Origin: an uncultured bacterium
GTDB lineage: Bacteria; Auribacterota; JACPWU01
DNA: 32,000 nucleotides
Reading direction: 5' to 3'
NCBI GenBank assembly: GCA_964640155.1
Contig: CAZXEQ010000010.1
Location: forward strand, 6,063-38,062
Positions 1-32,000 of this stretch are shown here, piece after piece. The notes under the pieces are model-generated. The model saw only the letters and a program-made list of their open reading frames with translations, did not search any database and was not told the DNA's origin. The translations under genes were made by a program, and so were the position numbers. Position 1 is the first letter of the stretch, and every line of letters starts with the position of its first letter.

Positions 1-1707
1 AAAGTAGATTCTCAACAGGCCCGTCGTGTTTTAGATCGAGTTGTGGGATATAAAATCAGTCCTCTTTTATGGAAAAAAGTGGGAAAAGGTCTAAGTGCAG
101 GACGAGTGCAATCGGTTGCCGTTCGTTTGATTTGCGATAGAGAAGAAGAAATTAAAAAATTTATTCCAAAAGAGTTTTGGTCTCTGGAAGCGCTTTTTAA
201 GAAAAAATCTGAAGAAATTTCTTTTGAAGCTCATTTAGATAAAATGAAGGGTGAAAAAATAGATATTTCAAATGGACAGCTTGCCCATGAAGTAGTTTCA
301 GATATTCAGACCAAAGGTGCACCTTTCATTATTGCCAATGTTCAGAGTAAAGAAAAAACTCAAAAAGCGTATCCTCCTTTTATTACAAGTCAACTTCAAC
401 AGGCTTCTGCAACGACTTTAAGATTTTCAGTTTATAAGACAATGAAAGTGGCTCAAGAGCTTTATGAAGGAATTGAGTTGGGAGAAGAGGGAAGCGTGGG
501 GCTTATTACCTACATGCGTACGGATGCTTATCGAATCGCTCCCGAAGCCCAGGAAGAAGCCATTCAATACGTGAAGACCCGATTTGGCGAGGAATTTTTA
601 CCTGAAACACCTAACTTTTATAAAGCCAAAAAAGGAGCACAAGAGGCGCATGAAGCGATTCGTCCTTCCTCGGCAAATCGAAACCCTGAAGACATTAAAC
701 AATATTTGTCAGAAGATCAGTACAAACTTTATCGATTGATTTGGAAAAGATTTTTGCAAAGTCAAATGGCTCCGGCACTTCTTAAAACCCATACGGTCAA
801 TATTATCTCTGGGATGAGTTCTTCAAATTTAGATCAATGGGAAAAAGCAGAATATAATTTTAAATCGACAGGCACCGAAGTTGTTTTCCCTGGATATTTG
901 GTATTAGAAGAGCCTGTTGTTAAAGATGAAGAAGATGAAAAAGACAGCGAAGAGGAAAAGAATGTTTTACTACCGAAGTTAGAAGTCGGAGAGGAAGTGC
1001 TTTTAAGTCAATTGATTCCCAACCAACATTTTACCAAGCCTCCTCCTCGTTATTCAGAGGCCAGTTTGGTAAAGGCTTTAGAAGAAAATGAAATTGGAAG
1101 ACCCAGTACCTATTCTCCTACAATTCAAACGATTGTTAAACGAGGCTATGTTTTTAAAGAACGAGGCAGACTCATGCCTGCAGAGTTAGGTTTTACAGTT
1201 ACAAAGTTATTACTTGAGCATTTCCCCAATATTATGAATATTGAGTTTACGGCGAAAATGGAAGCAGATCTGGACATGATTGAAGAAGGCAAAGAAGACT
1301 GGAAAAAACTGATTATTGAATTTTATCATCCTTTTATGGAAACTTTTGAGCTTGCTTCTAAGACGATGCAAAGTGTTAAACAACCTCCCATTCCGACAGA
1401 TGAAGTTTGCGAAAAATGTGGATCTATGATGGTGATACGAACGGGTCGGTTTGGAAAATTTATGGCATGCTCTGGTTTTCCAAAATGTCGAAATGTGAAA
1501 TCAATTGATACGGGGATTGCTTGTTCCAAGCCTGGATGCACAGGTAAAATCGTACAACGTCGATCTAAGAAGGGAAGGACTTTCTTTGGATGTACACGTT
1601 ATCCCGAATGTGATTTTGTAGCTTCAAGTCTTGAAAAAGCCCAAGGGGGTTCTTCTTCAGAAAATGCTCAAGAAGAGGACGAAGGTGGGGATGAAGAAGA
1701 GAATTAA
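1..1707 (+). CDS. topA: DNA topoisomerase I (type IA), N-terminus outside the window
   Basis: Frame 1 is open from nt 1 (KVDSQQARRVLDRVVGYKISPLLWKKVGKGLSAGRVQS, the classic TopA core). Two C-terminal C4 zinc ribbons (CEKCGS...CSGFPKC; CSKPGC...CTRYPEC) precede an acidic tail. Stop TAA at 1705-1707. Confidence 0.95.
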   Translation, partial: KVDSQQARRVLDRVVGYKISPLLWKKVGKGLSAGRVQSVAVRLICDREEEIKKFIPKEFWSLEALFKKKSEEISFEAHLDKMKGEKIDISNGQLAHEVVSDIQTKGAPFIIANVQSKEKTQKAYPPFITSQLQQASATTLRFSVYKTMKVAQELYEGIELGEEGSVGLITYMRTDAYRIAPEAQEEAIQYVKTRFGEEFLPETPNFYKAKKGAQEAHEAIRPSSANRNPEDIKQYLSEDQYKLYRLIWKRFLQSQMAPALLKTHTVNIISGMSSSNLDQWEKAEYNFKSTGTEVVFPGYLVLEEPVVKDEEDEKDSEEEKNVLLPKLEVGEEVLLSQLIPNQHFTKPPPRYSEASLVKALEENEIGRPSTYSPTIQTIVKRGYVFKERGRLMPAELGFTVTKLLLEHFPNIMNIEFTAKMEADLDMIEEGKEDWKKLIIEFYHPFMETFELASKTMQSVKQPPIPTDEVCEKCGSMMVIRTGRFGKFMACSGFPKCRNVKSIDTGIACSKPGCTGKIVQRRSKKGRTFFGCTRYPECDFVASSLEKAQGGSSSENAQEEDEGGDEEEN

Positions 1708-1753
1708 AAACGAGATTATTCATTACGAAGTTTGGACTCTAAAATTAAATTGC

Positions 1754-1835
1754 AATCACCGATAACCAAATTCCAAGCTCCAAATAAATTTAAATGCTCA
1801 ATACCCAATTACCCAAAAGTTTGGTTATTGTGATT
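1754..1835. repeat. Long-range inverted repeat in the topA-xerC spacer
   Basis: AATCAC..ATAACCAAA (1754-1770) pairs with TTTGGTTAT.GTGATT (1820-1835), 15 bp with a small bulge and a 49-nt loop. An outer stem of about 7 bp (1723-1729 / 1852-1858) ends 4 nt before the xerC ATG. Confidence 0.6.
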
Positions 1836-1861
1836 TGGTGTTTGGTCATTGTTCGTGAATC

Positions 1862-2731
1862 ATGACTTCATACCTCGATCGGTTTTTTAAATACCTCTCT
1901 GCAGAAAAAAATGCTTCAGCTCATACCCTTTCTAATTATCGACGTGACCTTGATCAATTTGTTTCTTTTATGGGTAAAAATGATCAGGATCTTTTATCCA
2001 TTCATCATTTTGACGTTCGTCGTTTCTTAGGGGATCTTCAAAAAAAAGAGTATGCAAGGGCTTCAATCTTAAGGAAGGTAGCTGCTGTAAAAAGTTTTTT
2101 TAAATATCTTTGGAGAGAAGGAATTATTCAGGAGAATCCTCTTGCATCTCTTTCATCGCCCAAAAAACAGCGATCACTTCCTTCATTTATGACCATTGAA
2201 GAAGTTCAGAGAATGCTTGAAGCCCCAGATAAATCAGATTGGTTGGGACTCAGAGACCAGGCTATTCTTGAGCTTTTGTACAGTACGGGAATTCGTGTTA
2301 GTGAATTGGTGGGACTTAATGTAGAAGAGATTGATTTTGGGACAGAACTCGTTAAAGTTCGTGGTAAAGGTAAAAAAGAAAGGATTGTTCCATTAGGCCG
2401 AATTGCTATTAAGACATTACGAAACTATTTAATGGCCAGACAAGATAAAAGAACACAAGCTCTATTTATTAATAAAAATAAAGGGCGTTTAACCAGTCGC
2501 AGTGTTGAACGTTTGGTTCTTAAATATGGCAGAAGTGCGGGAGTTTCAAAAAAAGTTACTCCTCACACTTTTAGACATAGTTGTGCAACTCATTTGCTGG
2601 ATCGGGGAGCTGACTTAAGATCCGTTCAAGAAATTTTAGGTCATGCCAATCTTTCTACAACACAGATTTATACACATGTTACAGCTGAGAAATTGAAAAA
2701 AATTTATGATCAAGCTCATCCGAGAGCATAA
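1862..2731 (+). CDS. xerC: XerC/XerD-family tyrosine site-specific recombinase
   Basis: 289 aa. Catalytic set visible: GIRVSEL (Arg), HTFRHSCATHLL (HxxR), LGHANLSTTQIYTH (His, Tyr). N-terminal core-binding domain (HTLSNYRRDL). XerC versus XerD cannot be decided by eye. Confidence 0.85.
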   Translation: MTSYLDRFFKYLSAEKNASAHTLSNYRRDLDQFVSFMGKNDQDLLSIHHFDVRRFLGDLQKKEYARASILRKVAAVKSFFKYLWREGIIQENPLASLSSPKKQRSLPSFMTIEEVQRMLEAPDKSDWLGLRDQAILELLYSTGIRVSELVGLNVEEIDFGTELVKVRGKGKKERIVPLGRIAIKTLRNYLMARQDKRTQALFINKNKGRLTSRSVERLVLKYGRSAGVSKKVTPHTFRHSCATHLLDRGADLRSVQEILGHANLSTTQIYTHVTAEKLKKIYDQAHPRA

Positions 2732-2776
2732 AATGCAGTGATTTGTGGCTTGTGAATAGGAATTTGATAAAACAAT

Positions 2777-4090
2777 ATGATGTTTCTATATAATATTATT
2801 TTTACGGTAGGTTTTCTTTTTGCCAGTCCTTATTTTCTCTTTAAGCTGATTTATTCGGATAAGTGGCGTGAAGGTTTGAAGATGCGATTGGGCTTTTACG
2901 ATAAGACTGTTTTTGAAAAGCTTAAAGGCCAGAAAACTTTATGGATTCATGCTGCTTCTGTGGGAGAAGTAAAAGCCATTTTACCTTTGATTAAAAAAAT
3001 TCAAGAAAATCTTCCTGAATATCATATTGTTTTGACGACGGTGACCAGAACTGGAAATCGTTTGGCTCATGAGCTTTTAGATTCTTCTGCAACAGTGCTG
3101 TATTCTCCTCTAGATTTTCTTCTTGCTGTCAAAATTGCTATTCGTCTTATTCATCCTGAAGCAGTTATTTTGGTGGAAAGCGAATTGTGGGCCAATATGT
3201 TGCATCAACTCAATCGAAAAAAAATCCCAATTGCTTTGCTTAATGTCAGAATGTCGAAAAGGGCTTTTATTCGATATTTTAAAGCTGTTTTTTTTGTGAA
3301 ATATCTGATGAAAAAACTTTCTCTTGTGACAGCCCCGACTACCCGTGAAGCCGCCAAGATGCTCCTTTTGGGAGTTCGTCCTTCGGTTGTTCATATTGTA
3401 GGAAATCTAAAACATGAAAAAGAGATTCCACCTCTCCCTTCCCAAGAACAGAAAATGCTCTTTTTGAAAGAATTGGGATTTGACAAAGAGGCGGTGATTT
3501 TAATTGCAGGCAGTACACATTTGGGAGAGGAAGAGGTTCTTTTGAGACTTTATACACAGCTCTTAAAAAAATTCACTCAGTTACGTTTGATTTTGGCTCC
3601 ACGCCATCCTGATCGTGCAGATCAGATTATGGATTTAGTGAGAGAAAAAAAGTTAAAAGGTTCTCGTAGAACTCAATTCAACTTAGGACAAAATCCATCT
3701 GTCATGGTAGATTCTCATCAAGTACTTGTTTTAGACACCATTGGAGAACTTGAAAAAGTTTATGCTCTGGGCGATATTATTTTTATTGGAAAGAGTTTGT
3801 TAAGAGGGGGAGGTCAAAATTTTTTAGAACCCGCTCAATTTGGAAAATCCATTGTCTTCGGTTCTCATATGGAAAATTTTGAAGATATGGCCGATGCTTT
3901 TGTCAAAGGAAGTGCAGCTATTCAAGTGAAAGATGAAAAGGAACTGGGAGAAGTTTTAGAGCGTTTGTTAGAAAATCCTTCTGAGAGAAAAAGTCTTGGG
4001 GAAAAAGCCATAAAAATTCTTTTATCTCAGAGAGGTGCTTTAGACAAGAATTTTAAATTAATACAATCTTTACTCAATAAAGTGAAATAA
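2777..4090 (+). CDS. waaA: 3-deoxy-D-manno-octulosonic acid (Kdo) transferase
   Basis: 437 aa. N-terminal membrane anchor followed by LWIHAASVGEVKAILPLI, the characteristic GT30 Kdo-transferase N-domain motif. C-terminal GT-B half (FIGKSL..GGQNFLEPA). Confidence 0.85.
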   Translation: MMFLYNIIFTVGFLFASPYFLFKLIYSDKWREGLKMRLGFYDKTVFEKLKGQKTLWIHAASVGEVKAILPLIKKIQENLPEYHIVLTTVTRTGNRLAHELLDSSATVLYSPLDFLLAVKIAIRLIHPEAVILVESELWANMLHQLNRKKIPIALLNVRMSKRAFIRYFKAVFFVKYLMKKLSLVTAPTTREAAKMLLLGVRPSVVHIVGNLKHEKEIPPLPSQEQKMLFLKELGFDKEAVILIAGSTHLGEEEVLLRLYTQLLKKFTQLRLILAPRHPDRADQIMDLVREKKLKGSRRTQFNLGQNPSVMVDSHQVLVLDTIGELEKVYALGDIIFIGKSLLRGGGQNFLEPAQFGKSIVFGSHMENFEDMADAFVKGSAAIQVKDEKELGEVLERLLENPSERKSLGEKAIKILLSQRGALDKNFKLIQSLLNKVK

Positions 4091-4098
4091 AAATAGAT

Positions 4099-5400
4099 AT
4101 GAAAATTTTTATTTTCCCCCTGTTTTTTATTTTTCTATTATCTTCTATTTGGGCAGATTCATTTGATGAGAAGCCATCTTCTCAAATCTATTCCGTTCAT
4201 GAACTGGTGCAAAGGGGAGTTGAGAATTCCAGGGAATTAAAATTGATGGATCAAGATATTGAAAGAGCTAAAAAAGAATTAAAATATGCAAAAACCTCTT
4301 ATTTCCCTCATTTAACTTTACAGGGAAGCTTGGGAGTAGATCTTCTTTCTCCTACCAGTTTTGATCAAGATCGTAATGTAGGTTCAGATCTTATTTTAGA
4401 CTGGAATTTTTTTCAAAATGGATTGGTATTCTTTAGAGTGGCCCAAGCAAAAGCACAGGTGGAATTAGCAATTCTTCAAAGAAAGCATCAAGAAATAGAG
4501 TTGGCCTATCAATTTGAAAATCGTATTTATGAACTTCTAGAGAAAAAGGCATTTATTGCCTTACAGGGACATGACTTGAATCTAGAAAATAAATCTTTAG
4601 AGAAAGCTCAAGTAGAACTTCAGCAGGGGAAAATACGGCGTATGGATGTTCTGAAAGTTAGAACAAAGGTCTTTGAAAAACAAAATACCCTTGAAAAAAT
4701 AAAACGAGAGTATGACTTTTTAGCTAAGAAACTTAAGGAGGATATGAATTTACCGTTGAATGAAGACATTCAGATTTCATGGGGTACAGCCTTGAAACCC
4801 TTTTCTACGGCGAAAGAAATTTGTGTTGAGGTTGCGTTATCAAGTCGTACAGAAATTCGAGAAGGTGAAATTCAATGTGAATTAAGCCAGAAAGCTTTAA
4901 AAGTTGCGAAATTAGGAAGATTCCCACGTTTAGATCTTTTTGCAGGAAATGCTTTTGCTTTAGATGATTTTGAAAGAAGTTCTGATCAGTTTCAATTCCG
5001 AACAGGTGTTATTGCCAGATACCCTCTCTATGATGGAGGAGAAACAAAATTACAGATTACTTTGGCTGAATTAGCCAAGCGAAAGTCTTATTTTCAATGG
5101 GATCAAACGAAACAAAAAATTCAAGATGAGGTAGAAAAGGCTTATAGTGAAGTCTTAGATGCTCAAGTGATTTGGGAGTTAGGGAAATCTCAATTTCAAG
5201 ATATACAATCAGAATTAGAACAATCTAAAATTGAATATAAGAATGGAAATTTATCTGATTTTGAATGGCAAGAGGCGACTTTGACTTCTGAACGCGCCAA
5301 GGTGAATGATGATAGTCTTAAACTCAATGTTTTAAAATCTTGGGTTTCTTTGGCTAAGGCGATAGGGTTTAAAAGTTTAGAAGAGGCCTTTAGTAAATAA
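4099..5400 (+). CDS. TolC-family outer membrane efflux protein
   Basis: 433 aa. Signal peptide (MKIFIFPLFFIFLLSSIWA). Two-fold repeated coiled-coil/beta pattern typical of outer membrane efflux proteins (YFPHLTLQGSLG ... RFPRLDLFAGNAF). Starts 8 nt after waaA and is followed by adaptor and ABC genes. Confidence 0.8.
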   Translation: MKIFIFPLFFIFLLSSIWADSFDEKPSSQIYSVHELVQRGVENSRELKLMDQDIERAKKELKYAKTSYFPHLTLQGSLGVDLLSPTSFDQDRNVGSDLILDWNFFQNGLVFFRVAQAKAQVELAILQRKHQEIELAYQFENRIYELLEKKAFIALQGHDLNLENKSLEKAQVELQQGKIRRMDVLKVRTKVFEKQNTLEKIKREYDFLAKKLKEDMNLPLNEDIQISWGTALKPFSTAKEICVEVALSSRTEIREGEIQCELSQKALKVAKLGRFPRLDLFAGNAFALDDFERSSDQFQFRTGVIARYPLYDGGETKLQITLAELAKRKSYFQWDQTKQKIQDEVEKAYSEVLDAQVIWELGKSQFQDIQSELEQSKIEYKNGNLSDFEWQEATLTSERAKVNDDSLKLNVLKSWVSLAKAIGFKSLEEAFSK

Positions 5401-5430
5401 AAATAGATTTGATATTTGGGAATAACATTT

Positions 5431-6645
5431 ATGTCTTCTAAAAGAAAAACAATTCTATGGATTTTTGCTCCTCTTTTTATTTTAGGTGTTTCAATTATTG
5501 GAATTTTTAAATCTTTAGATGAAGGTTCTCCTCAATCATTAAAAGCTAAAGTTTTGAGGGGGGATATTCGTCAAGTTATTCGAGGGGTGGGGTATTTAGA
5601 GGCTGATGCACTTATTCCTGTTGTGAGTCATTTACCTGGGAAAATTCAAAAAATAAATGTTGAGGCAGGAACCTCTATTCAAAAGGGACAACTTCTTTTT
5701 CAAGTACGTAGTCCTAATTTTCAGAAAGAATATCGTTTGATGAAAGCCAAATATTATCAATCAAAATTAGATTTAAAAAAATTGTTGTCCAAATCAAGTG
5801 AAACGGCAACCTTAGAGGCACAAAGCTTTTTGGAAAAAGCTCAAAAACTAACTCAAACGGTGCAAAAAGAATTCTCAGATAAAACAGATCTTTTTCAAAA
5901 AGGGTTTATTTCAAAAAAAGAAATAGATGACACACAAAGTCGTTTGGAAAACGCTCAATCTGAAGAAAAAATTGCATTAAAGAGATTTGAGGACCTTTCA
6001 AAACCAGCTTCTAAAGAAGAAGTAGAGCTAAAACAAGCAGAGCTCGCAAAAATGAAATTAGAGTTGGAAGTTTTAAGTCGTTACTGGAAAAAAAGACGCG
6101 CTCGAACATTCTTTGACGCTCTTGTTGTTGAGGTTTCAAAAAAGAAAGGAGATGTTGTCAAAGAAGACGATATTGTATTAACGCTTGTGAATACGCAAAA
6201 ACCTTGGGTTGTCCAAGCTTCTGTCTACGAGACGGATATTTCAAAAATTAAAAAAGGGCAAAAGGCTATTTTGAAATTCTCTGGAATGGATGGGACTTAT
6301 CAATCTCAGGTGTCTGAAATCTCTCCGATGGCTAAGATCAATGGAAATATTAGAAAATTTTCAGTTAAGCTTTTACTTCAAGACAAAATAAAAGAATCGG
6401 TACGTCTAGGAATAGGGGCTGAGTATGAAATTCTTATTGAAGAAAGAAAAAATGTTTTGATGTTCCCTCTTCAGTTTATTGTTAGGAAGCCAGAAGGCGT
6501 AGGTGTATGGCTTTTGCAAAAAAATAAAAAAGTTTTTGTGCCTTTGGTTTTGGGCGTCAGTGATGAAAATAATGTTGAAGTGATTTCTGGTTTACAAGAA
6601 AATCAAGAAATTGTTTTACAAGATTTTCATGAAAAAGAGAGATAG
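5431..6645 (+). CDS. HlyD/MacA-family periplasmic efflux adaptor
   Basis: N-terminal TM segment, lipoyl-like hairpin (GKIQKINVEAGTSIQKGQLLFQV), long coiled coil, beta-barrel C-terminal part. The ORF track starts at TTG 5416; ATG 5431 (MSSKRK) is the more likely start. Confidence 0.8.
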   Translation: MSSKRKTILWIFAPLFILGVSIIGIFKSLDEGSPQSLKAKVLRGDIRQVIRGVGYLEADALIPVVSHLPGKIQKINVEAGTSIQKGQLLFQVRSPNFQKEYRLMKAKYYQSKLDLKKLLSKSSETATLEAQSFLEKAQKLTQTVQKEFSDKTDLFQKGFISKKEIDDTQSRLENAQSEEKIALKRFEDLSKPASKEEVELKQAELAKMKLELEVLSRYWKKRRARTFFDALVVEVSKKKGDVVKEDDIVLTLVNTQKPWVVQASVYETDISKIKKGQKAILKFSGMDGTYQSQVSEISPMAKINGNIRKFSVKLLLQDKIKESVRLGIGAEYEILIEERKNVLMFPLQFIVRKPEGVGVWLLQKNKKVFVPLVLGVSDENNVEVISGLQENQEIVLQDFHEKER

Positions 6646-6650
6646 AAGTT

Positions 6651-7403
6651 ATGAACTCAATAGTTGAGTTGGATTCTTTATCTGCAGGAGCTTTGAGGGA
6701 GGGTTGTTCTCGTGAAACTTCTGTTCTTATTCGAGTTGAAGGAGTAGCAAAACATTTTCCAGTGGGATTAGGAAAAGTAAGTGCTTTAAAATCTATTAGT
6801 TTAGATGTCTATGATGGAGAGTTTCTTTCTATTTTAGGCCCCAGTGGATCTGGTAAAAGTACATTGCTTCATATCTTGGGTCTTTTATCCAGACCTACTT
6901 CCGGGGAAATTTTTTTTGATGGCATCAATGTTTCTTCGCTTTCTGAAAATTATTGGGCAGGTTTGAGAAGTAAAAAGATAGGTTTTGTTTTTCAGTCTTT
7001 CCATCTTTTAAATTCCCTCTCAGCTTTAGAAAATGTTGAAATGCCTTTGATTTATCAACATATACCCCCTCGTCAGAGAAAACTTAAAGCTTATGAAGTT
7101 TTAGAAAAAGTAGGAATGACGCATCGCTCACATCACTTCCCTTATCAACTTTCTGGAGGAGAGTCTCAGCGTGTTGCCATTGCTCGAGCTTTGGTGAGTT
7201 CTGCTTGCGTTATTTTAGCGGATGAACCCACTGGGAATTTGGATACTCAGACGGGAAAAGATATTTTGGCTCTTCTGAAGATTTTGAATAAAGAAGGTAA
7301 AACGCTCATTGTCGTCACACATGATTTAGCCATTGCCAATCATGCGAATCGCAAAGTTTTTTTACAAGACGGGAATCTTCTGAAATGTTCAGACCGGGAT
7401 TAA
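6651..7403 (+). CDS. ABC transporter ATP-binding protein (MacB/LolD-like)
   Basis: Walker A GPSGSGKST, signature LSGGESQRVAIARAL, Walker B ILADEPTGNLD, H-loop VTHD. Confidence 0.92.
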   Translation: MNSIVELDSLSAGALREGCSRETSVLIRVEGVAKHFPVGLGKVSALKSISLDVYDGEFLSILGPSGSGKSTLLHILGLLSRPTSGEIFFDGINVSSLSENYWAGLRSKKIGFVFQSFHLLNSLSALENVEMPLIYQHIPPRQRKLKAYEVLEKVGMTHRSHHFPYQLSGGESQRVAIARALVSSACVILADEPTGNLDTQTGKDILALLKILNKEGKTLIVVTHDLAIANHANRKVFLQDGNLLKCSDRD

Positions 7404-8602
7404 TTCTCATTTACGACAATATCAAAATTTCTTTTCAAATGCTTTCTTCCCACAAATTAAGATCTCTTTTAAGTGTGATTGGAATTGTGTTTGGGATTTT
7501 GACCCTTTTGGTGACTTTAGCCATAGGTGAGGGGACTCGTCAAAAAATCTTAAAAACAATTGAAGCGATGGGAGCTAATTTGATTTCAATTACGCCCCAA
7601 AGTATGTCAGAAGAAGGACAATGGGTTCAGAATAGACCTTTGACTTTGCAAGATATTCGTTGTTTGGAACAATTACAGGGGATTGTAGCCTATGCGCCTT
7701 TTTTAGGTTCTGCATTTATGATGAAAGTGGGTTCTACCGAAAAAGTGATTACTTTGGAAGGAGTCACTTCTTCTTTTGCTCTTGTTCGAGATTTGAATTT
7801 GCAAAGTGGGCGTTTTTTAGTGGAAGAAGATATCTCCAATCATGCAAAAGTTATTGTTCTAGGATGGCAATTGGCTCAGGAGCTTTTCCCAAATCAAAAT
7901 CCTTTAGGTCAAACGTGTCATTTATGGGATTCTAATTTTCAAATTGTAGGTGTTTTAGCTCAAAAAGGAAGAATATGGGGAGTGGATTTTGACAGAGAAA
8001 TTTTCTTGCCCATAACGACTTTGCAAGAAATGCAAGGACAGAGTGGTGAAATTCATGGAGTATGGATTCGTTCGACAGCTTCTAATTTAGTTAAAAATGT
8101 TATTCGTCAGACTCAAGATCTTTTTAAAAATAGAAAGCTTGAGATTTGGGATCAGGAAGAGTTACTGATTAAAAAGAACCGCATTACTTATGCTTTTAAA
8201 TGGGCTTTAGGATCGATTGCAATGATAAGTCTTATGATTGGCGGAATTGGGATTATGAATGTTTTGTTGGTATCTGTTTCAGAAAGGGTCAAAGAGATTG
8301 GGGTTAGAAAAGCAGTGGGGGCTACAGCATGGGATATTCTTTTTCAATTTGTTTTTGAATCATTTTTTCTTACTTTCATTGGTGCTTTGTTGGGAATTGT
8401 CTTAGGGATATTGATCAGTGGGTCTATTACCATGATTCTTAATCATTTTCTTCCCATGGCAGATCGCTGGGAAGCTATTTTATCTTGGGAAGCAATTGCG
8501 GTAGCTCTGCATTTTACATTTTGGGTAGGCCTTTTCTTTGGATTATATCCTGCTTGGAAGGCCTCTCGGTTGGACCCTTGCGAGGCGCTTGCTTATTTTT
8601 AA
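7385..8602 (+). CDS. ABC transporter permease, FtsX/MacB-type with periplasmic domain
   Basis: 405 aa. N-terminal TM (HKLRSLLSVIGIVFG), large periplasmic domain, then three C-terminal TMs with the FtsX-like motif (RVKEIGVRKAVGA). Overlaps the ATPase gene by 19 nt. Confidence 0.88.
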   Translation: MFRPGLILIYDNIKISFQMLSSHKLRSLLSVIGIVFGILTLLVTLAIGEGTRQKILKTIEAMGANLISITPQSMSEEGQWVQNRPLTLQDIRCLEQLQGIVAYAPFLGSAFMMKVGSTEKVITLEGVTSSFALVRDLNLQSGRFLVEEDISNHAKVIVLGWQLAQELFPNQNPLGQTCHLWDSNFQIVGVLAQKGRIWGVDFDREIFLPITTLQEMQGQSGEIHGVWIRSTASNLVKNVIRQTQDLFKNRKLEIWDQEELLIKKNRITYAFKWALGSIAMISLMIGGIGIMNVLLVSVSERVKEIGVRKAVGATAWDILFQFVFESFFLTFIGALLGIVLGILISGSITMILNHFLPMADRWEAILSWEAIAVALHFTFWVGLFFGLYPAWKASRLDPCEALAYF

Positions 8603-8634
8603 ATAACGTATTGCATGATGCGTCAAGCGGCATT

Positions 8635-8669
8635 CGTTTAAAAGGAAATAAATAAAATTTCCATAAACG
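8635..8669. terminator. Nested AT-rich hairpin between convergent genes (weak bidirectional terminator candidate)
   Basis: CGTTTA-aaa-GGAAAT-aaataaa-ATTTCC-a-TAAACG. Flanked by further imperfect GC-containing pairings (ATGCGT 8618-8623 with ACGCAT 8674-8679). Confidence 0.35.
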
Positions 8670-8701
8670 CAGTACGCATAACGTGCGACGATTGACGAAA
8701 A

Positions 8702-9772
8702 TTATTTCGAATACTTTGATCCCGAAAATTGCTTCATAAAAAGTTCAAAATCTTTTTCCAATTGCCCAGAACTGGTATTTAGTTTTTTTGCTAAGGTTTG
8801 TATATTTGTACTTGCTGACGGATTTTTATTCATTTCACGAATGAATTGATAAAATCCTGCTTGCCTTTGGTTTTGCATTAAATAATAAACCAAGCTCCAT
8901 GACATAATATAGGCTACAAAGACTTGTTTTTCGTCCATGCCAGAAAAGTGAGGAGCTCCCATTAATTCAGAAATAGAAACTTTAGGAACATAAGGTAATA
9001 GAGTCATGTATTGACGATGAGGAAGTCCAATTTGAGTCTTTTCGCAATAGACAGCTAAACCTTCATGGAGCCAACTAGCTGCTTCTGGGGGAAGGATGTT
9101 GTAATGAGCACAAAGTTGATGAGAAGCTTCATGCCTCATGATGGAAATAACCTGATCCATTTGTCCTGTCAAAGTAGGGAGGAGTATTTCCTGATATCGA
9201 AACGGGATTTTAACATGAGAAGCAAAAGGAACCGTTTTTGAAATATCCATGGCGTTGAATAAAAACAAACGATGTTGATGGGGATTGTAAAATCCAGCAA
9301 CCCAAGCAGGGACACCAATACTAGATCGAAAGCGATCAAAGGTTTTTTGAGAGTCAAAAAATACAACTTCCATAGTTTTTTGTTTTGGGATACGAATGAG
9401 AGGAGAGAAAAATTGTCGGAATTGTTTTTCAAACGTCGTGAGTGTTTGAAATGCATTTTGAAAAGCAAAGGATTTATTTTCCGTTAAAATGGAATAGCTT
9501 GGAGTTTTGATAAAAAGAAAATCAGTAAAATCATTTTTGAATTTTACATCGTTTAAAGTAATCAATTTTTCTGAAACTTGTGCTTGAGTTGCCAGTTGAC
9601 GACGGATGTTAAGATCAGATTCACTCCAGTGTTCTTCAGTTTTGGTTTTTCCAAGGTCAAAGGTTTTAGCAGGAGTTGATGTGAAAGCAGGCTGTTTTCT
9701 GAATTGTTGAACAAGAAAAGCAAGTCCTAGGACGACTATCAGAAGCAAGAGAAAACGTATCAATGCGTTCAT
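8702..9772 (-). CDS. Secreted or membrane-anchored hypothetical protein with HExxH motif (DUF1570-like putative metallopeptidase)
   Basis: 356 aa. N-terminal hydrophobic anchor (LIRFLLLLIVVLGLAFLV). MRHEASHQL (HExxH) followed by LHEGLAVY, reminiscent of the DUF1570 / peptidase MA-like family. The only long minus-strand gene in the window. The functional call is from memory of the family. Confidence 0.55.
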   Translation of the reverse strand: MNALIRFLLLLIVVLGLAFLVQQFRKQPAFTSTPAKTFDLGKTKTEEHWSESDLNIRRQLATQAQVSEKLITLNDVKFKNDFTDFLFIKTPSYSILTENKSFAFQNAFQTLTTFEKQFRQFFSPLIRIPKQKTMEVVFFDSQKTFDRFRSSIGVPAWVAGFYNPHQHRLFLFNAMDISKTVPFASHVKIPFRYQEILLPTLTGQMDQVISIMRHEASHQLCAHYNILPPEAASWLHEGLAVYCEKTQIGLPHRQYMTLLPYVPKVSISELMGAPHFSGMDEKQVFVAYIMSWSLVYYLMQNQRQAGFYQFIREMNKNPSASTNIQTLAKKLNTSSGQLEKDFELFMKQFSGSKYSK

Positions 9773-9856
9773 GAAACCATCCTTTGTTTAACCAAAGAAA
9801 TTTTAACATATTTTTTGAGATCATATTTCTGTTAAAATTAGAATAGGTTAAACCTT

Positions 9857-11086
9857 ATGAATACTTTTGAAATTACAAATATCTATTTTCATAAAGCGGC
9901 TTCTTTAATTGGACTTAACAATCGCGTCCAAGAAGTGCTTTTAAATCCAAGTCGCGAATTAAAAGTCTCTATTTCCATTGAACGCGAAGATGGAACATTA
10001 GCTCATTTTGATGGTTATCGTGTTCAGCACAATAATTCTAGAGGTCCTTTCAAAGGAGGATTGCGTTATCATCCTGAAGTGGATTTGGGAGAAGTCAAGG
10101 GACTGGCTTCTTTAATGACATGGAAAACTGCTGTGGTGGATATTCCCTTTGGAGGTGCTAAGGGTGGGATTACGTGTAATGTACAGTCACTGAGCGAAAA
10201 AGACATTGAAAACTTGACTCGAAAATTTGTTCGTCAAATTTATGAGTTTATTGGTCCCACCGTTGATATTCCAGCTCCTGACATGAATACCAATGCCCAA
10301 ATCATGGCGTGGATTATGGATGAATATTCTAAAATTCGGGGTTATGCCCCGGGTGTTGTTACTGGCAAGCCTATAGAGCTGGGGGGGTCTTGCGGAAGAG
10401 AACAGGCTACAGGGCAAGGTTGTGCAATGATCATTGAAAGATTTTTTCAGGACCAGGGGAAATCTCTTAAAAATATTAGATTTGCAATTCAAGGATTTGG
10501 CAATGTTGGTTATCACTTGTTTCGCTTCCTCTATCAGGCAGGAGCAAAAATCATTGCTGTTTCTGACTCACGAGGAGGTATTTATTCAGAAAAAGGATTG
10601 GTCCTTGATCAACTCCATCAACATTATCAAGTTCAAGGAACGGTTGTAGGCTTTTCTCAAGGTCAACCGATGAGCAATGAAGAACTTCTGGCTTTGGAAT
10701 GTGATTGTTTGGTTCCTGCGGCACTCGGCGGTGTTTTAACCAAAGACAATGCTTCTTCTGTAAAAGCAAAAGTTATTTTAGAGGCTGCCAATGGACCCAC
10801 AACACCTGAGGCTGATGAAATTTTTGAGAAAAAAGACATCATTGTCATTCCAGATATTTTAGCGAATGCAGGGGGTGTGGTTGTCTCTTATTTTGAATGG
10901 GTTCAGAATTTGCAAAGTTTTAGGTGGACCTTAGAACATGTAGAAGGAGAATTAAAGCGAGTCATGACTAAAAGTTATGATGCTGTTCTTCAAATTGCAC
11001 AATCCAAAAAAGTTTCTTTAAGAATAGCAGCTTTTGCTTTAGGTGTTGGAAGAGTTGCAAGGGCTTTAACTTTAAGAGGAGTGTAA
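9857..11086 (+). CDS. gdhA: Glutamate dehydrogenase (Glu/Leu/Phe/Val dehydrogenase family)
   Basis: 409 aa. GPFKGGLRYHPEV and PFGGAKGGI catalytic motifs. Rossmann GFGNVG. C-terminal GGVVVSYFEWVQN. Confidence 0.9.
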   Translation: MNTFEITNIYFHKAASLIGLNNRVQEVLLNPSRELKVSISIEREDGTLAHFDGYRVQHNNSRGPFKGGLRYHPEVDLGEVKGLASLMTWKTAVVDIPFGGAKGGITCNVQSLSEKDIENLTRKFVRQIYEFIGPTVDIPAPDMNTNAQIMAWIMDEYSKIRGYAPGVVTGKPIELGGSCGREQATGQGCAMIIERFFQDQGKSLKNIRFAIQGFGNVGYHLFRFLYQAGAKIIAVSDSRGGIYSEKGLVLDQLHQHYQVQGTVVGFSQGQPMSNEELLALECDCLVPAALGGVLTKDNASSVKAKVILEAANGPTTPEADEIFEKKDIIVIPDILANAGGVVVSYFEWVQNLQSFRWTLEHVEGELKRVMTKSYDAVLQIAQSKKVSLRIAAFALGVGRVARALTLRGV

Positions 11087-11113
11087 AAACAGTTTTAGAG
11101 TTAAACTGTTTTT
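11085..11113 (+). terminator. Hairpin overlapping the gdh stop codon (possible intrinsic or bidirectional terminator)
   Basis: AAAAACAGTTT (11085-11095) pairs perfectly with AAACTGTTTTT (11103-11113), with a 7-nt loop TAGAGTT. The T-run is itself part of the stem. The stem is AT-rich and therefore weak. Confidence 0.4.
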
Positions 11114-11126
11114 AAGGAAACCACAC

Positions 11127-11645
11127 ATGTCCATAGATGTTTTCGCATTTCTAAAACGTTCTGATTTATGTAAGGGCTTTTCAGATCAGGAAATTTTAGA
11201 GTTGAAGCAAAGTTTTGAGTTTTTAGAAGTTTCTCCAGGACATATTCTTTTTGAAAAAGGGGATTTGGCAGATGCTCTTTACATTATTTGTAAAGGAGAT
11301 GTCGAGATTCGAATATCAGAAAATGGACATGAAGAAGCGATTGCAAAACTTTCAGAAAACGCAGTGTTGGGGGAGATGGGTGTTTTGACAGATCAAGTTC
11401 GCTGCGCAACAGCTGTTGCAGTTCACTCGGTTATTGTTTTGAAAATCATGAGAAGTACATTGGAACGTCTTCTTTCTGGAGGAAAATTAGTTGCATTTAA
11501 ATTGGTTTATCAAATTGCAAAAATATTAAGTGTTCGACTGCGTCAAATGGATCAAGCGATGGTTAAACTGATGAATCATCGAGAAAAACCATCTCATGAA
11601 ATTAATCAACTGAGGGCGAAACTTCAATCAGATTGGCCATTTTAA
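11127..11645 (+). CDS. Cyclic nucleotide-binding domain protein (stand-alone, no DNA-binding domain seen)
   Basis: 172 aa. cNMP-binding beta-barrel pattern (GHILFEKGDLADALYIICKGDVEI ... LGEMGVLTDQVRCATAVA). Confidence 0.8.
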   Translation: MSIDVFAFLKRSDLCKGFSDQEILELKQSFEFLEVSPGHILFEKGDLADALYIICKGDVEIRISENGHEEAIAKLSENAVLGEMGVLTDQVRCATAVAVHSVIVLKIMRSTLERLLSGGKLVAFKLVYQIAKILSVRLRQMDQAMVKLMNHREKPSHEINQLRAKLQSDWPF

Positions 11646-11649
11646 AAAC

Positions 11650-12495
11650 ATGAGTGATTCAAAAATACCTTTAAACATTTATAAAGTTTCAAGTCCTTTA
11701 ACAGCAAAAGTTATTGAGAATACTCGACTTACGGGAGCAGAAAGCCCTAATGACACGCATCATGTTGTAATTGATCTATCGCAAAGCCAGTTGGAATATT
11801 TAGAAGGACAAAGCGTGGGAGTGATTCCTCCAGGGAAGGATGAAAATGGAAAACCTTATTCCGTGCGGCTTTATTCCATAGCATCTTCTCGCAGAGGAGA
11901 AAAAAAATATCCTAAAAATGTCTCACTTTGTTTGAAGCGTGTCATTTATTATGATCCTTCAACAGACCATGAAAAAAGAGGTGTTGCGTCCAACTATATT
12001 TGTGACTTAAAACCAGGAGATACTATTCAATTGACAGGGCCTGTGGGGAATCGTTTTTTGCTTCCTGAAAATTTTCAAGACTATCAGTATGTGTTTATTG
12101 CAACGGGGACGGGGATTTCCCCGTATCGAGGAATGCTTACCTATCTTTTTGAAAATGGCTTTAAAGGTCAGGTTTGGTTGATTTTTGGAGTTCCTTATCG
12201 AAGCGATCTTCTTTACGAGAATGAATTTTCTTCTCTTTTAAAATATCCTAACTTTCATTTTGTAACAGCCATCAGTCGTGAAGAGAAAAATAAGGATGGT
12301 TCAAAAATATATGTTCAACATCGTCTTTTAGAAAATAAAGAGATACTGGGTCCTCTGATGATTCAATCTCATACGAGGGCTTATATTTGTGGTTTAAAAG
12401 GGATGGAGAAAGGTATTCAAGAATCTTTTCAAGCCATGCTGACTCAAGATCAATACAACGAAGCGAAAAAAAGAATTTTTGTTGAGGTTTATTGA
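11650..12495 (+). CDS. Ferredoxin-NADP+ reductase, plastidic (plant/cyanobacterial) type
   Basis: 281 aa. FAD motif RLYSIASS, NADP motifs ATGTGISPYRGML and ICGLKGMEKGIQ. The protein ends in ...VEVY, a terminal stacking Tyr as in plastidic FNRs. Starts 4 nt after the cNMP gene. Confidence 0.88.
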   Translation: MSDSKIPLNIYKVSSPLTAKVIENTRLTGAESPNDTHHVVIDLSQSQLEYLEGQSVGVIPPGKDENGKPYSVRLYSIASSRRGEKKYPKNVSLCLKRVIYYDPSTDHEKRGVASNYICDLKPGDTIQLTGPVGNRFLLPENFQDYQYVFIATGTGISPYRGMLTYLFENGFKGQVWLIFGVPYRSDLLYENEFSSLLKYPNFHFVTAISREEKNKDGSKIYVQHRLLENKEILGPLMIQSHTRAYICGLKGMEKGIQESFQAMLTQDQYNEAKKRIFVEVY

Positions 12496-12498
12496 GGT

Positions 12499-13359
12499 GT
12501 GATGATTCGATGGTTAGTGATGTTATCTATAACGTTCTCAATGATTTTTTTCTCGAAAGTACAGGGTTATGGAGAAAATTGGGTTTGGAATTTATCTCTT
12601 TTATTAGGCTTAAGTCTTTTGATTTTCGTTTTAGAGTTTGTATTCACGCGGTATTTTAAATCTTATCTTTTTAGTTTTCTTTTAGGTCCTGCGCTAGGAA
12701 TTTTCTTCTTTAACAGTATTGTTCTTCCTTTGAATTCTGTTTCGTTTGTGACCGCTTTTTTAAGCTTATCTTTCTATCAACTTTTCTTTAAATTGATTTG
12801 CATTTATTTTGGAATGACTCTGTTTTGCTTTTATACTCAAGAACATTTTTGTGTAAAAACTTTTTCTTATTCTTTGAACTTAAAAGAGAGTCCTTCTTTT
12901 CAAAGGCTGAAATGGTTTTTGAGGCTCATTTTTGTTTTTCTTTTTACTGTCTCTTTCTTCTCTTTTATTCAGTCTCAATCACAGGGGGGACAAGACTCCT
13001 CTCGTTGGCTGGCAGATATGGCGCATCAAGGATATGATTTTAATTTAAAAATTCAGGGGGCATGGGATAAAAATGTGATTGTTTTGATAGGATTTATATT
13101 TCTTTTTGGAATTGTGGAGTTTCTGTGCAGTCGTTTTCTGATTCGAAATGCTCTCATTTTGTTTTCCGCTATAAGTTTCGTGATCATCATGTCAGATGTA
13201 TTCATCTCCTCATTGAGTCGACTCGCTAAGGATTTGTCGAGTGATTTTTTGCAGGTCTGGATTTTTATGCTTTGTGCTTATTGGAGTTTTTTTATGGGGA
13301 GAAGTATTGTAAAAATGAAAACGTTTCGATTGCCTTTCATAAAGATTGAGTTTGTATGA
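12499..13359 (+). CDS. Polytopic membrane protein, no recognisable family
   Basis: 286 aa, very Phe/Leu-rich, about 7-8 hydrophobic segments. GTG 12499 / ATG 12502 lie 3-6 nt after the FNR stop. Coding is supported by length and tight operon spacing only. Confidence 0.6.
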   Translation: MMIRWLVMLSITFSMIFFSKVQGYGENWVWNLSLLLGLSLLIFVLEFVFTRYFKSYLFSFLLGPALGIFFFNSIVLPLNSVSFVTAFLSLSFYQLFFKLICIYFGMTLFCFYTQEHFCVKTFSYSLNLKESPSFQRLKWFLRLIFVFLFTVSFFSFIQSQSQGGQDSSRWLADMAHQGYDFNLKIQGAWDKNVIVLIGFIFLFGIVEFLCSRFLIRNALILFSAISFVIIMSDVFISSLSRLAKDLSSDFLQVWIFMLCAYWSFFMGRSIVKMKTFRLPFIKIEFV

Positions 13360-13364
13360 TCCTC

Positions 13365-13498
13365 TATATAAAAGCGTGTCCTTTTGAAAAGTAGTGGGTC
13401 CTGCCACTCGTCAGCCCCATCGTGCTCACGAAAAGTTGCGCTCGATGGGGCACCCCGCCGAGTGTCACCCACATCTATAAAGGACACGCCTTTATATA
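13365..13498 (+). repeat. GC-rich long-hairpin repeat, copy A
   Basis: Aligns end to end with 15121-15244 and with the reverse complement of 20185-20308. Folds as one long hairpin: GCGTGTCCTTT/AAAGGACACGC, GTGGGT/ACCCAC, CACTCG/CGAGTG, CCCCATCG/CGATGGGG. Begins 6 nt after the stop of the upstream gene. Confidence 0.9.
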
Positions 13499-13532
13499 CA
13501 AAATTATTATGGAAAAATAATTTGAGACATTG

Positions 13533-14483
13533 ATGAGAATAAAATTAAGCATTTTATTGTTTTTGATTTGTAGTCTTTCCTCTTTACAGGCAGAGATTCA
13601 ACCCACTACTTCAGAATTGCAGGATTTAAAGGCTTTGCAAGGAAAGGTTAAAGGGAAAATTTTGTTTCAATCAAATCGAGATCATCTTTGGCAAATTTAT
13701 CAGATGGATGTAGATGGGCGACATTTAAAAAGATTATCCGATGGTAAATCGAATGATCAAAATCCGGTTTGGTCGTCTAAAGACCATCGTATCTTTTTTT
13801 TCTCAAATCGTTCTGGTCTCTATCAGATTTATTCTATGAATGAAAAAGGGGGAGATATTCAAAAAGTTACAGAAGGGGACAAAGAAGAAAGATTGTGCAA
13901 TTTAAATAGGGATGCATCAAAGCTTCTGTTTCAAATTAATAAAAAAGATGCTATGAAAGCTTTTATTCGAGATCTTTCAGATCAGACTGTTCATGAAATT
14001 GATTTTTCGCAGTTTCCCGGTTGTAATGGGAAGATTTTCCCGATGCTTTCCCCAGATGGGCAAAAAATAGCATTTCTTTTCAAAGGAGGACAAGGAGCAA
14101 AGAGAGCGATCTATGTTGGAGATTTAGACTCCAGCTATCGTTTGAAAAATATTATTCCTATTCATTTGGGATGTTTTGTTGCATGGGCAAAAGACTCTGC
14201 TTCTTTTATCATGTGTTTTTTTGCTCCCGGAGGAACAGCTTTGCATTGGGTTAAAGCAGATGGATCAGAATTTACACCTCTGACAGAAGCAGGGCGATGG
14301 AATTATTTTCCTTGCTGGTCTACCGATGAAAAGTGGATTGCTTGGTCAGCCAGCCCTACCGAGCATCATGAGTATGAACAAGGCCCCTATTATGATATTT
14401 ATATTGCTTCTTTAGAAAATCGTAAACCCATTCGCTTAACATTTCAAACAGGTGCTGATTTAGTCACCAGTTGGAGAGAGTAA
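13533..14483 (+). CDS. Periplasmic TolB-like beta-propeller (PD40/WD40-like repeat) protein
   Basis: Signal peptide MRIKLSILLFLICSLSSLQA. Repeated PD40-like units (LFQSNRDHLWQIYQMDVDG..., PVWSSKDHRIFFFSNRSGLYQIYSMN..., PMLSPDGQKIAF...). The ORF track starts at TTG 13530; ATG 13533 is preferred. Confidence 0.75.
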   Translation: MRIKLSILLFLICSLSSLQAEIQPTTSELQDLKALQGKVKGKILFQSNRDHLWQIYQMDVDGRHLKRLSDGKSNDQNPVWSSKDHRIFFFSNRSGLYQIYSMNEKGGDIQKVTEGDKEERLCNLNRDASKLLFQINKKDAMKAFIRDLSDQTVHEIDFSQFPGCNGKIFPMLSPDGQKIAFLFKGGQGAKRAIYVGDLDSSYRLKNIIPIHLGCFVAWAKDSASFIMCFFAPGGTALHWVKADGSEFTPLTEAGRWNYFPCWSTDEKWIAWSASPTEHHEYEQGPYYDIYIASLENRKPIRLTFQTGADLVTSWRE

Positions 14484-14485
14484 CA

Positions 14486-15145
14486 ATGCCTTCACCTTTA
14501 GGTCATGCCTTAGCCAGTGCCCTGTTACATCGAGTAAAATTTCCGGGGAAATGGTTGTCAGATTGGAAAAGATTGGTTTTTCATCTTTTCTGTGGTATTT
14601 GTCCAGATCTTGATTTTATTCCGGGACTATTGATTGGGAATATTAATCGTTTTCATCATGGGTTCTCACATAGTTTCTTTGGGGCTTTTTGTATAGCGAT
14701 GGGGCTTTGGGTTTTTTATGGATTTTGGCGCTCTTCGTGGAAAGTTGTCGATGGACTCTTTATTTTTTCGCTTGTGGTTCTTCATCCTATCATGGATTTT
14801 TTAGCGATGGATACATCCTTTGCTTATGGATGTCCTTTGCTCTATCCCTTTGTGAAAACTTCTTATATTAGTCCGTATGTATTCTTTGAAGATATTCAAA
14901 GACCTAGCTTGATGGGATTTTTATTTAGCCGTAATAATCTTTTGGCTTTTTGGATTGAATTTTCTTTTTTTATTCCTCTCTTATTAGCTGCAACTTTTGC
15001 AAAGAGAAGAAAATGGATTTGGATGTTGGCTGGAGCTATTTCATTGAGTGTTCTTCTTTTTTATCTTCATAAGGTATATATTACTTCTTCAGGGATTGAA
15101 TTTATAAGGGTGTTGTCTATCAAAATATGTTTTTTAAATAGGTAG
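14486..15145 (+). CDS. Membrane-bound metal-dependent hydrolase, YdjM/DUF457 family
   Basis: MPSPLGHALASALL start and FHHGFSHSF motif typical of YdjM-like proteins, with several TM segments. The last 8 codons and the TAG stop (15143-15145) lie inside repeat copy B. ATG 14486 is preferred over TTG 14471. Confidence 0.7.
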   Translation: MPSPLGHALASALLHRVKFPGKWLSDWKRLVFHLFCGICPDLDFIPGLLIGNINRFHHGFSHSFFGAFCIAMGLWVFYGFWRSSWKVVDGLFIFSLVVLHPIMDFLAMDTSFAYGCPLLYPFVKTSYISPYVFFEDIQRPSLMGFLFSRNNLLAFWIEFSFFIPLLLAATFAKRRKWIWMLAGAISLSVLLFYLHKVYITSSGIEFIRVLSIKICFLNR

Positions 15146-15244
15146 CGGGGCCTGCCACTCGTCAGCCCCACCGTGCTCACGAAAAGTTGCGCGCGGTGGG
15201 GCCCCCCGCCGAGCGTCACCCGCATTTATAAAAAACATATTTTG
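15121..15244 (+). repeat. GC-rich long-hairpin repeat, copy B
   Basis: Core differs from copy A at about 9 of about 90 positions (hand count). Outer stem is ATATGTTTTTT/AAAAAACATAT; inner stems are GCGGG/CCCGC, CACTCG/CGAGCG and CCCCACCG/CGGTGGGG. Overlaps the 3' end of the ydjM-like gene and ends 24 nt before the prpD ATG. Confidence 0.9.
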
Positions 15245-15268
15245 ATTTATAAGTGTTGGAGGAAAATA

Positions 15269-16627
15269 ATGAATCTTGCTCAAAAAATGAGTCACTATGC
15301 ATCGAATTTGTCTTATCAAATGCTTCCCAAAGAAGTGATTCATCAGGCTAAACGGCATTTTTTAGATGCTTTGGCTTGTTCGTTAGGGGCTTTGTCTTCA
15401 GAGCCAGCAAAGGCCATCAAAAAAGTGGTACAGCGTGTAAAAGATTCACAAGGATCAACTTTACTTGGAACTTCTCAAAAAACGACTCCAGATTTAGCAG
15501 CTTTCTATAATGGAACATTGATCCGATATTTGGATTACAACGATACCTATCTTTCTAAAGAGCCGGCTCATCCCAGCGATAATATTGCAGCGACTTTAAC
15601 ACTTGCTGAAAGTTGCGGACGCAATGGGAAAGATTTTATAACAGCCTTGGTTCTTGCCTATGAAATTCAATGTCGACTGTGTGATGCCGCTTCTATCCGA
15701 GCGCATGGCTGGGATCATGTAACCTATGGACTTTTTTCTACTACGCTGGCTGCTGCAAAACTGCTTAAGCTTTCTCCTGTAAAAATGGAACACGCCCTTG
15801 GAATTTCTGCAACTGGGCATATTGCTTTGCGCCAAACCAGGTCGGGAGAGCTTTCCATGTGGAAAGGTTCTGCTTTTGCCAATACAGCTCGAAACGGTGT
15901 TTTTTCAGCACTTCTTGCTGAGCAGGGGATGACAGGTCCAGCTCCTATTTTCGAAGGAGAATTCGGATTTTTTAAATTGGTTTCAGGTTCTTTTGAAATG
16001 AATGAGTGGGGTGGGAAAAACAATCGCTTTAAAATCATGGACTGTTTTATTAAATATTTTCCAGCAGAATATCATGCCCAGGCAGCGATTGAAGCTGCTT
16101 TAGAGTTAGGTTCTAAAATTTCTAATATTCATGACATTGAAAAAATTTCTGTAAAAACTTTTAAAGCAGCTTGTGAAATCATTGCAGGAGAACCTGAGAA
16201 GTGGCATCCGCAATCTCGAGAAACAGCAGATCATAGTCTTCCTTATTGCGTGGCTGTGGCTTTAATGGATGGAAAAGTAGAGCTTGCTCAGTTTAAGGAA
16301 AAAAGAATTTTGGATTCCAAACTTCAATCTTTTATACAAAAAATTACGGTCGAGGAAGATACATCTCTTACTCGTAAATATCCCTATTCACTTCCTGTGA
16401 ATATAAAAATTATAATGAAATCAGGGCAAGTTTTGGAAAAATATTTGGAAAATCCCAAAGGGCATGCCAGCCGACCTTTAAGTGATTCTGAAATTGAACA
16501 AAAATTTAAAACCCTTGCGAAAAATAGATTATCTTCACGGCAACAAGTAAAAATTTTAGATCAAATATGGAATTTAGAGAAGGTGAAGGATATAGGAGCT
16601 TTTGTTAGATTGTTTGCAACCGTTTAA
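15269..16627 (+). CDS. prpD: 2-methylcitrate dehydratase (MmgE/PrpD family)
   Basis: PrpD-family pattern throughout (FLDALACSLGA, DYNDTYL, HPSD, GWDHVT, ADHSLPY). ATG 15269 is preceded by GGAGG at 15258-15262. The ORF-track start at 15173 reads through repeat B and is an artefact. Sits in a cluster with prpB and prpC. Confidence 0.88.
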   Translation: MNLAQKMSHYASNLSYQMLPKEVIHQAKRHFLDALACSLGALSSEPAKAIKKVVQRVKDSQGSTLLGTSQKTTPDLAAFYNGTLIRYLDYNDTYLSKEPAHPSDNIAATLTLAESCGRNGKDFITALVLAYEIQCRLCDAASIRAHGWDHVTYGLFSTTLAAAKLLKLSPVKMEHALGISATGHIALRQTRSGELSMWKGSAFANTARNGVFSALLAEQGMTGPAPIFEGEFGFFKLVSGSFEMNEWGGKNNRFKIMDCFIKYFPAEYHAQAAIEAALELGSKISNIHDIEKISVKTFKAACEIIAGEPEKWHPQSRETADHSLPYCVAVALMDGKVELAQFKEKRILDSKLQSFIQKITVEEDTSLTRKYPYSLPVNIKIIMKSGQVLEKYLENPKGHASRPLSDSEIEQKFKTLAKNRLSSRQQVKILDQIWNLEKVKDIGAFVRLFATV

Positions 16628-16638
16628 CAGTGCAAATA

Positions 16639-16779
16639 GATCATCCCTCAGAGTGTTCAGACACGTTCGTTTACCCCTGCGAGGTAAACGAACTTGAGAG
16701 GACGATCTCGCTCCCCCGATGTTTATCGGGGACCATGCTCGCTTGATCTCCAATGGTCTTCACACTTTGTTGGATGATC
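16639..16779 (+). other. Multi-hairpin GC-enriched structured insert between prpD and prpB (candidate ncRNA or MITE-like element)
   Basis: Closing stem GATCATCC..CAGAGTGT (16639-16656) pairs with ACACTTTG..GGATGATC (16762-16779). Internal perfect 11-bp hairpin GTTCGTTTACC/GGTAAACGAAC (16665-16693). Hairpin CCCCGAT-GTTT-ATCGGGG (16714-16731). Hairpin (G)ACCAT/ATGGT(C) (16731-16758). Confidence 0.65.
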
Positions 16780-16853
16780 ATGATAACTCTTATTTATATG
16801 TATTAACTATTTGAGACAGGACTCGTTTCATAAATTTTAAAAAATCGAGAACT

Positions 16854-17693
16854 ATGAATAAATATCTCTCTCCACTTCTTAAAAATAAAAAAACGGTTTT
16901 AGTTCCTGGTGTCTTCAATGCCATTACCGCTAAACTTGCAGAAAAATTAGGGTTCAAAGCTCTCTATCTGTCTGGGGCCGGGGTATCCAATGCCCTTTTG
17001 GGAAAACCGGATATAGGACTTATCACGCGAGATGAACTCTTAAAACAAGTCCGTTATATCAAAGATGTTGTGAGTATCCCCTTAATTGTGGATGTGGACA
17101 CGGGATTTGGTGACCCGCAGGATGTGGCAGAAACAGTAAGACAAATGGAAAAAGCAGGGGCTTCTGCGATTCAAATCGAGGATCAAATCCCGGCTAAAAA
17201 ATGTGGCCATCTGGGAGGAAAATCTCTTGTCTCGATGGATATCATGATAAAAAAAATTCAAGCAGCGATTAAGGCTCGTAAAAATCCGGATTTTTTAATT
17301 ATTGCTCGTACAGATGCCAGAAGTGTTGAAGGAGTTGAAAATGCGCTTATTCGCGCACAAAATTATATTGATGCAGGTGCCGATATTGTTTTTCCAGAGG
17401 CGCTTGAATCTCCTAAAGAATTCAGAATGTTTTCTAAGATGATTCAGAAACCTCTTTTGGCCAATATGACAGAGTTTGGAAAAACCCCATATATTTCTGT
17501 TCCGGAATTTCAGAAATTAGGATATTATCTGGTGATTTTCCCAATGACCTCTTTTCGAGTTATGATGAAAGCTGCAGAGCAGGTATTCAAGGATTTAAAG
17601 AAAACGGGCTCTCAAAAGAAATGGCTTTCAAAAATGCAGACAAGAAAAGAACTTTATGATTTAATCGACTACAAAAATTTTGACTCAATTTAG
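16854..17693 (+). CDS. prpB: Methylisocitrate lyase (isocitrate lyase/PEP mutase family)
   Basis: 279 aa. LSGAGVSN, DVDTGFG, IQIEDQIPAKKCGHLGGK and IIARTDA motifs. Adjacent to prpC and prpD. Confidence 0.88.
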   Translation: MNKYLSPLLKNKKTVLVPGVFNAITAKLAEKLGFKALYLSGAGVSNALLGKPDIGLITRDELLKQVRYIKDVVSIPLIVDVDTGFGDPQDVAETVRQMEKAGASAIQIEDQIPAKKCGHLGGKSLVSMDIMIKKIQAAIKARKNPDFLIIARTDARSVEGVENALIRAQNYIDAGADIVFPEALESPKEFRMFSKMIQKPLLANMTEFGKTPYISVPEFQKLGYYLVIFPMTSFRVMMKAAEQVFKDLKKTGSQKKWLSKMQTRKELYDLIDYKNFDSI

Positions 17694-17701
17694 AGGATGT
17701 T

Positions 17702-18847
17702 ATGACAGAAGTTATTTTAAAATCTCAAAGACCTTATAGTCCTGGCTTAGAAGGAATCGTGGCGGGACTTTCTCAAATTTCAGAGATTGATCCTAAAACT
17801 GAGCACTTGACGTACCGAGGATACGATATTCATGATTTGACAGAATATTCGACGTATGAAGAAGTGGCTTTTCTCCTTTTTTGGGGGCGTCTTCCCAAGA
17901 AAAAAGAATTAGAAGAGTTTTCAAAAACATTAGTAGAAAACCGTGATATTCCTAAAGCCATTCTTGAAGCTTTTAAGCAATTTCCTTCTTCAGCCCATCC
18001 TATGGATATGCTTCGTACCTCGGCTTCTCTTTTAAGTATGTTTGATCCTGAACAAGGGGATCATTCTCATGAGGCAAATATTAGAAAAGCAGTGCGTTTG
18101 GTAGCAAAATTTCCTTCTCTTATTTCTGCAGCTTTCTGTATCGCACAAGGTAAAAAATGGCAACTTGCAGATCCAAAATCATCCCATGCTAAAGCTTTTT
18201 TGAGTATGATCACGGGAAAAGAACCCGATGATTATGCGGTTCATGTTTTTGATCAGACCTTGATTATTTATGCTGAACATGGGTTTAATGCTTCTACTTT
18301 TTCAGCGCGTGTGACGGCTTCAACACTCTCAGATTTATATGCGGGGGTTACTTCGGCTGTTGGAACTTTAAAAGGTTCTTTGCATGGGGGAGCCAATGAA
18401 CAGGCCATGAAAATGCTTTTAGAAGTTGGAGATGGGGAACACGCCAAGATTTGGATTAAAGGAGCTTTGTCGGGTAAGAAGCGAGTGATGGGGTTTGGGC
18501 ATCGTGAATATAAAAATGGAGATCCCCGAGCAAGAATCCTTAAACCTCTTATGAAAAAATTAGGGGAAAGAGTCGGACAGACACAATGGTATCAAATTTG
18601 TGATGTCATTGAGGAAGTCATGGTCAGAGAAAAGAAGCTTTATCCAAATGTGGATTTCCCAGCAGGAGCCCTTCTTTATATGCTGGGTCTTCCCACCGAA
18701 ATTTATACACCTGTTTTTGCTTTATCTCGCGTCGCAGGTTGGTCTGCTCATGTGATTGAACAGTTGGATAATAATCGTTTGATTCGTCCCGAATGCGAAT
18801 ACACAGGTGCAAGGGACTTGAAATATGTCCCCATCGAAAAGCGATAA
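17702..18847 (+). CDS. prpC: 2-methylcitrate synthase / citrate synthase family
   Basis: 381 aa. Citrate synthase signature MGFGHREYKNGDPR and catalytic His/Asp context (HGGANE, YPNVDF). The prp context favours methylcitrate synthase. Confidence 0.85.
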   Translation: MTEVILKSQRPYSPGLEGIVAGLSQISEIDPKTEHLTYRGYDIHDLTEYSTYEEVAFLLFWGRLPKKKELEEFSKTLVENRDIPKAILEAFKQFPSSAHPMDMLRTSASLLSMFDPEQGDHSHEANIRKAVRLVAKFPSLISAAFCIAQGKKWQLADPKSSHAKAFLSMITGKEPDDYAVHVFDQTLIIYAEHGFNASTFSARVTASTLSDLYAGVTSAVGTLKGSLHGGANEQAMKMLLEVGDGEHAKIWIKGALSGKKRVMGFGHREYKNGDPRARILKPLMKKLGERVGQTQWYQICDVIEEVMVREKKLYPNVDFPAGALLYMLGLPTEIYTPVFALSRVAGWSAHVIEQLDNNRLIRPECEYTGARDLKYVPIEKR

Positions 18848-18943
18848 CCTGAAATCCCTCAAAAAGGTTTATCAGCTGTATTATTCTCTTCAGAATTTTC
18901 TTTCTGATTTCAAAAGTCCATCATATTTTCAGTTGGGTGTTTC

Positions 18944-20176
18944 ATGAAGACATTCTATCCTGAACAAATTCAATTATTTCCTCAAGCGATTAAATGGTTT
19001 TTGATATCTTCAGTGATCGGTATTTTAGCAGGAAGTGCTTCTGCTTTTTTTCTTATCTCTTTAGATGGGGTGACTCAGTTACGAGATGCTCATCTTTGGA
19101 TCATCTTCTGTTTACCTGTGTCAGGGCTTTTAATAGGTCTCATTTATCATCATCTTGGTAAAAAAGTTGAATCTGGGAATAATCTTATTTTAGATGAAAT
19201 CCATGATCCTAAAAAAGTTGTTCCATTTAGAATGGCACCTTTGATTCTTTTATCTACACTGATGACACATTTTTTTGGAGGTTCCGCTGGAAGAGAAGGA
19301 ACAGCTGTGCAGATGGGGAGTTCGTTAGCGGATCAACTTTCTGGTCCTTTGAGATTTAAGGCAGAAGATAGGCGGATCTTACTCATGGCTGGAATGAGTG
19401 CAGGTTTTGCCTCTGTCTTCGGAACACCTTTAGCGGGAGCTATTTTTGGCCTAGAAGTATTGGCTATTGGAAAACTTCGATACGATGCAATTTTCCCATG
19501 TTTTATTGCGGCTGTTGTGGCAGATCAAGTAACTTTAGCTTTAGGAGTTCATCACACTTCTTATATTGTTTCTAGTATTCCAACTTTTTCGATCAGCAGT
19601 TTGGTTCAGGTTTCATTGGCAGGTATTGTTTTTGGTTTAATCAGTCGATTTTTCTCTATTGTCACTCATGGGTTAACTTCTTTTTCTAAAAAGCATGTGA
19701 CGTACAATCCTCTTCGTCTTTTTATCGGTGGTGTTATTGTTGTAATTCTCATCAAACTTTGTGGAACTACGAAATATATTGGGCTTGGAATTCCAACCAT
19801 GGTGGAATCTTTTTCGATAAAACTTCCTCCTTGGGATTTTTTAGGCAAATTTATATTTACAGTTTTAACCCTTGGAATGGGTTTTAAAGGAGGAGAAGTA
19901 ACCCCTTTATTTTTTATTGGAGCAACCCTTGGAAATGCATTAAGTTATTTTTTGACGCTTTCTACTTCTCTTTTAGCGGGTCTTGGATTTGTTGCTGTGT
20001 TTGCTGGAGCGGCCAATACTCCCTTAACCTGCATGATCATGGCCATGGAGCTTTTTGGATCGTCTATTGGAGTTTATGCAGGGTTAGCTTGTGTTGTAAG
20101 TTATCTTTTTTCAGGACATGCGGGGATTTACCACTCTCAAAAAATAGGAACAAGTAAGTATTTTACTGGTTCGTAG
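18944..20176 (+). CDS. CLC-family channel/antiporter, CLC-F (fluoride/proton antiporter) type
   Basis: 410 aa polytopic protein. Selectivity-region motifs GNNLI (instead of GSGIP), GREGT and GGEVTP match my memory of the CLC-F 'N-T' clade. Confidence 0.75.
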   Translation: MKTFYPEQIQLFPQAIKWFLISSVIGILAGSASAFFLISLDGVTQLRDAHLWIIFCLPVSGLLIGLIYHHLGKKVESGNNLILDEIHDPKKVVPFRMAPLILLSTLMTHFFGGSAGREGTAVQMGSSLADQLSGPLRFKAEDRRILLMAGMSAGFASVFGTPLAGAIFGLEVLAIGKLRYDAIFPCFIAAVVADQVTLALGVHHTSYIVSSIPTFSISSLVQVSLAGIVFGLISRFFSIVTHGLTSFSKKHVTYNPLRLFIGGVIVVILIKLCGTTKYIGLGIPTMVESFSIKLPPWDFLGKFIFTVLTLGMGFKGGEVTPLFFIGATLGNALSYFLTLSTSLLAGLGFVAVFAGAANTPLTCMIMAMELFGSSIGVYAGLACVVSYLFSGHAGIYHSQKIGTSKYFTGS

Positions 20177-20184
20177 TGCACAGA

Positions 20185-20308
20185 AGTGAGTTCTTTATAA
20201 ATGCGGGTGGCACTTGGCGGGGAGCCCTACCGCGCGCAACTAGTACTCGAACACGGTGGGGGGCCCTGACAAGTGATAGGACCTGCGACCCTTAAAAAGG
20301 GCACACGG
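20185..20308 (-). repeat. GC-rich long-hairpin repeat, copy C (inverted relative to A and B)
   Basis: The reverse complement aligns with A and B (..GTCGCAGGTCCTATCACTTGTCAGGGCCCCCCACCGTG..GCGCGCGGTAGGGCTCCCCGCCAAGTGCCACCCGCATTTATAAAG..). The apical loop is diverged and 1 nt longer. Begins 9 nt after the CLC stop. Confidence 0.85.
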
Positions 20309-20416
20309 CTATAGAAATATTTTATGAGGGACTATTGTTTCCAATTCATCTTTCTCTCTCTCTATCTTTTTGATATCCTTTCTTTACTCTTTTTATGAAG
20401 AATGGGGCTAATCGTT

Positions 20417-21007
20417 ATGAAATTTAATTGGATGGACATTGTCTTTATGGCCTTGGCGCTTCGAGGCATTTGGGTTGGAACCAAAAGAGGTATTTTGGGA
20501 GAGCTCATCTTAACTGCGGGACTTCTTGCTTCTATTGCTATGGCTCTGTTTATTTCTTCTCCAACAGGTTCTGTTTTGGCTAATCAGTTGTCTTTTGGTA
20601 TTCAATTTACAACACAATTTTTGTCGTGGTTAGTTTTAGGAGCAGGCTTTATTGTCTCATTGATTATAGCTAAGGTTGTTCAAAAGCTTTCTCATCTCAT
20701 TATTCAGTCTCCGATTGATAAAGGAGCCGGAGGTGTTTTGGGAGGGGCTCGAGCCATTCTCTTAAGCGGGATTTTACTTTCATTTGTTCTTCATTCAGGG
20801 CAGTTATTTTTTCAAGAACATGCAAAAGAGTCGATTATTGGTTCTTTCGTTATTCCCAAAGTAGATGTCTTGTACGAAATCGTTAAACAAAAAATAACTC
20901 CAACAGAGCTTGTAAAACTTCAAGATGAATTAACGGTTGAGAGTGATCAGGAAGCCGTTCAAGAACCTTCTCAAGATATATCCGAACCCTCAGAAGAAAC
21001 GCAGTAA
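20417..21007 (+). CDS. cvpA: CvpA (colicin V production) family membrane protein
   Basis: Starts MKFNWMDIVFMALALRGIWVGTKRG, typical of CvpA. Four TM segments and an acidic C-terminal tail. Alternative upstream ATG at 20402. Confidence 0.75.
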   Translation: MKFNWMDIVFMALALRGIWVGTKRGILGELILTAGLLASIAMALFISSPTGSVLANQLSFGIQFTTQFLSWLVLGAGFIVSLIIAKVVQKLSHLIIQSPIDKGAGGVLGGARAILLSGILLSFVLHSGQLFFQEHAKESIIGSFVIPKVDVLYEIVKQKITPTELVKLQDELTVESDQEAVQEPSQDISEPSEETQ

Positions 21008-21075
21008 CAAGTTCGTTTCGATCAAATTCCCGGAAGACAGGAGTGAACGAATTGGTTTAGTTTCTTAAAAAATGA

Positions 21076-22845
21076 ATGAGCTCGCTTATAGGTACTATGC
21101 AAGGTATTATTCCAGAAAATATATTAGACGAGATACGTTTGAAGGTCGATATTATCGAACTGATTGGTAGTCTTGTTCCTTTAAAAGGTGCAGGTCGAAA
21201 TTATAAAGCTTTATGCCCGTTTCATCCTGAAAAAAGTCCTTCTTTCATGGTTAATCCTGAGAAACAAATTTTTCATTGTTTTGGATGTGGAGCAGGGGGA
21301 AATATTTTTACTTTTTTGATGAAGTTTGAAAATATTTCTTTTCCCGAAGCAGTTGAAACATTGGCAGAAAAAGCAGGTGTAACTCTCCCAAAACAAGGGC
21401 TTCCCACGGCGGGAGTTGAATATCAAAAAAAATCTCTTTTTGAAGTTACTGAGAAAGTCTGTCAATTTTTTGAAAAAACCCTTTTAACTTCTCCAGTAGG
21501 GCAAGAAGGAAGAAATTATTTAAAATCAAGAGGCCTGGACAGAAAAATAGCTGAAACGTTTCGGTTGGGGTTTTGTCCTATTGATGAAGCAAGCATTTTA
21601 AAAGAATTGAAAACATTAGGGATACAAGAAAATCTATTGGAAAAAGTAGGGTTGATTACGGAGCATGAGCAAGGCAAACATTTTCGATTTAGAGGAAGAG
21701 TCATTTTCCCTATTTTTGATGTTCAAGGGCGCATCGTTGGTTTTGGAGGACGGGCTTTAGGGGAGCGAATGCCCAAATATCTTAACTCTCCTGATACGAT
21801 TCTTTTTAATAAAAGTAATTTGCTTTACGGTTTACATTTGGCGAAGCGATCTATTTTAGAAAAATCACAAGCGATTTTAGTGGAAGGATACATTGATGTG
21901 ATCAGTGTTTTTCGTTCAGGGGTAGAGAATGTTGTCGCATCTTTGGGCACTGCTTTTAATGAAAATCATGTCCGACTCATTCGTCGTTTTGCTCAAGAAA
22001 TAGTGGTTGCCTATGATGGGGATGATGCAGGATTGGATGCTTCTTTGCGGGCTTTGGAAGTTTTTTTAGATCAAGACATGATTGTAAAAATTGTAAAAAT
22101 TCCAGATGGACATGATCCAGATAGTTTCATTCGAGCAAAAGGGAAAGAAGCTTTTGAAAAATTAATTTCTCAAGCAGGTTCAATGATGGATTTTAAAATA
22201 GAACTTCTTTCTAAAAAATTTAATCCTCAAACAGAATCTGGAAAATTGACCATTGCCCGTGAGGTTTTGAAAACCATTGGTAGACTTAAAAGTTCTATTC
22301 TTCAAGATCATTATTTTAAAGAATTAAGTGAAAAATTAAAAATAAATGAACAGGCTTTGCGTCAGGAGTTGAAAAGAATAGGACTACAGAAAAGCGGAGT
22401 AGCTCAAAAAATTGTTTCTACTCCTGAAAAAACGTCAGGACATGAGTTGGAGGAAGATTTGTTGTGTATCTTATTGCATCACAATGAATTAATGACGGAA
22501 ATAAAAAATAAATTAGGACCTGAAGATTTTGAGGTTCATGAGTATAAGTTATTGTTTGAGAATAGGTTAGGATTAAAAAAAGTCTTAAAACCGGAAGAAA
22601 AAATTATTTTAGAATCTTTAGAAGCCAAATTATTAATTGAAAAACCTACTGTAAAGGACATTGAAAGCGCACTTAATAAATATATAATAGCTTTAAAAGA
22701 AAGAAGTTATAGAAAGGAATATCAATCTTTAAACCTGAGATTAAAAGAAATTGAAAAATCTGGGAAAAATCAGGATCAAATGGACGCTCTTGTTAGCGAG
22801 CTTCAGAAAATTCATAAAGCAATTGCTTTATTAAAAAAGGTGTGA
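21076..22845 (+). CDS. dnaG: DNA primase
   Basis: Zinc-binding CPFHPEKSPSFMVNPEKQIFHCFGCGAGGN. RNA polymerase core. TOPRIM motifs (VEGYIDV, AYDGDDAG). Alternative start ATG at 21097. Confidence 0.95.
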   Translation: MSSLIGTMQGIIPENILDEIRLKVDIIELIGSLVPLKGAGRNYKALCPFHPEKSPSFMVNPEKQIFHCFGCGAGGNIFTFLMKFENISFPEAVETLAEKAGVTLPKQGLPTAGVEYQKKSLFEVTEKVCQFFEKTLLTSPVGQEGRNYLKSRGLDRKIAETFRLGFCPIDEASILKELKTLGIQENLLEKVGLITEHEQGKHFRFRGRVIFPIFDVQGRIVGFGGRALGERMPKYLNSPDTILFNKSNLLYGLHLAKRSILEKSQAILVEGYIDVISVFRSGVENVVASLGTAFNENHVRLIRRFAQEIVVAYDGDDAGLDASLRALEVFLDQDMIVKIVKIPDGHDPDSFIRAKGKEAFEKLISQAGSMMDFKIELLSKKFNPQTESGKLTIAREVLKTIGRLKSSILQDHYFKELSEKLKINEQALRQELKRIGLQKSGVAQKIVSTPEKTSGHELEEDLLCILLHHNELMTEIKNKLGPEDFEVHEYKLLFENRLGLKKVLKPEEKIILESLEAKLLIEKPTVKDIESALNKYIIALKERSYRKEYQSLNLRLKEIEKSGKNQDQMDALVSELQKIHKAIALLKKV

Positions 22846-22923
22846 TATATTTAACAGCTTATTTTTGTATTTTTTAGAAGGGATCGGGGGAAAAATTTCA
22901 AGATTAACCAAGGTGATGCTTAT

Positions 22924-24564
22924 ATGCAAAAAGAAGTGAGAAATCAGAAAATTAAACAGCTAGTCAAGATTGCAGGTGATAAAGGCTTTTTGACCTACGA
23001 CGATATTAATGAGGTTTTACCTGAAGATGTTGTTTCTTCAGATGATATTGAAGCCTTGCTGATTTTGCTTCGAAGTATGGACGTTGAAGTTGTTGATGAT
23101 GAAAAAGACGTCAAACCTCCTGTGGATGAGGCTGCAAAGGCAAAGGAAGAAGAAGAGGCTGAAGATGAAGTCTCAAAATTAGAAATTTTGGATGATCCTG
23201 TCCGCATGTATCTCAAGCAGATGGGTAAAGTTCCTTTGTTGACCCGTGAACAAGAAGTCGATTTGGCCAAGCGTATTGAAGAGGCTGATGAAAAAATTCG
23301 AAGTATTCTTTTTACCTTTGGAAATGTTCCTCGAGAAAGCGTGTTGATTGCCAGAAGACTTCTGGCTGGTAAAGAAAGATTTGATCGCGTTATTTTAGAT
23401 AAAAATGTTTCAAATAAAGATAAATATTTATCAAATCTTGAAAAGTTTTGTAATCGTTTAGAGTCGATAGAAGCCGATATTACAACAATCAATAAAGACT
23501 TAATGAAGCGTTTGGCGAAGGCCGTTAGAAGCCGACGTCTCAAAAAGCGAGAAGCTTTGCGCAAAGAGTTGAATCACATTCTGCAAAAATTTTATTTTCG
23601 TCAAGAAGTAGTCGATGAGTTGGTTGATAAAGTTTTGAGTTTGCATGACAAAGTTATTGTAACAGAAAGAGAAATTGAAGATCCTCGCCCTGGGGAATCC
23701 TCTAAAAATCGCAAAAATCGTGTTAAGAATGATCGTCGTAAACTCAAACGAATTGCAGAAACATTGGGTGTGAGTGTAGACGATTTTAAACGCGAAGCAG
23801 GCATTTTGGATGATTGGACTCAGAAGATGAGATCGGCCAAAGATGATATGGTCGAGGCCAATTTGCGATTGGTGATTAGTATTGCTAAAAAATATACCAA
23901 TCGTGGATTATCTTTCTTGGATCTTATTCAAGAGGGTAATTTAGGCTTGATGAAAGCCGTCGATAAATTTGAATATCGACGAGGATATAAATTTAGTACT
24001 TATGCGACCTGGTGGATTCGTCAAGCAATTACGCGTTCTATTGCAGATCAAGCAAGAACAATCCGTATTCCTGTGCATATGATTGAGACCATTAATAAAT
24101 TGGTGCGTGTTTCTAAAAAACTGGTTCAAGAATATGGAAAGGAACCTACGCCTGAAGAAATTGCTGAAGAGATGGATCTTTCTGTTGAGAAAGTCCGTGG
24201 AATTTTGAAAATTTCTCAGCATCCCATTTCTTTGCAAACTCCTATTGGAGATGGTGAAGATAGTCAGTTCGGAGATTTTATTGAAGATAAAAGCATTCGT
24301 AATCCGGCAGAGGCGACAGGTTATAGCTTGCTTCGCGAACAGATTGATGGTGTTTTAGAGACATTGACAGCACGTGAAAAAAGGGTGCTTCGGTTAAGAT
24401 TTGGAATTGGAGATGGTTCTCCTCGAACCCTTGAAGAAGTTGGAAAAGTTTTTAATGTAACACGTGAACGTGTCAGACAGATTGAAGCGAAGGCTTTGAA
24501 AAAAATGCGTCATCCAATCCGTTCTAAAAAACTCAAAGGATTTTTGGATTACGTTTCAGCCTAA
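22924..24564 (+). CDS. rpoD: Primary RNA polymerase sigma factor (sigma-70 family, group 1)
   Basis: Region 1.1/1.2 ([21 protein letters not shown]), region 2 ([59 protein letters not shown]), region 4.2 ([24 protein letters not shown]). Classic dnaG-rpoD arrangement. Confidence 0.97.
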
Positions 24565-24573
24565 AATAGTGGT

Positions 24574-24673
24574 AAGTGATAAGTCATAAGTGGTAAGTTC
24601 TTAGGAGTGTTTTAGATCTTGTATCTTCTAAACTTATAACTGACAACTTATAACTTATCACTTTTTTATTTTT
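24574..24673 (+). terminator. About 90-nt imperfect hairpin plus T-tract downstream of rpoD (intrinsic terminator candidate)
   Basis: AAGTGATAAGTCATAAGTGGTAAGTT... (from 24574) pairs with ...AACTTATAACTGACAACTTATAACTTATCACTT (to 24663), roughly 28 bp with a few mismatches. Followed by TTTTATTTTT. Begins 9 nt after the rpoD stop. Confidence 0.65.
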
Positions 24674-24683
24674 GATATTATTC

Positions 24684-24759
<76 letters not shown>

Positions 24760-24832
24760 AGTAATTAAATGAATTGTTAAGATATATTTTGTTGCAGGAG
24801 AGCTTTGAAGTAGTCTGGGTCTAGGATTTTCC

Positions 24833-24856
24833 GCCAGAGGCTGATGAGCCTTTGGC
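24833..24856 (+). other. Stable 10-bp hairpin in the inter-tRNA spacer (possible processing signal)
   Basis: GCCAGAGGCT-GATG-AGCCTTTGGC (one G-T wobble). No T-tract follows. Confidence 0.4.
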
Positions 24857-24916
24857 TCAAGCCTTACGATGAATAAAACATATTTGGCTGAGAAGGTTCC
24901 ATGACCTTTATTTCTT

Positions 24917-24990
24917 GGGCAACTAGCTCAGTTGGTTAGAGCGCTACCCTCACACGGTAGAGGTCACTGGTTCGAGCCCAGTGTTGCCCA
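24917..24990 (+). tRNA. tRNA-Val (anticodon CAC)
   Basis: Acceptor GGGCAAC/GTTGCCC, D arm GCTC-AGTTGGTTA-GAGC, anticodon arm CTACC-CTCACAC-GGTAG, T arm ACTGG-TTCGAGC-CCAGT, discriminator A. CCA is not encoded. Confidence 0.93.
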
Positions 24991-25115
24991 TTTCTTCTCT
25001 TTTCTTCCATAGTTATCTGTGATTTACAGTCTTTTTCATTTGGCTTTAACCCTCTTTTAGGCTATTCTCTATCAACCATTTTTGTTTTACACCTGAAGGG
25101 AAAAAGAGGAGTTTT

Positions 25116-25877
25116 ATGATTGAAGATTTGAAGAAACTTTTGGTCGTTCAAGATAAAGATGTAGAGCTTTTAAAGCTTTCGGAAAAAAAGAACGAACTAC
25201 CAAAACTCTTGCAAGAGTTAAAAGATGCCGTCGATGAAAAAACTAAAGAGCTAGAGGCTCAAAAAAATGTTTTGAAAGAAATTCAAGTGGCACATAAAAG
25301 CTTAGAGATTGATGCAGAGAGCAAACTAACCGCAAGGCGTAAATATGAAACACAGCTGATGACGGTTAAAACAAATCAAGAGTATAAAGCATTAGAAAAG
25401 GAAATTTTTACACTTAAGACTGAAATATCGAGAGTCGAAGATAATATTCTTGAAAAAATGGGGAAGATAGAAGATCAGAATCTTCTTTTAAAAAAGATAG
25501 ATTTTGAGTTGCAAGAAAGAAAGAAAAAGCTGACTGAAAGAGAATCTGAAATTCAAAAAGCCATTCAAGATTTGGAACAAGAGCTTCAGAAAATTCTAGG
25601 AGAAAAAGAAATATTGATTAAAGATGTTAAGCCAGATGTCTTACGTCGTTACAATCGTATTTTGGAACGTGTTCGCGGTAAAGCCATTGTTCCTATTGTA
25701 GATAGAAGTTGTCAGGGATGTCATACCCTTCTTCCTCCTCAGATTACGGTGAATGCACGTAAATCATCAGACCCTGTTGCTTGTGATAATTGTTCTCGAC
25801 TACTTTATATCCCAGAAGACTTGAAACCTTCTCAAGATTCAGATGCTTCCATCGGAAAGAATGCGGAGTCTGTTTAA
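25116..25877 (+). CDS. Coiled-coil protein with C-terminal C4 zinc ribbon (COG1579/DUF164-like)
   Basis: 253 aa. Long heptad-rich K/E coiled coil, then CQGCHTLLPPQ...CDNCSRLLY. RBS-like AGAGGAG lies upstream. The stop TAA overlaps the gcvT ATG (TAATG). Confidence 0.75.
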   Translation: MIEDLKKLLVVQDKDVELLKLSEKKNELPKLLQELKDAVDEKTKELEAQKNVLKEIQVAHKSLEIDAESKLTARRKYETQLMTVKTNQEYKALEKEIFTLKTEISRVEDNILEKMGKIEDQNLLLKKIDFELQERKKKLTERESEIQKAIQDLEQELQKILGEKEILIKDVKPDVLRRYNRILERVRGKAIVPIVDRSCQGCHTLLPPQITVNARKSSDPVACDNCSRLLYIPEDLKPSQDSDASIGKNAESV

Positions 25878-27016
25878 TGTCTGAGTTAAAGAAAACGCCT
25901 CTTTATGATGTTCATGTTGCCATGAAAGCTCGCATGAGTGAGTTTGCTGGCTTTCTCATGCCAATTTACTATCAGGGGATTCTTCAAGAACATCAGGCTG
26001 TTCGTCATGCCGCAGGACTTTTTGATTTATGTCATATGGGACGCGTCTGGGTGAGAGGATCTGGAGCTTTTGATTTTCTTCAAAAATTAGTGACCAATGA
26101 TTTGAAAAAATTGAAAGATGGAAAAATTATTTATTCTCCCATTTGCAATACCAAGGGAACCATTATTGATGATATTTTGGTTTATCAAGTAGATCCCAAA
26201 GAATTTTTACTCATTGTCAATGCTTCTAACATTCAAAAAGATTTTGATTGGATGAATGAACAGGCAAAAGAATATGAAGTGACACTTGTGGATGAATCTG
26301 ATTCTACTGGATTTCTGGCAGTTCAAGGACCGTTGTCTCATTTGATTTTGGAAAAGATGATGGGAGAGGACGTCAATAAGATTTCTTATTATCATTTCAA
26401 GAAAATGAAATGGCAGGGTCAAGAGGTATTGATTTCAAGAACAGGTTATACGGGTGAAGATGGTTTTGAAATTTATCTTCCTATAAAGCAGACAAAAACT
26501 TTTTGGAATGAGGCGACGCAAGTAGGAAAAGAATATGACATCATGCCGATTGGTTTAGGTGCTCGAGATACGTTACGTCTTGAAATGCGCTATCTCCTTT
26601 ATGGCCATGATATGGATGATACAACAACTCCTTTAGAAGCAGGCTTGAGTTGGACCATTTCTTTTTACAAAGGAGATTTTATCGGGCGACAAGCTTTAGA
26701 AGTTCAAAGACAAAAAGGATTGACTCGACGATTGGTTGGGTTTGAAATGATTGATCAGGGTGTCCCACGTCAGGGTTTTAAAATTATCAGAGATAGTCAA
26801 GAAATTGGACATGTTGCTTCGGGTTCTTATTCGCCCTCTCTAGGGAAAAATATAGGATTGGCTTATGTAGATATCAATTATGCCCATGTAGGTATTCCGA
26901 TTTATGTTGTGATTCGTAATGAACAAAAATTAGCAGAAGTGGTTAAAACTCCCTTTTACAAAGGGGGAGGGATTGCTCATCGCGTAAAGAGTAAAAAAGC
27001 TTCTCTTGCTGTTTAA
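25877..27016 (+). CDS. gcvT: Glycine cleavage system T protein (aminomethyltransferase)
   Basis: MSELKKTPLYDVH start, GLFDLCHMG, SRTGYTGEDGFEI and LGARDTLRLE motifs. The ORF-track start at 25790 lies inside the upstream gene; ATG 25877 is preferred. Confidence 0.93.
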   Translation: MSELKKTPLYDVHVAMKARMSEFAGFLMPIYYQGILQEHQAVRHAAGLFDLCHMGRVWVRGSGAFDFLQKLVTNDLKKLKDGKIIYSPICNTKGTIIDDILVYQVDPKEFLLIVNASNIQKDFDWMNEQAKEYEVTLVDESDSTGFLAVQGPLSHLILEKMMGEDVNKISYYHFKKMKWQGQEVLISRTGYTGEDGFEIYLPIKQTKTFWNEATQVGKEYDIMPIGLGARDTLRLEMRYLLYGHDMDDTTTPLEAGLSWTISFYKGDFIGRQALEVQRQKGLTRRLVGFEMIDQGVPRQGFKIIRDSQEIGHVASGSYSPSLGKNIGLAYVDINYAHVGIPIYVVIRNEQKLAEVVKTPFYKGGGIAHRVKSKKASLAV

Positions 27017-27038
27017 CTTTTTATTTTTTGAGGGAAAA

Positions 27039-27425
27039 ATGAACGTTCCATCTAATTTAAAATATTCTAAAACACATGAATGGCTGCATGTTGAAGGTCA
27101 AGAAGTGAAAGTGGGCATTACTGATTTTGCTCAGAGTCAGTTAGGAGATGTCGTATTTGTTGAACTTCCTAAAGTAGGTCAAAAATTTAAAATCGAAGAC
27201 CCGTGTGCTGTTGTAGAATCGGTGAAGGCAGCCTCTGATATTTATGCTCCTATCTCGGGTGAGGTCATTCGTATCAATGATCATTTGGTAAAAGATACTT
27301 CTTTAGTGAATAAAGATCCTTATGGCGAGGGATGGTTTTTTGTTATTAAAATTGAGAATGCGCAAGAAGTTTCAAATCTGCTTGATGCTAAAGCTTATCA
27401 AAGTTTAGTAGAGGTTGAAGCATAA
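27039..27425 (+). CDS. gcvH: Glycine cleavage system H protein
   Basis: YSKTHEWLHVEG start region. Lipoyl-lysine motif VESVKAASDIYAP. ATG 27039 follows GAGGG; the ORF-track start at 27006 is too early. Confidence 0.93.
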   Translation: MNVPSNLKYSKTHEWLHVEGQEVKVGITDFAQSQLGDVVFVELPKVGQKFKIEDPCAVVESVKAASDIYAPISGEVIRINDHLVKDTSLVNKDPYGEGWFFVIKIENAQEVSNLLDAKAYQSLVEVEA

Positions 27426-28801
27426 TGGATTTTGTTCCTCATACCCCACAAGAATGGCAAGAGATGCTCAAGGAAATTGGGGTCTCACGATTTGAAGATT
27501 TGCTTAAAGCATTAATCCCGCGTGATGTGAAAGCTTGTCATTATAATCTTGAGAAAGGGCTTTCTGAATTTGAAGTTCTTCAATGGATGAAATCAAAAGC
27601 AGAAGCTAATGCAACTGTAGATACCTATGATACTTTTTTAGGAGCGGGCGCTTATCATCATTTTATTCCTTCCGTGGTGGGACATTTGGCTTCTCGTGGT
27701 GAATTTACAACGTCTTATACGCCATATCAACCTGAAGCAAGCCAAGGAACACTTCAAGCCATTTTTGAATATCAAACCATGATGGCTCGCTTAACAGGCC
27801 TAGAAGTTTCAAATGCTTCTTTGTATGACGGAGCTTCGGCCTTGGCTGAAGCAGCTTTAATGGCGATGGCCATTCGAAAAGATTCAGGGAGAATTTTAAT
27901 AGCACAAACTGTTCATCCAGAATATCGCACGGTTGTTAAAACCTATTTGAAATCTACTTCGGAAGCCATTATTGAAATCCCACGACTGGGCGGAATCACC
28001 AACTTAGAAATTTTAGAAAACGAACTTAAAAAAGGAGCCAGTGCTTTTTTAGTTCAATGGCCTAATTTTTTAGGTTCTTTAGAAGATTTAGAATTGATTG
28101 CAAAAAAATGTCATGAATATAATGCCCTTTTGGTGGTTGCGACTTATCCCGTTCCACTGGGGCTTTTAAAAGGTCCAGGAGAATTTGGGGCAGATATTTG
28201 TGTGGGAGAAGGACAGGGCTTGGGCAATCCTCTTCAGTTTGGCGGACCTTACTTTGGATTTATCACTTGTCGGAAAGATATGGTCAGAAAAATGCCGGGT
28301 CGAATTGTAGGCATGACAAAAGACTTGGATGGGAAAAGAGGTTTTGTTTTAACACTTCAAGCACGGGAGCAACACATTCGTCGTGAAAAAGCGACCTCTA
28401 ATATTTGTACCAATCAATCATTGAATGCTTTAACAGCTACCATTTTTCTTTCCGTGTTTGGAGCAGAGGGTTTAAAAGAATTGGCTCTTTTAAATATGCA
28501 AAAAGCCCATTATGCTGCGAAGCTTTTGAGTGAAATTCCGGGATTTTCTCTGGCTTTTTCAGATCCATTTTTTAACGAATTTGTTTTAAGAGTTCCCATT
28601 CGACCTGAAGATTTAATCAAAAAGATGCAGGCCAAGAAAATTATTCCAGGTCTATCGTTACGTCCTTATTATCCAGATTTAGATGATGCATTACTCGTTT
28701 GTGTAACAGAAGTGATGACTAAAACAAAAATTGAACATTTCGCCGAAATGTTAGCTATAGAAGCACGAGAAATGGTAAATCATGGAAAAAACTCTTTTTG
28801 A
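27425..28801 (+). CDS. gcvPA: Glycine dehydrogenase (decarboxylating) subunit 1
   Basis: 458 aa. Typical split P-protein N-terminal subunit (FLGAGAYHHFIPS, TSYTPYQPEASQGTLQ, SNICTNQ). Confidence 0.92.
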   Translation: MDFVPHTPQEWQEMLKEIGVSRFEDLLKALIPRDVKACHYNLEKGLSEFEVLQWMKSKAEANATVDTYDTFLGAGAYHHFIPSVVGHLASRGEFTTSYTPYQPEASQGTLQAIFEYQTMMARLTGLEVSNASLYDGASALAEAALMAMAIRKDSGRILIAQTVHPEYRTVVKTYLKSTSEAIIEIPRLGGITNLEILENELKKGASAFLVQWPNFLGSLEDLELIAKKCHEYNALLVVATYPVPLGLLKGPGEFGADICVGEGQGLGNPLQFGGPYFGFITCRKDMVRKMPGRIVGMTKDLDGKRGFVLTLQAREQHIRREKATSNICTNQSLNALTATIFLSVFGAEGLKELALLNMQKAHYAAKLLSEIPGFSLAFSDPFFNEFVLRVPIRPEDLIKKMQAKKIIPGLSLRPYYPDLDDALLVCVTEVMTKTKIEHFAEMLAIEAREMVNHGKNSF

Positions 28802-30239
28802 ATTAAGTCAGCCAGGTAGGAAAGCTTATTCTTTGCCACCAACAGATGTTCCGAATGTTGAGGCTTCTTCTCTCATTCCACAAAAGATGATTAGAGAAAA
28901 AGAAAATGGCCTGCCTTCTTTAAGTGAATTAGATGTGGTACGCCATTTTACGCATCTTTCAAGTCTTAATTTTTCGATTGATACCCATTTTTATCCTTTG
29001 GGATCCTGTACCATGAAATACAATCCCAAAATGAATGAAGCTGCGGTCGGTCTTTCCGGATTCTCTAAAATACATCCACTTCAACCCGAAGAATTATCTC
29101 AGGGCATTTTATCTTTGCTTTATGATTTGGAAAAAATTCTTTGTGAAATTTGTGGAATGGATCGATTTAGTTTGCAATCTTGTGCTGGAGCCCACGGTGA
29201 ATTTTTGGGAATGTTGATTGTACGAGCTCATTTTGATCGTTTAGGTGAGAAGAGAAAGAAAGTGATTGTTCCTGACTCAGCACATGGGACGAATCCTTCC
29301 AGTGCACATTTGGCGGGATTTGAAGTGATTTCTTGCCCTTCGGATGCTAGTGGGCATGTTGATTTAAAAGCTTTGGAAGGTTTGCTTAATCAAGATGTTG
29401 CATGTTTGATGCTCACCAATCCGAACACGTTAGGGCTTTTTGAAAAACAAATTATAAAAATTGCGCAGGATGTCCATCAAGTAGGAGCACTTCTTTATTA
29501 TGATGGAGCTAATTTAAATCCTTTGTTGGGGATTGCTCGTCCAGGGGATATGGGTTTTGACATCGTTCACTTAAATTTGCATAAAACTTTTACAACACCG
29601 CATGGTGGGGGTGGACCTGGCGCAGGGCCTGTTGGAGTGAAAGAACATCTAACACGTTTTTTACCTGTTCCGATGATTGAAAAACAAAGTCCCACGAATG
29701 GTAAGAACGCACCTTATTATAAACTTGTTTCTGATCGTCCCGATTCTGTAGGTAAAATTAGATCTTTTTATGGAAATGTAGGAATTCTGATTCGTGCACT
29801 GACTTATATCAAAGCTTTGGGTGTAGAAGGATTATTGAAGACAGGACAAGCAGCCATCTTAAACGCCAATTATCTTTATTCAAAAATTAAAGATCTTTTT
29901 GCTTCGCCTTTTCCTGGTCCCTATATGCATGAGTTTGTTGTTTCAGCAAAGCCCTATTTGAAGCAGGGAATTAGAGGAATGGATATTGCGAAGCGTCTTT
30001 TAGATTTAGGCATTCATCCTCCTACGGTTTATTTTCCTTTAACGGTTGAAGAGGCTATGATGATAGAGCCGACAGAAACAGAGAGTCGACAAACATTGGA
30101 TCATTTTGCCCAAACTATTCGCCAAATTGCCCAAGAGGCAAAAGATGATCCTGAAATTTTACATCAAGCTCCCGTACGTATGCCGGTGCGGCGTTTGGAT
30201 GAGGTTACTGCAGCGAAAGACTTAAGACTAACTTGGTAG
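28782..30239 (+). CDS. gcvPB: Glycine dehydrogenase (decarboxylating) subunit 2
   Basis: 485 aa. LIFE-type start (TLFELSQPGRKAYSLP). PLP-lysine motif HLNLHKTFTTPHGGGGPG. 20-nt overlap with gcvPA. Confidence 0.92.
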   Translation: MEKTLFELSQPGRKAYSLPPTDVPNVEASSLIPQKMIREKENGLPSLSELDVVRHFTHLSSLNFSIDTHFYPLGSCTMKYNPKMNEAAVGLSGFSKIHPLQPEELSQGILSLLYDLEKILCEICGMDRFSLQSCAGAHGEFLGMLIVRAHFDRLGEKRKKVIVPDSAHGTNPSSAHLAGFEVISCPSDASGHVDLKALEGLLNQDVACLMLTNPNTLGLFEKQIIKIAQDVHQVGALLYYDGANLNPLLGIARPGDMGFDIVHLNLHKTFTTPHGGGGPGAGPVGVKEHLTRFLPVPMIEKQSPTNGKNAPYYKLVSDRPDSVGKIRSFYGNVGILIRALTYIKALGVEGLLKTGQAAILNANYLYSKIKDLFASPFPGPYMHEFVVSAKPYLKQGIRGMDIAKRLLDLGIHPPTVYFPLTVEEAMMIEPTETESRQTLDHFAQTIRQIAQEAKDDPEILHQAPVRMPVRRLDEVTAAKDLRLTW

Positions 30240-30240
30240 T

Positions 30241-30942
30241 ATGAAATGGTTTGATTCAGGTTCACTTCCTCCTTTTAAAAATATGGCCATGGATGAGGCT
30301 CTTTTCATTCAAAAAATTCCTGCACTTCGTTTTTATGGCTGGACCGAAAGGGCATTCTCTATCGGATATTTCCAAGAATTTAATCCCCAAGATTTTGATG
30401 CTCCCGTGGTTCGTCGAATGACAGGGGGAGGAATTGTCGAGCACGGGAGAGATTTAACTTTCTCGATTATTTTAGATCTTAAAACTTTGCCTTCTTTAGA
30501 TTCCATTAAGAATAGTTACCATTGGATTCATCAGATTATTTTGAAAGCGCTGATGAATTTGGATATCTCAACAAAGTTTTATTTTTCTACTAAAGAAGAA
30601 AGAGGGAATCTTTGTTTTATTTCTCCTTCTCAAGATGATTTGATTTGGGAGGGCGTGAAAATTGTAGGTGGAGCACAAAGAAGGAAAGGAAACTTTCTTT
30701 TACATCAAGGGACCATTGCTTTAGAGAAAATTCCTGTAAAGCGGAGTTTATTAATTCAAGAAATTATAAAGAGTTTTGAATCTGTTTTTCAATTGGATTT
30801 GAAAGAAGGTTTTGATATTTTATCGAATCTAGAAGAGATAATTGCTCTTTTGGAAAAAAAATATGGTTCACTTGAATGGACAACGGAGAAACAGGATTTA
30901 TGGATGATTCAGCAAAAGAACAGAAACTACGAAAAGGTTTAG
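30241..30942 (+). CDS. Lipoate-protein ligase / octanoyltransferase family protein (BPL_LplA_LipB domain)
   Basis: 233 aa. RRMTGGGIVEHG and KIVGGAQRRKGNFLLHQGTI motifs. Sits directly downstream of the gcv genes, whose H protein needs lipoylation. Confidence 0.8.
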   Translation: MKWFDSGSLPPFKNMAMDEALFIQKIPALRFYGWTERAFSIGYFQEFNPQDFDAPVVRRMTGGGIVEHGRDLTFSIILDLKTLPSLDSIKNSYHWIHQIILKALMNLDISTKFYFSTKEERGNLCFISPSQDDLIWEGVKIVGGAQRRKGNFLLHQGTIALEKIPVKRSLLIQEIIKSFESVFQLDLKEGFDILSNLEEIIALLEKKYGSLEWTTEKQDLWMIQQKNRNYEKV

Positions 30943-31208
30943 TGTTATTAGGTGCTATTCTAATTTCAGCTTGCGCAGCATTTTTTACAAAGAAGATATT
31001 CTCTTCTATATCCGGACCTGTGGTGGTTGATTATTGGGCTTTTGCCGCTGGTTTTTTTCTTGTGGGAGAAGGCTTATGGAGCATTTTTACGTCCAATGAA
31101 AATAAATGGTGGATTCAATTTTCTCGACTATTAAGAATTTCAGTTGGAATTTGTATCTTCACCATTCATTTTCTACAGTTTGTGAGAGATGGGAAATTAG
31201 GAGCTTAA
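30900..31208 (+). CDS. Small membrane protein (hypothetical), start uncertain
   Basis: Three hydrophobic segments (LVLLGAILISACAAFF, YWAFAAGFFLVGEGLW, ISVGICIFTIHFL). Candidate starts are ATG 30876, ATG 30900 (GGAGA 10 nt upstream) and GTG 30942 (overlapping the upstream TAG). Confidence 0.5.
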   Translation: MDDSAKEQKLRKGLVLLGAILISACAAFFTKKIFSSISGPVVVDYWAFAAGFFLVGEGLWSIFTSNENKWWIQFSRLLRISVGICIFTIHFLQFVRDGKLGA

Positions 31209-31240
31209 AAGGTCGCAGTACGCATGATGTGTGTAACAGT

Positions 31241-31657
31241 TTTTAAGAAGTAAGTCTATAAGCCGAATTCTGTACTCAATTTCGTAACTTCGCTTACGCT
31301 CAGACGAAATTGGTGATAGTCATTTCTCTATGCGATCGTACCCGGAATCTACTTAGCATTACACTAAATATGAGGCGAGCCGCCCCGAAATCCCTTGTTT
31401 GATCTCGCTTCAAACGGGGTTTTCCATCCTTGATGGGGTTTCCCTCATCAAGAAAGAGGAGTAGTTTTTCAACACCTCTTCTCTTTTCACCTTTTAGCTG
31501 ATGTAAACATCAGCTTAGTATTGTCTCTGTGGCACTTTCCCTCATCCCAATTCACATTGGAATGGACTTCTATTCTAGAAGCCGTCTTGCTCTGTGAAGT
31601 TCGGACTTTCCTGCCAGACATGATGTCGAGCCGACTATCCGACTTACTTCTTAAAAA
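31241..31657 (-). ncRNA. rnpB: RNase P RNA, bacterial type A
   Basis: The minus-strand transcript contains the universal P4 halves GGCAGGAAAGUCCGAAC and ACAGAAUUCGGCUUAUAG. It also has GGGAAAGUGCCACAGAGA, AAGGUGAAAAG, GGGAAACCCCAUC and AGAGAAAUGACUAUC. P1 pairs AAGAAGUAAGUC (31641-31652 region) with GACUUACUUCUU (31245-31256 region). Ends are good to a few nt. Confidence 0.93.
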
Positions 31658-31706
31658 CCACGGTTAGTATATCTTATTTTGGCTTAAGGGGAATTAAAAA
31701 TGAGAC

Positions 31707-31736
31707 TTAATATAAAAATTTAAATTTTTATATTAA
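31707..31736. promoter_or_regulatory. Perfect 30-bp A/T-only palindrome in the divergent rnpB-mraZ control region
   Basis: TTAATATAAAAATTT|AAATTTTTATATTAA, an exact reverse complement, centred about 65 nt upstream of the rnpB 5' end. Confidence 0.5.
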
Positions 31737-31838
31737 TGGCATGTTTCATTAATTAGTTTAATTCTTAATATGCTCTGATCAAGTATATTGTATATTTTAT
31801 TTAAAATTATTAATTAGGGAAAAATTTTTCATTTTCCC

Positions 31839-31867
31839 TTGACAGTGGGAGAAATGAGTCCTAAACT
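31839..31867 (+). promoter_or_regulatory. Sigma-70 promoter of the mraZ (dcw) operon
   Basis: TTGACA (31839-31844), 17-nt spacer, TAAACT (31862-31867), 48 nt upstream of the mraZ ATG. Abutted upstream by the inverted repeat GGGAAAA..TTTTCCC (31817-31838). Confidence 0.55.
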
Positions 31868-31876
31868 ATATTCAAA

Positions 31877-31902
31877 GTGGTAGAAAGTGGTAACTTGTGG
31901 TA
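31877..31902 (+). promoter_or_regulatory. Putative MraZ operator: three direct GTGGTA repeats with 10-bp phasing
   Basis: GTGGTA at 31877, 31887 and 31897, between the -10 box and the mraZ start. This matches the known MraZ box architecture (GTGG-type direct repeats one helical turn apart). Confidence 0.7.
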
Positions 31903-31914
31903 GGGGGTTAACTC

Positions 31915-32000
31915 ATGTTCTACGGTGAATACCGCCATTCTTTAGATCATAAAAATAGAGTTTTGATTCCAGCAAAGTTTCGAGAAGCCGTTAAAGAAGT
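31915..32000 (+). CDS. mraZ: Transcriptional regulator MraZ, 3' end outside the window
   Basis: MFYGEYRHSLDHKNRVLIPAKFREAVKE matches the conserved MraZ N-terminus (first DxxxR motif, IPAKFR). RBS-like GGGGG lies upstream. Confidence 0.9.
   Translation, partial: MFYGEYRHSLDHKNRVLIPAKFREAVKE

Follow-up and report, generated by a model that had tools for sequence, protein, structure and literature searches.

A family of dispersed GC-rich hairpin repeats in an uncultured PVC-group lineage with the features of mobile palindromes

The GTAG tag of REPs is cleaved by RAYT transposases. REPINs are GC-rich hairpin units of ~100 nt that lie outside genes in many copies, and compensatory changes, which keep their arms complementary, are common among them (PMC3116915). 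GTAG- or GTGG-tagged repeats occur in PVC genomes, the GTGG variant being found in Opitutus terrae GTAG-20, and REP dimers are nested in long AT-rich palindromes such as Anabaena GTAG-15 (PMC3733652). The repeats that we describe here are likewise GC-rich, largely extragenic hairpin units present in many copies, with arms kept complementary by compensatory changes. They carry a GTAG or GTGG tag at the 5′ side, sit inside a longer AT-rich palindrome and, as do REPs in PVC genomes, include intragenic copies.

The repeats also resemble the hairpin MITEs (ERIC, Correia/NEMIS, RUP, Nezha, and the QMITEs of Coxiella), which are non-coding, 100 to 200 nt long, and built of inverted-repeat arms. As with these MITEs, the copies are intergenic and often cotranscribed, show insertion polymorphism, and decay when old. 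Where transposases bind each TIR as duplex DNA, strong covariation between the arms is not expected. In contrast, the arms of the element covary strongly; furthermore, it has no sequence similarity to the hairpin MITEs that Rfam, plasmid, and phage searches could detect, lacks a defined short TIR with a fixed-length duplication, and has no known parent IS.

Two further systems come close. The Rickettsia palindromic elements (RPEs) are palindromic repeats of ~100 to 150 nt in an AT-rich genome and insert in frame, sparing the gene, as is the case here for an alpha-2-macroglobulin (P0125) and for the new C terminus of YdjM. However, the host phylum is unrelated, most copies of the element are intergenic, and RPE-4 and RPE-6 carry CGTC tags instead of GTAG (PMC3733652). 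Intrinsic (bidirectional) terminators share with the element a G+C-rich hairpin with a 5′ A-tract and a 3′ T-tract, often just past stop codons. In contrast to such terminators, the hairpin of the element is ~110 nt long with large internal loops and a T-tract of 3 to 4 nt, and its copies are homologous to each other, insertion-polymorphic, and free of terminator-scan calls.

The copies A, B, and C (Table 1) lie in the window, that is, the whole stretch of 32,000 nt analyzed here. They probably represent a mobile, non-autonomous DNA element of ~140 to 150 nt that has multiplied in one PVC lineage. The family itself is new but of a known kind, MITE/REPIN-like mobile palindromes, and not a new kind of RNA regulator.

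Table 1. Copies of the element, their parts, and the candidate target duplication (coordinates are those of the window).
Feature	Position	Strand	Sequence or remark
Copy A, full indel unit	13360..13512 (equivalently 13355-13507), 153 nt	+	block missing from the syntenic MAG contig L002
Copy A, GC-rich core	13391-13481	+	
Copy A, AT-rich outer arms		+	TATATAAAAGCGTGTCCTTT / AAAGGACACGCCTTTATATA
Copy A, trailing 8 nt			TATTATGG; possible decayed target duplication
Copy B	15113..15243	+	core 15142-15232; outer stem is the AT-rich variant; 15113-15255 with the right copy of the candidate duplication
Copy C	20171..20318	-	core 20194-20289; between ClC channel gene and cvpA; inverted orientation
Candidate target duplication at B, left copy	15098..15112	+	GAATTTATAAGGGTG; ydjM coding sequence proper, 3′ part
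Candidate target duplication at B, right copy	15244..15255	+	GATTTATAAGTG; followed by prpD RBS GGAGG and ATG
DNA copies of the family			A, B, C in the window; B′ in L002 (orthologue of B); D in L003; E in L010; F in L011; G, H in L012
Copies known as peptides only			P0121, P0125, P0126
Terminal arms, AT-rich, consensus			TTGTATATAAAAGTGTGTCCTTT ... AAAGGACACACTTTTATATACAA; enclose the 91-nt GC-rich core
Family consensus			TTGTATATAAAAGTGTGTCCTTTAAAAAA-GTAGCGGGTCCTGCCACTCGTCAGCCCCACCGTGC-TCACGAAAAGTT-GCGCKCGGTGGGGCNCCCCGCCGAGTGTCACCCGCATCTATAAA-GGACACACTTTTATATACAA
Element end sequence			TTGTATATAAAAGTGTGTCC

The homology of the three stretches, which had been proposed from the letters by a first, sequence-only reading, was borne out: they are present where that reading placed them, and MAFFT aligned them with a mean column identity of 81%. 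A 28-nt degenerate core pattern matched the window at exactly A, B, and C (0 matches expected from 100 shuffles). The cores are conspicuous because the window has a G+C content of only 33 to 42%. The cores of A and B show 10 differences in 86 aligned positions, close to the earlier hand count of about 9 in 90, and the compensatory examples listed by the same reading (five pairs of the outer stem, S1, S2, and S3) all turned out to be correct when read again. Its unit of ~125 to 135 nt was too small, as the indel at A comprises 153 nt. The first reading had also folded every copy into a single long hairpin. This applies to A (RNA fold −61.1 kcal/mol, z −8.9) and B (−57.3 kcal/mol, z −7.1), which fold similarly as ssDNA (z −7.8 and −7.0, respectively), while the fold of C is weak (z −2.6 as RNA and −1.1 as ssDNA). 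With 10 of 42 pairs non-Watson-Crick, a 4-nt insertion, and a changed loop, C is a decayed copy.

The element is ~140 to 153 nt long and forms one imperfect palindrome, with inverted-repeat arms that span its full length and pair perfectly in A and E (42/42 Watson-Crick pairs each). In the consensus, AAAA and TTTT border the outer stem on opposite sides, and this stem could be a putative bidirectional terminator. The only ORFs in the element are read-through frames, and it has no coding capacity otherwise. In contrast to REPINs, it is tagged at one end only: the left core end reads GTAG in five copies, GTGG in three, and GTCG in one, while the mirrored right end reads [GAT]ATG, without GTAG. 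Its halves cannot be separated into recognizable palindromic REP units of 20 to 40 nt, and direct reading of the sequence confines the one local palindrome to the right arm (CGGTGGGGCNCCCCGCCG). It is also longer than a REPIN, having AT-rich terminal arms within the mobile unit, and it shows at B a possible duplication of 12 to 15 nt, which RAYT/IS200-type insertion does not make.

In total, we found nine DNA copies at eight loci, in addition to three copies known as peptides only; the copy-level statistics given below rest on the nine DNA copies. A terminal 25-nt pattern was run over 185,579 species-representative genomes, a collection that excludes the window's own genome, and matched two loci, both in the MAG JAYRIK01 (GCA_041906865.1, "Candidatus Auribacterota bacterium", PVC group). 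Because the frames of the element are open, its conceptual peptides were searched against protein collections, which yielded further copies annotated as spurious small ORFs. The 33- to 83-aa "proteins" P0121 to P0124 and P0126 of public protein sets are translations of the repeat. The family is spread within one lineage of uncultured PVC-group bacteria, consisting of the Candidatus Auribacterota MAG and its relatives, with a density of three copies in the 32 kb of the window and two in one MAG contig of 6.1 kb. In run SRR8893623, Logan contigs end within B, as expected of a repeat. Thus small (~140 to 153 nt), non-coding, multicopy, and dispersed over eight loci, the family has the makeup of MITEs.

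The searches for known families agreed with the first reading, which had recognized no Rfam family in the sequence. At the gathering score, Rfam identified RNase P RNA and two tRNAs in the window and no family over the elements; at E≤10, the elements gave chance microRNA and lncRNA matches only (E>2). Blastn of the element against plasmids and phages returned nothing, and a pattern scan of viral contigs gave 0 matches. A loop-proximal pattern had three matches in JGI metagenome contigs, all of them to one unrelated sequence that shares a GC-rich 26-mer by chance. A nine-copy nhmmer profile detected no extra or degenerate copies in the window or the examined loci, including 45 kb of L008, L009, and L013, and neither synteny nor family scans found a transposase in the window. 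As candidates, attC, uptake signals, and group II intron fragments were rejected, with no defining motifs, Rfam support, or cassette-like context.

Evidence for mobility comes from orthologous sites that lack the element. The MAG contig L002 is syntenic to positions 13139-19858 of the window at ~88% identity. It lacks exactly the 153 nt of A, both AT-rich outer stems included, and AAAAATAATTTGAG follows immediately on the stop codon of the gene upstream. As the polarity of the indel at A is read without an outgroup, a precise deletion in the MAG, instead of an insertion, is possible. B is present in the MAG (136/140 identical) and absent from three more distant relatives that share the gene order: in L008 (PrpD 85% identical), ydjM and prpD overlap as ATGA; in L009 (70%), they are separated by a 13-nt spacer; and in L013 (62%), the junction holds an unrelated G-tract palindrome. 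The absence of B from all three indicates that it arose through insertion, which replaced the final ydjM codons and provided the stop codon. The ydjM-like ORF (14471-15145) terminates inside B, which contributes its last 8 codons and stop. Presence and absence at orthologous sites, together with the dispersal of the copies, favor the mobile palindrome of the REPIN/MITE kind that the sequence-only reading had listed among its candidate roles.

The palindrome at L013, a G/C-tract insert at 9845-10000 of a Chlamydiota-labeled MAG (GCA_016178055.1; CCCCTCTTAAGGTAAGAGGGG; GGGGAGTTGGGGG...CCCCTCCAACTCCCC), is unrelated to B; thus, the ydjM/prpD junction has been colonized independently by different hairpin DNAs.

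The sequences that flank B, GAATTTATAAGGGTG and GATTTATAAGTG, both align to the single-copy GAGTTTGCTAAGGTG of L008. Excision of the element with one copy of the repeat would restore the ORF end EFIRVGGK*, whose stop, like that of the relatives, overlaps the start of prpD. The direct repeat at B is the best of all copies, with 11/12 matches as compared to a maximum of 10/12 in mismatched-flank controls. Over all copies except B, true left and right flank pairs scored no better than mismatched pairs, and a fixed-length target duplication for the whole family was not significant in this test. At A, the trailing TATTATGG is not common to copy D, is absent from the empty site, and weakly resembles the target. 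A target duplication of 12 to 15 nt is therefore a possible candidate feature at B only.

B and its orthologue B′ are 97% identical, whereas the third codon positions of the neighboring genes are 70 to 82% identical and plain spacer is 77% identical. Purifying selection on B was considered as a reason and dropped: the patch of ~98% identity with the MAG runs from ~15040 to ~15360, centered on B, and reaches ~80 to 110 nt into the flanking genes, third codon positions included, while the surrounding genes are 83 to 92% identical. The extension of the patch into both genes points to recombination instead of constraint on the element and suggests a recent recombination or transfer of a B-bearing allele between lineages.

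We then come to the pairing of the arms. In the nine-copy alignment, 93% of the cells are standard pairs, and double changes affect 14 of the 42 stem pairs, as compared to 6.2±1.7 in shuffles (0/500) and 2 to 3 in slid controls. The copies fall into two classes. The intact ones retain nearly all Watson-Crick pairs (42/42 in A and E, 41/42 in B, and 40/41 in G), while C, D, F, and H are decayed, with 6 to 10 non-Watson-Crick pairs each. Pairwise among the intact copies, the ratios of double to single changes are 8:1, 3:0, 6:1, 7:1, 6:2, and 5:1. Because these copies differ almost only by compensated pairs and by 5 to 10 unpaired columns, they descend from diverged source lineages, in each of which the hairpin was kept perfect. 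Half-step states are found as well: T.G in F where A has T-A, and T.G in H where C and E have T-A.

The only evolution in situ that can be observed is that between B and B′, with four substitutions, three of them in stems and all three uncompensated. Since intact copies are compensated, the B/B′ changes are not, and copies of greater age decay, selection for complementarity seems to act while the element propagates, as is reported for REPINs, and not at each locus, with resident copies then decaying neutrally. The sequence-only reading had taken the compensation as a sign of selection on the fold. The covariation of the arms is real, but it does not demonstrate selection on an RNA fold locus by locus, given the uncompensated changes in B/B′, the similar numbers of G.U and A.C mismatches in the sense of the element (11 versus 9), and the compensated arms known from REPINs as hairpin-forming mobile DNA (PMC3116915). 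In a dispersed hairpin repeat, compensatory changes can reflect selection on the replicating element and are not proof of a functional RNA, because the intact copies differ by compensated pairs while the resident ones decay.

The double changes might instead be mutational. In quasipalindrome template-switch mutagenesis, a change is copied from one arm to the other, which produces symmetric double substitutions. Template switching or mismatch correction in the extruded hairpin would then account for the covariation with no selection on the fold, an explanation that we consider unlikely, even if arm-to-arm correction is a possible contributor. It accords with nearly all doubles being symmetric transitions, with intact copies being almost free of half-changed pairs, and with G.T and A.C mismatches being similarly frequent (11 versus 9; 3 versus 6 in the core only), as from a strand-symmetric DNA process. 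However, C, D, F, and H keep their 6 to 10 unrepaired pairs, B′ has acquired three new ones, and the three conserved asymmetric internal loops (TCCTGC/TGA, TCAG/GCGGGGNG, and GTAG/CATC) are symmetrized in no copy.

Slightly less probable still, in our estimate, is that the copies are host-functional RNAs, acting as bidirectional terminators, 3′-UTR stabilizers or insulators, or sRNAs, with the fold kept at each locus and mobility accounting for their arrival only. In the window, A, B, and C all lie within 10 nt of a stop codon, which would fit such a role, as would the resemblance of the AAAA/TTTT-flanked outer stem to a bidirectional terminator. The orientation of the element is that of the downstream gene at seven of eight loci, which is not significant, yet unexpected under random insertion. 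The mismatches in the presumed transcript sense, derived from the mismatch list and the contexts, lean the same way without reaching significance (G.U 14 versus A.C 6), and the ydjM/prpD junction of L013 holds a hairpin insert of its own. The wider contexts nevertheless give no support to the stabilizer, terminator, or sRNA role that the first reading had offered. Five copies (A, B, D, G, and H) are flanked by codirectional genes and oriented in sense, C is oriented antisense, and E and F occupy the promoter regions between divergently transcribed genes. One copy is inside an ORF: P0125, known from protein sequence alone, is a 1913-aa bacterial alpha-2-macroglobulin with an in-frame element peptide at residues 983-1017, between bMG6 (839-948) and the bait-region domain (1022-1161), and with the full A2M architecture on both sides. 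This is an RPE-like, in-frame insertion that leaves the host ORF intact. Because E and F are divergent and the P0125 copy is intragenic, the location at gene 3′ ends, correctly noted for the window, is not a property of the family. Furthermore, A and B are missing from close relatives, decay is under way in C, D, F, and H, no compensation accompanies the in-situ changes between B and B′, and the identity of these two reflects recent recombination that spans parts of the flanking genes. A sigma-70/terminator scan revealed nothing specific to the elements, with six terminator-like sites in 13000-21000 and none on the elements. The T run after the outer stem is 3 to 4 nt, shorter than the at least 5 T of an intrinsic terminator, for which a short GC-rich stem and a loop of 3 to 8 nt are also expected, and Rfam gave no match.

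A caveat of the sequence-only reading, prompted by the AT-rich outer stems of A and B, which differ in five pairs, was that the GC core alone is mobile and enters AT-rich terminator hairpins at loops that were already there. This is refuted: the empty A site (MAG) and the empty B sites (L008 and L009) have no hairpin, the outer arms belong to the insert and to the consensus, with A, E, F, G, and H carrying homologous arms although their loci are unrelated, and all 153 nt act as a single indel.

If the copies are those of a non-autonomous mobile element, as we favor, its targets would be AT-rich stretches at the boundaries of genes and, at times, coding sequence, in which the open frames of the element would permit read-through. 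The hairpin, as ssDNA or RNA, may be what the mobilizing enzyme needs, and only lineages with complementary arms would go on producing copies. Once fixed at a site, a copy would decay neutrally, and any terminator-like or mRNA-end effects on neighboring genes would be a by-product. The GTAG tag hints at a RAYT/IS200-type tyrosine transposase as a candidate mobilizer, while the duplication at B hints at a DDE transposase. A bolder version, which we regard as doubtful, is a REPIN-like replicator outside Proteobacteria, whose unit is one hairpin of 150 nt that has AT-rich arms and carries one GTAG tag. A hitherto unrecognized enzyme would move it, possibly leaving long variable duplications, and short recombination tracts, such as the patch of 98% identity that surrounds B, would pass it between lineages. 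The same tight operon junctions would be colonized time and again, and translationally coupled genes would be uncoupled there.

With these elements, a little-studied uncultured PVC lineage gains a repeat family. Its copies record recent insertions and recombination, which is useful in strain typing, and they break short-read assemblies. They also give rise to spurious small ORFs and to extensions at the N or C terminus of proteins, as in the case of the YdjM C terminus and of prpD, whose longest ORF (15173-16627) begins at a GTG in B, while the conserved start is the ATG at 15269.

Several observations concern the surroundings of the copies. Between the ferredoxin-NADP reductase gene and ydjM, region 12499-14483 holds genes for a 286-aa hypothetical protein and a 317-aa TolB-like beta-propeller. 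Both are present in the window and the MAG and absent from L009 and L013, while L008 has a 56-aa ORF only; A lies between these two lineage-specific genes. The ClC chloride-channel gene (18944-20176) beside C is absent from L009, where prpC is directly followed by cvpA, so that C, too, borders on a difference in gene content.

A GC-rich insert of another kind, ~230 nt long and with multiple hairpins, is found at 16630-16859, between prpD and prpB. Its closing stem, GATCATCC...GGATGATC, spans ~16638-16778, and its RNA fold has −67 kcal/mol (z −4.3). The MAG has 8 nt in place of this insert, L009 and L013 lack it and have the two genes abutting, and Logan contigs break inside it. It had no Rfam match and no second copy in the examined loci and probably represents a second repeat family. 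Last, immediately upstream of a tRNA (24684-24756), an inverted repeat made of AAGTGATAAGT-like units occupies 24574-24663, with 31-nt arms of 84% complementarity and a 28-nt spacer.
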